A stretch of 64,000 bases of DNA from an uncultured virus (IMG/VR IMGVR_UViG_3300047557_000941). Its lineage: Duplodnaviria; Heunggongvirae; Uroviricota; Caudoviricetes; Crassvirales. The stretch spans positions 1 to 64,000 of IMG/VR virus record IMGVR_UViG_3300047557_000941. One strand, written 5' to 3'. The notes beneath the pieces were generated by a model. It was given only the letters and a program-made list of their open reading frames with translations, was not told where the DNA came from and made no database searches. Each line of letters opens with the position of its first letter. Within the stretch, counting starts at the first letter, position 1. This document shows, one piece after another, positions 1 through 64,000 of the stretch. The position numbers were made by a program, and so were the translations under genes.

Positions 1-1
1 T

Positions 2-1657
2 AGAGTTACACCATCATCAGCAGGCGATCAGTATTTAACAACCGGAGATGCAGGTATTGCATATTCAAATACTTATTTTGGTACAGGTCAAGTTCGAATT
101 GGTGGAGGTGCTGATCACGTTGGAAATACAGTTTTATCTGTTGCCCCAGGTGTCGTGAATTTTGATAGACCTGGTGTTGGTGGTGGAGCCTTAAAGATTT
201 TTAGTGATGGTAAAATAGGTATTAATCAGACAACTAATAATGGATATCAACTTGATGTAAGTGGTACGGGAAGGTTTAGTGGACAATTAACATCTGATTA
301 TCGTTTAGGGTTACCCGGAATGACAATTGGTTATTGGGATTCAGTAAATAATCGAATTGAAAGTGGTAGTAGACCTTTATTAATTACATCTTATTCTCAA
401 CCAATTTATATTGGGCAAAGTGGTAGTGCTAATTTAACAATAGCAACATCAGGAGCAGCCACGTTTTCGAGTAGTGTTACAACTCAAGGAGAATTAAATG
501 TTGGCTTTGGTACATTATCATCTGATAGAATGATGCAAGTAAGTGGTACTGCATTTACAAGTGGTACTAGTCAATTTGGTGCGGTATTCAATCCAACTTT
601 TGGCAATACAATTACTAATTTATATGGTATTTATATATCTTTATCTAGTGGAACTTCTGTTACTAATCGTTATGCATTGTTTGTTGATGGACCAAATTCG
701 GGTACTGCTACAAATGATTATTCTATTTATTCAGGGAATGCCGCTAAGTCATATTTTGCAGGAAACGTAGGAATTGGAACGAATTCGCCGGGTGAAAAAT
801 TTGAAGTAAATGGATCAATAAAAGCAATTGGTAGGACTATAAATGCAACATCAACAGGTGGTCTTTCGTTGGGTTATGAATCAGGAATTGGATATTTGGA
901 AACATGGAATAGTTCAGCGTTAATTGTTAGAACATATAATTACCAATCATTCAATGTTAGTGGTACTCAATATTTAAAAATCAATACAAATGGAAATATT
1001 TTAATAAACACTAATACAGATGCAGGATACAATGTTTATGTAAATGGACAAATTGCAATGGATACCGGTTCATTTAAGGCGATATTAGGAGGAGTACAAG
1101 CATCTTGGGCAGGAAGTGCATCATATCCAACATTATATGGAAGTTCTAATGATAGATGGGTGATGCACATTAATCCTCACGTATCATACACTCAAAATGG
1201 GGTTAATGGATATACAGGAACTACATATGGTGCAATGCTTAGAATGGCAGGAAATGCGGCTGCAGATATGTATTGGGATATTGGGATTGGTGTTTGTTCT
1301 GTCGGAACAGATAAATTTGCGATTGGAAGAAATAGTACAGCATTATTAACAATGACAAATGGTGGTGCTGTAACAGCTGCAAGTTTCTTTGAATCTTCAG
1401 ATAAAACTATTAAGACTTTAATTGAAGATAATTATCAAACTAAAGGTATTGAATCTATTATAGCTAAGTTGTATATTAAGAATGGTAAAGAAGAACTTGG
1501 ATACTTTGCACAAGATGTACAAGAAATATTACCAAGTGCAGTTAGCAAAGGAACAGACGGATTACTGAGTCTTTCTTATCGTGAGGTGCATACAGCAAAG
1601 ATTGCAAGATTAGAGAAACGTGTATCAGAATTAGAACAATTATTAAACTTAAACTAA
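2..1657 (+). CDS. Tail fibre protein, 5'-truncated by the window, with C-terminal intramolecular chaperone (peptidase S74) domain
   Basis: Frame is open from base 2 (RVTPSSAGDQ...). Has GNVGIGTNSP/GKIGINQTT/GNILINTNT fibre repeats and a C-terminal ESSDKTIK...GYFAQDVQEILPSAV...LSYREV plus coiled coil typical of S74. Confidence 0.85.
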   Translation, partial: RVTPSSAGDQYLTTGDAGIAYSNTYFGTGQVRIGGGADHVGNTVLSVAPGVVNFDRPGVGGGALKIFSDGKIGINQTTNNGYQLDVSGTGRFSGQLTSDYRLGLPGMTIGYWDSVNNRIESGSRPLLITSYSQPIYIGQSGSANLTIATSGAATFSSSVTTQGELNVGFGTLSSDRMMQVSGTAFTSGTSQFGAVFNPTFGNTITNLYGIYISLSSGTSVTNRYALFVDGPNSGTATNDYSIYSGNAAKSYFAGNVGIGTNSPGEKFEVNGSIKAIGRTINATSTGGLSLGYESGIGYLETWNSSALIVRTYNYQSFNVSGTQYLKINTNGNILINTNTDAGYNVYVNGQIAMDTGSFKAILGGVQASWAGSASYPTLYGSSNDRWVMHINPHVSYTQNGVNGYTGTTYGAMLRMAGNAAADMYWDIGIGVCSVGTDKFAIGRNSTALLTMTNGGAVTAASFFESSDKTIKTLIEDNYQTKGIESIIAKLYIKNGKEELGYFAQDVQEILPSAVSKGTDGLLSLSYREVHTAKIARLEKRVSELEQLLNLN

Positions 1658-1658
1658 T

Positions 1659-2093
1659 ATGTCTTGGGCAGGAATAGCAAGTAATCAATGTGTGAGTTGG
1701 GCTAATCTTCAGGATGCGGTAAATAATAATGTATTTATACAGATTGGAACTATACCTCCTCCAGGTATACCTAGTAATAGGGAAGTTACTAAGCTAGGTG
1801 CTTTAACAACAGTGGATATTCAGACTTCTCCTTTATCGGGTAAGACTGATAATCAATTAGTAGTTAAAAGCAATTTAGTAGCATCTTCTTACACTTATTA
1901 TCAACTTAATCATTGCTCAGGTGGACCTGCTGCGTGGACTAAGATTACTCCTGTATTGGGATTGGGTCAGCGTTATGTACTACCAAGTGGTAGTCCTGTG
2001 TTCTATTATTACAATGGAATATTTCAAACTACATTACCTGCTGGATATAACGGATCGATACAAATTGTATCAGGACAACTTTTTTGTCCTTAA
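1659..2093 (+). CDS. Small putative tail accessory protein with a Cys-bounded C-terminal domain shared with the muzzle protein
   Basis: C-terminus YTYYQLNHC...GYNGSIQIVSGQLFCP aligns by eye with the C-terminus of 16199..20317. Confidence 0.6.
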   Translation: MSWAGIASNQCVSWANLQDAVNNNVFIQIGTIPPPGIPSNREVTKLGALTTVDIQTSPLSGKTDNQLVVKSNLVASSYTYYQLNHCSGGPAAWTKITPVLGLGQRYVLPSGSPVFYYYNGIFQTTLPAGYNGSIQIVSGQLFCP

Positions 2094-2122
2094 TTTTTAG
2101 TAATTTTAAAAAAAATATATAA

Positions 2123-2458
2123 ATGAAAACTATCGAAGCAGTCTCAATTTGGGACAATGGTACAGTACAACAAGCGACTATCCTTAACTCTTATGCAGTA
2201 AATGTAACTTTAAATACATCTGCTACTTTTTGGTACGGATTATTTACTACAACCGAAGATGGCAATGTAGGAGTGCAAGTTGCTCAAGGTAATCTGTCTA
2301 TGACAGGAGAGGCTTATGCAGAATGGTCACAAGATACTTATGCTTGGGATTGGATTGCAGGTCAATTAAACCTAGTTATTACAGGAGAATATGTTCCTCC
2401 AGTACCTCCTGAGCCAATTGTAGAAGAAGAAGTTGTAGTTGAAGAACCTATTGTGTAA
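2123..2458 (+). CDS. Hypothetical tail-module protein with acidic, Pro-rich C-terminus
   Basis: 111-aa ORF with A-rich leader, downstream of the fibre gene. Confidence 0.7.
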   Translation: MKTIEAVSIWDNGTVQQATILNSYAVNVTLNTSATFWYGLFTTTEDGNVGVQVAQGNLSMTGEAYAEWSQDTYAWDWIAGQLNLVITGEYVPPVPPEPIVEEEVVVEEPIV

Positions 2459-2478
2459 CTTTACAAAAAAAATATATT

Positions 2479-2748
2479 ATGAAACTTAATTTTAATTTTA
2501 ATCTAACCGATTTAGACGGTAAAGAACTAGAAGGTGCTAATGCAGGAAAGTTATTAGCTAACACACTTATTCAGCAAACCAAAGGTGATGCTGTGAAGTA
2601 TTGGGAATGGGCTCTTGCTTTAAACAAAGGCGATATCCTTGACCTAGACTCATCTGACCAAGAGACTCTTAAGACCTTTATTAAAGATAGCGAGACTGTT
2701 ACTATCTTAGCTAAGGCTCAATTCTTAAATGTTTTTAAGAAGGACTAG
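2479..2748 (+). CDS. Hypothetical protein (possible tail-fibre assembly factor)
   Basis: 89-aa ORF with A-rich leader; function inferred from position only. Confidence 0.6.
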   Translation: MKLNFNFNLTDLDGKELEGANAGKLLANTLIQQTKGDAVKYWEWALALNKGDILDLDSSDQETLKTFIKDSETVTILAKAQFLNVFKKD

Positions 2749-4752
2749 TCTATTAATTACATCATCAGCAGTTATACTCCTCTGACATTCAAATTGTCGA
2801 GGAGTATTTTTGTATATAGGGCACCAGTCCCACGATTTGTCAAATTTAAAGTTCTGATTGTTCCAGCACCCATTGCAAACATTTTTATTTGTGATGCGTA
2901 TACACTCAAACTCGTGGTCCTCTTCAGCGAAGTTATTTATCATAACTACTTCTTTACCTAGAGCCCAAGCAAGCCAACTCACACCACTTCCCAATCCAAT
3001 AAAGAATTCACTGTGGTCGATCAACGCCATCGTATCAAAGATGTTGTGATTAATAATCTGCTCACAATTATCGAACGGATTCTCTTCAAGCGATACGTTA
3101 ATTACTTTATAGCCTTTCTCGTGTAAATAGTTAATTACTCCTTGCCAACCTTCCTTTGTCCAAAACTTACACCCTGATGTAGAGTTGGTAGCAATGGTCA
3201 CATACTTAGTGTCGTTTATTACTTTTTTGTATGGATATATTATTGTTGGCTTAATCTCTTTGAACTCAAGACCAAGAATCTTGGTAGCTGCCTCTTGTAG
3301 TTTAATAGTATTTGGTAACTCAGGCTCCTTGTTTGAATCATAGAACCAACCAATGTTATACTGAGCATAGATATTAGGCACAACCGTTCCAGGTTCCACT
3401 AACTCTATCTCAGGCATAAATAATATCTTATTTAAGAATGTAGATAATATTACCTTACACTTATGTTTCTTCTGAAACTCTTCAGCATATGGTGCCCAGG
3501 CAATTGTATCGCCTAATGACTTACTAGATAAAGCGATATACACACGCTTGCCTTCTAGGTCAAGTACGTTATCGTGTATTAGTCTACCATCCATATAGAC
3601 TTTACTATGCCACTTAGTATAGTATTGTCTATTAAGTTTGACCCAACAGTTTGATCCGATAGTATTCTCATAGACTAACTTGTCAGCATCAAAGTATTGT
3701 ACCTTAAAGTCGGCTTTCAGTCCTGACTTAATCTCTAGGTATGGCTGACCAACAAAGTGTTGGATGATTTTAACATCTTGTTCTTGTTTGTCTAGCGTCA
3801 TTACTTTGTTGTAGAATGCCTTTTGCTTGTCCCAGAATTTAACTGATGTATTATCTGTAGGTACATTGTAATTACATTTAATAGTATTTAGATCGGTGTC
3901 GATAGGCTGAATATACTTATCAAACATCGAGCCGTACTGTGGCAGGTTGTGGGCAATGATTGGTTTACCAAAAGATATTGCCTCACGTAATACTAGTGGG
4001 TTACACTCCCACGTAGAATTGAACATAAAGATATCTGCCATCTTAATGAACCTATGTGCATCATTTCTCTCCAACCACACGTGAACATTAGATGGCAAAT
4101 CCTTCATTAATGGCTCCCAGTAATGCTTGAAATTTATAGCTTGGTTTCCGACAAAATGAAAGTCCATCTCGGGATACTTTCTAGCTATCTCAATCCCCTC
4201 AGCTTGATTCTTACCAGGAGTCCAAAGACCTACGTTTACTATGTTTATTTTGTTTGTATAAAAAGGATTCTCATACGTCTCACTAGTCCTGTCATCAATA
4301 GGAAACTCAATCACTTCTTTGTAAGATGGAGATGAAGCGAATGTCTCTAAGTGATATGGCGTGCAGAAGTAATACGCATCAGGGTGAAATATCTTTTCTA
4401 TGTCATGTTTAAATGACACGTCATGGCACGTCTCCACGATTCGATAGTTTCGGTCTTCCCGATATAACTCAGAAATCATATCACGATTAAATCGCTCAGA
4501 TGGCTCGTGAATGTGAACAATGTCGGGATTGAATTTTGCGATGATGTTGAACAACTCCATCTTGTCCTCGTGCAAAGTATGAAAAGAAACTAGCTCCTTG
4601 ATAGCATTTCGTTGCACGACATAGTCTAAGCTATGGCATTGATATTCTACTACCTCAATCTCAAATGTCTTATAAAGAGTTTGAACACTCTTTAAAACAA
4701 AACCGGGCATCCCTCCAGTTGAGCAATGTGGAATTAAGTATAGTAGCTTCAT
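2725..4752 (-). CDS. Two-domain glycosyltransferase: N-terminal GT4-like domain plus C-terminal Aah/TibC-like (autotransporter O-heptosyltransferase family) domain
   Basis: GT4 motifs PHCSTGGMP, GKNQ and STWECNPLVLREAIS; C-terminal KRVYIALSSKSLGDTIAW, FFIGLGSGVSWLAWA and four-Cys motif CNGCWN...WCP...FEC. Confidence 0.8.
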   Translation of the reverse strand: MKLLYLIPHCSTGGMPGFVLKSVQTLYKTFEIEVVEYQCHSLDYVVQRNAIKELVSFHTLHEDKMELFNIIAKFNPDIVHIHEPSERFNRDMISELYREDRNYRIVETCHDVSFKHDIEKIFHPDAYYFCTPYHLETFASSPSYKEVIEFPIDDRTSETYENPFYTNKINIVNVGLWTPGKNQAEGIEIARKYPEMDFHFVGNQAINFKHYWEPLMKDLPSNVHVWLERNDAHRFIKMADIFMFNSTWECNPLVLREAISFGKPIIAHNLPQYGSMFDKYIQPIDTDLNTIKCNYNVPTDNTSVKFWDKQKAFYNKVMTLDKQEQDVKIIQHFVGQPYLEIKSGLKADFKVQYFDADKLVYENTIGSNCWVKLNRQYYTKWHSKVYMDGRLIHDNVLDLEGKRVYIALSSKSLGDTIAWAPYAEEFQKKHKCKVILSTFLNKILFMPEIELVEPGTVVPNIYAQYNIGWFYDSNKEPELPNTIKLQEAATKILGLEFKEIKPTIIYPYKKVINDTKYVTIATNSTSGCKFWTKEGWQGVINYLHEKGYKVINVSLEENPFDNCEQIINHNIFDTMALIDHSEFFIGLGSGVSWLAWALGKEVVMINNFAEEDHEFECIRITNKNVCNGCWNNQNFKFDKSWDWCPIYKNTPRQFECQRSITADDVINRLVLLKNI

Positions 4753-4801
4753 ATGCTAAAATTAAAATATAATTAGTACTTTTACAAAAAAATATAATAC
4801 A

Positions 4802-5056
4802 ATGGATAAATTAACACAAGACGAGTTGGATCGTTTCAGAGCCGCTCATACAGAAATCAGAAATCTTCGCAACGCATTAGCAGATGCTGAGATATCAATT
4901 CACAATTCCAAAGTAGAGAAACAATCTATTTTAGCTCAGTTAGATACAGCTGGTACAACACACGTTGCTATCCAACAAGAACTACACGCTAAGTACGGAG
5001 ATATCACGATTGACTTTGCGACTGGAGAAATCAAGAACAAAGATGGTAATTCGTAA
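4802..5056 (+). CDS. Hypothetical coiled-coil protein
   Basis: 84-aa heptad-rich ORF ending KYGDITIDFATGEIK. Confidence 0.65.
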   Translation: MDKLTQDELDRFRAAHTEIRNLRNALADAEISIHNSKVEKQSILAQLDTAGTTHVAIQQELHAKYGDITIDFATGEIKNKDGNS

Positions 5057-5261
5057 AATATCAGTTGGTGCAGATTATAAGAATGCAATGAATTATATGC
5101 ATAATCAATCTGTACTCCAAGGAAACTACAAGATTCATTTGATTCGTCAGACCGAAGCAGGAGATATTGAAATCTTCATTGAGGCTAACGATGAGGTGGT
5201 CTTATGGAAAAAGATTAATGGCAATATGCCATTCTTAATTGAATATAATATAGATTTCTAA
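5043..5261 (+). CDS. Hypothetical protein (MVIRKISVGADYKNAM...)
   Basis: ATG at 5043 overlaps the end of the previous gene and is more plausible than the track's TTG start at 4965. Confidence 0.65.
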   Translation: MVIRKISVGADYKNAMNYMHNQSVLQGNYKIHLIRQTEAGDIEIFIEANDEVVLWKKINGNMPFLIEYNIDF

Positions 5262-5262
5262 T

Positions 5263-5826
5263 ATGAAGTCCCCATTTTACTTTATAGTGCAACCCCGTGA
5301 TGGCAAGAGATATGACAACACGAGGGGAGAGCTTATTATTTCTACATCGAAAGAAGACCACCTTGCCACTATGCGTGAGGCTGTTGTTATCTCTACGCCT
5401 ATTGGATACGAGGGTCCTGTTGAACCAGGCGACACGGTCATTGTGCATCACAATACTTTTAGGTTGTATTACGATATGCGTGGTAGAGAGAAGTCTGCTT
5501 GGAATTACTTCCGAGATGACTTGTACTTTATTGATGATCCGTATGCATACAAGAAGCCAGGGTCCGATTGGATTGGTATTGGTCGCTACGTGTTCATCTC
5601 TCCGGTAGAGAACTATAGCACAGGCATACTTACTGCGGACGCAGAGAAGCCTCTTGTAGGCACGATAAAGTATCCAAACGAAGAAGTACTAGCACTAGGA
5701 TTAAAAGAGGGTGACACGGTCACGTTTGAGCCTGAGAGCGAGTATCCATTCTATATTGATGGTGAGAAAGTGTATCGTATGTATACTAAGAATTTAACAA
5801 TTAAATTAGATGAACAAAATAACTGA
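5263..5826 (+). CDS. Phage GroES-like co-chaperonin with two GroES-like halves
   Basis: Two segments with G-D-T-V motifs (VEPGDTVIVHH; LKEGDTVTFEP), upstream of the terminase genes. Confidence 0.55.
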   Translation: MKSPFYFIVQPRDGKRYDNTRGELIISTSKEDHLATMREAVVISTPIGYEGPVEPGDTVIVHHNTFRLYYDMRGREKSAWNYFRDDLYFIDDPYAYKKPGSDWIGIGRYVFISPVENYSTGILTADAEKPLVGTIKYPNEEVLALGLKEGDTVTFEPESEYPFYIDGEKVYRMYTKNLTIKLDEQNN

Positions 5827-6091
5827 GTTAAAGAAACGCATCATTGACTCTGGATATAAAGCCGTTGAAGAGTTGATTAAAGTTGCTGAGGAGAAGATTG
5901 TTACCCACATGGATGATGACTTGTCTGCAGACAAATTAAAGAACGCAGCCGCAGCAAAGAAGTTAGCCATCATGGATGCTTTTGAGATTCTTAAAAGAGT
6001 CGAGGAGGAGAATAATATTATTGAGGGAGTAGTTGGAAACTCTGCACCTACTAACCGTGGGTTTGCAGAACAAAGAGCAAAAGGTAAATAA
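5810..6091 (+). CDS. Putative terminase small subunit
   Basis: Helical 93-aa protein ending GFAEQRAK, upstream of terL; positional inference. Confidence 0.45.
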   Translation: MNKITELKKRIIDSGYKAVEELIKVAEEKIVTHMDDDLSADKLKNAAAAKKLAIMDAFEILKRVEEENNIIEGVVGNSAPTNRGFAEQRAKGK

Positions 6092-6552
6092 TGGTAGTAG
6101 ATAATTTTTTACCGAATCCTGACCATCACTTAAAGAATGTTTTAAGTGGTCAATTCTATGATGTGCCCGATGGACATAAAGTCTTCAAAGGCATACAACC
6201 TAGGGATGGGGATGAGGTAGCTCAATTGCTACTTAATATGTATCCTGATTATGAGATTGCTCATAACTTTATTCGTCTATCTCCTTATGGCCAAATAGAG
6301 CCAAACTTCATTCATACGGATGAGATGATGGGAGATTTGACTGCCATATTATATCTAACAAAGAATCCACCTAAAGATGACGGCACTACATTGTATGACG
6401 AATCTTATAATAAGATACTAATTACCAACGCAAAGTTTAATAGACTATTTATATTTGATTCTACAATTCTTCACTCAAGAAATATTTTTGATAACTATGG
6501 GCAAGGAGAATATTCTAGAATTATACAGGTTGCATTCTTAAAAAAGATATGA
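6091..6552 (+). CDS. 2OG-Fe(II) oxygenase-like protein
   Basis: VVDNFLPNP start, HxD motif (IHTD), AILYL, GTTLY, FNRLFIFDS..LHS, R..QVAF. Confidence 0.75.
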   Translation: MVVDNFLPNPDHHLKNVLSGQFYDVPDGHKVFKGIQPRDGDEVAQLLLNMYPDYEIAHNFIRLSPYGQIEPNFIHTDEMMGDLTAILYLTKNPPKDDGTTLYDESYNKILITNAKFNRLFIFDSTILHSRNIFDNYGQGEYSRIIQVAFLKKI

Positions 6553-8762
6553 GTTTATTCTACATTGAAGATTCTAATGTTCCTGAAAAAATCCTTGCAA
6601 AAAGAAATGCAAAGAAAGATTGGGAGTATGGATGGGATCCTGAGTATGACTTTGTGGTAGTGTCAAAAGATGGCACGATTGGAGAGGTGTACAATATCAG
6701 CGGTCTAAGAGTTGCTCTGCCACTAGCTCCTGATAAGGTTGACTACGATGGCAACAAGTGGAAAGCCACCGAGCTCCCAAAAGAATTATCTCGTATCAAG
6801 ACCATCTTTGATTGGAACCGTCGTGACAATTCATTTAAGTCTCAATGGGTAGACTACATCGAAAAAGAGTTTGACAGACGTGAGCTTGGCTATTGGTTTA
6901 TTAACAATGGCGAGAAGACTTACATCACAGGTGCACATTATATGTATCTGCAATGGTCAAAGACCGACGTAGGTCATCCTGACTTCCGTGAATCAAACAG
7001 AGTATTCTTTATATTTTGGGAAGCATGCAAGGCTGATAGTAGATGCTTTGGTATGTGCTACCTTAAGAACCGTCGTTCAGGTTTCTCTTTTATGGCATCA
7101 TCAGAAGCTGTTAACATTGCAACTTTAGCTAAAGATGCTCGTATAGGTTTAACATCTAAGACAGGTCCCGATGCTAAAAAGATGTTTACCGATAAGGTAG
7201 TTCCGATTGCAAATAACTATCCATTCTTTTTTCAACCAGTGCGTGATGGTATGACCACACCAAAGACTGAACTTGCATTCCGTGTACCAGCTTCTAAGAT
7301 TACTCGTAAGAATATGCACGAGGAGAACGAGGAAGAGATTGATGGATTGGATACAACGATTGACTGGCGTAACACAGCAGACAACTCCTATGATGGAGAA
7401 AAATTATTATATTTGGTTGAAGATGAGGCCGCTAAGTTAGAGCGTCCTATGAACATAGAGAACGGTTGGCGTGTCAGAAAAACTTGTCTTCGTCTAGGTG
7501 CTAGGATTATCGGTAAGTGTATGATGGGATCAACATCTAATGCACTAGATAAAGGTGGAGAAAACTATAAACGTATTTATTATGACTCGAACGTCAGGAA
7601 AAGAAACCAGAATGGTCAGACTATATCGGGTCTATATTCGCTCTTTATTCCAATGGAGTATAACTTTGAGGGATATATTGACGAGTACGGTCACGCAGTA
7701 TTAGAACGTCCTGAGAAGCCTGTGCGTTCAGCAGAGGGTACTTGGATAACACAAGGCGTAATTGAGTATTGGAACAATGAGGTGGCATCGTTAAAGGCTA
7801 ACCCTGATGCACTGAATGAATTCTATCGTCAGTTCCCTAGAACAGAGTCACACGCTTTCCGTGATGAGACCAAGTCATCTCTGTTTAACTTGACTAAAAT
7901 CTATCAGCAGATAGACTACAATGACAGTTTGGTACAAGACCACGTCGTAACACGTGGCTATTTTCACTGGGCTAACGGAGAGAAGGACACCAAGGTTGTT
8001 TGGACACCCGATAAGAATGGTCGGTTCCTAGTATCTTGGATACCTGGACCAGGCATCAACAATAATTATATTACTAAGAATGGGAATAGATATCCGGGTA
8101 ATGAGCATATTGGTGCGTTTGGCTGTGACCCCTACGACATCTCAGGTGCGACCTTTGGTGGATCAAACGGTTCGCTCCATGGGTTAACCAAGTTTAATAT
8201 GACAGGTGCACCATCCAACCAATTCTTTTTAGAATATATTGCTCGTCCACAGACAGCAGAGATATTCTTCGAAGAGGTGCTGATGGCTTGCGTATTCTAT
8301 GGCATGCCTATTCTTTGTGAGAACAACAAAGCACGTCTACTTTATCACTTTAAGAATAGAGGCTACCGTGGGTTCTCAATGAACCGTCCTGATAAGCACG
8401 CACACAAACTGTCATTCACAGAAAGAGAGATTGGTGGTATACCGTCATCAAGTGAAGATATTAAGCAAGCACACGCCACAGCAATCGAGACATACATAGA
8501 GCGTTTTGTGGGATTAGATATGGAGGGTAACTACCGTCAGCCTGATGAAATAGGCGATATGCCGTTCAATAAGACACTTCAGGACTGGGCTAGATTCGAC
8601 GTAAACGACAGAACTAAATTTGATGCGTCAATTAGTTCAGGATATGCTATTATGGCAAATCAAAAGCACGTATATTTGCCTGAGAAAAAAGAGTCAAAAA
8701 TAAGCATTAAATTTGCAACTTACGATAACACTGGTTCCTTCAGTAGAATTAACAAGATATGA
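6549..8762 (+). CDS. terL: Terminase large subunit
   Basis: Walker A-like YLKNRRSGFS, Walker B LVEDEAAK, MGSTS coupling motif, nuclease GCDPYD and KFDASISSG. Confidence 0.93.
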   Translation: MSLFYIEDSNVPEKILAKRNAKKDWEYGWDPEYDFVVVSKDGTIGEVYNISGLRVALPLAPDKVDYDGNKWKATELPKELSRIKTIFDWNRRDNSFKSQWVDYIEKEFDRRELGYWFINNGEKTYITGAHYMYLQWSKTDVGHPDFRESNRVFFIFWEACKADSRCFGMCYLKNRRSGFSFMASSEAVNIATLAKDARIGLTSKTGPDAKKMFTDKVVPIANNYPFFFQPVRDGMTTPKTELAFRVPASKITRKNMHEENEEEIDGLDTTIDWRNTADNSYDGEKLLYLVEDEAAKLERPMNIENGWRVRKTCLRLGARIIGKCMMGSTSNALDKGGENYKRIYYDSNVRKRNQNGQTISGLYSLFIPMEYNFEGYIDEYGHAVLERPEKPVRSAEGTWITQGVIEYWNNEVASLKANPDALNEFYRQFPRTESHAFRDETKSSLFNLTKIYQQIDYNDSLVQDHVVTRGYFHWANGEKDTKVVWTPDKNGRFLVSWIPGPGINNNYITKNGNRYPGNEHIGAFGCDPYDISGATFGGSNGSLHGLTKFNMTGAPSNQFFLEYIARPQTAEIFFEEVLMACVFYGMPILCENNKARLLYHFKNRGYRGFSMNRPDKHAHKLSFTEREIGGIPSSSEDIKQAHATAIETYIERFVGLDMEGNYRQPDEIGDMPFNKTLQDWARFDVNDRTKFDASISSGYAIMANQKHVYLPEKKESKISIKFATYDNTGSFSRINKI

Positions 8763-11191
8763 ACAAACCTCTTGGAATATTAATGCCAGATACCCAATTC
8801 CCTTCGCAGTTAGCGACTGATCAGGAAAAGGCATCATGGGAATATGGCTTAAGAATTGGGCAAAGCATTTCATATGAATGGTTTGCAAAGACAGGCAACA
8901 GTTGCCGATACTATTCACAATGGATTGATTTCCATAGAGTTAGACTTTATGCTCGTGGTGAACAACCAGTAGCTAAATATAAAAGCCAATTAGAAGTTGA
9001 TGGCGACATGTCGCACATTAACCTAGACTGGACTCCTGTACCAATCATCCCTAAGTTTGTTGACATCGTTGTTAACGGTATGCATGACCGATTATTTGAG
9101 GTTAAAGCATATGCACAAGATGCTATGTCATCAAACAAACGCTCTAAGTTTCAAGAGATGGTTGAGGCAGATATGATTGCTAAAGACCTATTAGTTCAAA
9201 CTAAGCAAGAGTTTGGTATTGATGCATTTAATGTTCCTGAGGAAGATTTACCAGAGAACGACCAAGAGTTATCGTTATATATGCAGCTTAATTATAAGCC
9301 TGCAATTGAGATTGCTGAAGAGGAGGCAATCAATACTATCTTAGATTTAAATCATTATCAAGACGTTCGTAAAAGGGTCGACTACGACATCACAACAATC
9401 GGTATCGGAGTAGTAAAGCACTCATTTGTACCAGGAACAGGAGTTCGTGTTGAGTATGTTGACCCCGCTAACATTGTTTATAGTTACACTGAATCTCCAA
9501 CATTTGACGATTGTTTCTATTGGGGAGAAGTAAAGCAAGTACCAATCACTGAACTAATTAAGATTAAGCCAGACATTACAAAAGAGGAGTTGGCAGAGAT
9601 TCAACAATTAGGAACAGCGTGGTACAATTATTATGGAATTATGCGTCCTTATCGTAGCGACATCTTTAACAGAGATGTAGTTACGTTATTATATTTTAAT
9701 TATAAAACTGACAAGACGTTTGTTTACAAGAAGAAATACCTTGAGAACAATGGCGTTCGTGTAATCCAAAAAGATGAAAATTTCAACCCTCCTGAAGGAA
9801 CTGAAGAAAGATTCGAGAGAATTGAAAAGAGAATTGATGTATGGTACGAAGGTATTATGGTACCTGGATCTCCTTATTTACTTAAGTGGGAGCTTGCTCG
9901 CAATATGGTTCGCCCTAAGTCTGCTTCTCAGTATGCGTTACCAAACTACATCGCTGTAGCACCAAGAATGTACAAAGGTATCATCGAGTCATTGACTCGT
10001 CGTATGATTCCTTTTGCTGACTTAATTCAAATGACCCACCTTAAATTACAACAAGTTCTACAACGTGTTGTGCCGGATGGTGTGTTCATCGATGCTGATG
10101 GTATCAATGAGGTTGACTTAGGAACTGGTGGTGCTTACAATCCTGAAGATGCTCTTCGTTTGTATTTCCAAACTGGTAGTGTTATTGGACGTAGTATGAC
10201 TACCGATGGTGATTTAAACCATGGTCGTATTCCTATTCAAGAACTTAATACTAATAGTGGTCAAGGTAAGATTACTGCATTGATTAATGCATACAATCAG
10301 TACATGAGCATGATACGTGATGTAACAGGATTGAATGAAGCTCGTGATGCTTCTACTCCTAATCCTGATGCATTAGTTGGCGTACAGAAACTTGCTGCAT
10401 TAAATTCAAACACAGCAACTCGCCACATCTTAGAAGGAAGTTTATTTATTACTCGTAGATTATCTGAAGCGTTATCGCTTCGTGTTGCCGATATCTTAGA
10501 ATACTCTGATTTCAAAGAAGAGTTTACGATGCAAATCGGTAAGTATGCTGTTGGTCTTCTAGAGGAGATTAAAGACTTGTACTTACACGACTTTGGTATT
10601 TTCATTGAGGTTGCTCCTGACGAAGAAGAGAAGGCTCAATTAGAGGCTAACATTCAGATGGCATTACAGCGTGATCAAATTACTCTTGAGGATGCTATTG
10701 ATATCCGTCAAATGAAGAATCTTAAGTTAGCTAACGAGTTGCTTAAGATGAAGCGTAAGGATAAGGGTAAGAAAGATATGGAGAATGAGCAAGCTAAGAT
10801 TCAAATGCAGACTCAGGGTAATATCCAATCTTCTCAAGCGGCAGCTCAAGCGTCATTACAAAAAGTACAAGCAGAAGCACAAGCTAAAGCACAAATTGCT
10901 CAAGCACAGATGCAGTTTGATATTCAACGCATGCAAGCAGAAGCTCAGATTAAAGAACAACTTATGGCTGTTGAATTTAACTATAACATGCAATTAAGAG
11001 GCATGGAGGTAGAGAAGGTTAAGCAGTTGGATATGGATAAGGAGAAAGCTAAAGACGATCGCACAAAACTTCAAGCTACTCAACAATCTAAGTTAATTGA
11101 ACAACGTCAAAAAGACCTTCCAGCGATGAACTTCGAATCAGAAGAAGACTCTCTAGATGGCTTTGATTTAGAGCAATTCAACCCAAGATAA
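8759..11191 (+). CDS. Portal protein
   Basis: 810 aa directly after terL; LDWTPVPIIPKFVDIVVNG, IRDVTGLNEARD and Gln-rich coiled-coil C-terminus. Confidence 0.88.
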   Translation: MNKPLGILMPDTQFPSQLATDQEKASWEYGLRIGQSISYEWFAKTGNSCRYYSQWIDFHRVRLYARGEQPVAKYKSQLEVDGDMSHINLDWTPVPIIPKFVDIVVNGMHDRLFEVKAYAQDAMSSNKRSKFQEMVEADMIAKDLLVQTKQEFGIDAFNVPEEDLPENDQELSLYMQLNYKPAIEIAEEEAINTILDLNHYQDVRKRVDYDITTIGIGVVKHSFVPGTGVRVEYVDPANIVYSYTESPTFDDCFYWGEVKQVPITELIKIKPDITKEELAEIQQLGTAWYNYYGIMRPYRSDIFNRDVVTLLYFNYKTDKTFVYKKKYLENNGVRVIQKDENFNPPEGTEERFERIEKRIDVWYEGIMVPGSPYLLKWELARNMVRPKSASQYALPNYIAVAPRMYKGIIESLTRRMIPFADLIQMTHLKLQQVLQRVVPDGVFIDADGINEVDLGTGGAYNPEDALRLYFQTGSVIGRSMTTDGDLNHGRIPIQELNTNSGQGKITALINAYNQYMSMIRDVTGLNEARDASTPNPDALVGVQKLAALNSNTATRHILEGSLFITRRLSEALSLRVADILEYSDFKEEFTMQIGKYAVGLLEEIKDLYLHDFGIFIEVAPDEEEKAQLEANIQMALQRDQITLEDAIDIRQMKNLKLANELLKMKRKDKGKKDMENEQAKIQMQTQGNIQSSQAAAQASLQKVQAEAQAKAQIAQAQMQFDIQRMQAEAQIKEQLMAVEFNYNMQLRGMEVEKVKQLDMDKEKAKDDRTKLQATQQSKLIEQRQKDLPAMNFESEEDSLDGFDLEQFNPR

Positions 11192-11228
11192 TTTTTATTA
11201 TTACTTTTGTGCAACTAAATTTAATTAA

Positions 11229-12317
11229 ATGGATAATATTCAAGTAAAACTTGTAGACTTTGAAGAAAAGTCTGTGCAAGAAATCGAGCAACAGTTGCTT
11301 GATCAGCACGAACAAAAGATGGCTGAAGATGTAGCTCCTGTAGAGGAGACACATGTAGAAGAGCCACCTGTAGTAGAGTCGCCGCAATTTGGTGACAACG
11401 ACGTTCTTTCATATTTAAAAACAAAGTTCAACAAGGAGGTAAACTCTTTGGATGAATTATTTACAGAGAGACCACAACAGGAATTACTTCCTGAAGACGT
11501 AAATGCTTTCTTAAAATTCAAGAAAGACACAGGGCGTGGTTTAGAAGATTTCTATCGTGTTAACCAAGATTTTTCTAAGGTTAACCCAGAAAGACTTCTA
11601 GCTGACTACATGCGTGAGACTAATCCTGATTTTGATGATGAGGATATCGCATTCGAATATGAATCAAAGTTTGGATACGATGAGGAGATGGATGACGAAA
11701 AAGAAATCAAACGCAAGAAGTTAGCACTTAAAAAAGAACTTGGCAAGGCGTCAAAGTACTTTGAAGAACAAAAGGAAAAATACAAAGCTCCCCTTGAGTC
11801 GAGGATGGAAGCTGCTATTCCTGCTGAGGACAAAGAGGCTTTGGAATCTTACAAGCAATATATCAGCCAATCTACTGCTATGCAGCAAGAGCAGGCTAAA
11901 AAGTCGGAGTACTTTATGAATAAGACAAATGAATTATTCTCTGATGAATTCAAAGGTTTTGATTTCAAAGTTGGAGATAAGGAAGTATCTTATAAACCTG
12001 GAACTCCAGAGCAGCTGAAAGCTCAACAAACAGACATTTCCAAATTCTTCACTAATTTCGTTGATGAAAATGGATACATTAAGGATGCTAAACAGTATCA
12101 CAAAACAATTGCTGCGGCAATGAACCCGGATGCGATGGCCAAATTCTTTTATGATATGGGCAAAGCAGATGCAATTGATGACTCAGTTCGTCAAAGCAAG
12201 AACATCGATATGAGCGTTAGAAATGCTCCACAAAATATCGACAAAGGTGGGTTTAAAGTAACAGCATTGGATAGTGACCATGGTAACAGACTTAAGATTA
12301 AATCTTTAAAAAACTAA
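11229..12317 (+). CDS. Capsid scaffolding protein
   Basis: Acidic helical protein between portal and major capsid gene. Confidence 0.7.
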   Translation: MDNIQVKLVDFEEKSVQEIEQQLLDQHEQKMAEDVAPVEETHVEEPPVVESPQFGDNDVLSYLKTKFNKEVNSLDELFTERPQQELLPEDVNAFLKFKKDTGRGLEDFYRVNQDFSKVNPERLLADYMRETNPDFDDEDIAFEYESKFGYDEEMDDEKEIKRKKLALKKELGKASKYFEEQKEKYKAPLESRMEAAIPAEDKEALESYKQYISQSTAMQQEQAKKSEYFMNKTNELFSDEFKGFDFKVGDKEVSYKPGTPEQLKAQQTDISKFFTNFVDENGYIKDAKQYHKTIAAAMNPDAMAKFFYDMGKADAIDDSVRQSKNIDMSVRNAPQNIDKGGFKVTALDSDHGNRLKIKSLKN

Positions 12318-12336
12318 AACCAAAAAAACAAAAACA

Positions 12337-13752
12337 ATGGCTGGATCAGTTCAAGCTACCCCGGGCTTTCAATTAGAGCCCTCAGCGGTAAAGGCAACAT
12401 TGCCTACAAACTACATTACTAACTTCGATTTCTTAAATCAGTATCTTCCTGATACTTACGAGGCTGAATTCGAGCGTTATGGTAATCGTTCTATTGCATC
12501 TTTCTTACGTATGGTAGGTGCAGAATTACCTTCTAACTCTGACTTAATCAAATGGGCAGAGCAAGGTCGTTTACACACTAAGTATGTAAACTGTACTTCA
12601 GCAGCTGCTGCAGGACAAGATACAGCTGTGTGGACTGTTGAAGATGCAGATGTAACTGTTAACTTCCGTGTTAACCAAACTGTATTCTTATCTGCAAACT
12701 CTGGTTCTGCTTCTGATAAAGCGGTTATCACTGCAGTAGATACAACTGCTAACACTTTCACAGTAGCTTACTATGCTGCTTCAGGACAATCAATCGCTGT
12801 AGATACTGCTTCTACTGCATTCGTTTACGGTTCTGAATTCACTAAAGGTTCATTAGGAATGGACGGTTCTTTAGAGTCTCAAGATATCTTCTTCGAAAAC
12901 AAGCCAATTATCATCAAAGATAAGTACGCTGTTTCTGGTTCTGACATGGCTCAAATCGGATGGGTTGAAGTAACTTCTGAGAACGGTGCTACTGGTTACT
13001 TATGGTACATCAAGTCTGAGCACGAGACTCGTTTACGTTTCGAAGATTACTTAGAGATGTCAATGGTTGAAGGTGTTCCTGCAGAAGCTGGTTCAGCTGC
13101 TGCTACTTACTTAACTGTAGCTTCTTCTCAAGTACAACCTGGTGCTGCTGGTACTCAAGGTTTATTCAATGCTGTTGCTGAGCGTGGAAACGTATGGGCA
13201 GGTGGTAACCCAACTACTTTGTCTGACTTCGATTCTATCATCCAACGTCTTGATAAGCAAGGAGCAATCCAAGAGAATGTTATCTTCTTAAACCGTAAGT
13301 TTGGTTTTGATATCGACGATATGTTGGCATCACAAAACTCTTATGGTTCAGGTGGTACTTCTTACGGTTTATTCGACAACAGCGAGACTATGGCGTTAAA
13401 CTTAGGTTTCACAGGCTTTAAGCGTGGATACGATTTCTACAAGACTGACTGGAAATACTTAAACGATGCAACTACTCGTGGTGGAATCGTAGGTGGAGCT
13501 ATCAATGGTATCTTGGTACCTGCAGGTTCTACTAACGTATACGATCAAATCTTAGGAAAGAATGCTAAGCGTCCGTTCTTACACGTACGTTACCGTGCTT
13601 CTGAAACTGAAGATCGTCGTTACAAAACTTGGATCACTGGTTCTGCTGGTGGTGCTCAAACAAGTTCTTTAGATGCAATGGAAGTTAACTTCTTATCTGA
13701 GCGTGCATTATGTACTCTTGGTGCGAACAACTTCTTCTTGTTCGAGAACTAG
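12337..13752 (+). CDS. Major capsid protein
   Basis: 471 aa, strongly biased codon usage, follows scaffold and is followed by a UUCG terminator; YLPDTYEAEFERYGNR and FYKTDWKYLND motifs. Confidence 0.88.
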   Translation: MAGSVQATPGFQLEPSAVKATLPTNYITNFDFLNQYLPDTYEAEFERYGNRSIASFLRMVGAELPSNSDLIKWAEQGRLHTKYVNCTSAAAAGQDTAVWTVEDADVTVNFRVNQTVFLSANSGSASDKAVITAVDTTANTFTVAYYAASGQSIAVDTASTAFVYGSEFTKGSLGMDGSLESQDIFFENKPIIIKDKYAVSGSDMAQIGWVEVTSENGATGYLWYIKSEHETRLRFEDYLEMSMVEGVPAEAGSAAATYLTVASSQVQPGAAGTQGLFNAVAERGNVWAGGNPTTLSDFDSIIQRLDKQGAIQENVIFLNRKFGFDIDDMLASQNSYGSGGTSYGLFDNSETMALNLGFTGFKRGYDFYKTDWKYLNDATTRGGIVGGAINGILVPAGSTNVYDQILGKNAKRPFLHVRYRASETEDRRYKTWITGSAGGAQTSSLDAMEVNFLSERALCTLGANNFFLFEN

Positions 13753-13758
13753 TAAACT

Positions 13759-13792
13759 TAGGGGGAGGCTTCGGTCTCCCCTTATTTAATTT
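13759..13792 (+). terminator. Intrinsic terminator after the capsid gene
   Basis: TAGGGGGAGGC-TTCG-GTCTCCCCTTA hairpin with C(UUCG)G loop and T-rich tail. Confidence 0.85.
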
Positions 13793-13816
13793 GTTTAAAT
13801 TTTAAAATCAAATATA

Positions 13817-14563
13817 ATGTCAACTCAGAAAGAATTAAAGGACAAGATCTATGTCCTTAAAAGAAAAACATTCCCTATCAGCTTTATGCTTGCTAGTAGA
13901 AATACTAGAAACAAATCATTACTATACTTTGACGCTTCTAAAGGTCTTAATAGAGCTTTACGTTATGCAGTTAACCAGAAGTCTCCATTTGAAGATGAGC
14001 AAGATGGTAACTTCATTTTAGAGCCAATCATCTTTGAAGATGGTTTGTTAGCTGTTAACAAATACAACCAGGTATTACAACAATTCCTAGAATTACACCC
14101 AGACAATGGTGTGTTGTTCGAAGAGGTTGATACTCAAAGAGATGCAAACAATCAGATTGAGGTTATGTACTCTCAATTGGATGCACAACTTGCTGCACGT
14201 GATTTAGATATCAATACAGCTGATGCATTAGGACGTGTACTATTAGGTGCTCGTGTTGATCGTTTAACTACAGAGGAATTGAGACGTGACTTAATTTTAT
14301 ATGCACGTAACCATCCTTACGAATTCATGAACATGTTAAATGATCCTGAGCTTAAGTTGAATGATATCGCAGCTAAGGCATTGCAAGATGGTACGTTTGT
14401 ATTGAAGAATAAAAAACGTGACATCTTCTTTAACCTGCCTGACAATAAGAATAAGTTAATGGGCGTTCCATTTGGAGAAGACCCAACCAAACTACTTGTG
14501 TCATGGCTCCAAAGCAATGATGGTTTAGATGTCTACGAGTTACTATCTAAAAAATATCGCTAA
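13817..14563 (+). CDS. Hypothetical structural or assembly protein
   Basis: 248-aa ORF between the capsid and ring genes. Confidence 0.7.
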   Translation: MSTQKELKDKIYVLKRKTFPISFMLASRNTRNKSLLYFDASKGLNRALRYAVNQKSPFEDEQDGNFILEPIIFEDGLLAVNKYNQVLQQFLELHPDNGVLFEEVDTQRDANNQIEVMYSQLDAQLAARDLDINTADALGRVLLGARVDRLTTEELRRDLILYARNHPYEFMNMLNDPELKLNDIAAKALQDGTFVLKNKKRDIFFNLPDNKNKLMGVPFGEDPTKLLVSWLQSNDGLDVYELLSKKYR

Positions 14564-14566
14564 ATT

Positions 14567-14594
14567 AAGAGGGCACACTGAGTGCCCTTTTTTT
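14567..14594 (+). terminator. Intrinsic terminator
   Basis: AGGGCAC-ACTGA-GTGCCCT stem-loop followed by a T run. Confidence 0.85.
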
Positions 14595-14596
14595 AT

Positions 14597-14604
14597 TATC
14601 TTTG
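14597..14604 (+). promoter_or_regulatory. Bacteroidota -7 promoter box TAnnTTTG (representative copy)
   Basis: TATCTTTG. Other + copies at 11202, 20330, 21083, 52398, 52893, 53263, 54860, 58206, 60256, 62210; - copies at 30659-30666, 45764-45771, 51944-51951, 58196-58203; all just upstream of starts. Confidence 0.8.
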
Positions 14605-14609
14605 TCATT

Positions 14610-15302
14610 ATGATAAATTCCGTACGAAATACTGTCCTAAATATTATCAATAAGGATAATAATGGGTTTATTACACCAGAAGAATTCAACAGCTTTGCAA
14701 AGCAAGCTCAGTTAGAATTGTTCCAACAATACTTCTTTGACTTTCAGCAGGCTAAGATAAAAGATATGAAGGGTATGGAGACCAGTGGGTACTCCGATAT
14801 CACTAAGCAAATAGACCAAACTATTGACTATTTCTCTAAGAACGAAGACTTGGTATACAATTCAGGAGATAGTAGATTCGACTTACCTGCAAACTTTTTC
14901 TTATTAAATGTATTATACTATAATGGTAAAGAGGTTACTCATGTGGACCAAGGTAAATTATATTATTTGCTTAATTCCAATTTAACAGCACCTACAGAAA
15001 CATACCCTACGTATGTTATGCAAGGTAATCAAGTTACTGTGTACCCGAATACCATTACGGATAACATTAATATCTATTACGTTAGATACCCGTTAGATCC
15101 TAAATGGACTTATACAGTAGTTAACGGTAGCCCTTTGTTTAATCAATCGGCTAATGACTACCAAGATTTCGAGTTGGCTATATCTGACTTCCCTAAGTTA
15201 GTCGTTAAGATTTGTGAATATGCAGGTGTTAACATTAGAGAAATGGATGTGGTTCAAGCGGCAAGAGCAGAAGAAGCATACACTGATCAAAAACAACAAT
15301 AA
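14610..15302 (+). CDS. Head-tail adaptor / tail ring protein
   Basis: True start ATG 14610 after promoter box; NKDNNGFITPEEFNSFAKQAQ and YVRYPLDPKW. Confidence 0.65.
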   Translation: MINSVRNTVLNIINKDNNGFITPEEFNSFAKQAQLELFQQYFFDFQQAKIKDMKGMETSGYSDITKQIDQTIDYFSKNEDLVYNSGDSRFDLPANFFLLNVLYYNGKEVTHVDQGKLYYLLNSNLTAPTETYPTYVMQGNQVTVYPNTITDNINIYYVRYPLDPKWTYTVVNGSPLFNQSANDYQDFELAISDFPKLVVKICEYAGVNIREMDVVQAARAEEAYTDQKQQ

Positions 15303-16198
15303 TGAATCAGGAGAAATATTATACCAATGATGGGGTCACCCCTACCGATGCCAATTGGGGCACGTATCAGAATGTAACATTAGGCGATGTTGTAAATAAC
15401 TTCATCTTAATGTATACAGATGATGGCGATTTGTTGAATAACATCAACAGATACAAGGTATTATTCCACGCCAAAAGAGCTGTACAGGAATTAAACTACG
15501 ATGGTAATCGTCAGATTAATGCTTTGCAGTTAGAAGTTGGACATGACCTTAAGTTTATATTGCCTCCTGATTACGTGAACTATGTTCGTGTATCTTTATT
15601 TTGGGGTGGAAACTTATACCCAATGACTGAGAATCCTCAGGCTAATTCATCTATTGAATTTTTGCAGGATGATGAGTATCAGATTTTATTTGATGACCAA
15701 GGCAATGCCCTACAAGGAACATCTAAACTAGACTTGTCTCGTATTGATGGAGAGAACTATATGCTATGCCCATTCAATAATCAGTGGGGTTGGTATGTAG
15801 ATGGTCTTTGGTATTTCACTTGGGGATTCGGTGCTGCTTATGGATTGAATACTGAAGTAGCAAACGTAAACCCTACATTTAGAGTAGACAAAGCAGCTGG
15901 AGTTATTAACTTTAGCTCAGGTATGTTTAATCGCTCTGTTGTATTAGAATATATTTCAGACGGATTGTATCCAGGTGACGACGCTCAGATTACTATTCCT
16001 AAGTTAGCAGAAGAGTATATTTACTCATACATTAAATGGGCTATCTTAAACACAAAGGCAAACCAGCCTGAGTATGTTATTTCACGAGCTCGCAAAGAAA
16101 AAGTTTCTAATTGGAGAAACGCAAAGATTAGATTAAGTAATTTACACCCAGGTCGCTTGTTAATGAGCATGAGAGGCCAATCTAAGTGGATTAAGTAA
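15302..16198 (+). CDS. Second tail ring / connector protein
   Basis: LFHAKRAVQELNYD, LPPDYVNYVRVS, VLEYISDG, RNAKIRLSN; coupled to flanking tail genes. Confidence 0.65.
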   Translation: MNQEKYYTNDGVTPTDANWGTYQNVTLGDVVNNFILMYTDDGDLLNNINRYKVLFHAKRAVQELNYDGNRQINALQLEVGHDLKFILPPDYVNYVRVSLFWGGNLYPMTENPQANSSIEFLQDDEYQILFDDQGNALQGTSKLDLSRIDGENYMLCPFNNQWGWYVDGLWYFTWGFGAAYGLNTEVANVNPTFRVDKAAGVINFSSGMFNRSVVLEYISDGLYPGDDAQITIPKLAEEYIYSYIKWAILNTKANQPEYVISRARKEKVSNWRNAKIRLSNLHPGRLLMSMRGQSKWIK

Positions 16199-19100
16199 AT
16201 GATAGAACTTCAAAGAAATTTCCTTTCGGGGGTCATGAATAAAGATCTTGACCCTCACTTTTTACCTGATGGTGCATATAGAGATGCACTCAATATTATT
16301 GTGGGCGATTCTGATGGAACATTTGTTTCTGAAGAAGGCTCACATAATGGGGTAGCACAAAATTATTTAGGTAACGTATTAAAGGGAACGGACTACGAGT
16401 TAACCAATGCAATGTGTATTGGTTCACTTGCTTATGAGGCTAACAATTGTATCTATTGGTTAGTAGCATCTGATTACTTGGATGCTATTTATGAATACAA
16501 TGAAACATTAGATTTAACAACACCTGTTATTCAGGCAACTAAAACGCCTACTACAACCTCAAAACTTGGCTTTAATAAAGAGTTTTTTGTTACAGGTATC
16601 AACTATATTAACGGGTTGCTTTTTTGGACTGACAATCTAAATCCTCCACGCAGGATTAATATTGATCGTGCGAAGAATTATGCTGTAAATGGATTTACTG
16701 AGGCTGACATCAATGTTATCTTAGCTCCTCCTTTATCGGCACCAACAATTAATTTATATTCACAGGGTGAAGCTAACAACTTAGAGAATAAATTTTTATA
16801 CTTTTCTTACAGATATAAATATTTAGACAACGAGTATAGTGCTCTATCTCCATTCTCACCTGTAGCATTCTTTCCAAAAGAATATGCATACGATTATGGT
16901 GTATCAGAGAACGTATCTATGGTTAACAACTTTAACACAGCAGATATAACTTTCAACTCTGGGCCTAAAACTGTAAAAGAGATTCAGTTGGTTTTTAGAG
17001 ATACATTAAGTACTAATACTTATGTGATTGATAATTTAGTTAAATCTCTAAATAATTACGACGACGATTCGGAATATCAATATAAGTTTAAAAACAATAA
17101 AGTATTTACATTATTGCCAATTGAGCAAGTAAATAGATTGTTTGATAACGTGCCTATTAAGGCGAAGTCTCAAGAGTTAATTGGAAGTAGATTGGTATAT
17201 GGTAATTATACTCAATTCTTTGATTTGTTAAAGGAAAACAAAGAACCCATTAATCCAGCTTTCTCAGTATCACTATTATCTAATTCAGTAGTCAGTGGAA
17301 CACCTACTCCTACGTTTAAAAGCAATAGAGACTATGAGATTGGTATTGTCTACTTGGATGATTACGGGAGAACAACTACTGTGATTACACCAACAGATAA
17401 TACTAATACAATTTACATACCTCCTGTTAATGCTGTTGATGCGAATAATATTCGTATCACAATTGATGGTACTTACCAGCCACCATCTTTTGCTACACAT
17501 TATCGCTTTATGATTAAGCAGGATAAGCAGGACTATTATAATGTATTCCCATTAACTTATTTTAATGATGGTCAGTTTAAATGGTTTTTAATTAACCAAG
17601 CTGACCAAGATAAAATATCGGTTGGTTCTTATTTGTATTTAAAAAGTGCTGCAACTAATACTAATGTTCAATATAAAGTATTAGATATTGAATCTAAAAA
17701 TGCCAACTTCTTAAACAGTGCTGATTCAGTTCAGCCTGCAGGTGTATATTTTAAATTAAAAATTGAAGCGTCAGAGTTACCTCCTGTAACATATTATAAA
17801 GATTATAATGTTGGAGGATACCCTAGTTCAGCTACAACTTTAGTTTTTGATAGATTTAATGTTGCTGAGAATGCTATATTCTACGGTTCAGGTTTAGATA
17901 CAATGACTACAGGTGCATCTAATGTATACACTGGAGACAATGATACTAGATTTTATGTAGAAATTGATAATGTTGCAGGAACTACTTTTAAATATTACGC
18001 ATCTCAAAATGGTAATTATAAAGTTTTAGTTGCTAGTGGAATTACTATTAACTCTGCTGCAGACCAAGTATTAACCTATTCGGGTGGAACTTGTTCTATT
18101 AGATTTGCGGCTAATAGTGGATATACATTTAAAGATTATTGGGTTGTTAATTGCAGAGGGAATGTAGCAGAAGTATGTTTAAATATATTCGGAGGTTACA
18201 TAGATTATAATACTCCTGTACCAGGAGTATTCTTTACATTAAATAATTGGGACCCTACTGCTGCTCACGATGAAGATAGACCTGTTAAAGCGGGAGCTAT
18301 ATTAACATTTAAGTATAAAGAAACAAACGGGACAGACCAATGGATTACCCAGACATTTATCTCTACAAGAGATTATGTTAATATTGAAGAATGGTTTGTT
18401 GAGGATGGGGCATACCAAAAATGGGTTGCATTAGGAACTAGTGATGAAAATGTTGGTCCTAAAAATGTTTGTTTTAGAAGAGGTTTACAGTTATCTTCGG
18501 GAAGACCAGGAAGTATATCGCAAGGATCAACTATAAGTTCGACATCTTTAGCTTACCCTGTGTATATGTATTTCTACTCTTATCAAGGAGGAGCAGAACC
18601 AGCTATTGATACGGAATTTTCGTTACAACAATCTGAGTTCCCTTCTTTATTTGAGACTGTTCCAACTGACACTAACCAAGATATATACTATGAGCTTTCA
18701 CAAACGTATCCTATTATCGATGGCAATCACTATGGAAATGTTGACAATCAGAATATTGCATTGGGGGCTCCGGCGATAATAGATTTAAATACACTTGACT
18801 TTAATTCTGATTTTAATGCATTTACTTTTGGTAATGGTGTTGAAAGTTTTAGAATTAGGGATGCGTGGAATTCTGCAACAATGCAGTTTAGCCCACGTGT
18901 AAACTCTACCATTGAGGGATATGAGCAGCAAACTTTAGTTCAAGCTCTTACATACAGCGGTATTTATACTCAGACATCTGCAATTAATAGATTAAATGAG
19001 TTTAACTTATCACTTGGAAACTTTAAATACTTAGATAGATTCTTTGGTTCTATCCAAAAACTATTCTCTCGTGATACAGATTTAGTTGTATTGCAAGAGA

Positions 19101-20317
19101 ATAAGATATCTAAAGTTCTTTATGGTAAGAATTTATTGAGTGATTCAACAGGTGGAGGCGTAGTTGCATCTATTCCTGAGGTATTGGGTACTCAAATTTC
19201 TTACGAAGGAGAATATGGTATTAGTTTAAACCCAGAAAGTTTTACTAAGTGGGGTAATGATTTATTCTTTACTGACGCTAGACGTGGTGCTGTTATGGCA
19301 TTACAACCTAATGGTTTATTTGAGGTCTCATCCCAAGGAATGAAGAACTGGTTTAAAGCAAACTTAGATACTAATACAGTAAAACTAGGAATGTTTGATC
19401 CATACTTTGAGCATTATGTTTTAGCGTTAGATAATGATAGACAAATTAAAACTTGCTCATTATCGGTAACACCTACATCTTTATCATTTGATGGTTTGGC
19501 TCAGAGCAAAACATTTTACATTGAGTCTAATTCTGATTGGGAGATAACTGTTCCGACTAACACTTGGGTTACATTAAGTGATAGATTTGGTTCTAATAAT
19601 CAATTGATTACAGTTACAGTTACAGAAAATACCACAACTGCTAGAGATTTAGACATAACAATAAATAGTTGTGCTGATGATGTAGTATTAAATATCAGTC
19701 AAGAGGTATTATACGATTGGTATAAATTATTAAACTGTGATGTATTTAGTACTCCATATACAATTCAGTATGCGGCAGGTACTTATGAACTTAATGATCG
19801 TGTCACTTTTGGTGATTCTACATTTAATATCATTGAGGTTTTACATGAAGAGCCTGCAGGAGTTTTAATAGATGTTGAGCCTACAGGACTTCAAGGATGT
19901 CCTACTCCTGCTGCTTATTGGTATCAATTGTTTAACTGCTTTGATAGCTCTACTGCTAACTCTCAAAGTTATGCTACCGGCATATTTAACATAGATGACA
20001 GAGTTACATCAGGGGGTAGTACGTATGTTATTACAGGTGAAATAGAATACAACCCTGGTGGGACATTATTAGCAATTACTCCTACAGGAGAAACGGGTTG
20101 TGAGACATTAACTACTTACTATGAGTTATCAGAATGCTCTCCTGGTACAGGATATGCATACACTACGATTGTTCCTGGATCAGTTGGTAGAAGATATGTA
20201 TTGCCATATCCAACAGAGAAGTTCTATACTTATACAGGAGCCACATTAACACAAACTACTGTTCCTCCTGGATATAATGGTTCAATTCAAATAACATCGT
20301 TCTATAGTTGTCCGTAA
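16199..20317 (+). CDS. Tail muzzle/stabilisation-like protein (N-terminal part) with C-terminal BACON domain and three Cys-bounded repeats
   Basis: NFLSGVMNKDLD..LPDGAYRDALN start, NRDYEIGIVYLDDYGR, GNGVESFRIRD, GEYGISLNPESF, FFTDARRGAV; BACON-like segment at ~19451-19665. Confidence 0.75.
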   Translation: MIELQRNFLSGVMNKDLDPHFLPDGAYRDALNIIVGDSDGTFVSEEGSHNGVAQNYLGNVLKGTDYELTNAMCIGSLAYEANNCIYWLVASDYLDAIYEYNETLDLTTPVIQATKTPTTTSKLGFNKEFFVTGINYINGLLFWTDNLNPPRRINIDRAKNYAVNGFTEADINVILAPPLSAPTINLYSQGEANNLENKFLYFSYRYKYLDNEYSALSPFSPVAFFPKEYAYDYGVSENVSMVNNFNTADITFNSGPKTVKEIQLVFRDTLSTNTYVIDNLVKSLNNYDDDSEYQYKFKNNKVFTLLPIEQVNRLFDNVPIKAKSQELIGSRLVYGNYTQFFDLLKENKEPINPAFSVSLLSNSVVSGTPTPTFKSNRDYEIGIVYLDDYGRTTTVITPTDNTNTIYIPPVNAVDANNIRITIDGTYQPPSFATHYRFMIKQDKQDYYNVFPLTYFNDGQFKWFLINQADQDKISVGSYLYLKSAATNTNVQYKVLDIESKNANFLNSADSVQPAGVYFKLKIEASELPPVTYYKDYNVGGYPSSATTLVFDRFNVAENAIFYGSGLDTMTTGASNVYTGDNDTRFYVEIDNVAGTTFKYYASQNGNYKVLVASGITINSAADQVLTYSGGTCSIRFAANSGYTFKDYWVVNCRGNVAEVCLNIFGGYIDYNTPVPGVFFTLNNWDPTAAHDEDRPVKAGAILTFKYKETNGTDQWITQTFISTRDYVNIEEWFVEDGAYQKWVALGTSDENVGPKNVCFRRGLQLSSGRPGSISQGSTISSTSLAYPVYMYFYSYQGGAEPAIDTEFSLQQSEFPSLFETVPTDTNQDIYYELSQTYPIIDGNHYGNVDNQNIALGAPAIIDLNTLDFNSDFNAFTFGNGVESFRIRDAWNSATMQFSPRVNSTIEGYEQQTLVQALTYSGIYTQTSAINRLNEFNLSLGNFKYLDRFFGSIQKLFSRDTDLVVLQENKISKVLYGKNLLSDSTGGGVVASIPEVLGTQISYEGEYGISLNPESFTKWGNDLFFTDARRGAVMALQPNGLFEVSSQGMKNWFKANLDTNTVKLGMFDPYFEHYVLALDNDRQIKTCSLSVTPTSLSFDGLAQSKTFYIESNSDWEITVPTNTWVTLSDRFGSNNQLITVTVTENTTTARDLDITINSCADDVVLNISQEVLYDWYKLLNCDVFSTPYTIQYAAGTYELNDRVTFGDSTFNIIEVLHEEPAGVLIDVEPTGLQGCPTPAAYWYQLFNCFDSSTANSQSYATGIFNIDDRVTSGGSTYVITGEIEYNPGGTLLAITPTGETGCETLTTYYELSECSPGTGYAYTTIVPGSVGRRYVLPYPTEKFYTYTGATLTQTTVPPGYNGSIQITSFYSCP

Positions 20318-20344
20318 TATTAAAATAAGTAAATTTGTAAGCAT

Positions 20345-21073
20345 ATGGCTAACTATACAATAACATATTCTCCGAGATTATCAGGATGGACATCATACCA
20401 CTCATATTTACCAGAGTGGATGGTGTCTATGAATAATTATTTGTACACATTTAAGAACGGTAATTTATACAAGCATAACTCCAATACGACTAGAAATAGT
20501 TACTATGGGACATTGTACCCGTCTAAAATAACAACCATATTTAATAACGAGCCGTCTCAAACAAAGTCATTTAAAACAATAGCCACCAACTCAACGACTG
20601 CTTGGGAAACAGCTATCTTAGCTGACCAAGGAGAAGGGTATATCGATGCAGATTGGTATGCGTTAAAAGAAGGTACTTGGTACGCTTATATCAGACGTAA
20701 CGAAGCCACACATAGCGATGTGTCTATGACATCTGTACAGGGCATAGGTAATGTGACTACGTATGCGGCAGGTGTACTTACGTTTGCGTTTAATATTGGT
20801 GATATAATTAGCACAGGAGACGTTCTTTATTGGGTTAACGCAGGCGTACTTACGTTAATTGGAACAATCACTGCACACACTGCGACTACAGTAACCGTGA
20901 GTGTGACTGGGACCGCACCAACAAATGGTAGCTTTATTCTTTACGAGAAGAGCCCGGTAGCTGAGTCTAGCCCAACAAGGGGAACTTACTTGAGCGTAGA
21001 GTTTACAAATAACGATACAGATTACACAGAAATGTATATGGTAACTTCTGACGTATTCAAGAGTTATCCTTGA
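20345..21073 (+). CDS. Tail protein, probably the separated C-terminal part of the muzzle protein
   Basis: TITYSPRLSGWTSYHSYLPE...YTFKNGNLYKHN, KSFKTI, KEGTWYAYI, RGTYLSVEFTN. Confidence 0.65.
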   Translation: MANYTITYSPRLSGWTSYHSYLPEWMVSMNNYLYTFKNGNLYKHNSNTTRNSYYGTLYPSKITTIFNNEPSQTKSFKTIATNSTTAWETAILADQGEGYIDADWYALKEGTWYAYIRRNEATHSDVSMTSVQGIGNVTTYAAGVLTFAFNIGDIISTGDVLYWVNAGVLTLIGTITAHTATTVTVSVTGTAPTNGSFILYEKSPVAESSPTRGTYLSVEFTNNDTDYTEMYMVTSDVFKSYP

Positions 21074-21094
21074 TAATTTAATTATATTTGTAGA

Positions 21095-21502
21095 ATGAAA
21101 TTTAATATTAGGTTACTAAACGAAAGTGACTACGATAATACATTGGTAAAATGGTGGAAAGATTGGAGATGGCAAGCCCCTCCAAAAGAAATGCTACCCA
21201 ACAATGGATTAGGTGGTTTTATGATTTCAAAAGGAGATGTGGATGTTTGTGCAGGTTTTGCATATTTCACTAATTCAGGGATCGCATTTTGTGAGTTTAT
21301 AGTATCTAATTTTAAATATAAGGATAAGGATAGACACGAGGCTATTGAGTTATTAATTGAAACAATATCTCAGGCTTGTAAGGATGCAGGGCATAAAGCT
21401 GTTTGGACTTGTCTTATTAATAAGAGTTTGGTTAGTAAATACGAAAAATGTGGATTTACAAAATCAAATACCAATTGTACAGAAATGATTAAATTATTAT
21501 AA
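21095..21502 (+). CDS. GNAT-fold protein preceding the ejection genes
   Basis: IRLLNESD start, CAGFAYFT, KYEKCGF; position typical of podophage acetyltransferase-like genes. Confidence 0.6.
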   Translation: MKFNIRLLNESDYDNTLVKWWKDWRWQAPPKEMLPNNGLGGFMISKGDVDVCAGFAYFTNSGIAFCEFIVSNFKYKDKDRHEAIELLIETISQACKDAGHKAVWTCLINKSLVSKYEKCGFTKSNTNCTEMIKLL

Positions 21503-21503
21503 C

Positions 21504-22415
21504 ATGGCAGCAATAACAGCATCATTAATAGCTGGAACAGCATTAACAGCACCTATAATAGCAGCTGGTGTCACAGGAGCCGTAGCTGCTGGTGGTTCTG
21601 CATTAAATATTATTCAAGGATCAAATGCTAAAGGAGAAGCAGAAGATGCAGCAAGCAAAGCAGCTCAATCTTTAGCCCAAATGCAAGAGGCTGACAAATT
21701 TAAAAGTTTGCAAGTTCCTACTCTTGGATTAGAAATGGCTCAACAAAATGTTCAAGCCAGACAAGCACAACAGCTACAAGGGTTAAGGGATATTGGTGCA
21801 GCTGGAGTATTAGGTGGTCTTACTGCACTAAACCAACAAGGTCAAGCAGAAGATTTACAGTTAGCAGCACAAGCTCAACAAGCTCAATATGCACGTGACT
21901 TAGCTCAAGCACAAAATGCTCAAGGGGTAGAACAAAGAAATTTAGCTAGAAAATCAGGATTAGAACAGCAACGGTTAGAAGGAGCTCAAGCTGCGGCTGC
22001 TTATGGACAAAGCCAAATCAACATGGGGATTCAAGGAATTGCTCAGACAGCTGGCAATCTTGCTGGTCAATATATGAAAGACCAACCTTTATGGGGACAA
22101 GATACAACAGGAGTTAATTTAAAGCCGTATCAAAGTCAATTAACTAATCAGCAGACTCAACAAATTGGCACTAATGCACAACAAGCATTAGCTCCACAGT
22201 TAAATAAAATGATGCCGCAAGGAATTATGACTCCTGCTCAAAGTGCAATGAAGTCTAATTTTAATTATAACCAAAATTTACAAGGGTTAAGAGCTGCTCA
22301 AGGACAATATGATGCTTTTAAATTATCGGGACTTCGTGCACCACAAAGTGCATTTGACCAGCAGTATGCATGGAATCCAATTAACAATGAGTGGTATGCT
22401 AATTCTACTTTTTAA
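21504..22415 (+). CDS. Putative ejection / internal virion protein 1
   Basis: Ala/Gly-rich hydrophobic N-terminus and Gln/Ala-rich helices. Confidence 0.65.
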   Translation: MAAITASLIAGTALTAPIIAAGVTGAVAAGGSALNIIQGSNAKGEAEDAASKAAQSLAQMQEADKFKSLQVPTLGLEMAQQNVQARQAQQLQGLRDIGAAGVLGGLTALNQQGQAEDLQLAAQAQQAQYARDLAQAQNAQGVEQRNLARKSGLEQQRLEGAQAAAAYGQSQINMGIQGIAQTAGNLAGQYMKDQPLWGQDTTGVNLKPYQSQLTNQQTQQIGTNAQQALAPQLNKMMPQGIMTPAQSAMKSNFNYNQNLQGLRAAQGQYDAFKLSGLRAPQSAFDQQYAWNPINNEWYANSTF

Positions 22416-22425
22416 TTAATCAAAC

Positions 22426-23877
22426 ATGGCAGAATACGCAGGATATGTAGGCAATCAAGTTCCTCCAACAGATTGGGGTAAGATTGGTACGCAGTTATTT
22501 GATCAGTATAACAAGATAAATGAAGATAGAAAAGCAGAAAAAGAAAAAATTGAAAATGATTTTTCTGAAACTTTTCAAAAAATTGGTGAATACGAAAGTA
22601 CTACAGACCAAACAACAAATGAATATTTGTATAAAGGTGTAGATGAAGCTCGTAATGCACTAAAAACTCAATACGATTTATTGAAGAAAGGTGCCATTAC
22701 TATGGCAGATTATAAGCTGAAGAAAAATACGCTTATGACTGATTGGGGTAATGTATCAAAAGCCCTTAAAAATAATGCAGGGATTATGGAAGGCATTCAA
22801 AAAATGAATGCAAGCGGAAAAATGTCTGGATTTGGTAGATATCGTTCAGAAAAATATGGTCAACAACTTGATATTAAAGACGGAAAACTTTATGTTAATC
22901 CAGACACATTACGTGTTTATGGAGCTAAAGTAAATCCTAAAACAGGTCTTGTTGATGCACCAACTAATGTATATAGTCCAGTGTCAATGATTAATCAATA
23001 TAATATTATTGATGAAAAAGTTGACTTGAATAATGGTGTTACCGAATTCTTAAAGCGTGTATCTGATTATGGTATTGCTAAAAATCTCGGAGGAGGTAGA
23101 ATTGAACTTATTGAAAATGCTCGACAAAATTCTTCATATAAAAATGCACTTGAACTTCAAGTTAATGCATTAACAGTAACGCCATTTAAAGCCGCTAGTG
23201 TTTTAATGGATTATGCAGGAGGATACCAATTTGCGGAAACAGAAGCTGAGAAAAAACAATTAATAGCAAATGGAGTGCTTGCTGAGAATATTATTTCTGC
23301 AGAAAGAGTAAATGGGGTTCTTACTCCAGTGCTTACTGATACTCAAAAGAAAGCAGCACAGTCTTATGTTAGAGACCAAATTGAAGTAGGTGTTGGGCAG
23401 AAGGAAAGTGAGACTGCTGGGTGGGCACCTCCTAAACCGGATAAAGCTGAAAAAACTCCTGAAGCTGTAACAAAAAGAAGAGATTTATATGGACACGCTG
23501 TAGGTATGTCCGAAACATTTAGAAAAGACCCAACAAACCCACAAGTATTATCTGAAATAGCTGGATTGTACCCAACAGGTTCAGTTATAGTCGAACCATT
23601 AAAACGTGGTAATGATGTAATTGGATTTAATATATTTAAAAAAGACGAAAACGGAAATAAAGTAAAGGGATCTAATGTGGGTGGAACATATGATAGAATA
23701 CGAATAGACCCAGATGCTATATACCAAAGATTAACAAAGGACAATAGAATGGGCGAGGAATATGGTACGTCCGAAACAGCAAAAAGAGATTGGGTTCAAG
23801 CTGGCAATAATCCTAACAGAACCTTATTTGATTACAAGGGTACGAATAAAAAACCAGGTCTATTGGACGATAAATAA
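22426..23877 (+). CDS. Putative ejection / internal virion protein 2
   Basis: 483 aa, between ejection protein 1 and the giant protein. Confidence 0.6.
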   Translation: MAEYAGYVGNQVPPTDWGKIGTQLFDQYNKINEDRKAEKEKIENDFSETFQKIGEYESTTDQTTNEYLYKGVDEARNALKTQYDLLKKGAITMADYKLKKNTLMTDWGNVSKALKNNAGIMEGIQKMNASGKMSGFGRYRSEKYGQQLDIKDGKLYVNPDTLRVYGAKVNPKTGLVDAPTNVYSPVSMINQYNIIDEKVDLNNGVTEFLKRVSDYGIAKNLGGGRIELIENARQNSSYKNALELQVNALTVTPFKAASVLMDYAGGYQFAETEAEKKQLIANGVLAENIISAERVNGVLTPVLTDTQKKAAQSYVRDQIEVGVGQKESETAGWAPPKPDKAEKTPEAVTKRRDLYGHAVGMSETFRKDPTNPQVLSEIAGLYPTGSVIVEPLKRGNDVIGFNIFKKDENGNKVKGSNVGGTYDRIRIDPDAIYQRLTKDNRMGEEYGTSETAKRDWVQAGNNPNRTLFDYKGTNKKPGLLDDK

Positions 23878-23889
23878 TAACAAGAATTT

Positions 23890-26800
23890 ATGGATAACGG
23901 TAAAAGATTATACGATCAATTAAGTAAGGACAAATTATATACCAAATCTTATGATGAGTTTGTTAATCAGTTCGGTAGTCCTGATGGACAGAAGAGATTG
24001 TATAATACCTTAAAGGAGCAGAATCTTTATACAAAATCTGAACAAGAATTTGTAGGCCAGTTTTGGTCAAAAAAAAAAGACCAGACTCAAGGTATGGTTT
24101 CAGCTACTCCTTCGGAAACTACGAAGCCTTCTTCGGTTTCCAAAGGTCAGATAGTAACTGGACCATCGGCATCATTTGGTCAATCAGGAAGTAAACTTTT
24201 AGCACAAGAGCCTACTAAACAAGAACTACCTTCAACCGAGGGCGAGCTTCTTCGTGCACCAGAAAAACCAAAACCATATAATTTAAAAGATAAATCTTGG
24301 TTAGAAAATAAACAAGATGTTAATGCTTTAAGTAAAGGCGTCATTGAGAAATCAAAACTTGTGGCATCTGATATCAAGGCATTTAATGCTGACTCGAAAT
24401 CGTTTCAAGATGACTTAAATTCTTTTCAGCAATTAGCTGAACTTAATCCGTCTGATCCCCAATTAATTACACTTCAAAAAGACTTACAAAAAAGACAAGA
24501 GGAATTAAACCAAAGATCTCAGGCACTTAATAATCAAGCAAGTGAGGTTGATGTAGCAAATCTTGAATTAAAAAAGAAAGCTGTAGCAAACTATAAGAAA
24601 AAAGCAGAGCAAGGTAATTGGGGAGGAGCTCTTTGGAATTCAATTATAAATGGTCTGGAAAGTTCTGCACAAGGATTTCAACGGTCTACTATTGATGCAG
24701 GTATTGAATTGCTTGATTTAATGGGTATAGATTATGCAAGCAAGGAAAAGAAAGCTGAATTAAGAAACCAAGTTATAAAAGAAGGTAAAGGTAAACTTAC
24801 TGAAGAGGAGATTAACTCAAAAGTTAAAGACTTATCTAAAAAGGAAGTTATAAATACATTCAAACCTATTCTTAAAAAGGGATACGAAGAAGTAAAGTCA
24901 AAGGGAACTACAGAAGAATTTATTCAAGAGAAGAAGAAAGAAGGAATTCTTCCACTTGCGACATTAGGTATAGCTGAAAGTTTACCTATAATGGCATCTG
25001 GTGGATATGGTCGTTTTGCTACTGGTGCGATGCAAACATATGCAAGCCTAAACGAACAAATGGATAATGATCCGGCATTGGCATCAATGGATGAAAATGA
25101 AAGGAAAAAAATCACATTACCTATTGCAATTATATCTGGTTATTTAGAAGATGTTAGCTTTGGTAGATTATTAAAACAAGGTGCTCCTGCATTAACTCCT
25201 GTTGTTGGAAAATTTGTTTCTGCGGTATTATCAAAAATACCTGCAAACGCAACAATGGATTTAATAGGCAAAGCAACCAAAGAGTTTGCAGAAAGTACTG
25301 CTGGTAAATTACTATTAAAGACTGCAGAAAGTGCTGCAAAGTCTTATGGAGTTGAAGCTGAAACAGGAGCATTACAATCTTCTGCAGAAATGATTACTAA
25401 AGAAATTTATGATAAAGCAAATAACATAGATTTATTTAAGAATCCTGAAATACTTTCTAAAGAATTTCTAGGCAAAGTTATATACGATGCTAATGTTGAA
25501 GGTATTGGTGGTCTAATTATGGGAGCACCTATCATGGCAGCTCAATCTGCTTTAAAAGGCAAAGACTTATCTAATGATGATTTTGTTGCAATGAAGTCTT
25601 TGATTCAAGACCCAGAAAATGCACAATTAACAATATCTAAAATAACAACTGATTTATCAACTGGCGTCATCACAAAAGAGGATGCTGAAAATCAATTAAA
25701 AGCATTAAATGAATCTAAGCGAATTCTTGATTTAATACCTGATCAAATTCCTGTAGAAAGTCAAAGAAAAGCATTTACTATATTAGCAGATAATGCTAAA
25801 ATTGAATCTGAATTAGAGCAGATGTCTGAATCTATTGTAGGTAAAGACCCTAATTTAGTTACAGATGTTACTGCTTCAATGAAAGAAAAAGAAGCACAAA
25901 TAGAAAAAAATAATCAAGAACTATCTAAACTACCAAAAAATGCCATTCAAGAGCAAACAACAAGTGAAGTACCTGTACAGCCAGAAACCGGAGTTAGCGG
26001 AGAAGTGGAGGAAGGAGAACCCCAATCAGAACCTCAAGTCCCTACCGAAGAAGTTAAAGTCGAAGAAGTAGCTCAGCCAACAGAGATGTCTCAAGAGGAA
26101 TGGACAAAAGTCCAGGAATTAGCAGATAGAATATATAATGGCGAGGAGATTACGGCTGCAGAAGATTTACAAATGCAGCAAAAATATCCAAAAGCGATTG
26201 AATCTTTGTTGTCAAAAAAACAAGAGCCTACTGAAACACCTAAAGCTACAAAATTGTCTGATGAGCAAAATTCAGCAATAAAAAACGGTATTAAAAAAGC
26301 AGAAGATTTAGTTAAAGCATTCCCTAAACGTCAGCCATTAGCTGTAAAAGAAAAAGCTATAACTGAATTTCAAAAAACAAACCAAGAGTACATCGATGCT
26401 GACCAAACTCAGAAAGAAGAGATGATCAGACAAATGAACTATTCACTTGGTACAGCTAAGAAAGTATCACCTCCATCTGTAAAGAAGGTGTTGGGTATTA
26501 AACCAACAATGATTCTTGTAGATGAGATGAAGTCATTACAAGAGAAACTAAAACTACAAGAGAAAGCTGCTAAGAGTGGAATGGACTTTGCAAACAAGGC
26601 TAAAAAACTTGTTAATTTAACACTCAAAAAATTACCTAAAGGTGCGTTGGACACAAAAGCAATTAATTCTTTATTAACTGCTTTAGATGGTAAAGCAGAG
26701 ACGGCTGAGCAAAGAAGTGTTATTATAGGTAAAGTATTAGATATTTTTAAGAAGTCAGAGGATAAGGTAGCTATTAGTAATGCTAAGTTAGTGTCTAGTC

Positions 26801-29800
26801 AAATCGAGGCTGAGATCAGAGGAGCTAAGAAAGGTGTAGACTTTGTAAAAAGAATTACAAAAAGTCTTAGCGAAACATTGAAGTCAATGGTTTCACGAGG
26901 GGCTATTACACCTTTTCAACAATCAGCTATTTTCAATGGGTTAAAGTCTAACCTTGCTAACCCAGCTATGCTTGATAAATTCATTGCTAAAGTGCAACAA
27001 ATTATTGAGAAAGCAGATTATGCAAAAGACTTGTTTGATGCCAATAAACTTAAAGGTAGAATATCTAGTATAGCAAAAAGAAAAAACTTATCTCCTGAAG
27101 ATAAGAACATTGCTAAAGGATTTACTTCTATTAACCCTGATTTAGTAACTAACCTACCTGAGTACATAAATAAAGCTACCGCATTCATTGAGTCTGTGTC
27201 TGCTCCAAAGGTTGTTGAGGGTAAAACAGTTAAACCTAAAGTAATTAATTACAAGGAGTTTAATGATTACCTAAACAAGCAAGCCACAATACAGCAGAAA
27301 GCATTAGATGATGCTATGTCGGCTAAATACGATAAGCTATTGGAGGAGGGGAAAGTTACCAGCAATATGAATGTTGCTGATATCGAGGATTATTTAAAAG
27401 GTGTACAAGAAAACCCTAAATCATTTGATTACCCTAAGTCTGTTCAAGTACTAAAGGACTCTAGAGAGTTCTTTGAGGATTCAAAGAAAGAGGTACTTGA
27501 GATGATTAAGAATGGAGAGGTTAATAAAGAAGACCTACCATTGATTAAGAAGTTTATTGACATGAACTTGCTTAGAATGTCATCAATGGATGCGTTTAAA
27601 GCCGCTAAATCATTAGAGAACTTTATTGTTAACGGATCTACGGCAAACATGGGTCTTATACTTGACACATACACAGGTGCTTTGAAAGCAGATCAAATGC
27701 TAAAGTTGCTTGAGTACAAGAAGCGTGTTGTCGATAAAAAAATAAAGCTAGGAGGCTACAAAAAATATGTATATGCTTTAGGAGATATTCCGTATTACTT
27801 AAGCAATAAAAAAGTAAAGAAGCTATCTGATGTTTACCAAGAGAATTGGTTGAAGGAGTTAGGTCATATAGATAATTTTGGTTCTACATATTTTGGAAAA
27901 CCATGGGAAGATATAAAAGAGGCGATGGGATATGACAGAATTGAGCAAGGAGCTGTTCAAACAAAACAAGCAGTAATTGATTTCTCTAATAAAATAGAGG
28001 AGAAGTATAAGGATAGAAAAAATGGTGAGCATAATTTCTTGACATCATATACAGCTAATGAATTGGCTATGGTTGGTATTTTGTACAGAGAGGCAACCAA
28101 TATGGATACCAAGCAGTATTTTGATGAAAGAAAGAAAAACATAAAAGAGACTATTGAGTACTTAGAAGAGCAAGAAGAGAATAAGGACTTAGCTGAAAGA
28201 CTTCGTGATATTTACGAAAAGTTAGATATTGAGAATGCTACTAGTGGCAAGGAAGTTTTTGATAGAGCTAATCCTGTTATTCGTGAAGCACTTAATGATT
28301 ACATCTCTGAGTATCAAAAATGGTATCCCGAGTTTGCTAGAATTGCTAAGGAGCAGTTTGGTATTATACTTTCACCTGACGCTAACTACTTGCCTGACTT
28401 CTGGGAAAAGACTGTTGACTATGATCCAGAGGCTGACGTGTTCTCGACAAGAGGATTTAGTATCGGTCATGATATTGTTAATACAAAGCCGGCAGGAAAC
28501 TTTATTGCACCTAAATACCCTGATGGATTACCACGAAACGCAGATGGTAGTGTAAATAAAATTATTAATTTTGATTTCTTTCAAAATAATAACAGAGCAC
28601 TTACGTCTACTATTGGTAATGTAAAGACTGCACCTGGCATGAATCAGTATTTGGGCTTTGTTAATTCACCTGCGTTTAGATACATTATCAAGAATAAGTA
28701 CTCTAGAGATTTATTTAAAGATAAGATGGACTACACTATTCGTAGTTTGACTAATAACGCAAAAACTCCTAAGTCAGGAGCTATCTTTGATTTCTTAGCA
28801 CCACTATATAGTTACCTTGGAAAGGCAGGTGCTAGATTAGGACTTAGTTCAGTTTTTGCGGCTAGTAAGCAGACTCTACCATTGTTCTTAAATACATTAA
28901 CTTACTTGAATAAAAATTCAGGTAAAATGCTTGAGGCAATGAAGATTATTAATGACCCTAAGGTTATGGAGTGGATGAATAAGATGCCATATACAGTTAG
29001 TGTAAGGAGTAAGGAGTCTGTTACGTCTATAGATTTTGCATCAAAGTTATTAGATAAAGGCGATTACTCGACTAAGGATAAGGCCGCAAAGTCAATTAAG
29101 AGTGCCTTGGATTTTATTATCGATAAGCGATTAGTGCCTGCCGATGTTTACATTGCTCGTACTTCTTGGCTTGCTATTTATTTGAACGAACTACAAAAAC
29201 TTGGTGTCAAAGACTTTGATTTTGATGGGTATGATAGCCCAGAAAGTATTAAAGCGGCAAAAGAAGCTGAGCGAATTGTCAAAAAGGAGCATAACCAAAG
29301 TATGTCTGAGCTATTGCCTAGACTATACTCAGGTAAAGACTCTGCAAGAAAATTCGCTAGGATGGCTTTTGGTCCATTCTCTGGATACTCAATGGCAATG
29401 AAAGATAAAATAAAAGCTAACTCAGCTATTTTATTTGACACGAACTTCAAAGCAACCAAAGAAGAGAAAGCTGATGCAGCCAAATCTATGGTGGCTACAT
29501 TGATAGAACAAACTATGTTCAATGGATTAAGATGGGGTATTGGGGCATTTTTTATTGGTGTGGCTAACTACATTGATAATGAGGAGGAAGATGAGGATAC
29601 TAAAACACTCAAAGCAATGCAGGAGGCTCAAAGGATGGGTACTAGCACATTGCAATCATTTACTGGATCACTTCCCTTTGTAGAGGAAGAGGCAGAGCAA
29701 TATGCTATAAATGGGTTACTAGACTTAGTTGACTATCTTCACGCTTATATTACTAATAAAGAAGATGGTAAAATGAGTCCAGAGCAAGAAGCTGCTTGGA

Positions 29801-30237
29801 AAAAGTTTGAGTCGGGTGGTGAAGAGTCTATGCCTGAAACCTATGAGGAAAAACAAAGAAAGAAAACAAAAGAGAAAATAAATAAACCATTAAGAATATT
29901 TATTCCTGAGACGGAAGGTAAGTTCGATGCAATGATGAGCCTAATGGGTGGTACGACAGCTGTTTCTTATGAAGTTGGCAAAAAGGTTATATTCGACAAC
30001 TTTATGGAGCTATATAAAGGAGGATACACAGATAAGTACGATAAATTCCATCCATATACCGAAGAAGAAAAGCAGAAAATTTTGAATAGAATGTATTTGG
30101 CTCCAGGTGAAATAACAGTATTCCCTACCGAGTATAGAAGCATTCAGAATAAACGTAAGAAAAACTTTATTAAGAATGTTCTTAAAAGAGAGGATTATGA
30201 TAAAAAAATGGAAGCCGAATTTAATAAGACGAACTAA
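23890..30237 (+). CDS. Giant putative ejection / internal virion protein 3 (2115 aa)
   Basis: Last gene of the structural operon, mostly helical, with N-terminal tandem KRLY..L....LYTKS..EFV.QF repeat. Confidence 0.7.
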   Translation: MDNGKRLYDQLSKDKLYTKSYDEFVNQFGSPDGQKRLYNTLKEQNLYTKSEQEFVGQFWSKKKDQTQGMVSATPSETTKPSSVSKGQIVTGPSASFGQSGSKLLAQEPTKQELPSTEGELLRAPEKPKPYNLKDKSWLENKQDVNALSKGVIEKSKLVASDIKAFNADSKSFQDDLNSFQQLAELNPSDPQLITLQKDLQKRQEELNQRSQALNNQASEVDVANLELKKKAVANYKKKAEQGNWGGALWNSIINGLESSAQGFQRSTIDAGIELLDLMGIDYASKEKKAELRNQVIKEGKGKLTEEEINSKVKDLSKKEVINTFKPILKKGYEEVKSKGTTEEFIQEKKKEGILPLATLGIAESLPIMASGGYGRFATGAMQTYASLNEQMDNDPALASMDENERKKITLPIAIISGYLEDVSFGRLLKQGAPALTPVVGKFVSAVLSKIPANATMDLIGKATKEFAESTAGKLLLKTAESAAKSYGVEAETGALQSSAEMITKEIYDKANNIDLFKNPEILSKEFLGKVIYDANVEGIGGLIMGAPIMAAQSALKGKDLSNDDFVAMKSLIQDPENAQLTISKITTDLSTGVITKEDAENQLKALNESKRILDLIPDQIPVESQRKAFTILADNAKIESELEQMSESIVGKDPNLVTDVTASMKEKEAQIEKNNQELSKLPKNAIQEQTTSEVPVQPETGVSGEVEEGEPQSEPQVPTEEVKVEEVAQPTEMSQEEWTKVQELADRIYNGEEITAAEDLQMQQKYPKAIESLLSKKQEPTETPKATKLSDEQNSAIKNGIKKAEDLVKAFPKRQPLAVKEKAITEFQKTNQEYIDADQTQKEEMIRQMNYSLGTAKKVSPPSVKKVLGIKPTMILVDEMKSLQEKLKLQEKAAKSGMDFANKAKKLVNLTLKKLPKGALDTKAINSLLTALDGKAETAEQRSVIIGKVLDIFKKSEDKVAISNAKLVSSQIEAEIRGAKKGVDFVKRITKSLSETLKSMVSRGAITPFQQSAIFNGLKSNLANPAMLDKFIAKVQQIIEKADYAKDLFDANKLKGRISSIAKRKNLSPEDKNIAKGFTSINPDLVTNLPEYINKATAFIESVSAPKVVEGKTVKPKVINYKEFNDYLNKQATIQQKALDDAMSAKYDKLLEEGKVTSNMNVADIEDYLKGVQENPKSFDYPKSVQVLKDSREFFEDSKKEVLEMIKNGEVNKEDLPLIKKFIDMNLLRMSSMDAFKAAKSLENFIVNGSTANMGLILDTYTGALKADQMLKLLEYKKRVVDKKIKLGGYKKYVYALGDIPYYLSNKKVKKLSDVYQENWLKELGHIDNFGSTYFGKPWEDIKEAMGYDRIEQGAVQTKQAVIDFSNKIEEKYKDRKNGEHNFLTSYTANELAMVGILYREATNMDTKQYFDERKKNIKETIEYLEEQEENKDLAERLRDIYEKLDIENATSGKEVFDRANPVIREALNDYISEYQKWYPEFARIAKEQFGIILSPDANYLPDFWEKTVDYDPEADVFSTRGFSIGHDIVNTKPAGNFIAPKYPDGLPRNADGSVNKIINFDFFQNNNRALTSTIGNVKTAPGMNQYLGFVNSPAFRYIIKNKYSRDLFKDKMDYTIRSLTNNAKTPKSGAIFDFLAPLYSYLGKAGARLGLSSVFAASKQTLPLFLNTLTYLNKNSGKMLEAMKIINDPKVMEWMNKMPYTVSVRSKESVTSIDFASKLLDKGDYSTKDKAAKSIKSALDFIIDKRLVPADVYIARTSWLAIYLNELQKLGVKDFDFDGYDSPESIKAAKEAERIVKKEHNQSMSELLPRLYSGKDSARKFARMAFGPFSGYSMAMKDKIKANSAILFDTNFKATKEEKADAAKSMVATLIEQTMFNGLRWGIGAFFIGVANYIDNEEEDEDTKTLKAMQEAQRMGTSTLQSFTGSLPFVEEEAEQYAINGLLDLVDYLHAYITNKEDGKMSPEQEAAWKKFESGGEESMPETYEEKQRKKTKEKINKPLRIFIPETEGKFDAMMSLMGGTTAVSYEVGKKVIFDNFMELYKGGYTDKYDKFHPYTEEEKQKILNRMYLAPGEITVFPTEYRSIQNKRKKNFIKNVLKREDYDKKMEAEFNKTN
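25940..26071 (+). CDS. Nested out-of-frame small basic protein MPFKSKQQVKYLYSQKPELAEKWRKENPNQNLKSLPKKLKSKK (43 aa)
   Basis: Hand-translated +1 frame with A-rich leader CCAAAAA before ATG; resembles MPFKS..Q..Y......P.IA..W small phage proteins as I recall them. Confidence 0.65.
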   Translation: MPFKSKQQVKYLYSQKPELAEKWRKENPNQNLKSLPKKLKSKK

Positions 30238-30266
30238 TAAAAATGGGGACCATGAGTCCCCTTTTT
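30238..30266. terminator. Bidirectional intrinsic terminator between convergent modules
   Basis: A-rich flank, GGGGAC-CATGA-GTCCCC hairpin, T run. Confidence 0.85.
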
Positions 30267-30289
30267 AATTAATCACCTTATACGCAATT

Positions 30290-30643
30290 CTAACTTAAAA
30301 ATCTTAATTTGTAAAGTGTAGAGCTTAATAACTCTTGAGTGTTGTCAACCATTTGTTGTAAGTAACCATCGGTTAAAGTACCACGGTATCCTTCAAATGC
30401 TGTCATCTTTTCTTTCAAGTAATCTACCATATCAAGACCCTCTTCTAGCTTAAAAGATTTGTATCCTTTAATGATACCATACTTACCTTGGTAAGCCTCC
30501 ACGTAAGCGTCAAATTGATCCGTAATGCCATCATACAATTCATTCAAAGCCTTGTGTTCTGCGAATGATGATGTTTGCAAGTGAGCAATGTGTGAGATAT
30601 CTTGAATCTATAATAATGAGCTAACGTATTCTTGGACTGTCAT
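30290..30643 (-). pseudogene. Dps/ferritin-like four-helix phage protein interrupted by in-frame TAG at codon 12
   Basis: ATG 30643 reads MTVQEYVSSLL*IQDISHIAHLQTSSFAEHKALNELYD...TLYKLRFLS; TAG at 30610-30608; promoter box at 30659-30666. Confidence 0.7.
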
Positions 30644-30666
30644 AATCTTATATTTTCACAAAAATA

Positions 30667-31800
30667 CTAAAATATATTCACTAGTCGTGCAACCTGCCCA
30701 TTCTCTTTGTGGTGAATGAAACCTTCAACAGCTTTGGGAGAATGCTGATATCCGGAACGATGGTGCCAACTATCGGTACCACTGGGAGATCGGAGAGACT
30801 CGACGCAAACGCCCATGTAATCCTTAGAAGACTTGTGGTGCACGTGATGAGTATAAATGTAGCGGTGTTTTGAGTCTGCCCACTCTTTACTTGCTTCATG
30901 AGCCATTAATAGGGGTAAGTCTGATACCTTAGCCCCGTCTCCGTGTGTTGTGCCAATTAGGTTTGAGCCATACTGAGTGTACTTACGGTGGGCAATAGAG
31001 CAATCAAATGTGATGTTTGGATTATTATGGAACCAAGACTCGATTGCATCGGCTAAAAAGAAGCCATTAGTGTAGTCGTGGTTTGATGGATTAAATACAA
31101 AGTGAACGTCAGCTATACCAATTAACATCTCGATGACCTCGATATATAACTTCTTAGCGACTCTAAAGTTGTCGTACCACATTCCATCCGTATCCTGTGG
31201 AGTTCCGCTTGTAGTCGTACGTTTTGGGGTGTCTATGTGAAGGATGTCATTACCACCTACAAAAAGAATCTTGTCAATGTTAAAACCAGATGCTTTTTGT
31301 ACGATTCCACGTACACCATCAAGTACACGCTGAACAGCAATCTGATTATTGTAGTCATCGCCAGTCTCAAAAGAAGAGGCTAACTTGCCAATGTGAATAT
31401 CAGCTGGGTCAACAACTAATAGGTGACCATCCTGAATGTTACTGCGATCTAACTTGGGATATACAGGTGCGTGCTTTTGCATCTCAGCCACGATATCAGC
31501 TCGCATGTCATGATATGTTTGTACCGGGTCTTTCTTGTCAACCTTGACAAAAATAGACTGCTTATCAGTCTTCAGCCAGTAGTGCGATACCTCACCGATT
31601 GGTGCACCTTCTTTATCACACTCATCGTTTAGGCTGCGATGTTCTGTTCTTAAAATGTATTCGGAAATTCTTTTGCGTAGCGTATCGACATTTCTGTCGT
31701 GCATATTATAATTCTCCTGTACTCTTCTAGCAATCTCAGCTTTGTTAAGATCGCCTTGTTGGTGTAGTTCTAGTGCGTATTCTAGGTAAGGTTTCATCAC
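30667..31800 (-). CDS. Calcineurin-like metallophosphoesterase with N-terminal HTH-like region
   Basis: DIHIGK, GNDILH, PSNHD, THGD and HHVHH motifs. Confidence 0.8.
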   Translation of the reverse strand: MMKPYLEYALELHQQGDLNKAEIARRVQENYNMHDRNVDTLRKRISEYILRTEHRSLNDECDKEGAPIGEVSHYWLKTDKQSIFVKVDKKDPVQTYHDMRADIVAEMQKHAPVYPKLDRSNIQDGHLLVVDPADIHIGKLASSFETGDDYNNQIAVQRVLDGVRGIVQKASGFNIDKILFVGGNDILHIDTPKRTTTSGTPQDTDGMWYDNFRVAKKLYIEVIEMLIGIADVHFVFNPSNHDYTNGFFLADAIESWFHNNPNITFDCSIAHRKYTQYGSNLIGTTHGDGAKVSDLPLLMAHEASKEWADSKHRYIYTHHVHHKSSKDYMGVCVESLRSPSGTDSWHHRSGYQHSPKAVEGFIHHKENGQVARLVNIF

Positions 31801-31945
31801 GTAATTGATTTAATTTTTCGATTAGAATTGAAATAGAGTCTTGAAGGTCTTCGTACTCTTTGTCTATAAGAGCCTCATATATCTCGTCTGTCATCTTATT
31901 GATGAAGCGAATTGTTGTGTTAGTATAGTCAATATGCTCTTTCAT
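31745..31945 (-). CDS. Hypothetical small helical protein
   Basis: ORF with ATG at 31945, overlapping the next gene. Confidence 0.55.
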   Translation of the reverse strand: MKEHIDYTNTTIRFINKMTDEIYEALIDKEYEDLQDSISILIEKLNQLRDETLPRIRTRTTPTRRS

Positions 31946-32128
31946 AAACAAATAAAGGGGAAGTGTAAAACGATAAACACCTCCCCTTCAAAAAAATTAT
32001 CACTTTAACCTTTGTAAATTTAGTTAAATATCTAATTACTTGTACATTTTTAATAAAAAATTTATAAGAACCCATTTTCAAGGACACCACCGACCAAAGC
32101 CTTAGTGGTTTTAAATGGGTAAACCTTA

Positions 32129-33892
32129 TTAACCATCACAAGATAAACAATCAGGATCCGTTGCACGTGTAGCAATATCAGCCCGCAAAACAGATTCTGT
32201 ACGCATATAATACAATGTCTTAATACGTTGTCTCCAAGCCTCCATGTGTACCTGATTAATCCACTTAGGTGTAGCCTGAGATGGGAACGCTAGGTTTAAT
32301 GAAACAGATTGGTCAATGTACTGCTGACGGATACCTGCCTGCTTAATTAATTCTAATTGGTTTATCTCCTTAAATGTTTTGAATACATCCTTAACTGGGA
32401 TATGGTCATCGCCTTCAGGATTCTCAGTCAACTTTCCGTTCACATAGAACCAGTTATCTAGTTCAGCAATGTCTTGGATTGATCCACCATCAGCAAGAAT
32501 CTTATCCCATATCTCCTTGGTGTTAATACCAATCTTCTTCAATACTTTCTCGAGCTCTTTGTTCTTGCGAATGAATGTACCCTTAGCTGATTGGTCTGTG
32601 AATACGTTAGCAGCCCAAGGCTCAACACCAGCAGATACGTTACCACTTAGCTTAGAGTTAGATACGGTTGGAGCTATTGCACGTAAGTGTGTGTTACGCA
32701 TGCCTGTCTCAACACACCATAATGGCTCGCCATATTCTACAGCCATGTCACGTGATGCACGCTCAGACTCAATCTTAATTTGAGAGAATATCTTACGTGT
32801 CTCAAACTGAGCAAGCAATCCTTCGAACGGAATACCTTTCTGTTGTAAGTATGTATGCCATCCTAGAACACCTAGTCCAATAGCACGACCTTTCTCAGCA
32901 AATCGAACTACGTTCTCGAAGCCTTTCATATTCTTAGCTTTCTGAATGAACTCTTCAAGCACACCATCTAGAAACCATGTAGCTACATAGATTAAGTCTG
33001 TGTCTTTCCACTCGTCGTACTTAGCTAGGTTGACTGATGATAGGCAACACACAAAGCTATGGCTCTCATCTGTATGTAACACAATCTCCGAGCAGATGTT
33101 AGTCATGTACACCTTCAAGCTATTCTTCTTGTATGCCTCAGGGTTCTGCTTGTTTACATTACCTTTGAACATGATGTATGGCTCACCTGTAGCCTTACGC
33201 TTCTGTAATAACTTACCCCACTTGCGACGTGCATCCGGGTCTCCTTCTTCTAGCTTACGCATGAACTTATCACCCACCACAGCACATTGGTGTAGGTTTA
33301 AGCACTGGCGATTCACATCACCCTTGGGCTCACGAATCTCCAACCAATCCTCAAAATCTTTGTGCTCAATGTTAAGGTTACTAGATGCCGCACCACGACG
33401 AACATTGCCTTGTGATGTTGCAAGAATGGTAGAGTCAAAGATTTTAGTGAATGGGATAACACCATCAGATGTTCCGTTCTTAGATATCTTTGATCCTGCA
33501 GGACGGATGCGGTTAAAGCCTACTCCTACACCACCTCCGTGTTTAGCAAGTAGCATCATCTCTAAGTTCTTAGTACCAATGTCATAGACTGAGTCAGCTA
33601 TGTCAATACCATAACAAGAGATAGGTAAGCCTCGATCAGTGCCTGTGTTAGATAGCACAGGTGTAGCTAGGTTTAACCATCCATTCCAGATGTATTGAAA
33701 GAACTTGTCAGCCATCTCAGGCTTACCAAGTCTATCAGCTACAGCACGAGATACACGTGCGTATGCATTTATTGGTTTCTCTCCTGCAAGCAGGTATCCA
33801 CCTGAGATTGTCTTTACGTATTCGGGTGAGTTACCCCAAGCTGGGAAGTCTACATCTAGTTCCCATCCTAGGTTCTCTGCGTGATTAATCAT
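32129..33892 (-). CDS. nrdA: Ribonucleotide reductase class Ia alpha subunit
   Basis: ATPVLSN, PISCY, GGGVG, TNICSEI, VCCLSS, AIAPTVSNS, KTLYYMRT and C-terminal CLSCDG. Confidence 0.95.
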   Translation of the reverse strand: MINHAENLGWELDVDFPAWGNSPEYVKTISGGYLLAGEKPINAYARVSRAVADRLGKPEMADKFFQYIWNGWLNLATPVLSNTGTDRGLPISCYGIDIADSVYDIGTKNLEMMLLAKHGGGVGVGFNRIRPAGSKISKNGTSDGVIPFTKIFDSTILATSQGNVRRGAASSNLNIEHKDFEDWLEIREPKGDVNRQCLNLHQCAVVGDKFMRKLEEGDPDARRKWGKLLQKRKATGEPYIMFKGNVNKQNPEAYKKNSLKVYMTNICSEIVLHTDESHSFVCCLSSVNLAKYDEWKDTDLIYVATWFLDGVLEEFIQKAKNMKGFENVVRFAEKGRAIGLGVLGWHTYLQQKGIPFEGLLAQFETRKIFSQIKIESERASRDMAVEYGEPLWCVETGMRNTHLRAIAPTVSNSKLSGNVSAGVEPWAANVFTDQSAKGTFIRKNKELEKVLKKIGINTKEIWDKILADGGSIQDIAELDNWFYVNGKLTENPEGDDHIPVKDVFKTFKEINQLELIKQAGIRQQYIDQSVSLNLAFPSQATPKWINQVHMEAWRQRIKTLYYMRTESVLRADIATRATDPDCLSCDG

Positions 33893-33978
33893 TTTCTAAA
33901 GATTTAATTAGTTCAAGTAAAAATTCTATCATTTGCACAGCACTCTCTGAGCTGCTTGCATCTATGGAAGCGGTTGAC

Positions 33979-34278
33979 TTATCGGGCAACACTATCTCCA
34001 TCTTTATTGGGGAATTTGGCATAGCTAAATGATGTTAAAAAAGAGGTTAAAGGTTCTATCTCATCAAAATACATATACTCATCATCGAATATATAAACCT
34101 TCCATGTGCTAAGTTTTGCCGCATCATCCTCATTTGTAATTAACGTAGTATGCTTGGATACTACATATACATAGTAGTAAAAATCGTACTCATGTCCTGA
34201 CTCATGTTTAGAGATAAAGACTTTCTCAAAACCTAAATCTATTAGGTCTTGCTCATGGATAGGATGGTGCTTTATCAT
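33979..34278 (-). CDS. Hypothetical protein
   Basis: 99-aa ORF coupled to the MazG-like gene. Confidence 0.6.
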   Translation of the reverse strand: MIKHHPIHEQDLIDLGFEKVFISKHESGHEYDFYYYVYVVSKHTTLITNEDDAAKLSTWKVYIFDDEYMYFDEIEPLTSFLTSFSYAKFPNKDGDSVAR

Positions 34279-34583
34279 TCCTTTATGAAGACTCCGTTAG
34301 TTGTTTTTCCTTTGCGATGCTTAATCTCATTCCATGCGGAGTTCAATGCTTCTTGTGGTGTTAACCCACATTGCATTGTCAAGATGATAAGAGTAACGAA
34401 CGTGTCACCTAAGCCGTCAATCAATTCATCAGGCTTGTTCTTGCTGATAGCGGATGCCGCTTCGCCTAGCTCCTCAATTACTTTTACGAATTGAGACTTT
34501 ACAAATGATGGGTCAATCAAACCTTTGTCGTTAGCCCAGTCATGTACATTAATAATTAGTTGGTCAAAAGATAATTCTTCCAT
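34275..34583 (-). CDS. MazG-like nucleotide pyrophosphohydrolase
   Basis: KVIEELGE, DGLGDTFVTL and AWNEIKHRKG..NGVFIKE. Confidence 0.85.
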   Translation of the reverse strand: MEELSFDQLIINVHDWANDKGLIDPSFVKSQFVKVIEELGEAASAISKNKPDELIDGLGDTFVTLIILTMQCGLTPQEALNSAWNEIKHRKGKTTNGVFIKE

Positions 34584-34604
34584 TGTTATTATATTTAGTT
34601 TAAG

Positions 34605-35597
34605 TTAAAACATATCACTCCAGTCCTCGCCTTCATTGGCTTTGCTATAAGCAGTTGGTCTGGTTGCAAAAAAATCTGAGTGCTCAACGCCTGCTGTTAA
34701 TTGGTAGAACCAATCTAATTGCTCGGCAGCACCTGGGTCGTAAGCAAAGATGGCATCATAGCCTAGCTCTACTAACTTATCGTTGATGCGTTTGTGCATA
34801 AAATGTTTAAGGTCGTAAGCCTTTAAGTTTTCTAAGTCACCTCTTTCAAATATCTTGTCAATGAATTTCATCTCCATATCCAAGGTTAACTTAGCCGCTT
34901 CAATGATGGCATCCTTTGCATCTGTCTTTAGGTCAGGGAATTCCTCACACATATGACGGAACAATTGACACCCCATCTTAGAGTGCAGAGCCTCATCTCT
35001 TACTGACCATTTCATCTGTTGACCAACACCTTTTAGTTTATTGTTCAATTGGAATGAATAGAGCACAGCGAATGAGCTATACAATGCTACACCTTCAGTG
35101 AACGCTGAGAAGATAGCTAATGATCTAGCCACATCTCTACGAGCTGGTGCACTCGTGCAAAGAATCTTATAGTTGTAATGGTGTGGCACAGATGTTAACG
35201 CCTCCACACGACTAGCAATAGCAGGCTCGTGCATGAACCCCTCGTAGTCATCAAGACCAAGAGTATCATTAAGATACGAGTAAGCCGTTGCGTGAACAGT
35301 CTCCTGAGCTCCGAACATCATAGCCATCTGAATGATTTCATACTTAGGGAACCAATCAGTCACCATGCCTGTCCAGTAGTCAGACACAGCACACTCTGTC
35401 TGAGCAAATCCAAGTAGGATATTGCCTACCACGTGCTTCTCATTCTCTGTTAGATTCTCATTCCAATCTTTTACATCGGATGACATAGGAATCTCTGTGT
35501 GTAACCAGAATGCTTGGGCTTGTTTCAACCATCCTTCTGTGTAATACTCTGGGTATTCAAAAGGTTTGTATGCAATACGTTTTTCAAATAAACTCAT
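34605..35597 (-). CDS. nrdB: Ribonucleotide reductase class Ia beta subunit
   Basis: YKPFEYP, ETVHATAY, EGVALYSSF, RDEALH and DFFATRPTAYSK. Confidence 0.95.
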   Translation of the reverse strand: MSLFEKRIAYKPFEYPEYYTEGWLKQAQAFWLHTEIPMSSDVKDWNENLTENEKHVVGNILLGFAQTECAVSDYWTGMVTDWFPKYEIIQMAMMFGAQETVHATAYSYLNDTLGLDDYEGFMHEPAIASRVEALTSVPHHYNYKILCTSAPARRDVARSLAIFSAFTEGVALYSSFAVLYSFQLNNKLKGVGQQMKWSVRDEALHSKMGCQLFRHMCEEFPDLKTDAKDAIIEAAKLTLDMEMKFIDKIFERGDLENLKAYDLKHFMHKRINDKLVELGYDAIFAYDPGAAEQLDWFYQLTAGVEHSDFFATRPTAYSKANEGEDWSDMF

Positions 35598-35928
35598 AAG
35601 ATGCTATAAATCGTTTTATTGTTTTGTCTTTAACTATTAAGTTCCCATCTGATATTTCATCCAAGAACTGGTCAATGTCTATTTGCTCAAGCAATTCGAC
35701 TGTAACCACCTTATCTGGTTCTTCTTTATGGTCAAGATATATCTCGCCTTCAGAAGCGTAAAACCTAAAATACTTAGGCTCTTCTTCGACAACACTGAAC
35801 GCAATTACACGTTCAATATCTCTGTCTAATTCATTAGAGAAGTGAACCATTGCATCAGCTATCTGATCAAAAGTATCCTCCCGCATCGAGCTCATCCATT
35901 TGAAGAGACTCTGCGGTACTGCTACCAT
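35584..35928 (-). CDS. Hypothetical acidic protein
   Basis: Track ORF 35584..35979; the internal ATG at 35928 reduces the overlap with VRR-NUC; start uncertain. Confidence 0.55.
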   Translation of the reverse strand: MVAVPQSLFKWMSSMREDTFDQIADAMVHFSNELDRDIERVIAFSVVEEEPKYFRFYASEGEIYLDHKEEPDKVVTVELLEQIDIDQFLDEISDGNLIVKDKTIKRFIASYEFI

Positions 35929-36172
35929 TTGTCTCTCCTCGAAATACCTCGACACTAAATCCGTGTTTTCTGAGTTCATTTAGTCTAAATTTTTGTAAGT
36001 CTGATACTTTTCCTGTTGGTGTCTTCACCTCGCTAAACAAAACTCCCTTGGTCGGATGCAAAGCTAGTAAGTCAGGTATACCGTTCTTGTTAGTCTTGAT
36101 TAACTTAAGAACATAGTACCCTTCTTTCTCTAGTTGCTTAATTCGTTTGGATTGTATTTGTTGTTCTGACAT
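35867..36172 (-). CDS. VRR-NUC domain nuclease
   Basis: SEQQIQ, GIPDLL, FSEVKTPTGKVSDLQ; adjacent to the SNF2 helicase. Confidence 0.85.
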   Translation of the reverse strand: MSEQQIQSKRIKQLEKEGYYVLKLIKTNKNGIPDLLALHPTKGVLFSEVKTPTGKVSDLQKFRLNELRKHGFSVEVFRGETNGSSTAESLQMDELDAGGYF

Positions 36173-36176
36173 GGGG

Positions 36177-37412
36177 CTACGAATTTAAGAAATCTTTCTT
36201 GAAGAAGTTTAAGGTATAGTCCTTTTTTTGTTGAACCACTTCGTAAATCTTTTCCTCGATTCCTCCAATCGTAAACACCCAATACACCTTGTTAAACTTG
36301 CGGTCGATGGTGGTCATCCTATCCTTGCTTTGCCAATAAGATGTTGCACTAAAATCTATGTTATAGTACACCAAGAAGTCAGCGTTGCGGAGGCTAATAC
36401 CTTCACGTCCTGATACAATCTGAAGAGCAATGTTCTTGCTAGTTGTATTGAACTCCTCAAGGTCATCAGTCAACTCATCACCAAACACAAACTTTAATGC
36501 ATCCCACTCAGCCTTGAACTTATAAAAGATTCCTATCTTCTTGTTCTTGAACTGATCCTTGATGTAGGTAGCCTTGGTGTAGTCAAACACTAGTCTTCTG
36601 CCTGACTCAAGGATGATGGTGCCTGAGTACATCTGATGTAACTTGTTCATCATCTTAGCCCCAGTGTCAGCAAGTATCGTGTCATCATCACCTTGCACAA
36701 CTGAATCTTTCTTCAGTTTGTTAGCCAACTTGTAAGTCAAAGGGCTCATGCCAACTCTAAGCACTGCCTCCTCTACTGATGTAGTGAAGCCTGCTTTCTC
36801 TTGGGTGAATGATATCATTAGATACTTGATGGCATCCATAATTTTATCTTTCAACGCACCTGAGTAGTCATTAACTTTCATTGCACCTATGTACTTTATT
36901 TTTACTTTAACATAGTCATTAGCCCACCGGTAAAAGTTAGCATAAGATTTGAATGGGTTATTAGGATGCACATAAAGCTGGTGGTATATCTGAGAGTAAC
37001 TCTCAGGTGTCGGTGTGCCCGATAGAAATATAACCTTTGCGTTAGACTTCTTCACCAAATCTTTAACTTGCTTCGCTCTTTTGCTAGGCTTAGGGAATGC
37101 ACCCATGGTGTGTGCCTCATCACAAATTATGAGGTTCCAATTTGTCCCCTCAAGTTTATGTAATGACTCATAGTTTACACACGTAAGGTTAAAGTTACAA
37201 CCTAAATCTTTATGGTCTTTCTTAATACCTGGCACCACCTTTAACTTAGTGATGAACAATACTTCTTTAGCACCTAATGCATCGCAGATAGCTAGTGATG
37301 TCATGGTCTTACCGGTCCTTACTTCCATAGAAAGATACAGCAGACCATGCTCTTTAATAATGCCAAGCCCGTCGTTTACTATCTTCTTCTGGTAATCCCT
37401 TAGTTGTATCAT
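36177..37412 (-). CDS. SNF2-like superfamily 2 helicase
   Basis: LRDYQ, EVRTGKT, DEAH, LSGTP, SGREGISL, QSKDR; start ATG 37412. Confidence 0.88.
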   Translation of the reverse strand: MIQLRDYQKKIVNDGLGIIKEHGLLYLSMEVRTGKTMTSLAICDALGAKEVLFITKLKVVPGIKKDHKDLGCNFNLTCVNYESLHKLEGTNWNLIICDEAHTMGAFPKPSKRAKQVKDLVKKSNAKVIFLSGTPTPESYSQIYHQLYVHPNNPFKSYANFYRWANDYVKVKIKYIGAMKVNDYSGALKDKIMDAIKYLMISFTQEKAGFTTSVEEAVLRVGMSPLTYKLANKLKKDSVVQGDDDTILADTGAKMMNKLHQMYSGTIILESGRRLVFDYTKATYIKDQFKNKKIGIFYKFKAEWDALKFVFGDELTDDLEEFNTTSKNIALQIVSGREGISLRNADFLVYYNIDFSATSYWQSKDRMTTIDRKFNKVYWVFTIGGIEEKIYEVVQQKKDYTLNFFKKDFLNS

Positions 37413-37638
37413 AATTATTTGCGTAATAAGTTTCTGCATCAAATGCAGGGTTAGAAATCTTTTCTTCTCTTGTTCTTAAACCCTTTTCGTAGCCATCGTT
37501 CCAAGCGTCAAGTATTTGTTTTCTTTCAGATATAAGATACTGCAATCCAATAACTCTAAGAAAGTTCGGTATACTATCTGTAGGCATTCGGATAATCTTC
37601 TCCATAAAATACCTTAATGTTGTTTTATTCTTTTCCAT
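37354..37638 (-). CDS. Hypothetical protein (E.KQI.DA family)
   Basis: ERKQILDAWNDG...AETYY resembles 37625..37867 and 47540..47806. Confidence 0.55.
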   Translation of the reverse strand: MEKNKTTLRYFMEKIIRMPTDSIPNFLRVIGLQYLISERKQILDAWNDGYEKGLRTREEKISNPAFDAETYYANNYDTTKGLPEEDSKRRAWHY

Positions 37639-37867
37639 AAGTTTCTTTATAATAATCTTCAAAGTCTTTCCCTATGTTTTGCATCTCATCTCGGACACCC
37701 CTGTAATAAGCCTCTCTTATTTTATCTTCCTCCATTTGTTTGCTTTTCATAATAATGTTATCTAATACATCATAATTAATTATTACTTCATTATTAAGAC
37801 TATATTTACATTCAAAGTGCAACAACTCTTCTAACCACTCTACTGCTGTTTGTTTTCTTTGTTCCAT
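37625..37867 (-). CDS. Hypothetical protein (KQTAVEWL family)
   Basis: KQTAVEWL...MEEDKIREAY...EDYYKETYGK. Confidence 0.6.
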   Translation of the reverse strand: MEQRKQTAVEWLEELLHFECKYSLNNEVIINYDVLDNIIMKSKQMEEDKIREAYYRGVRDEMQNIGKDFEDYYKETYGKE

Positions 37868-38133
37868 GGGTATTGACTGCTTAAAAATTCTCTGTAAACC
37901 GATAGTAATAATTCTTCAGGTATAAGTTCTCCATCAATGTAGACTTGTCCGTTTTTTATTCGCATTAACTCCTTGGGTTTATCCCATATCTCCATGAAGT
38001 GATCGCATTCGCCATCCTCCTTCATTGGTGGAGTCATAAAGTATGACTGGTAGTCACTCGCTTTTGCTGTGTACCTATAGCACATCTGCTTCTTTTGGCA
38101 CTCATCTCCTTTACATTTTGCTATATCAGGCAT
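37840..38133 (-). CDS. Cys-rich hypothetical protein (MPDIAKC..C..K..CYRY)
   Basis: ATG 38133 lies within the junction repeat; four Cys. Confidence 0.6.
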   Translation of the reverse strand: MPDIAKCKGDECQKKQMCYRYTAKASDYQSYFMTPPMKEDGECDHFMEIWDKPKELMRIKNGQVYIDGELIPEELLLSVYREFLSSQYPWNKENKQQ

Positions 38134-38359
38134 TGTCTTGTTGTTTAATATTGTGTTCAATACCATTCTCTGTAAGCATTAAAGAAAAAACTGATGCAAG
38201 TTTTAGCACATCCTTACCTTCTTTTAATTCTATTGTAATAGTTTCTCCTTCCCAACTAAATGATACACTAAACGGGCTTGGTATAAATCCTTTAATAGTA
38301 TATCCACCTGTGTCAGCCATTTTTAGTTTATCTTCGTACATTTTAATTTCATCATTCAT
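38126..38359 (-). CDS. Hypothetical cassette protein
   Basis: Starts and ends in junction repeats; ends KQQDNA. Confidence 0.6.
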   Translation of the reverse strand: MNDEIKMYEDKLKMADTGGYTIKGFIPSPFSVSFSWEGETITIELKEGKDVLKLASVFSLMLTENGIEHNIKQQDNA

Positions 38360-38546
38360 TGTCTTGTTGTCTAGTTATGTTAAAATTATATCCAAAATAA
38401 GGTAACGTCTGATTGTCTCCGTAGCCAAGAGTCTCTAATAAGTCCTCTAGTTCTGAGTCAGACAAAGTACCGCATTGTAATGCGTAATCTATAACAAGAG
38501 CAAGAGCTTGCGTCCTCGTTATATCAATTGTTGATTTCCATCCCAT
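38352..38546 (-). CDS. Hypothetical cassette protein (MGWKSTID...)
   Basis: ATG in the repeat at 38546; ends RQQDNE. Confidence 0.6.
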   Translation of the reverse strand: MGWKSTIDITRTQALALVIDYALQCGTLSDSELEDLLETLGYGDNQTLPYFGYNFNITRQQDNE

Positions 38547-38838
38547 TGTCTTGTTGTTTATGTAAAGGTGTAGGCAACCAACCAGATACATCTATCTGAT
38601 ACTCGTGCCATAATTTTCTCCAATTGTTACCATCCCACCATCCCCAACTGATACCATTAGCACCAATGTTAATGATGTATTGACCAACTTTTGGGGGCTT
38701 GTCTGTTCTCCAATAGATGTCTTGTTGTTTAAGTATTAACATAATCTCTCTTGTTAGAGAACCTGCTGTTTTAGTACCATCAATAACCCATTTGATAATG
38801 GCATTTTCTATAGCACTATATAGTTTATCTTCAGTCAT
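38524..38838 (-). CDS. Hypothetical protein, apparent fusion of two cassettes
   Basis: Internal degenerate junction at 38716-38730 (KQQDI); second half WRTDKPP..GQY...VSGWLPTP resembles DUF551-like domains. Confidence 0.55.
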   Translation of the reverse strand: MTEDKLYSAIENAIIKWVIDGTKTAGSLTREIMLILKQQDIYWRTDKPPKVGQYIINIGANGISWGWWDGNNWRKLWHEYQIDVSGWLPTPLHKQQDNGMEINN

Positions 38839-39040
38839 TGTTTTGTGGTTTAAGCTCATATAACCTACGCTTCTTGTTGTAAGTAACGTTTTCTTTGGGT
38901 ATCATTTTTACATCTGTTATTAATATTTTGCATGGTTCTTCTAGATACCAAATGTAATCCTTGTCTGTTTCAGAAATCATTCCTGCTTCGCAGTATCTTG
39001 GGTTGATATCAGGTGACTGAAAGTATACTATATTATCCAT
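38831..39040 (-). CDS. Hypothetical cassette protein
   Basis: ATG in the repeat at 39040; ends KPQNND. Confidence 0.6.
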   Translation of the reverse strand: MDNIVYFQSPDINPRYCEAGMISETDKDYIWYLEEPCKILITDVKMIPKENVTYNKKRRLYELKPQNND

Positions 39041-39263
39041 TGTCTTGTTGTTTTGACAGAGGGACATCAATGTCCTTCTGTGAATTAAACTGTGAGTTCA
39101 TTATATTTCTTATTCTCTTTTTGTAGGCATCCTTCCTCATAGCCTTCTCTTGTTGCTTTGTGAAAGGCTCAGATCCCCAAAAGTTACCACACGATGAAAC
39201 ATGCATACCTTGAAATTCTTGCATATCTGAACCATCATCTGAATATCCTGTGTATATTGGCAT
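39033..39263 (-). CDS. Hypothetical cassette protein
   Basis: ATG in the repeat at 39263; ends KQQDNG. Confidence 0.6.
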   Translation of the reverse strand: MPIYTGYSDDGSDMQEFQGMHVSSCGNFWGSEPFTKQQEKAMRKDAYKKRIRNIMNSQFNSQKDIDVPLSKQQDNG

Positions 39264-39891
39264 TGTCTTGTGGTTTAAATTCTGTTAGGTAACTATAATC
39301 TGTCTCGTATCCTGCCTTATTCTCAATAGAATAAACCGACATATCAATTTGATAGCCTGGATTCTTATCTATTCTGTTATAAGTCCAAGCGTTATCCATC
39401 CAAATAATTCTATTGTTTGGGTAGATAAAGTAATTGCCATTGTCCATCTTGAATACATGACCACACTTATGCTCAGGTGTCTCAGAGAAGTTGGTATCTA
39501 ACATACTTCTGTTCTCAAATGCCCAGTCCAATGTAAACAAGTACGTGCCTTGTCTCTTGATCCCTGAGATGGACAGCAAATCTGCTCTCAGTCCTGACAT
39601 TCTTGCTCTTACCTGAACATCTACGTATGAACTAAAGCAGTCCCAATACATGTACTCAGTCAGTGGTAGCTCCTCTGCATCTTTTCTCCAACAGAATGCG
39701 TGAATAGGTCTACGTGTCCAGTTGACTCCGTTCTCCAAGAATGCCTCAAACAAAGGCGTTCTCTTCTCTATTGATGCGACCGAGTGAACGTCACACAATG
39801 TGTGCTCTCCATGTCCTTTGGTATGGTTAAACAAGAACTCATTTCTAATGAAGCAAGTTAGTGTTGGGATATTATGATTTAAGTATGGCAT
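39235..39891 (-). CDS. Conserved-looking phage hypothetical protein (MPYLNHNIP...EHKCGH...YPNNRI)
   Basis: 218-aa ORF; function not recognised. Confidence 0.7.
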   Translation of the reverse strand: MPYLNHNIPTLTCFIRNEFLFNHTKGHGEHTLCDVHSVASIEKRTPLFEAFLENGVNWTRRPIHAFCWRKDAEELPLTEYMYWDCFSSYVDVQVRARMSGLRADLLSISGIKRQGTYLFTLDWAFENRSMLDTNFSETPEHKCGHVFKMDNGNYFIYPNNRIIWMDNAWTYNRIDKNPGYQIDMSVYSIENKAGYETDYSYLTEFKPQDNANIHRIFR

Positions 39892-39892
39892 G

Positions 39893-40291
39893 TTAGTCTA
39901 TGTTATGATATTTTGGTTCTGGTTTGCGATTTGCATCCCAAAAGGCTTGCCTATCTTTAATCGCTTTCTTTCTTGCTTCAATAACATCTTTAGCTTTATC
40001 AAATGAATCTACGTAATTACTTGAATCTAATGGGTGATCTAAAGTATGATGAGATAATGGACAGCTACTATGAATATCTCTATACCAAGTATCTCCTACT
40101 AATTTTACCTGAGCAACAAATCCATTATAGTTTTCTTGTATCCTATATTTTTCTTTGTTTTTTGTTATTTTATCGTACAATTTTTCAAACATTTCTAGTT
40201 TCATTTCTTCTATTTGTTTTAGGTTTTCATAATGTAATGGTATTCCAATAATAGCCATTTCAATTCGACCTAGTCTTTCTGAATCATTCAT
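39893..40291 (-). CDS. Hypothetical protein
   Basis: 132-aa ORF in operon. Confidence 0.55.
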   Translation of the reverse strand: MNDSERLGRIEMAIIGIPLHYENLKQIEEMKLEMFEKLYDKITKNKEKYRIQENYNGFVAQVKLVGDTWYRDIHSSCPLSHHTLDHPLDSSNYVDSFDKAKDVIEARKKAIKDRQAFWDANRKPEPKYHNID

Positions 40292-40437
40292 TTATTATAA
40301 GATTTAATACTATAAAGTTGTTGAATTTCTTTAATGAACTTTTGCAATTCTCTTACGTCTCTCTGTTCTTTGATGACCTCAATGTTATCTTTATTTATTT
40401 TATACCACTGCTTCTTCATCTTTTTAAGTATGCTCAT
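40288..40437 (-). CDS. Small basic hypothetical protein (49 aa)
   Basis: Hand-translated MSILKKMKKQWYK...; start and stop coupled to both neighbours. Confidence 0.5.
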   Translation of the reverse strand: MSILKKMKKQWYKINKDNIEVIKEQRDVRELQKFIKEIQQLYSIKSYNK

Positions 40438-42815
40438 TATAATAGTTCTAATTGTTTATCTTCTTTTAATGGGAACACCATCCACTTCCCTGCACCATCA
40501 CGACCCTCTACAGGGTTGCTTCCTGTCATATGCAAGCAGTAGGTACGTAGCCACGAATTAAATCGTTGCTTAGATAGCATACGGAACATGCCGTTGTTAT
40601 CCGCTATGAACTTATCGAACACATCATCAGGTCTGAATCGCTGATTCATCGGTATGAATGATGGCCCAAACTCGTGAGCCCACTCAGCAAACTCAGCGTT
40701 AGTCTCTGCCCTGAACTTGCGTTCTTTAAGGTTCACAAAGTTACATTTAACTAGACCAGTATTCAGGTACCCTTGCAATACTTTGATCATATAGTTGTCG
40801 AACGCACACCAATCATCTTGGCTCCAATCATTGAACAACAATCGACCAAACTCATCCTGAGGTGTGAAGTCTTTAGAATAGAATTGCTTGAACTCCATCT
40901 CCCACTTACGCCTCTCAAATGAGTTACCTTTACCTTGGATAGCATAGTTAGTAGTGATGACAACCTTTGGTGACTTATGGAATGGAATCTTAATTGCATC
41001 CTTGTTCTTACGCTCAACCGTGATACCCTCAGTAACCACAGAGAATAAACGCTCAAAGTCAAAGTTCTTCTTCACATCATCAAACACCAACACCTGCGTG
41101 TCTGTGCTAACTAACTGATAAGCAAAAGACTTATCAAATGAGAATGATTTACCATCAATGGTGACTGCCTTCTTCATGCGACTTATGCCGTTCATAAATA
41201 GACCCTTACCAGTACCTCCCTCAGGATTCTCCGATATCACCTCATCATTAATGATTACCGCAGGGCAGTAGCCACCATTCTTAAATGCATGAAGGATGAA
41301 GCCAATGGTTGACTCGATGGATGCCACACGTTGGTCATCATTGCCACCGATGTTGCGAATGAATGTTTTGTAATCACACTCATCTGCAGGACAGAATATG
41401 AAGTCACGTTGGATAACTTGGTCTGACCAAACGTAGCCACCTAAGTCCTCATAGTTTAATAGGACAGTTTGATTCTTAGTCACCTTGACCACACCATTCT
41501 TGAAGTATAGGTACGCCTCATCCTTTGTGTCCTCTACAAAGTAGATGTTGACCGAGTCAAGCATAGACAAGAAGTCCTCCCTGAAGAAGCGAGTCTTGTC
41601 AGCAAAGTAATTATATACGCTTAGGTCCTGGAAGTTATTAAGGATATGGTTTAACACAAAGTCCTTGATGTCATCCTCAGTACACATCTCAATTAAGTTT
41701 TGATTAATACGTACAAAGATGAAACCCTTGTTACCCTCAGGTACATACTTGCGATACCCATTGTTTTCTAAGAATGTCTTTAGTTCGTAGTGTATCAATG
41801 TCACCACACCCTTGTCACTCTTAGTCCAGAATGTATTCTTGCTTTGCTCCTCCTCGATTCTAGTTAGTACTGAATCAATCGTTCCGTCCTCCACTCCGGA
41901 GGCTTTCAATTGAGAACGGATGTCTTTTTTTGGCACGCCACGGCTAAGTTGATTCTTTGCAAAGTCAACACGTGATGTATCCTCAAAGTACTTGGTAGCA
42001 TACTTGTCTGTATGACGATAAGCTGAGTCAATGATACCCTGAATCTCCTTGGTTGTAAAGTCTTCCGATGCGAACGCCATCATACGATACATCGCCTCAG
42101 ACTTAGATACGCCATACTCGTTGAACGCCATAGCAAGCACGAACAAATTATTGTTGCGTGCACCTGACACGAAGCCAAACTTATTGTCCCACCATTTAGC
42201 AAGTCTATTAATGATTTCGTTCTCATCATCGATAGGGATGGTTGGTCTCATGTCTTTAGTCACGTGCTCAATCTCTGCATCATCCACCTTGTTCCACTCA
42301 ATAGAGTTTACATTAACAAAGATGGTCGGATCGTATGACTCGTAGCACACACGTGACACATTCTTGGATGTCTTATCAAACTGCTCGCAGTTATAGTAAG
42401 CCTCCAGTGCATTGAAGAATGACTTGTGCTTGCTTGCATCCTTTGGTATCTTAACCAATACCTTCAGGCCATTACCTGATGGTGATATAAAAACTGAAAA
42501 CGTATAAGGGTCATTAGCCAGTTCATCTTTCTTGGCTAGTATCTCATCACTTGATGGGAAGTTATCGAAGTCTAAACATATCAGACCACTATGCTCCATA
42601 AGAGCCGAGTCTTCACGCTTAGAGAACGTACCTGAGAAACATATCGCAGGCAACTCTTGCTTGAGCTTGTTACGTAGCTCCTTATCTTTCTCCAATCTAA
42701 TCTTGCGGACAATGTCTTTGGACTTACCCTCCTTGACTCTTGAGAGTATAGCCAAGACATCCCGGTAGAATGGGACAGATGTCTCTTTTATGTTAGAAAA
42801 AATAGTTACTTGCAT
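40437..42815 (-). CDS. Primase-helicase (VirE-N/BT4734-like N-terminus, PriCT-like, P-loop NTPase)
   Basis: KQELPAICFSGTF, GLICLDFD, FISPSGNGLK, SRVCYESYDP, GARNNNLF, Walker A GGTGKG, VFDDV, ITTNY. Confidence 0.85.
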   Translation of the reverse strand: MQVTIFSNIKETSVPFYRDVLAILSRVKEGKSKDIVRKIRLEKDKELRNKLKQELPAICFSGTFSKREDSALMEHSGLICLDFDNFPSSDEILAKKDELANDPYTFSVFISPSGNGLKVLVKIPKDASKHKSFFNALEAYYNCEQFDKTSKNVSRVCYESYDPTIFVNVNSIEWNKVDDAEIEHVTKDMRPTIPIDDENEIINRLAKWWDNKFGFVSGARNNNLFVLAMAFNEYGVSKSEAMYRMMAFASEDFTTKEIQGIIDSAYRHTDKYATKYFEDTSRVDFAKNQLSRGVPKKDIRSQLKASGVEDGTIDSVLTRIEEEQSKNTFWTKSDKGVVTLIHYELKTFLENNGYRKYVPEGNKGFIFVRINQNLIEMCTEDDIKDFVLNHILNNFQDLSVYNYFADKTRFFREDFLSMLDSVNIYFVEDTKDEAYLYFKNGVVKVTKNQTVLLNYEDLGGYVWSDQVIQRDFIFCPADECDYKTFIRNIGGNDDQRVASIESTIGFILHAFKNGGYCPAVIINDEVISENPEGGTGKGLFMNGISRMKKAVTIDGKSFSFDKSFAYQLVSTDTQVLVFDDVKKNFDFERLFSVVTEGITVERKNKDAIKIPFHKSPKVVITTNYAIQGKGNSFERRKWEMEFKQFYSKDFTPQDEFGRLLFNDWSQDDWCAFDNYMIKVLQGYLNTGLVKCNFVNLKERKFRAETNAEFAEWAHEFGPSFIPMNQRFRPDDVFDKFIADNNGMFRMLSKQRFNSWLRTYCLHMTGSNPVEGRDGAGKWMVFPLKEDKQLELL

Positions 42816-43105
42816 TTGCGTACTGGTGGTTCGAAGTTTATAGCTAAATATTCTCTGTATTTAAGGTCGCTGCCATCATTAGACCAATCCTTATAAATCG
42901 AATCCCAATTAGGTTCTAACCTTTCAGCGGTAAATCCTTGCAATGCGTATTCAGTAAATGAAAGAATTCGAGAACCTTCACCTCTATACCAAAGAGATAT
43001 ATCATCAAAAAAAACATATACGTAATCATCTGTTGCTACTCTTCCAACTTCCCCCCAACCATATCTTATATCGAATACTTTATCACCTGCTTTAAATCTT
43101 TCCAT
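42806..43105 (-). CDS. Hypothetical protein, paralogue of 44751..45146
   Basis: FKAGDKVF...WGEV...LSFTEYALQGF. Confidence 0.65.
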   Translation of the reverse strand: MERFKAGDKVFDIRYGWGEVGRVATDDYVYVFFDDISLWYRGEGSRILSFTEYALQGFTAERLEPNWDSIYKDWSNDGSDLKYREYLAINFEPPVRKCK

Positions 43106-43117
43106 GTCGTTTTAAGT

Positions 43118-43323
43118 TAAAGTTTACATTTGTACACGAAAAAGTGTACACTTTTTTTTAAAGTTTACATTTATAACTTACTGATTTATAATAAGTTATA
43201 TTTATTACTCTTTGATTATGTACAAAGTGAACAAAATATATAAGAAAAGAGAAAAAAATAATTTATCTAAAAAGAAAAAATATATATTCATCTAAGTCCC
43301 ACATATTTTGTTCATTTGTACAC
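43118..43323. other. Putative replication origin, copy 1
   Basis: Non-coding AT-rich tract with TGTACA/TTTACA/TGAACA repeats upstream of the primase operon; homologous to 52640..52905. Confidence 0.55.
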
Positions 43324-43351
43324 TAGAACGGTAGTTTAGAAAACTTCCATT

Positions 43352-43660
43352 TTAAAAAGGAAGGTCTTGTTCTTCCACCGTTGGAGTTGGTGCAGGAGCT
43401 GGAGCAGGTGCACTTTGCTTGGCCGTAGAGCCACCATCAGATGACCATACTAGCTTTGCATTACCTAAGTAAACTTTAGGGGCTTTAGCCTCACGTTCTT
43501 CTTGTGTTTGAGACTCATAAATACTAGCAGTGTTACCATACTGGTCTGCCTCGTCATTAATCGAGATAGTTACATTTGCGTAAGTACCTTTCTTACCTTC
43601 CACTAATTTAGATTTAGTGATTTTTTTTACATCTAATGATGCTGAAAATAATTGTGCCAT
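43352..43660 (-). CDS. Single-stranded DNA-binding protein-like
   Basis: Small beta-rich core, Pro/Ala linker and acidic EEQDLPF tail. Confidence 0.7.
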   Translation of the reverse strand: MAQLFSASLDVKKITKSKLVEGKKGTYANVTISINDEADQYGNTASIYESQTQEEREAKAPKVYLGNAKLVWSSDGGSTAKQSAPAPAPAPTPTVEEQDLPF

Positions 43661-43674
43661 AATTTATTGTTTGT

Positions 43675-43875
43675 TTAATTGTTTACTATTTTAACTATTG
43701 CTGTTTTTTTTAACGGAAAGGATGCGACTAATGGATTCATTGTCATATGAATATATGTTTCTTTCCCTGTAAAAAATGAAAGTCTATTTCCTTCATAATG
43801 CTCCACGAAATAATCTGCATCAATGGAATAGATATCTTTTTTATATAAAAGAGTATATGTTTTTTTAGGTGTCAT
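43675..43875 (-). CDS. Hypothetical protein
   Basis: 66-aa ORF. Confidence 0.5.
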   Translation of the reverse strand: MTPKKTYTLLYKKDIYSIDADYFVEHYEGNRLSFFTGKETYIHMTMNPLVASFPLKKTAIVKIVNN

Positions 43876-44030
43876 ATGTTTGTTTTATTTAATTCACTTA
43901 ACCGAAGATTTGCACTTTCATATGTATTCCACCTTTCATAAAATACATCAATAAACCAAAAAAATCTAATGTAAATATTGTAGTAAATCTCACCAAACAT
44001 TATTTGTTCCTTTATGATAAATTTTATCAT
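43872..44030 (-). CDS. Hypothetical protein (52 aa, MIKFIIKEQIMFGEIYY...)
   Basis: Hand-translated; ATGA overlaps at both ends. Confidence 0.5.
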   Translation of the reverse strand: MIKFIIKEQIMFGEIYYNIYIRFFWFIDVFYERWNTYESANLRLSELNKTNI

Positions 44031-44761
44031 AGCGTTTCTAATTTAAAATACTGAGTAATGTCATCGGTCGCATTTGGCCCGAAGAACTTTTGGTACACCT
44101 CGATGGCCTTGTAGACCTTCTCTCTGCCACGATCTAAGAACTCATCTGAGCATTCAAACAAGCCCGTACGACAGCTATCTTTCTCTACTGCGATAAACAC
44201 CATAGGCTTACCGAATAATTGGTTGTAGATGTAAGCCTGCGAGTCGTAGTTATACTTACGTGCAGAGAATTTAAAGTCATCAAGGTTAGCAGTGGTCTTT
44301 AGGTCAATAAGAATCTCATCACCTACAATATCCGACTTACCTTTCCATTGTACGCCACCAATCTCACCGATTGCCGGAACCTCGTACGCATTAGCTGAGT
44401 CACGGATCATATCGTAAAACGTTAGGTTTCCCATCAATGCCTTAGCCATGCGTTCACAATCATCAACTTCTTTCTGAAGTAATAACATGTCAGCACCTGA
44501 GGAGGCTAACGCATCTTTGTACAAGTTAGTCGTACGTGTCGATGCCTCCACTGCCATAAAGTTCTTTAACTTCTCAGGCTCAAGGATGAACGTGTGAAAG
44601 TAAGACCCTGCAAGCATAGCAGGAGTCTTTTCTTTCGGCACACCATACTGCGTAGGGTTGTACAATAGAGCTCCGATGTCTGAGTTAGATAGGTACTGCT
44701 TACCAATTCCAGAATAGTATTCTGAATCGTTTTTCAATGTTTCTAAGATGTTATTTCTCAT
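44027..44761 (-). CDS. PD-(D/E)XK exonuclease, RecE/ExoVIII-like
   Basis: LSNSDI, GSYFHTFILEP, KGKSD, IDLKTT, YDSQAYIY, FIAVEK. Confidence 0.85.
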   Translation of the reverse strand: MRNNILETLKNDSEYYSGIGKQYLSNSDIGALLYNPTQYGVPKEKTPAMLAGSYFHTFILEPEKLKNFMAVEASTRTTNLYKDALASSGADMLLLQKEVDDCERMAKALMGNLTFYDMIRDSANAYEVPAIGEIGGVQWKGKSDIVGDEILIDLKTTANLDDFKFSARKYNYDSQAYIYNQLFGKPMVFIAVEKDSCRTGLFECSDEFLDRGREKVYKAIEVYQKFFGPNATDDITQYFKLETL

Positions 44762-45146
44762 TTGCGTATGGATTTTCAGTTGTTATTTGTTTTAAAATAT
44801 ATGCACTTCTTGAATTATCACTTGATAAATGATATAAACCATCATCTGATTTATGTGAAAAATGATATATGTGCCAATTTTGATAATCTTTATCTCTTCC
44901 CCATACAATCTGACCTTTCTTAGGTAATTCTTCAGGTCGCTCTTGGCTGAATCCTTCAAGTGTATATTCGGTAAAAGATAGCAGAAATGCATCTTTAAGA
45001 TTTTGAAAATAATTTTGACTACTATTATCAAATTTAACTTCTACATAAAAATCACCTGAATTATTTATTTTATAATCATTTGTGACGGTTCCCCATTTAT
45101 ATAAATAATGAAACACCTTATCTCCTTTTTTAAATACATTCTCCAT
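44751..45146 (-). CDS. Hypothetical protein, paralogue of 42806..43105
   Basis: FKKGDKVF...WGTV...LSFTEYTLEGFSQERP. Confidence 0.65.
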   Translation of the reverse strand: MENVFKKGDKVFHYLYKWGTVTNDYKINNSGDFYVEVKFDNSSQNYFQNLKDAFLLSFTEYTLEGFSQERPEELPKKGQIVWGRDKDYQNWHIYHFSHKSDDGLYHLSSDNSRSAYILKQITTENPYANEK

Positions 45147-45739
45147 TACTTCTTAAGTTTATTGATTGCTGACTTGACTTGATCTGATAACTCATACTTC
45201 TTGGATAAGTTCTTGAACACATCCTCAGACTTTAGCCCTATGTTATCGACAACATAGTTGACTACTTTCTCCCAGTTCGCATCCCCTACCACAAGAGCAA
45301 TCTTGCCTGCAGGTTTAGCCACCACCTTAGCAGGAGTGCCATCGGTTGCCTCAGGGAAATCTTCTTTGGCATAGATGTTAAGAGCCAAGCCGTGTAATGC
45401 CAACGCCTTAACCGTGGAACGCTGAATAGTTTTGTTCACATCGAACGATGTAAGACTAGCTAGTGGGATAGACTTGTTCATGTGATTCATTACTGGTAGA
45501 TAGTCAATGTACTCCAAGCCATTGATGGTAACACCAACCTTGACCCAAGCCGTAGCCCCATCTGAAAAGTAATTCATCCCAGTCTCTGATTCGTACACCG
45601 TACGTGTCATGTCAGGGAATAATTTCTTGCATTCTGCCCAAGCAGTAGCCCAAGAAAGGTAAGATAATTGACCCCTCTTCTCGACTTTGGATGAGAGGTT
45701 GAGAGCAGATAACTGCTCGAACACTGATTTGTTAGACAT
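45146..45739 (-). CDS. Sak (Rad52-like) single-strand annealing protein
   Basis: LSYLSWATAW, VKVGVTI, LPVMNHMNK, NKTIQRSTVKALALHGL.L.IYAKED. Confidence 0.85.
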   Translation of the reverse strand: MSNKSVFEQLSALNLSSKVEKRGQLSYLSWATAWAECKKLFPDMTRTVYESETGMNYFSDGATAWVKVGVTINGLEYIDYLPVMNHMNKSIPLASLTSFDVNKTIQRSTVKALALHGLALNIYAKEDFPEATDGTPAKVVAKPAGKIALVVGDANWEKVVNYVVDNIGLKSEDVFKNLSKKYELSDQVKSAINKLKK

Positions 45740-45798
45740 ATTAGATTAAGTTAAAGTGAGCGACAAAGATAAAATTAAAATTGATATTTACAAAAAAA

Positions 45799-46299
45799 TT
45801 ATTTCTCAAAAAGTTCTTTTAATAAGATAACTCTATTCTCTAAATCAAATAAATCACCTGAATTAGGTATAATAATATGTGACTTTCGTAATATATTGAT
45901 ATCAAAAGAATCCAAAGGTTCATCTTGTTTGCGTGGGTCGTACACTCCAATAACTAAATCAAATATGCCATCACGTAAGCAAGCATCTAGTTCTTTATCA
46001 CTACGCATACCAGTATAAATTTGGTTGTGATTCATGATATCTTTAGCTAGTTGACCGGGATAGTCTTTGTTGTATTCGCAAATCATGTCGAACCATTCAG
46101 CTCTATGATTTACCCTGTCCTCAAAACATTCTTCCTCGGTTTTGTATCCATACTTTTCCTTTAAAGCATCAAATAAAAACAATCTTGATGCAGCTTGCGA
46201 ACTACTCTCACTTTTGTACCCATAATGCTTGTTAATAAACTCAGCAACAGTGTCTTTCCCATGCCTTGCATGACCGATAATGCAAATTTTCTTTTTCAT
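45799..46299 (-). CDS. dNMP kinase-like P-loop protein
   Basis: IIGHARHGKDTVA, TGMR..E, IIPNSG. Confidence 0.75.
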   Translation of the reverse strand: MKKKICIIGHARHGKDTVAEFINKHYGYKSESSSQAASRLFLFDALKEKYGYKTEEECFEDRVNHRAEWFDMICEYNKDYPGQLAKDIMNHNQIYTGMRSDKELDACLRDGIFDLVIGVYDPRKQDEPLDSFDINILRKSHIIIPNSGDLFDLENRVILLKELFEK

Positions 46300-46559
46300 A
46301 ATGATTTAGATAAATTTAAAATGTATTCTTCTTGTTCATAAGATAATCTAAGGTAGTTTAAGTTAATCTTTTCAATTGCATCCTCAAATTCAATTTCCCT
46401 GACACTTAACTTATGAGTATCTCTAAAAATACCATTAGGTATGTTATACCCTTTATCTCTAATTTCTTCAAGCAATTCTTTAATTTCGCTATCTGAACAT
46501 TCTCTTACGTACTCCCACGGAGAGATATCTATTTCAACATCGTGATTAAATTCTGGCAT
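46296..46559 (-). CDS. Hypothetical protein
   Basis: ATG inside a copy of the junction repeat (46557-46572). Confidence 0.6.
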   Translation of the reverse strand: MPEFNHDVEIDISPWEYVRECSDSEIKELLEEIRDKGYNIPNGIFRDTHKLSVREIEFEDAIEKINLNYLRLSYEQEEYILNLSKSL

Positions 46560-46570
46560 TGTTTTGTTGT

Positions 46571-46762
46571 TTAAAATGTTAAGTAATTAATTTTTTCTTC
46601 TAAAACTTTTACTACTCCATTGTGCATCTGATCTATTAAACCAAATACTAATGCTACTTCTTTTTTATTTAATGCTACTTGATGATATGTATCATCCTTA
46701 GTTTTTATAATAATAACTAGACTATCTGCCTTGTATTCTTTTTCTGATTCTTCTTGTGTCAT
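46571..46762 (-). CDS. Hypothetical protein
   Basis: 63-aa coupled ORF. Confidence 0.55.
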   Translation of the reverse strand: MTQEESEKEYKADSLVIIIKTKDDTYHQVALNKKEVALVFGLIDQMHNGVVKVLEEKINYLTF

Positions 46763-47037
46763 ACTAAATATCTGTCTATTGCGTTAGTTAATTGCTCGTA
46801 ATTTAAAGCACTCGCTATCTTAATGTTAAAGTAGCGTTGTTGCTCCAACCAGTGCTCAGGCAGAGCATCGAATTGGATGAGTAGGTAGTGGTAATCGCCT
46901 GATGCTTTAAGCACCAATAAATTCTTACCACCTACCACACTTGCGTACCGCAACCCTCTCTCCCGAAGGTGTCTGCGTGTCTTGGACAATAGTCCATCAG
47001 GCGTAATCTTGCGTCCCATTTCTTGGTACTGGCACAT
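46759..47037 (-). CDS. Hypothetical protein
   Basis: ORF track; start uncertain. Confidence 0.5.
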   Translation of the reverse strand: MCQYQEMGRKITPDGLLSKTRRHLRERGLRYASVVGGKNLLVLKASGDYHYLLIQFDALPEHWLEQQRYFNIKIASALNYEQLTNAIDRYLV

Positions 47038-47281
47038 GACCAGATTTAATTAAGCGTCTCTTCTTATAGTCAATGTATTTGTAAAAACTGAAGTGACCTA
47101 ATTTGTGACGTTGCAATAACATACGCTTGTCACACACATCGCAGGTAGTGTGCATCGTTGTCTTGTTACCTGAGCGTTCAAATATCTTACGTAAGACATT
47201 CACATCGTGCTCGTGCCCACACCATGGGCATGCCGTATTGGATTCCTCGTATCCTTCTCGGGATCTAGCTATTCTTTGCAT
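46997..47281 (-). CDS. Zinc-ribbon protein
   Basis: CPWC...CDVC. Confidence 0.6.
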   Translation of the reverse strand: MQRIARSREGYEESNTACPWCGHEHDVNVLRKIFERSGNKTTMHTTCDVCDKRMLLQRHKLGHFSFYKYIDYKKRRLIKSGHVPVPRNGTQDYA

Positions 47282-47553
47282 ACAACTTTTCTTTCTATTT
47301 TCTTTTCTCTGAATTCAATATGTTTCTTTGCTACTTCAATAGATTTGAATCTTGTCCCTTCGGTAGATCCGTATACTCTATAAAATTGAACTGCATACCA
47401 TCTTTTAAATGTCATCCATAAAAATTTTTCTATTACTAATTCTTGCACATGATAAGTTGATTCATATTCAATTTCGGGTACAAAATTTGCAATTCCCTGT
47501 GTGTTTTGGGATAACACTGGTACTTTGGTTTCTATTATTCTATATCTTTCCAT
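47269..47553 (-). CDS. Hypothetical protein (MERYRIIET...)
   Basis: Internal ATG of track ORF 47269..47601. Confidence 0.5.
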   Translation of the reverse strand: MERYRIIETKVPVLSQNTQGIANFVPEIEYESTYHVQELVIEKFLWMTFKRWYAVQFYRVYGSTEGTRFKSIEVAKKHIEFREKKIERKVVCKE

Positions 47554-47806
47554 ATGTTTTGTTATAGTATTGTTCAGGTGTATCATAAATTGGAGTACCA
47601 ATTTGCGTAAACATTACTCCATCTTCAAATCCTGAGTCATTAGCATCGATTATTTGTTCTTTCTCTTTACTAATTAAGTGTTCTGCTAATTCAATTGATG
47701 ATACTAAAGACGTGGCCTCGTTAATCATTCCTGATTTTGTATACACAATATGCTTTTGTATCAAATCAGAATACATTTCTTGCATTGCCGTTTGTTTCTT
47801 TGTCAT
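47540..47806 (-). CDS. Hypothetical protein (KQTA...EKEQIIDA family)
   Basis: Paralogous to 37625..37867. Confidence 0.6.
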   Translation of the reverse strand: MTKKQTAMQEMYSDLIQKHIVYTKSGMINEATSLVSSIELAEHLISKEKEQIIDANDSGFEDGVMFTQIGTPIYDTPEQYYNKTYGKI

Positions 47807-47937
47807 GATAGTCTAATTAAAATGTAAATACAAAGCAGTGCACTAAGTGTACCTGATACACCAATAATAGCACCAATAACAAATTGTCTGAAGGCAATCT
47901 CTGAGACTTCCTTGCAGTTAAACTTCTCATTCTCCAT
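47803..47937 (-). CDS. Small membrane protein (44 aa)
   Basis: Hand-translated MENEKFNC...FVIGAIIGVSGTLSALLCIYILIRLS. Confidence 0.5.
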   Translation of the reverse strand: MENEKFNCKEVSEIAFRQFVIGAIIGVSGTLSALLCIYILIRLS

Positions 47938-48283
47938 CTAATTGCATTTGTTTAATGGCACGCTCTTCTTGTCTCTGCTCAATTAATGATAAACCAGTGA
48001 CTAAATTCTTTTTGCCTGCCTTGATTAGTTCTTGTTCGTACTCCTTCATCTTCTTGATGCCATAAATAACTGTGGCATGCTCAACTGGATAGCCGTAACG
48101 CTCACAATATCTTTGTATCTCAGATATTTTAAAGCCTGCCTCGTGCAACAAAAAATAAAAATGTTGTCGGGCCCTGACCACTGGGTGGAATCTGGTATTG
48201 AGAAATATATCTTTCTTTCTAATTCGGTGACGATAGCACACCTTGCGTGCTATAACGTCCATTGCATCAACGTCTGTTATCAT
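47927..48283 (-). CDS. DnaA C-terminal-like HTH DNA-binding protein
   Basis: TR...VVRARQHFYFL...ISEI...EHATVIYGIKK matches the DnaA domain IV pattern. Confidence 0.7.
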   Translation of the reverse strand: MITDVDAMDVIARKVCYRHRIRKKDIFLNTRFHPVVRARQHFYFLLHEAGFKISEIQRYCERYGYPVEHATVIYGIKKMKEYEQELIKAGKKNLVTGLSLIEQRQEERAIKQMQLDGE

Positions 48284-48431
48284 TGTTTTTTAAATCATTA
48301 ACGTAAACACCTAGTGCTAGTACTAGCACGCCGGCAGTAAATAATAAAAAGGTGGCAGTCATGTAGCCTAGATAGGCTGACAAAAGGACCAAGGCAAATA
48401 GCCCATAGGAAATTTTAAATAGTGAATTCAT
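48267..48431 (-). CDS. Small two-TM membrane protein
   Basis: MNSLFKISYGLFALVLL...VLALGVYV. Confidence 0.55.
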   Translation of the reverse strand: MNSLFKISYGLFALVLLSAYLGYMTATFLLFTAGVLVLALGVYVNDLKNNDNRR

Positions 48432-48495
48432 AGTAAATGTCCAATTATTGCGACCAAAATGGTCAGTATCCACAAAATAATTATTGTTCTTGTTT

Positions 48496-50571
48496 TCAAA
48501 GCTCTGTATATTGAGAGATAATCTCATCGAAATCTCTGATTAAATTCTTACTGATATTATCGTAGCTAGTCCATAGCCAATCGCTACCATCGTAGCACTG
48601 GAGAATATATTTCTTGGTGATCGGATCTCGTGTAAACTTCATTTGCACCGTACGTTTGGTTGCGGTCGGTAGGTAGAATGTCCCCCCTTTCGTGCCAGAA
48701 ATTATCAGTTCTCTGAATCTGTCTATTTGCTCTATCATTATTTTGTTGGTCTAAGAATTGCTGATGCTTTGCATTATTGTATTGCTCCACAAATTGTAAG
48801 ATTTGATTATCGTATTCGCAAGCCTGCCCGAACTGAGCATACTCGCACCATTCGTTGTATGTCATGTTAGTATTTATCTAGTTCGTTTAAAATTGGAACA
48901 ATAGTCTCTTGTAAATCATTAATGATGTCTATCATCTCTTCATCTTCTAAGTGGTCTTTAATCCAATCAAGTTTGCAATAGTAAACATCACCTAATTTTA
49001 AAGGCTCATTTGTCTCGTCGTCAGTCCAATTGTCCCAATTGACTATATTCATTGCTTTTTGTAATTGCGTTTCTAAGGTCGTATTCATTTTAAATTGCGT
49101 TTAGTTTTTTATAAAAGGATTTTTAATTTATTTAACATCTCTTCGCCACCATCAAACACTCCATTGTATTCTAGCCAGTACTTGAGTAAATCAAAATCTC
49201 TTAGCTCCATATTGTTGGCGTAATGTTGGTCAAATGTTTTGCTAGGGAAATTTATGAAATCTATTTCAGCCATATATTTTGCTAAGTACTCTTTAAATTT
49301 ATTTGATGGTTTTGTGGAATCTAATTTAAATTCTTGCTTCTCTGTATTGCAGTCTTCACAAATTCCATCAAACCAAAGGTCATGTCGACCCTTCAGTTCA
49401 CCACATTCGTGGCACGACCAAATGTCTTGTGATTTAGTTAGTCCCATTTTATATTGCGTTTAAATAATCTTGCACCTTTGTCACACTCACCCCAATTGAG
49501 GTAAGATAGTCTTCGAGCTCGTCGTTCATTGAGGTGAAATATTTCTGTTCCACCTCTTCTCGAGTTAGTTTGTCCACTAACTGGGATTTAATTAAGCCAC
49601 CGATCGAGGTGGTTAAGTATAAGGTATACCCTGCGGTCTTAAATGATTTGCGTGCCATTATTTTTCGAATAAGTTTTGATAAATTTTTTCATATAGTAAC
49701 TCAGATATTGCACTCATTACAACCGATGAAGATATCGCTTCATTCAGTATTTGCATCAACTGCTCATGAGTCAGTTCATTCTCAGTAAAATATATACTCT
49801 TAATTCCTGAATAGGTATCGATTGCGTCATCAAGTAACCACATCGTATCTGTTGCATACTCTTTTGAGTGGTACACGTCGTAACCACGGGCCCATAATTC
49901 ACGGGTTAGTTCAGTGGTGCTAAACTCTTTTAAGTCTTTCATATCGTGCATGATTCTATAATTGAATAATATTTATCATATAACTCATTGAACTCATCTT
50001 GTGCCTCTTCTGTGTAAGTCGTCGAGTCTTCGCCGTCTTTGTATACTGCACCATAATTCATATGCAGTATTAAATCAGCGTGGGCCAGTTCACTAGCCAG
50101 TTCTAAAATGTTTATCGTTACGTTCATTAGTTTTGTGGGTTATTTAATAGCATGATAGATATTAATTCTGAATTTGTATGCTCATCGTATAGGTCCTCTT
50201 CTGCGTGGTTAACCGCCTCGTCATCTGAATCTCTATCTGTTCGATAATACACGTCGACCTTTGATAAATCGTAGACTTTGTCTAGTTCTAAAAGATATTC
50301 TAATAGCTTATTTGCCTTCATCGCCGTATGGTCTATAGGTTGTAAAAAATACATTATCTTTCTTGAATGTTATTTTAATGCATGAAATTTCTTCTACAAT
50401 TTCATAGTTCGCACGTATCATGGCCTTAATAAATTCAAAGTCAAATTTGAAATGCAACCAAATTGTTCCTTCAGCCATTGACGTTTCAATAACTTCTAAT
50501 CCTATACTTTCAAAGTGATTTATAAGTCCTTCTAATTGTTTCAGTGTTTCTAATAAATATTTCTTCTTCAT
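48496..50571 (-). CDS. Run of ~9 small early hypothetical genes (48496-48738, 48584-48865, 48867-49088, 49109-49447, 49449-49658, 49658-49951, 49939-50127, 50127-50354, 50308-50571)
   Basis: Tightly packed co-oriented 60-112 aa ORFs, mostly acidic; 49109..49447 has CHEC..CEDC. Confidence 0.6.
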
Positions 50572-50579
50572 GATTGTAT

Positions 50580-51230
50580 TTAGTTTGAGGTGATTAAATT
50601 TAGTTCTTCGGCGGTGTATTCTACCCCGTGCTCATCTACCACGGTGATATATTCTAGCTCGTCCTCAATTTCGCTTTGTCCCATGTACTCAGAAATGTAT
50701 TCCGCATATTCGTTGACCTTGAATAATTTCGCATCTGTGTACCCTCCGCGAACGTCTGCACCATTGTGTATTTGAATAAGTGCGTAATCCTCATATTGCC
50801 CGTCTACAAATAAACGCAATGAGACACCCTGCAAAGTTTGGGAAAGGTCGCTATCTCCATTGTATGTGTTCCACTCTCTGGGGTTTTTATCATATCCGAT
50901 CTCGTTTAAAAATGCTTGATGCTTTGCGGATACTCCGTAGAAATCGCCGTCCCAGTCTGTGGATTTAATGCGGTTGAATTTATCACAAATAGAGTCTAAT
51001 TCGTGCGTCATTGAAATGTAATGAAATACGGATACACTCCGCTCGATATAATCATCGTTTCTATATTTTATATATAGTTCCGCTGGCTCATTTGCAAAGT
51101 CTTCGATTGTTTTCTTTGCGTTGCGTTGCCACATCCGGCCATCTGTCCCACCTGAATCGAGGAAGTGCACGCCCGTGTTTTCTGTTAACATTTTGTAAAC
51201 TAACTTTTGGATTTGTGTGTACTTTTTCAT
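50580..51230 (-). CDS. Early hypothetical protein (MLTENTG.HFLDSGG..GR.WQRN)
   Basis: 216-aa ORF; function not recognised. Confidence 0.7.
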   Translation of the reverse strand: MKKYTQIQKLVYKMLTENTGVHFLDSGGTDGRMWQRNAKKTIEDFANEPAELYIKYRNDDYIERSVSVFHYISMTHELDSICDKFNRIKSTDWDGDFYGVSAKHQAFLNEIGYDKNPREWNTYNGDSDLSQTLQGVSLRLFVDGQYEDYALIQIHNGADVRGGYTDAKLFKVNEYAEYISEYMGQSEIEDELEYITVVDEHGVEYTAEELNLITSN

Positions 51231-51254
51231 GATTGCGTATTTTTTAAAATGTGA

Positions 51255-51422
51255 TTAACAATGGTAAATAGTTTTTTCTAATTCGACTAAATCTAGATTA
51301 TTATTGTATTGCGTGGCTAAAATTGTAGCCTTTCCGTATGCGGAAAATCTGCTATTTGCTTTTACTTTAATTTCTTTCTTTTCGCCTCCGAAATAATAAG
51401 CGTTAAAAATGTAGGTATCCAT
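51255..51422 (-). CDS. Early hypothetical protein (55 aa)
   Basis: Hand-translated MDTYIFNAYYFGG...; carries the shared early leader. Confidence 0.55.
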   Translation of the reverse strand: MDTYIFNAYYFGGEKKEIKVKANSRFSAYGKATILATQYNNNLDLVELEKTIYHC

Positions 51423-51432
51423 GAGCGTATTT

Positions 51433-51666
51433 TTATAGGTTGTTAATTTGATTTTCTAAGTCGTTAATATTGTAAGATTGGAACACAATACCACCACCGA
51501 AGGATTTAGTATGATATTTTTTCCCGCCTATTGTGTTCGCCTTCTTGCATGCAAGGGCGTATTTTTGGTCAATGCTTAAGCCTTCGCCATCAATAGGTAT
51601 ATTTAAAAAGTGCGTAACGTAGCGAGGGTTTCCGTTTGTGTCGTTGTTTATTCTAGTGAATTCCAT
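51433..51666 (-). CDS. Early hypothetical protein (RINNDTNGNPRYV)
   Basis: 77-aa ORF with shared early leader. Confidence 0.65.
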   Translation of the reverse strand: MEFTRINNDTNGNPRYVTHFLNIPIDGEGLSIDQKYALACKKANTIGGKKYHTKSFGGGIVFQSYNINDLENQINNL

Positions 51667-51695
51667 AGTAGTATTTTTTAAGGTGATTAAATTAT

Positions 51696-51908
51696 TTATA
51701 GGACTAGTCCAAAATCTAAAAATGTATTTGCGTCCTTATTCGCTTCGTCAATTTCAGAAGCCAAATAAAGTTTTAACGTATTGTATTTTTCTTGGAAGTA
51801 AAACTCAATTACAACCTTGTCAAGTAGTTTGGAAATTACTACGGATTTTTCCCCCTTTGTAGCTTTGTTTACGCCGGTCAAATTTTGAATTTCTAGGTAA
51901 TTGTTCAT
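51696..51908 (-). CDS. First gene of the leftward early operon
   Basis: 70-aa ORF downstream of promoter box 51944-51951. Confidence 0.6.
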   Translation of the reverse strand: MNNYLEIQNLTGVNKATKGEKSVVISKLLDKVVIEFYFQEKYNTLKLYLASEIDEANKDANTFLDFGLVL

Positions 51909-52427
51909 TGCGTTATTTTTTAAGGTGTGTTTGATTTCTTTTTCAAAGGTAAAAAAAGATTTCGAATAAACAATACAACACGTAAAAAAAAATGCAAAGT
52001 TTTTTACGATATTTTTAAAATATGGCTAATTGTAGCGTATTGACGTGTTTTGTGTTAAAAATATTTTGGCGTGTGTAGTCGAGTGCGTGAAAAAAATTGA
52101 GCGTTTGAAATCGTGCGGGATTTGTGGCGGTGGGTAACAGAGTCAGCGTGTACACCTCAACCGCTTTTTGTTTACGTCTGTGTTGAGCCGTGCGAAATCG
52201 TAACAGACAGAGGGCAGAGCGGAGCCAAACGAGCGGAGCCCGTCGCCGTGACCCATGGCACCCAGAAAAGCCAAAAAATCTACGGCAATTTTCCCAAATC
52301 GTACCCCCCGTACCAAGATCCAGGGCGTTTCCGGATTGGCCCCGGCCGGCTGAGATGGTGGTGTTACCCAAAACCCATATTTATCTAATAAAATTTTTAA
52401 CTTTGCCTAAACCAAAACAAACAAACA

Positions 52428-52568
52428 ATGGCAAAAATGATTAAAGAATATGGTGGCAAGGAGAAGTACGCTTCTAAGTCTGCTATGATGAAGCACGAGA
52501 AAAAGGAAGGCAAGAAGGTAGAGAAGATGGAGAAGAAAGGTGTCTTTCCAAAGATGAAAAAGAAATAA
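52428..52568 (+). CDS. Small Lys/Met-rich basic protein (46 aa)
   Basis: Hand-translated MAKMIKEYGGKEKYASKSAMMKHEKKEGKK...KMKKK; has its own promoter box (52398) and terminator. Confidence 0.7.
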   Translation: MAKMIKEYGGKEKYASKSAMMKHEKKEGKKVEKMEKKGVFPKMKKK

Positions 52569-52594
52569 TTTTTATTTTAAACATCGTACTATTT

Positions 52595-52626
52595 AAAGAG
52601 ACTTGGCTATGCTGAGTCTTTTTTTT
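52595..52626 (+). terminator. Intrinsic terminator
   Basis: AGACTTGGC-TAT-GCTGAGTCT followed by a T run. Confidence 0.8.
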
Positions 52627-52639
52627 GCTCATTATCTTG

Positions 52640-52905
52640 TCTGTTTATACAATTCGTACACTTTTGTGACTTCTTTGTGTACAAAATATGTACAACTTGT
52701 ATTTTCTTACAACCACTTAACTTATTGATTATTAGTTATTTATATTAAGTATTTATTCTTTTATGAACAAAATGAACAAAATAAATAAGAAAAGTAAAAA
52801 AAATTTCACACGCTCAAAATAAAAAAATATATTTACGTAATGTGGCAAAAAAGTTTGCAAGTTTACATATTGTACATTTCATTTGTTTTTAGTATATTTG
52901 TACAA
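52640..52905. other. Putative replication origin, copy 2
   Basis: TGTACA/TGAACA repeats and an AT-rich core homologous to 43118..43323. Confidence 0.5.
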
Positions 52906-52919
52906 CTAATAAATATAAT

Positions 52920-53237
52920 ATGAAACCATACTTTTCAAAACCTACAAAATTGATCAGAGTTAACATCTCTCAGGAGGGTTGTGACACTGAGCATTTAATG
53001 TTCCAGGATTGCGACTTATTGCAATGTGCTCAAGAGCTAATGGGATTCTCTCACGAGATGGTAACGAGTGCAGATTCTAATCCATATGACAAGAAGTTAA
53101 CTATCCAGTGTCGTGAATGGGAGAACTCTAGAAACGGCTTGTCTAACACTTTTAGTTTCTTTGGACCAAGTCCGAGTAGCATGAAGGGTCTTATACTAAG
53201 ACATTTTGGCTATGGGCTAGAATATGAGGACAAATAA
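52920..53237 (+). CDS. Hypothetical protein
   Basis: 105-aa ORF with promoter box at 52893. Confidence 0.6.
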   Translation: MKPYFSKPTKLIRVNISQEGCDTEHLMFQDCDLLQCAQELMGFSHEMVTSADSNPYDKKLTIQCREWENSRNGLSNTFSFFGPSPSSMKGLILRHFGYGLEYEDK

Positions 53238-53288
53238 TCTTGCTTGGCATTACAATTGTATATAAATTTGTAACAAATAAAATCTAAA

Positions 53289-54848
53289 ATGATAGTAAAA
53301 GAGATCGTCTTCGGAGATGAAGGCAGACAGAAATTAATTAAGGGTGTTAATACAATTGCAAATGCAGTTGGGTCTACACTAGGAGCTCGTGGTCGCACGG
53401 TGCTTATTGAGTCGGAGCAACACGTTGGTGGCATTACAGTAACCAAGGATGGTGTGACCGTCGCTAAGTCAATTAACTTAATGGATCCAGCTGAGAACTT
53501 GGCTGTGATGATCATGCGAGAAGCATCTGAGAAGACGGCTAACTCAGCAGGTGATGGGACGACGACGAGTATGGTGCTGGCACAAGCCATCATCCATTCG
53601 GCAATGGGTGTGCTTACACCAGAAGACAATACCACACAAGTATTGCGTGATGTGCAGGCTGCAGCACTTAAGGTGGCTGAGGAGCTAACTGCTATGTCAA
53701 CGGAGATTACATCAGATAAGTTGGTGGACGTGGCGACTATCTCGGCCAATGGCGATGCGGAGATTGGCAAGATCATTGCTGATGCGTACAATCAAGTTGG
53801 CTTAAGTGGTGTAGTGACAGTTGGAGCATCCGAGACATCGGACACATACGCTGAGGTGGTCAGTGGCATGAAGATAGACAGAGGGTTTGCGAGTAAGTAC
53901 TTTGTGACAGACCATAAGAAGCAAGAGGCTGTGCTAGACAAGCCATACATCTTGGTGACTGACCAGCCCATTACAAACCTTAACGACATCTTGCCTATTC
54001 TAGAGTTCATCCACCAAGGCAGACATTCATTGCTTATTATTGGGGAGCTCGATGAGAACTCACTAAACTCACTTAACGTGAACAAGATTAAGTTGGGTCT
54101 AAAAGTAAGCACTATTATTCCTCCGTCATTTGGCTACAAGCGTCATCAGATCATGCAGGACATCGCTATTGCGACAGGGGCTAAGTATTTCTCTGAGCAG
54201 ACAGGTGACAACTTAATGATGGTCACTATTGACGACTGCGGACAAGCAGGCAAGGTGGTGAGCTCACGGTTCAATACAATTATCTTCGATGCTGTTGGAG
54301 CAGGGGATGAGAGAGTGCAAGAGTTGCAAGAGCAGATAGAGGTGGAGATGCAGGCTGTCGAGAAAGAATTCTTAAAAGAACGCATCGCTAATCTAGGTGG
54401 TGGGGTGGCTATCATCAAGGTGGGTGCTAACTCAGACATTGAGCAGAAAGAGAAGAAGGACCGGGTGGACGATGCGGTGTGTGCAGTACGTGCAGCACTA
54501 GAAGAAGGCATCCTTCCAGGTGGTGGCGTGGCGTTAAAAGATATCGCTGCTACTATGGACGTGGAGAACAAAGGCACCGAGATATTACAAATGGCGATGC
54601 TGGCTCCAATGATCAAGATACTATCCAATGCAGGCATAGATGTGGATGGTGCAGACTTTGATGAAGGTAAGCAGTTGTCTAAGGGAGGCATAGGGGTGAA
54701 CGTAGCTACAGGGGCATACTGCCACATGATGAGCGTTGGGATCATTGACCCGACTAAAGTGTGCAAGGAGGCTCTAAAAAATGCTGTATCTGTTGCAGTA
54801 ACACTATTATCTACAGAAACTGTCATAACAAATGTACGTCAAATGTAG
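53289..54848 (+). CDS. groEL: Phage-encoded chaperonin GroEL
   Basis: VTKDGVTVAKSI, AGDGTTT, ATISANGD, KDRVDDAV.A.RAALEEGILPGGG, GIIDPTKV. Confidence 0.95.
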   Translation: MIVKEIVFGDEGRQKLIKGVNTIANAVGSTLGARGRTVLIESEQHVGGITVTKDGVTVAKSINLMDPAENLAVMIMREASEKTANSAGDGTTTSMVLAQAIIHSAMGVLTPEDNTTQVLRDVQAAALKVAEELTAMSTEITSDKLVDVATISANGDAEIGKIIADAYNQVGLSGVVTVGASETSDTYAEVVSGMKIDRGFASKYFVTDHKKQEAVLDKPYILVTDQPITNLNDILPILEFIHQGRHSLLIIGELDENSLNSLNVNKIKLGLKVSTIIPPSFGYKRHQIMQDIAIATGAKYFSEQTGDNLMMVTIDDCGQAGKVVSSRFNTIIFDAVGAGDERVQELQEQIEVEMQAVEKEFLKERIANLGGGVAIIKVGANSDIEQKEKKDRVDDAVCAVRAALEEGILPGGGVALKDIAATMDVENKGTEILQMAMLAPMIKILSNAGIDVDGADFDEGKQLSKGGIGVNVATGAYCHMMSVGIIDPTKVCKEALKNAVSVAVTLLSTETVITNVRQM

Positions 54849-54875
54849 ATTTTATTAATTATATTTGCATATACA

Positions 54876-54964
54876 AATCCGAGTTGGTAATATTGCAGCT
54901 TACTAATTCGGATTATCAAGGAAACTTGACCGCCCCCTTCGCTGCAATCGTTGGGGGTTTTTTT
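54876..54964 (+). promoter_or_regulatory. Structured 5' leader: three hairpins with 8-bp loop-loop complementarity and terminator-like end
   Basis: Loop ATTGCAGC of hairpin 1 is complementary to GCTGCAAT in the loop of the CCCCC/GGGGG hairpin, which is followed by a T run. Confidence 0.7.
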
Positions 54965-54967
54965 ATT

Positions 54968-55471
54968 ATGGAAATTTGGAAACCAATTAAGGGTTATGAA
55001 GACTTATATGAAGTCAGTAACCTAGGAAGAGTAAACAGTTTATTCACAAGGAAAGGTAAAATAATGAAGCCTAAGGTAGAAAGAGATGGATATCTTAGGA
55101 TAGGATTTTGGAAAGAGGGCAAACAAAAGTATTATAATGTTCATCGATTAGTAGCAGAAGCATTTTTACTAGAAAAGCAAGATTACCAAAATCAGATAAA
55201 CCATATTAATAAAATAAAATCCGACAATAGAGTTGAAAATTTAGAATGGGTATCTACTATTGAAAATCATTTTCATAAAAATCTAAATAATAATACTAGT
55301 AGTAAATATGTTGGAGTTGCTTGGAGCAAAGAAAAAAATAAATGGGCTTCCTATATAAATTTTAAAAATAAAAAAGTACATTTGGGGGCATTTGACAATG
55401 AAGATTTAGCTCATAAGGCAAGAATAGATTTTCAAAATGAAAATAATATAATAAACAAGTATCTTAATTGA
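54968..55471 (+). CDS. NUMOD4-HNH-AP2 homing endonuclease
   Basis: EIWKPIKGYEDLYEVSNLGRV, VHRLVAEAF, INHINKIKSDNRVENLEW, SSKYVGVAW..KW.....HLGAF. Confidence 0.9.
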   Translation: MEIWKPIKGYEDLYEVSNLGRVNSLFTRKGKIMKPKVERDGYLRIGFWKEGKQKYYNVHRLVAEAFLLEKQDYQNQINHINKIKSDNRVENLEWVSTIENHFHKNLNNNTSSKYVGVAWSKEKNKWASYINFKNKKVHLGAFDNEDLAHKARIDFQNENNIINKYLN

Positions 55472-55476
55472 ATACA

Positions 55477-55686
55477 ATGACACCAAAAGAAAAAGCAAAA
55501 GAATTATTAGTAGGAATTTATAGATTTACTAATCTAACACCAGATGAATGCAAAAAATCAGCTATTTTTTCAATAAATGAAATAGCAAAATGCACAAAAC
55601 ATTTTTCTAAACAATTTGAAAATGATAGGTTTTCTGAGGAATACTGGGATGAAGTAAAAATAGAAATATTAAAGCTAAAGCCATGA
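55477..55686 (+). CDS. Hypothetical protein (MTPKEKAKEL...YWDEVK.EI)
   Basis: ATG at 55477. Confidence 0.65.
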   Translation: MTPKEKAKELLVGIYRFTNLTPDECKKSAIFSINEIAKCTKHFSKQFENDRFSEEYWDEVKIEILKLKP

Positions 55687-55799
55687 CGGTAATAACCAAC
55701 ATTAGAGCATAATATTGCACTTAATGGTGGAGAAAGTCAACAATTATATCATTTGGCATATAAATGTATAATATATTGCACATATTGTAAAATATATTT
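55683..55799. repeat. Palindrome array A
   Basis: Abutting imperfect palindromes, e.g. ATGACGGTAATAACCAACAT, AGAGCATAATATTGCACT, TTATATCATTTGGCATATAA, TGTATAATATATTGCACA. Confidence 0.55.
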
Positions 55800-55810
55800 A
55801 ACTTTACAGT

Positions 55811-56401
55811 ATGACAAAGACATATTTAATTTATGGACTTAGGTGTCCAAAGACAGATGACTATAGGTATATAGGCAAAAGTTCAAGTGGTATTAATAGA
55901 GCTAAATCACACCTAACCTATTCGCACAATGAATCAGTAAATCACTGGGTTCTTGAATTAAGAGAAGAAGGATTGGCTCCTTTGGTTGATGTAATTGAAC
56001 AATGCCAAGAAAGTGAATTAGTTATAAAAGAACATTTTTGGATTCAATATTATCAAAGAGTTGGATGTATATTGTTTAACCATATTAAGTACAAAGGCAA
56101 AGCGATAGAAGGTCTTGAAAAAGAAGTTGATAAAGAAGAATCTAGACTTAATGACAAAATTTCTTTAGTGAGGAATTTAATAAATGGAATGTCCTGTATA
56201 AGTGAATTTATTAAATATAGGCGAAAACAATTAAATATTTCACAACAAGAGTTGGCAGATTTAGCTAAAATATCAAGGGTTACAATACATAATATGGAAA
56301 ACAAAGATAAAAATTCTACCATATCAAATATAGAAACAGTACTTGATATATTGGGATGTGAATTGATGCCTTTAGTTAAAACGCCAAGAGGGAGCTATTA
56401 A
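55811..56401 (+). CDS. GIY-YIG-like nuclease domain fused to XRE-type HTH
   Basis: LIYGLRCP....RYIGKS...R...H, E.FWI..Y; C-terminal RRKQLNISQQELADLAKISRVTIHNMEN. Confidence 0.8.
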   Translation: MTKTYLIYGLRCPKTDDYRYIGKSSSGINRAKSHLTYSHNESVNHWVLELREEGLAPLVDVIEQCQESELVIKEHFWIQYYQRVGCILFNHIKYKGKAIEGLEKEVDKEESRLNDKISLVRNLINGMSCISEFIKYRRKQLNISQQELADLAKISRVTIHNMENKDKNSTISNIETVLDILGCELMPLVKTPRGSY

Positions 56402-56406
56402 ATAAT

Positions 56407-56653
56407 TTACAAATTCGGAAAAATTCCGAGTTTTGTAACAAATTTTGCCAAAATACGTTACAAAAATGTTAACTTATAAGTTAACAAATGTTAATAATCC
56501 AAACCAATATGGGATGGTAAATGATAATTATCCAAACCGTTACAATTTGGAACAGGTTGGAAGTGTGCATTACTAATATACACTATTGACGAAACTTGTA
56601 AAAAGTTGCAAGTTCTGATAATAAGGTTAAATAAAATTTACAAATTTGTAAAT
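56407..56653. repeat. Palindrome array B
   Basis: At least 8 abutting, mutually unrelated palindromes including perfect TGTTAACTTATAAGTTAACA (56467-56486) and ATTTACAAATTTGTAAAT (56636-56653). Confidence 0.75.
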
Positions 56654-56676
56654 AAATGTAAAATATAATTAATGTT

Positions 56677-56934
56677 ATGAAAGTAATCGGAAAGAATATT
56701 CTAATCGTGCCTCAAGAAGAGGAGACAAAGTCCAAGGGCGGCTTAATTATGACCGCAATGGATGCAAATGAGCTACGCTACAAGAAAGCAACCGTGGTAT
56801 CACAAGGCTCGCTAGTAGATGGAATTAAGCCAGGCTCATTTATCTACTTTGATCGTGCAGCTGGCCACACCATCCGCATCAATGAGGACCTATATACGGT
56901 CATCACAGAGAAAGATGTGGTAGTAGTTCTTTAA
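56677..56934 (+). CDS. groES: Co-chaperonin GroES
   Basis: MKVIGKNILIVP.EEE.KSKGGLIM mobile loop, ATVVSQG, IKPG, ITEKDVVVVL. Confidence 0.88.
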   Translation: MKVIGKNILIVPQEEETKSKGGLIMTAMDANELRYKKATVVSQGSLVDGIKPGSFIYFDRAAGHTIRINEDLYTVITEKDVVVVL

Positions 56935-56943
56935 TTAAATAAT

Positions 56944-57069
56944 ATGGAGAAGAAATCTAAAGGGTTTGCTTTAATTATCCTACCACTAATTGCATTTGAA
57001 ATGCATGAAGATGGAACAAGGGAACTTATGTTCGGGTGGTTGACACACACTTGGTGGATAAGATTTTAA
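56944..57069 (+). CDS. Small hydrophobic protein (41 aa)
   Basis: Hand-translated MEKKSKGFALIILPLIAFE...FGWLTHTWWIRF. Confidence 0.5.
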   Translation: MEKKSKGFALIILPLIAFEMHEDGTRELMFGWLTHTWWIRF

Positions 57070-57075
57070 AATATT

Positions 57076-57257
57076 AGTCAGGTGGCGGAAGGGTCGTATC
57101 AGGAGTTCCCGGCCGAAGGTAGACGCAAAAAGCCAACTCGTAGGGTAGTATTAAACTATCATAGTGTGGAAGCGAGTCTAAATAAGACAATCCCTGGTTC
57201 GTGGCTCGCATTAGCGGCTGGCACCAAGGCTTACAGGTTCGAATCCTGTCCTGACTA
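57076..57257 (+). ncRNA. tRNA-like RNA 1 (182 nt) with expanded D-loop and anticodon region
   Basis: Acceptor AGTCAGG/CCTGACT, TGGCGGAA...GGTAGACGC D arm, T arm ACAGG-TTCGAAT-CCTGT. Confidence 0.75.
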
Positions 57258-57263
57258 AACTTA

Positions 57264-57327
57264 CCTATCCGAAGGTTATGATGAAGCATTTTGTACCGTA
57301 TGTTCATAAAGTAGATAGGAACGGTAC
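57264..57327 (+). ncRNA. Predicted pseudoknot RNA between tRNA-like elements
   Basis: CCTATC/GATAGG, TTATGA/TCATAA, and loop GTACCGT pairing with 3' ACGGTAC. Confidence 0.6.
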
Positions 57328-57332
57328 TAATT

Positions 57333-57404
57333 AGTTAGGTGGGGTAATGGTAACCTAATTGGCTGAAACGCTCGAAGATACATGTTCGATTCATGTCCTA
57401 ACTA
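57333..57404 (+). ncRNA. tRNA-like RNA 2 (72 nt) with non-canonical anticodon arm
   Basis: Acceptor AGTTAGG/CCTAACT, D arm GGT-AATGGTA-ACC, T arm ACATG-TTCGATT-CATGT; GAA sits at the anticodon position but the stem pairs poorly. Confidence 0.7.
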
Positions 57405-57473
57405 CACTTTTAGTGATGTTGGTTACTATAGCATAGTAACTAAACTAATGACTGATGGAAAGACATCAAATTT

Positions 57474-57594
57474 TAGCCTGTAGTGGAATTGGTATACACT
57501 ATGTGAATTGGTTTGCATCCAATAGGTGTGTTAGCATAATAACAAACATAGTCGCTGTCACGGTGACTTGCGGGTTCGAATCCCGACTGGCTAC
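57474..57594 (+). ncRNA. tRNA-like RNA 3 (class II Leu-like scaffold) with branched anticodon region
   Basis: TAGCCTG/CTGGCTA, TAGTGGAATTGGTATACAC, TATGT/ACATA stem, long variable arm GTCGCTG/CGGTGAC, GCGGGTTCGAATCCCG. Confidence 0.72.
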
Positions 57595-57673
57595 GGAGAG
57601 ATAGCAATCTTCCAATATGGCATTCAGTCCGTTAATCTGGAGAACTTGCTTGACAGCTGGAAAGACAGCATTT

Positions 57674-58180
57674 TTAAAAATCTTTATTAAGTCTACCAAT
57701 GACCCTGTCATATTGCCTTGTGGCAAAGTGATGGGGTTTATTGCTTTTAGGTTTGATGTCAGATAGCTTTGGAATGGGTCTTTCACCCTGCAACATCTCA
57801 TAAACCTGTCGCATAATGGACTTAGCTTGGTAAGACAGCTCATAAATCGCACGTTTGCCCGGTTCAGGCTTGCGAAAATGCACGATTAAACCTTTCTGCA
57901 TCAAATCTTGCCGTCTATTTTTAGTAAATCCAAATATTTGGCAGTATTGGTCGAACTGATTGGCGTCAAAAACGTGCTCGGAGTACAAATAACATAGCAT
58001 CTCAAAGTCTTCTAGGCTCAATCCGTGCTTATGACGAGCCCAGGCACGTACAACTTTGATGTATTTTAGAAAGTCTTTGTCGACAGCCTCACGTCTAACT
58101 ACGATAGGCTTGACTTTATATTCACGCACTTTAATAGCTCTAGGCTTAATCTTCCTAGGCTTCATGTATGTTTTTATCAT
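57674..58180 (-). CDS. Putative winged-helix regulator
   Basis: GLSLEDFEMLCYL...DLMQKGLIV...AIYELS MarR-like pattern; back-to-back promoter boxes at 58196-58213. Confidence 0.55.
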   Translation of the reverse strand: MIKTYMKPRKIKPRAIKVREYKVKPIVVRREAVDKDFLKYIKVVRAWARHKHGLSLEDFEMLCYLYSEHVFDANQFDQYCQIFGFTKNRRQDLMQKGLIVHFRKPEPGKRAIYELSYQAKSIMRQVYEMLQGERPIPKLSDIKPKSNKPHHFATRQYDRVIGRLNKDF

Positions 58181-58232
58181 TAGATTTTATTTTTACAAAA
58201 TTACTTATCTTTGTTGAATAATAAGAAAAATT

Positions 58233-58523
58233 ATGGCTAAGAAAAATTCAATGATTAAGATTGGCGACTTGAAGGGAGTCGTTGGTGGCATGAGAAAAGC
58301 AATGACTGAGCGTGAAGACGAGCGTACAATGCTTCAAAAAAACCGCAACTTAGGACTAGCTCCAGATCAAGATAAGGCTGCTGCATCTCGCATTGCACAA
58401 TTACGCAAGGAGAACGCATACTATGCACCAATCGCAGAGCGTTACCAAGGATTGATCGACTCAAAAACTAAGGGTCGTGATGTACCTCTTCCTTCTTCTT
58501 CACAATTATTCAATAAGAAATAA
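58233..58523 (+). CDS. Hypothetical basic protein
   Basis: 96-aa ORF after promoter box. Confidence 0.6.
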   Translation: MAKKNSMIKIGDLKGVVGGMRKAMTEREDERTMLQKNRNLGLAPDQDKAAASRIAQLRKENAYYAPIAERYQGLIDSKTKGRDVPLPSSSQLFNKK

Positions 58524-58524
58524 G

Positions 58525-58665
58525 ATGGCAAAGCAAGAAAAAACACCAATGACACGTCCAATGCCTAAAACACAAATGGGCATTACTAAAATTGCAGCTG
58601 CTAAAAAAGCAGTTAAGGTTGCTAAGGTAGTTAAGGCTGCTAAAGCAATCAAGAAAATGTGCTAA
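58525..58665 (+). CDS. Small Lys/Ala-rich protein
   Basis: MAKQEKTPM...KIAAAKKAVKVAKVVKAAKAIKKMC. Confidence 0.6.
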   Translation: MAKQEKTPMTRPMPKTQMGITKIAAAKKAVKVAKVVKAAKAIKKMC

Positions 58666-58666
58666 T

Positions 58667-58864
58667 ATGAAAGGCTTAGGAGACGTAGTCGAGCATGTTG
58701 CTAAAGTAACAGGCGTTGCAGCCGCTGTTAAAGCCGTCGCAGGTGATGACTGCGGCTGTGCTGCTAGAAGAGATGCACTAAACAGGGCATTCCCATTTAA
58801 TAAAGAAGTAAATAATAAAATACAATCAAGTAATGACATCAAAAAAATGCACAAAATGCAATAA
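58667..58864 (+). CDS. Small conserved-looking phage protein (KGLGD...TG...DCGC..R...LN..FP)
   Basis: Motif recognised from other phage genomes; function unknown. Confidence 0.65.
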   Translation: MKGLGDVVEHVAKVTGVAAAVKAVAGDDCGCAARRDALNRAFPFNKEVNNKIQSSNDIKKMHKMQ

Positions 58865-59357
58865 TGTTTTTGATTTAAGTAACTTCTATACAACAGGGAA
58901 AAAAGTATCAGGGGAACCTAAGTATAATTCTTGGTGTAAAAAATGTATATTAGAAAAACAATCTTTATACCACAAACAAACTTGGGGAGAAGATAAGTTA
59001 AAGTATACTTCTTTTAAAAGAACCAAATCAGTAAAATCATATTTGTCTTATTTAAGGGCTAAAGCATTAGGCAGAAAGAAAGACGATAATATAAACATAG
59101 ACTATTTAATTAGCCTTTGGGATAAACAAAATGGTAAATGTGCTTTAACTGGTTGGGATATGACTATGGTTTTAGGGGAAGGTGTTATACAAACAAATTG
59201 TAGCATTGATAGAATAGATTCATCAATAGGATATGTTGAAGGAAATATACAGTTGGTTTGTCGTATTGTAAATATATCAAAGAGTAATACATCTGTTGAT
59301 AATTTTATAAATTTGTGCAAATCAGTTGTTGATTTTAATAACAAACAAAATGGCTAA
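58833..59357 (+). CDS. His-Me finger (HNH-like) endonuclease with N-terminal zinc finger
   Basis: CTKC..CKKC; QNGKCALTG, SIDRIDSSIGYVEGNIQLVC..VN..K. Confidence 0.8.
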   Translation: MTSKKCTKCNNVFDLSNFYTTGKKVSGEPKYNSWCKKCILEKQSLYHKQTWGEDKLKYTSFKRTKSVKSYLSYLRAKALGRKKDDNINIDYLISLWDKQNGKCALTGWDMTMVLGEGVIQTNCSIDRIDSSIGYVEGNIQLVCRIVNISKSNTSVDNFINLCKSVVDFNNKQNG

Positions 59358-59622
59358 AACAGCAGCATGGCAACGGTCAGAGGGTAAAAGTAAAACTGGT
59401 GGTCTGAACGCTAAAGGCGTTGCGTCGTACCGACGTGAGAATCCGGGTAGCAAACTGCAAACAGCAGTGACTACACCCCCATCTAAATTAAAAGCGGGCA
59501 GCAGAGATGCTGCTAGACGCAAGTCATTCTGTGCTCGCATGTCAGGCGTAGAAGGACCAATGAAGAAGCCAAATGGCGAGCCAACAAGAAAAGCATTAGC
59601 ACTAAGAAAATGGAACTGTTAG
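59350..59622 (+). CDS. Small basic phage protein (DUF6321-like)
   Basis: AWQRSEGKSKTGGLNAKG.ASY...RRKSFCARM...LRKWNC; ATG 59350. Confidence 0.7.
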   Translation: MAKTAAWQRSEGKSKTGGLNAKGVASYRRENPGSKLQTAVTTPPSKLKAGSRDAARRKSFCARMSGVEGPMKKPNGEPTRKALALRKWNC

Positions 59623-59623
59623 T

Positions 59624-59767
59624 ATGAAAAAGAAACTAAATAAGTTAGGAGTAGAAAACTCTTTGTGGAATAATATCCGTGCCAAATCAGGAAGTGGAAA
59701 GAAGCCAACTGCGGAAATGCTAAAGCAAGAAAAAAAAATTGTTGCTAAAGAAAAGAAGAAAAAGTAA
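59624..59767 (+). CDS. Small basic protein (47 aa)
   Basis: Hand-translated MKKKLNKLGVENSLWNNIRAKSGSGKKPT...KKKK. Confidence 0.6.
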   Translation: MKKKLNKLGVENSLWNNIRAKSGSGKKPTAEMLKQEKKIVAKEKKKK

Positions 59768-60042
59768 TGGCAGGACGGACATCTGAATACTATAAGACTC
59801 ATCCGGAGGCTCGCAAAAAACGTCTTGAATATCAGGCTGAATATAACAAGAGAGCTGATCAATTAAAAAAGCGTATTGAGCTTAACAAAATCAACCGTGA
59901 CCGTGGTCAATATGGCGATGGCGATGGCAAAGATATGAGCCACAAAAGAAATGGCCGTATCGTTGAGGAATCAGCCAGCAAGAACCGTGGATCTCATTCA
60001 AATATGCCTGGTGATCGTCGTGCAAGAGGTAAGAAAAAGTAA
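59767..60042 (+). CDS. Small basic protein with HNH-like remnant
   Basis: GDGKDMSH...S.NR motif. Confidence 0.6.
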   Translation: MAGRTSEYYKTHPEARKKRLEYQAEYNKRADQLKKRIELNKINRDRGQYGDGDGKDMSHKRNGRIVEESASKNRGSHSNMPGDRRARGKKK

Positions 60043-60048
60043 AAAGTA

Positions 60049-60255
60049 ATGGCTATCTTAAAAGTTGGTGGGCAGACCCACAAAGTTTTCAAGAATAAAC
60101 AGGGCGATGTAATTGTAGACCATACAGCAGGTAGACCTGCTGGCAAATGGGATAAAATTAACCTAACTAAAAAGGCCAAAGCCAAGACAATAGAGGATGG
60201 TATTGAGTCGATTCGTAAGTGGCATAGAGAGAATCCTTATAAAACAAAAAAGTAA
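60049..60255 (+). CDS. Small basic protein
   Basis: 68-aa ORF. Confidence 0.6.
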   Translation: MAILKVGGQTHKVFKNKQGDVIVDHTAGRPAGKWDKINLTKKAKAKTIEDGIESIRKWHRENPYKTKK

Positions 60256-60283
60256 TATCTTTGTAATTCAAAATATCAAGATA

Positions 60284-60412
60284 ATGAAAAAGGTTAGCAA
60301 AAAAACAGCGTTCGACATCAAAGAAGCTAGTAATCAAAAATTAAAGCCTGCTGCACGTAAGCACTATGCTGAGAATGCTCAAGCTGCAATGAAAAACAAA
60401 AAGAAGAAATAA
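60284..60412 (+). CDS. Small basic protein (42 aa)
   Basis: ATG 60284 after promoter box 60256. Confidence 0.6.
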   Translation: MKKVSKKTAFDIKEASNQKLKPAARKHYAENAQAAMKNKKKK

Positions 60413-60413
60413 G

Positions 60414-60677
60414 ATGGGTGTTTTAAATTACGTACAGTCGGGGCGTGCTGCAGCAGTAACGCCATCAAACACTGATAATATTCCTAGCGTATCAGGTGGC
60501 ACAAATGATGAGGGATGTATCCTTTACATTGGTGGTACTGGTAACTTAAAGGTGTTAACTATTGGTGGTGACGAGGTTATCTTCTACGCAGTACCAGCAG
60601 GCACAACTCTTCAAGTTCGTGTTAAGAGAGTTTTCTCTACAGGAACAGCAGCTACTAACATTGTTGCTCTTTGGTAA
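60414..60677 (+). CDS. Head spike base-like protein (RcGTA Rcc01079-like)
   Basis: AAAVTPS.T...LYIGGTGNLKV...F..VPAGT.L.VRVKRV.STGT.AT.IVAL. Confidence 0.7.
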   Translation: MGVLNYVQSGRAAAVTPSNTDNIPSVSGGTNDEGCILYIGGTGNLKVLTIGGDEVIFYAVPAGTTLQVRVKRVFSTGTAATNIVALW

Positions 60678-60678
60678 T

Positions 60679-60834
60679 ATGACGGAAGAGGATTTGAAAA
60701 TAGGACTATTGAACGCATCGACATTGATCTTGTCGTTCACAAATATCGAAGCTGCCTTACGGTTGGCATTGTTGGCTGTGTCTATTATTTACACAGGGTT
60801 TAAGTTATATAACTTAATTAAAGGCAAAGAGTAA
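60679..60834 (+). CDS. Small membrane protein (holin/antiholin candidate)
   Basis: 51 aa with TM segment, upstream of endolysin. Confidence 0.55.
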   Translation: MTEEDLKIGLLNASTLILSFTNIEAALRLALLAVSIIYTGFKLYNLIKGKE

Positions 60835-61055
60835 TGTGGAATATATTTAAAGACTCAAACGATGTAAATGAGCAATCTGTTGCTGCATTTATAGCACTTG
60901 GGTTGGTAGCTATTATTGCTTTGGCTGATGTTGTTGCTGGTATTCTAGGTAATGACTTAACCGTAAAAGAGTTTATTTTTAATTCACTATTAATATATTC
61001 TGCATCTGCATTAGGTATAGCAGGGTATAAATCAATCAATGGCAAAAGCAAATAA
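60834..61055 (+). CDS. Two-TM holin candidate
   Basis: Two hydrophobic helices and basic C-terminus. Confidence 0.55.
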   Translation: MWNIFKDSNDVNEQSVAAFIALGLVAIIALADVVAGILGNDLTVKEFIFNSLLIYSASALGIAGYKSINGKSK

Positions 61056-61158
61056 CGAATCTAAAAAGGTAACCTTTGGCGTAAGACGAAAAGGTAAGCA
61101 CTCTAAAACAAGTGGGCCAAAAGATTGCAAGTCAAAGAAATCGAGAGGTCAAGGATGA
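61039..61158 (+). CDS. Small basic peptide ending KKSRGQG (39 aa)
   Basis: Hand-translated MAKANNESKK...RRKGKHSK...KKSRGQG. Confidence 0.6.
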   Translation: MAKANNESKKVTFGVRRKGKHSKTSGPKDCKSKKSRGQG

Positions 61159-61274
61159 TAAAATTAACTACTTATGTAGTGTCGGCTATAGTAGCACTAG
61201 CTATGTGTATAGATCTTGTTTTTATTTTCTTGCATTTTTTTAATGAAGATTTAATTAGACAGATAATCAAATGA
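61155..61274 (+). CDS. Small single-TM peptide (39 aa)
   Basis: Hand-translated; ATGA overlaps at both ends. Confidence 0.5.
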   Translation: MIKLTTYVVSAIVALAMCIDLVFIFLHFFNEDLIRQIIK

Positions 61275-61756
61275 AACTATCAGAGCACCTAGACTTATCA
61301 GAAGTTACAAGGTCAGATTCAGCCAAAAGAAAAGGCATTGCTAATACTCCAACACCAGAACATTTAGAAAACTTCAAAAGACTTGCCGAGCATGTATTTG
61401 AACCTATTCGTAATCACTTCGGTGTACCTATTTACATTTCAAGCGGATATCGATCGAAAGAACTCAACAAATCTGTTGGGGGATCATCTACTTCTGACCA
61501 CTGTTATGGCAGAGCTATTGACATTGATATGGATGGATCTAGTTCGGGTGTTACAAACAATGATATATTCCATTGGATTAAGGATAATCTAAAGTTCAAG
61601 CAACTCATTGCTGAGTTCCCTGAATCTGGCAAGCTAGGATGGGTACACGTGGCGTATGGAGACGGCTTAAATAACAATCAGATATTAGTTGCGACAAAAA
61701 AGGCAGGCAAAACTGTTTATTTACCATACAAAGGAAATGAAAAACTAGTAAGCTAA
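61271..61756 (+). CDS. Endolysin, peptidase M15A family
   Basis: ISSGYRS..LN..VGGS..SDH..G.AID and WVHV. Confidence 0.9.
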   Translation: MKLSEHLDLSEVTRSDSAKRKGIANTPTPEHLENFKRLAEHVFEPIRNHFGVPIYISSGYRSKELNKSVGGSSTSDHCYGRAIDIDMDGSSSGVTNNDIFHWIKDNLKFKQLIAEFPESGKLGWVHVAYGDGLNNNQILVATKKAGKTVYLPYKGNEKLVS

Positions 61757-62202
61757 TGAAAAGATTGTTTTTATTATTGTTAATTATAACAGTTTCTTGT
61801 CGTCCAACAAAAACAATTACTGAATATAAAGAGGTTGTGCGTGTAGATACGTTTAAAATTGAACGTGAAGCAAAAATACTTCCAGCTGTACATGATACAT
61901 TATTAATTGAGAATCCATGCGATTCTTCTGGCATTTTAAGCACGTTCTATAGCAAGATCAAGATACCGCAAGGGCAAGTAGTAATTCGCTCCGTACGTGG
62001 CAAGATTGAGGCCACAGTTGACATTGATTCAATCGCTCAAGTGTACGAAGATAAGTATAGAAGCAAAAATAATTCTAGCATTAGTGTAAAAAACGTTGAG
62101 GTTATTAAATACTTAGTTCCTACTTGGGCTATTATAGTTATCCTAATAGAGTCGGCTATTATTATATTATATGCCTATTTCAAATTTCTAGTACTTAGAT
62201 AA
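61756..62202 (+). CDS. Putative unimolecular spanin
   Basis: Lipoprotein signal MKRLFLLLLIITVS-C plus C-terminal TM helix, directly after endolysin. Confidence 0.7.
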   Translation: MKRLFLLLLIITVSCRPTKTITEYKEVVRVDTFKIEREAKILPAVHDTLLIENPCDSSGILSTFYSKIKIPQGQVVIRSVRGKIEATVDIDSIAQVYEDKYRSKNNSSISVKNVEVIKYLVPTWAIIVILIESAIIILYAYFKFLVLR

Positions 62203-62243
62203 ATTTGCGTATTTTTGCTAGATAATAAGTAAAGACATTTTCA

Positions 62244-64000
62244 ATGGCGAGAATACAAACCTACCCAAACGACATATATGTTACTGGTAATGATAAATGG
62301 ATTGGCTCAGACGCCAACAACGACTTCATAACCAAAAACTTTACAGCAAATGCTGTTGCCGATTATTTTAATCGAGTAGGTATTATCGATACAGGTAGTT
62401 TCAACTGGTCATACAGAATGTATGCTCCGACAGAATCTCAACCTGCGAAGACGTTTGAATTAGTTGACCATCCATACGACACAGTAGATGTAATTGGACT
62501 TGCAGGAACCATCAAGGTTTCTTTCTTGACAATGGCTAATACTGAGCCAGGTATCTTCATTGAGCAGGCTTGGTTAGATAAAATTATTCTTGTTAACCGT
62601 CCAGGATTTCCTAGTGAGTATGGATTATATAAAGTAACTGCTGTTGTTGAAGATGGTGATTACTATTTCTTAGACTTAGATTTTATTGGTGGCCATTCAG
62701 GTATTGTTAACGAAGATGAGCCAGTTACATTTGGGTTATTCTCAGGCGTAAGTGGCACATCAGGAACAACAGGAACCTCGGGTAGTAGCGGTAGCTCAGG
62801 CTCATCTGGAACATCAGGTATTGATGGAACATCAGGCACTTCAGGTACTACAGGCACTTCAGGTTCATCAGGTACAACAGGTACGTCGGGTTCATCAGGT
62901 ACAACAGGAACATCAGGTTCTTCAGGTACAGGTGGTACATCAGGTTCTTCAGGTACAAACGGTTCAGACGGTACGTCAGGTACACGTGGTACATCAGGTA
63001 CCTCAGGCATTGACGGTATCGACGGTACAGATGGTACATCAGGGACTAGTGGAACAGATGGAACGGGAGGTACTAGTGGTACAACTGGAACTAGCGGTAC
63101 ATCAGGAATTGATGGAACTAGCGGTTCAGGTGGAACTAGCGGAACTAGTGGAGTTAACGGTACATCAGGTACAGGAGGTACAAGTGGTACAGACGGCACA
63201 GGTGGCACATCGGGTACGGACGGAACAGGAGGTACTTCAGGCACATCTGGTTCTAGTGGGTCATCGGGTATTGATGGAACTTCAGGAATAAATGGTACAT
63301 CGGGCATTGATGGAACTAGTGGATCATCAGGAAGCTCAGGCACATCAGCTACTTCAGGTACAGATGGCACAGGTGGTACGTCAGGCACGACAGGCACAAG
63401 TGGAGTTTCAGGAACATCAGGAACTACAGGTACATCAGGTACAGGTGGTACTTCGGGTGTTGACGGTGTTAGTGGTGGTCGTGTTTATTATTTTAATAAT
63501 AGCCAATCATCATCTGTTTCTCCATACAAAGTATTGTCTACTGAACCTACATTAGGTGCATTACAGACTATAACTGTTAATATGACTGGTAACCAACAAA
63601 ATGTGTTGGTTCAGCAATTTATAACAGAGCAATTAGGATTTACTATTATCCCATCAGGTGTACAAAGATTTCATCTTCATACATTAAAGCCTCAGGATAA
63701 TGACAACATTCAAGTTTATGTAACATTACAACTTGCTGACTCCACAGGTACTCCTTATGGTACATTAGCTACTTCATCTGTAGTTCTTTTAGCTTGGTTT
63801 GGAACAGGTGTAATTGCAGAGACTACAGTAGACTTTGTGTTTCCACATACGACAATTTCTGCAACAGACAGAATGATTGTCAAGATTTACTATAACAATA
63901 ATGTAAGCACTGCAAAAACTGCAGAATGGTACACAGAAGATAGTGAGTACTCATATGTTACTACATCTATTGCTGCTGCATCAGGTACAAGTGGTGTAAA
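62244..64000 (+). CDS. Long fibre protein with Pro-free Gly-X-Y (Ser/Thr-rich) collagen-like tracts; 3'-truncated by the window
   Basis: ATG 62244 MARIQTYPND..KWIGSD..TKNF; GXY tract 62745-63473; second tract starts at 63984; missing from the ORF track because there is no stop in the window. Confidence 0.85.
   Translation, partial: MARIQTYPNDIYVTGNDKWIGSDANNDFITKNFTANAVADYFNRVGIIDTGSFNWSYRMYAPTESQPAKTFELVDHPYDTVDVIGLAGTIKVSFLTMANTEPGIFIEQAWLDKIILVNRPGFPSEYGLYKVTAVVEDGDYYFLDLDFIGGHSGIVNEDEPVTFGLFSGVSGTSGTTGTSGSSGSSGSSGTSGIDGTSGTSGTTGTSGSSGTTGTSGSSGTTGTSGSSGTGGTSGSSGTNGSDGTSGTRGTSGTSGIDGIDGTDGTSGTSGTDGTGGTSGTTGTSGTSGIDGTSGSGGTSGTSGVNGTSGTGGTSGTDGTGGTSGTDGTGGTSGTSGSSGSSGIDGTSGINGTSGIDGTSGSSGSSGTSATSGTDGTGGTSGTTGTSGVSGTSGTTGTSGTGGTSGVDGVSGGRVYYFNNSQSSSVSPYKVLSTEPTLGALQTITVNMTGNQQNVLVQQFITEQLGFTIIPSGVQRFHLHTLKPQDNDNIQVYVTLQLADSTGTPYGTLATSSVVLLAWFGTGVIAETTVDFVFPHTTISATDRMIVKIYYNNNVSTAKTAEWYTEDSEYSYVTTSIAAASGTSGV
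62745..63473 (+). repeat. 9-bp-period coding repeat (GTS/GSS/GTT/GID/GTD/GTG triplets)
   Basis: 729 nt, equal to 81 Gly-X-Y triplets in register. Confidence 0.9.

Follow-up and report, generated by a model that had tools for sequence, protein, structure and literature searches.

Between the groEL and groES genes of an uncultured phage lies an array of differing palindromes. Four adjacent units of this array (1, 2, 3 and 5) are, by sequence comparison, the best matches in the whole phage genome to host sequences, namely to the putative operators of two AbiEi families and of a HigA-type antitoxin, and to a palindrome inside Bro-N genes (PDC-S13). Arrays of this kind are real and widespread among freshwater phage contigs. 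We hold it very probable that the units mimic antitoxin operators of host toxin-antitoxin (TA) and abortive-infection modules. On balance, we also favour the idea that the array acts as a DNA decoy which titrates TA autorepressors in trans. A wider proposal is put forward tentatively, nearly as likely to hold as to fail: freshwater Bacteroidota phages may possess a protein-free, modular counter-defence made of collected operators amplified by replication, involving undescribed regulators and self-binding of Bro-N.

The virus record comprises 65,151 bases, and bases 1-64000 form the stretch analysed here (the window). The terminase matches 87 cultured or curated phage records, all of them Flavobacterium, Cellulophaga, Tenacibaculum or Maribacter phages except one uncultured; because of these matches a Bacteroidota host is very likely. 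The phage itself is a 65-kb relative of Bacteroidota podoviruses, and the sequencing runs holding its DNA are freshwater or aquatic. The main array is situated downstream of groEL, between an inserted gene with a helix-turn-helix (HTH) domain and groES (Table 1). The N-terminal 106 aa of the HTH protein belong to no Pfam family and contain what we take to be a GIY-YIG-like motif.

The groEL-groES junction is a hot spot of mobile genes, with a NUMOD4-HNH-AP2 gene (54968-55471) besides the HTH gene in the window, and with other HTH genes and small ORFs in five relatives. After groES, tRNA-like sequences with T-arm motifs occupy 57073-57590 in a block that differs among relatives; ARAGORN and Rfam call only one tRNA there (57333-57405, anticodon AAA). 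In front of groEL, positions 53263-53280 hold a likely groEL -7 box and, behind it, a unit-2 half-site. The long intergenic region 52560-52925 contains a second Bro-N-like dyad (52673-52697, 19/25) and has TGTACA dyads and A-rich blocks in common with the region 43100-43360.

Table 1. Genes, units and dyads at the groEL-groES junction (window positions)
Feature	Position	Strand	Remark
groEL	53289..54848	+	upstream anchor of the array locus; Pfam Cpn60_TCP1, E 1e-50
5' part of array	55695..55810	.	split from the rest by the inserted HTH gene
HipB-like dyads, 5' part	55763-55784, 55786-55803	.	in the 5' part of the array
Inserted HTH gene, 196 aa	55811..56401	+	C-terminal XRE HTH; HTH_3, E 5e-11
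Unit 1	56412..56432	.	putative mimic of 212-aa AbiEi-AbiEii operators; compatible with the GGA-N5-TCC SOS box
Unit 2	56431..56465	.	putative mimic of DUF6088-type AbiEi operators; 17-nt spacer, without -7 box
Nested half-site	56442..56458	.	weak resemblance to DUF6577-type AbiEi operators; similar to two host loci by eye
Unit 3	56466..56487	.	putative mimic of HigBA-type operators (operons with Gp49/RelE toxin and XRE antitoxin)
Unit 4	56486..56538	.	short dyad within a pair of 20-nt direct repeats (33 nt apart); in 12/20 relatives
Unit 5	56534..56558	.	putative mimic of a 25-bp palindrome that Bacteroidota Bro-N genes (PDC-S13 in PADLOC) carry internally
Unit 6	56562..56588	.	dyad, inverted in place in 8 relatives
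Unit 7	56585..56624	.	long imperfect dyad; conserved in 11/20 relatives
HipB-like dyads, 3' end	56623-56644, 56657-56679 (span 56623..56679)	.	flank the palindrome 56636-56653 and end at the groES start codon
Dyads	56415-56429, 56431-56465, 56467-56486, 56523-56532, 56531-56561, 56562-56584, 56593-56614, 56636-56653		
Perfect palindrome	56467-56486		10-bp arms
Perfect palindrome	56636-56653		9-bp arms
groES	56677..56934	+	downstream anchor of the array locus; Pfam Cpn10, E 5e-11

Every palindrome listed in the preliminary description of the locus is present at its place, and the region has no terminator-like site. The extent given for the array, 56407..56653, has to be revised, since the array starts at about 55695, upstream of the inserted gene. 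The stretch 55695-55810 is a part of it that was cut off by the HTH gene, because it is contiguous with the 3' part in two relatives (partly in a third) and because contigs of two sequencing runs join the two parts (joint 55777 to 56635). The units were also thought to stand nearly back to back; in fact they overlap rather than abut. They are indeed unrelated to each other, yet the region is not devoid of shared repeats: a 20-nt direct repeat occurs at 56486 and 56519, and a TTACAA/TGTAA half-site recurs. The view that it is neither CRISPR nor iterons stands, as there is no regularly spaced repeat and the sole repeat is the 20-nt one, present in two copies.

Folding of 56402-56676 beats all of 200 dinucleotide shuffles (z -4.36 as RNA, -5.02 as DNA). 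Strict dyad counts are more modest. Six perfect arms of at least 6 bp are present, a number reached by 13 of 1000 shuffles; the observed counts of perfect arms of at least 7 bp and of one-mismatch arms of at least 9 bp are reached by 112 and 10 of 1000, respectively. Since these counts exceed chance only modestly (p about 0.01-0.1) and the region was chosen post hoc, palindrome density by itself carries little weight. The region contains no Rfam family. A sigma-70 scan yields 12 sites against a mean of 8.3, which is uninformative for Bacteroidota promoters. TAnnTTTG, which we take to be the consensus of the Bacteroidota -7 box, is absent from both strands of the array.

The first two units resemble promoters of abiE operons. 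AbiEi is described as binding inverted repeats in its own promoter and thereby repressing it (PMC3985639, PMC7319586). A unit-1 pattern with 14 specified bases, searched in bacterial and archaeal genomes, gave at least 120 matches, and Bacteroidota make up 27 of the 80 named among the matches listed. The gene for a 212-aa AbiEi adjoins 12 of the 120 listed matches (two of the 12 share one promoter sequence), with the match lying 12-85 nt from the gene start. PADLOC assigns the 212-aa gene to AbiEi (E 1e-65 to 1e-75 for the four scanned) and the next gene to AbiEii. A search for the AbiEii family, performed without phage sequence, detected the toxin in 153 of the 301 genomes of Bacteroidia, including two unpublished genomes that were left out of later analysis; 109 of its listed matches (29 + 80 loci) were analysed, and 160 weaker ones lay outside the listing. 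When the phage genome was compared with 89 non-redundant abiEi promoters, unit 1 came first of 65,130 positions and unit 2 was the sixth peak. Among the three promoters most similar to unit 1, one had itself been found through the motif.

Further, symmetric motifs were learned for each family from host promoters only and scanned across the whole phage genome. The 212-aa AbiEi model (8 promoters) puts unit 1 on top with 13.4 against 10.2 bits, at the bottom of the host range. The DUF6088 AbiEi model (12 promoters, 35-bp dyad) puts unit 2 on top with 31.3 bits, against 7.1 for the next position and a host median of 35.6; this result alone is free of selection through the phage motif, by which the 212-aa, HigA, HipB and Bro-N families were chosen. 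The 17-nt spacer of unit 2 is common to 10 host DUF6088 promoters, and a -7 box (again by our presumed consensus) lies within 9 of the 10 host sites and is absent from the array. Four of the 10 host models, those for AbiEi of 241, 195, 273 and 250 aa, find nothing in the array; a fifth other AbiEi family gives a weak top match overlapping unit 2, which we discount, and the DUF6577-type model puts the half-site nested in unit 2 at rank 28. Units 1 and 2 match the dyad upstream of abiEi in inverted repeat and in spacing. Because tblastn with five AbiEi families finds no AbiEi homolog in the phage genome, they would represent mimics and not an AbiE locus.

Unit 1 also holds the motif GGA-N5-TCC exactly (56417-56427). 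This is a tested SOS motif of Bacteroidetes, and the group that uses it is described as belonging mainly to Flavobacteriaceae (PMC8565304). Unlike the SOS box as presented in that source, unit 1 has flanks and host contexts that point to 212-aa abiEi promoters from Chitinophagaceae, Spirosomataceae, Cyclobacteriaceae and Sphingobacteriaceae. The recurring context among the 120 listed genome matches is abiEi, with SOS promoters outside that collection.

Unit 3 was assigned to its partner only by a metagenome scan and a protein-led search; pattern searches in hosts did not exceed the control, and the 45 loci read from them had no context in common. Among 88 exact metagenome matches, about 13 precede operons of a Gp49/RelE toxin and an XRE antitoxin, or an XRE gene, and two sit in arrays of another phage lineage. 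In 29 of the 88 matches, the exact 18-mer is found next to an ArsR-type gene, only a few bases upstream of its start, and because of this neighbourhood the dyad appears to serve two regulator families. One XRE protein of the set has relatives in 42 of 131 Bacteroidia genomes. Unit 3 is matched at 15 or more of 20 positions in 8 of 30 Bacteroidia promoter windows, against none of 30 control windows. Motifs derived from HigBA-type promoters alone put it on top at four of six widths, with 19.8 against 14.9 bits at the best width. The five viral matches of its 20-mer all belong to the phage's own lineage.

The counterpart of unit 5 resides within a gene. The unit-5 pattern has 50 strand matches in 201 genomes, against 33 for the control, and 7 of 30 loci from this search contain Bro-N genes or remnants, which PADLOC labels PDC-S13 (E 3e-136). 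Compared with one host Bro-N variant, unit 5 is the best site of the phage genome with 22/25, followed by one site with 19 and the rest with 17 or less; an averaged Bro-N matrix failed to find it, and only matching to the nearest variant worked. In 30 Bro-N loci chosen by protein similarity, a 25-bp palindrome is fixed in place within a variable segment (27 instances in 26 of the 30 loci). Between 8 and 12 of its 12 pairs are complementary, and the variants differ on both sides of the dyad. From the fixed position and the two-sided changes we infer that Bro-N protein binds the palindrome within its own gene; the gene may thus encode its own operator in its specificity segment. PDC-S13 is a candidate defence system only, and we found no mention of it in the literature on PDC names. 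The phage has no Bro-N homolog by tblastn.

The outer parts of the array resemble hipB promoters. A HipB promoter model ranks position 55763 highest in the phage genome (16.5 against 10.3 bits) and 56623 at rank 21. Positions 55784, 56623 and 56655 resemble single host hipB sites; the dyads at the 3' end match three hipB promoters, and for 55784 one host site agrees at 21 of 23 positions. The HipB-like pattern at the 3' end of the array (unit 8) is not enriched in hosts, with 30 sites against 28 in the control. One locus from this search adjoins an XRE gene followed by a HipA-like gene, a label taken from sequence reading. Relatives of this hipB-like XRE locus occur in 30 of 201 genomes, and there paired 18-bp dyads (TGT-N12-ACA) flank the promoter. 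With moderate support, the array probably holds HipB-operator mimics as well, and some of these sites could serve the phage's own HTH protein. The perfect 16-mer of 56636-56653 has at least 115 viral matches, mostly in unrelated contexts.

For the three remaining units the searches returned no host partner. Unit 4 has no host match above shuffled units. Unit 6 shows no enrichment in hosts (12 sites, 12 in the control), and a longer pattern derived from it led to 30 loci whose contexts are mixed. Unit 7 has 15 host sites against 9, also in mixed contexts. DUF4143, Fic, RhuM and DUF1016 loci, from five genomes each, contain no match of units 4, 6 or 7 better than those of shuffled units or of loci selected by pattern; plasmid searches for these units found no host partner, and a short-protein search of 11 genomes came out empty.

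A groES search yielded 27 related loci, 20 of them close. Regular expressions detect at least one unit between groEL and groES in 19 of these 20, and the remaining one has other dyads; one relative is nearly identical to the window. Within the lineage the order of units is fixed while single units come and go, and the shortest arrays measure about 140 nt. In-place inversion affects unit 6 in several relatives (Table 1) and the core of unit 5 in two. The inserted HTH gene is absent from this place in 11 relatives, and all 11 keep the array. Two more distant related cultured phages have adjacent groEL and groES and no array, and blastn of the array against cultured phages gives chance matches only (E 0.3 or worse).

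In viral contigs, the unit-1 pattern has at least 120 matches, and those listed represent 64 non-redundant loci. A site of another family is present within 200 nt of unit 1 in 25 of the 64. Around these loci, 32 family matches fall in 25 kb of near flank, against 6 in 20 kb of distant flank (five of the six Bro-N-like, mostly from one coding stretch) and 0.8 in shuffles. The mixed arrays include operators of 241-aa and 195-aa AbiEi that are missing from the window, and their flanking genes differ among phage lineages. The palindromes were expected to recur in other phages in shuffled order: they do recur in new combinations, but within the lineage of the phage the order is conserved.

A second freshwater phage lineage, seen at eight loci, carries richer arrays with units absent from the window. 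At six of them the array is placed between convergent gene ends. Orientation was called from the longest ORF on each side in 25 loci, giving 10 convergent, 7 tandem and 8 uncalled, and we rely on the six clear convergent cases. The unit-2 pattern behaves differently. It likewise has at least 120 viral matches (61 non-redundant loci among those listed), with a site of another family nearby in 3 of the 61 only. A -7 box is included in 46 of 69 distinct viral unit-2-type sites. Many phages carry such a single DUF6088-AbiEi-type operator on a -7 box with no abiE genes adjacent, and no DUF6088 abiEi gene adjoins the unit-2 site among the 120 viral loci listed.

We suggest the following explanation. 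The expectation that the palindromes would be found in Bacteroidota promoters of TA or defence operons is borne out by four units, which match host sites of TA modules or of a defence candidate. That the dyads in Bacteroidota are operators we infer from their position, symmetry and family specificity. The array would then consist of double-stranded DNA operators copied from autoregulatory sites of at least two AbiEi families, of a HigA-type antitoxin, of Bro-N/PDC-S13 and probably of HipB. Phage replication would produce tens to hundreds of arrays, against one or two chromosomal operators per module. The excess of arrays could pull repressors onto phage DNA, so that host operons are derepressed and antitoxin is kept supplied; alternatively, antitoxin-toxin complexes and Bro-N protein might be parked on the phage DNA. 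Either way, abortive infection would be blunted, and one compact array could cover the patchy set of modules across host strains. The weakest step is the direction of the benefit, which is not obvious, as derepression also makes toxin, and in HigBA-type operons the toxin comes first.

To our knowledge, the known phage counter-defences against TA systems are proteins or RNA mimics, and the literature we covered, with most subscription journals outside its scope, holds nothing on phage antitoxin-operator arrays or on the palindrome inside Bro-N genes. Phage genomes with operators of host regulators do exist, as in the Spo0A boxes of phi29 and the LexA sites of GIL01. Those sites bind global regulators at phage promoters, whereas the predicted partners of the array are patchy TA autorepressors and the array has no promoter box. 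The AbiE system itself offers the closest view of the copied sites. In the AbiE promoters described (PMC3985639, PMC7319586), dyad operators bound by the antitoxin overlap the abiEi-abiEii promoter, and the host sites that units 1 and 2 seem to copy have the same position before PADLOC-confirmed abiEi genes. The phage array differs in having no abiE genes and no promoter box, its neighbours are operators of unrelated families, and its binding is predicted. AbiEi is reported to neutralise AbiEii by inducing autophosphorylation, and AbiE of S. agalactiae expressed in E. coli is reported to protect against 0 of 32 phages (10.64898/2026.01.19.700257), a result that speaks against the decoy reading.

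Like the array, pseudo-ToxI of phage PhiTE is a non-coding phage mimic of the nucleic-acid part of a TA system, by which PhiTE escapes abortive infection (PMC3475682). The same source describes pseudo-ToxI as RNA that is expressed from copies of a single unit and inhibits the toxin, whereas the array consists of differing DNA dyads matching repressor sites of several families. Tandem copies as in pseudo-ToxI are not seen in the array, whose units are unrelated and without Rfam match. Synthetic DNA sponges and decoy sites (PMC7686491, PMC8599769) are likewise arrays that titrate regulators in trans. The ones described there are engineered or chromosomal; the present array would be natural, phage-borne and aimed at autorepressors of defence modules.

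The main rival of the decoy is sensing in cis. Host repressors bound to the array might roadblock or repress the groEL-groES-tRNA transcript, and thereby tune phage genes to the modules of the host and their antitoxin state. We regard this as rather unlikely. The array is embedded in the groEL-groES unit, and RNA libraries contain contigs that run from groEL through it (carry-over of DNA is possible); a HipB-like site adjoins the groES start as in hipB, and a unit-2 half-site follows the groEL -7 box at 53263. Moreover, the lone unit-2-type sites of many phages, mostly with a -7 box, point to promoter control and argue against a pure decoy; it is possible that a host antitoxin directly controls phage promoters through them. 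The notion of a library of host operator mimics is partly supported, by the four matched units and by the recurrence of units in other phages, but the single sites on phage promoters keep the cis-regulatory reading alive. Against it speak the missing -7 box in the array, the related cultured phages with adjacent groEL and groES and no array, and the difficulty of rationalising one output for a dozen patchy modules. Arrays between convergent gene ends, as in the second lineage, have no downstream gene to repress. A decoy could also work in reverse, stripping antitoxins or derepressing toxins so that host translation or division slows down while phage tRNAs and chaperonins sustain phage synthesis. 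Toxin-first HigBA-type targets and the tRNA-like genes after groES would suit this scenario, but several array-bearing relatives have no tRNA block there, and translation toxins would hit the phage as well; we find it improbable.

It is slightly less probable still that the sites serve regulators of the phage, such as the adjacent XRE HTH, or that unit 1 is a plain SOS box. In a tblastn search with seven host regulators, a weak HipB-like match to the inserted HTH protein was the only one obtained (E 0.003), a HipB-like dyad lies just upstream of its gene, GGA-N5-TCC is a tested SOS motif in Bacteroidetes (PMC8565304), and exact unit-3 matches often adjoin an ArsR-type gene instead of a TA operon. 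The persistence of arrays in relatives lacking the HTH gene and the absence of AbiEi or Bro-N homologs from the phage weigh against a phage regulator, however, as does the abiEi context of the unit-1 pattern against a plain SOS box. The frequent truncation or loss of units between close relatives, with the resulting spread of array lengths, might suggest that the units are neutral remains of host promoters, once captured and then rearranged by inversions and deletions that hairpins mediate. We give this reading little credence, as no DUF6088 abiEi gene accompanies the listed viral unit-2 loci, dyads persist where spacers and promoter boxes have changed, and mixed arrays occur in several lineages. 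A multi-hairpin non-coding RNA, the alternative raised in the preliminary description, is disfavoured and very improbable. The folding z of -4.4 would fit it, and two RNA libraries hold contigs that span the array along with groEL and groES (5-11% of words present; the contigs carry no strand, ends or level). Yet Rfam gives no match, the perfect dyads are loop-less, and the units match host DNA operators. Arm mismatches in relatives (11 G-T, 7 A-C, 22 other) have no G-T bias, which together with the in-place inversions fits DNA dyads.

Taken together, we propose the decoy as the preferred reading of the array. As a naturally occurring set of antitoxin operators in DNA, it would be a counter-defence of another kind, one that gene-based screens cannot see. 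If the library reading is true, units 4, 6 and 7 mark further undescribed defence regulators, and the unassigned units could be used as baits for them. With a 275-bp fragment, the role of antitoxin autoregulation during infection becomes directly testable. In whichever direction the effect runs, the array would show which host modules matter to phages in nature, among them AbiE families and a defence candidate.
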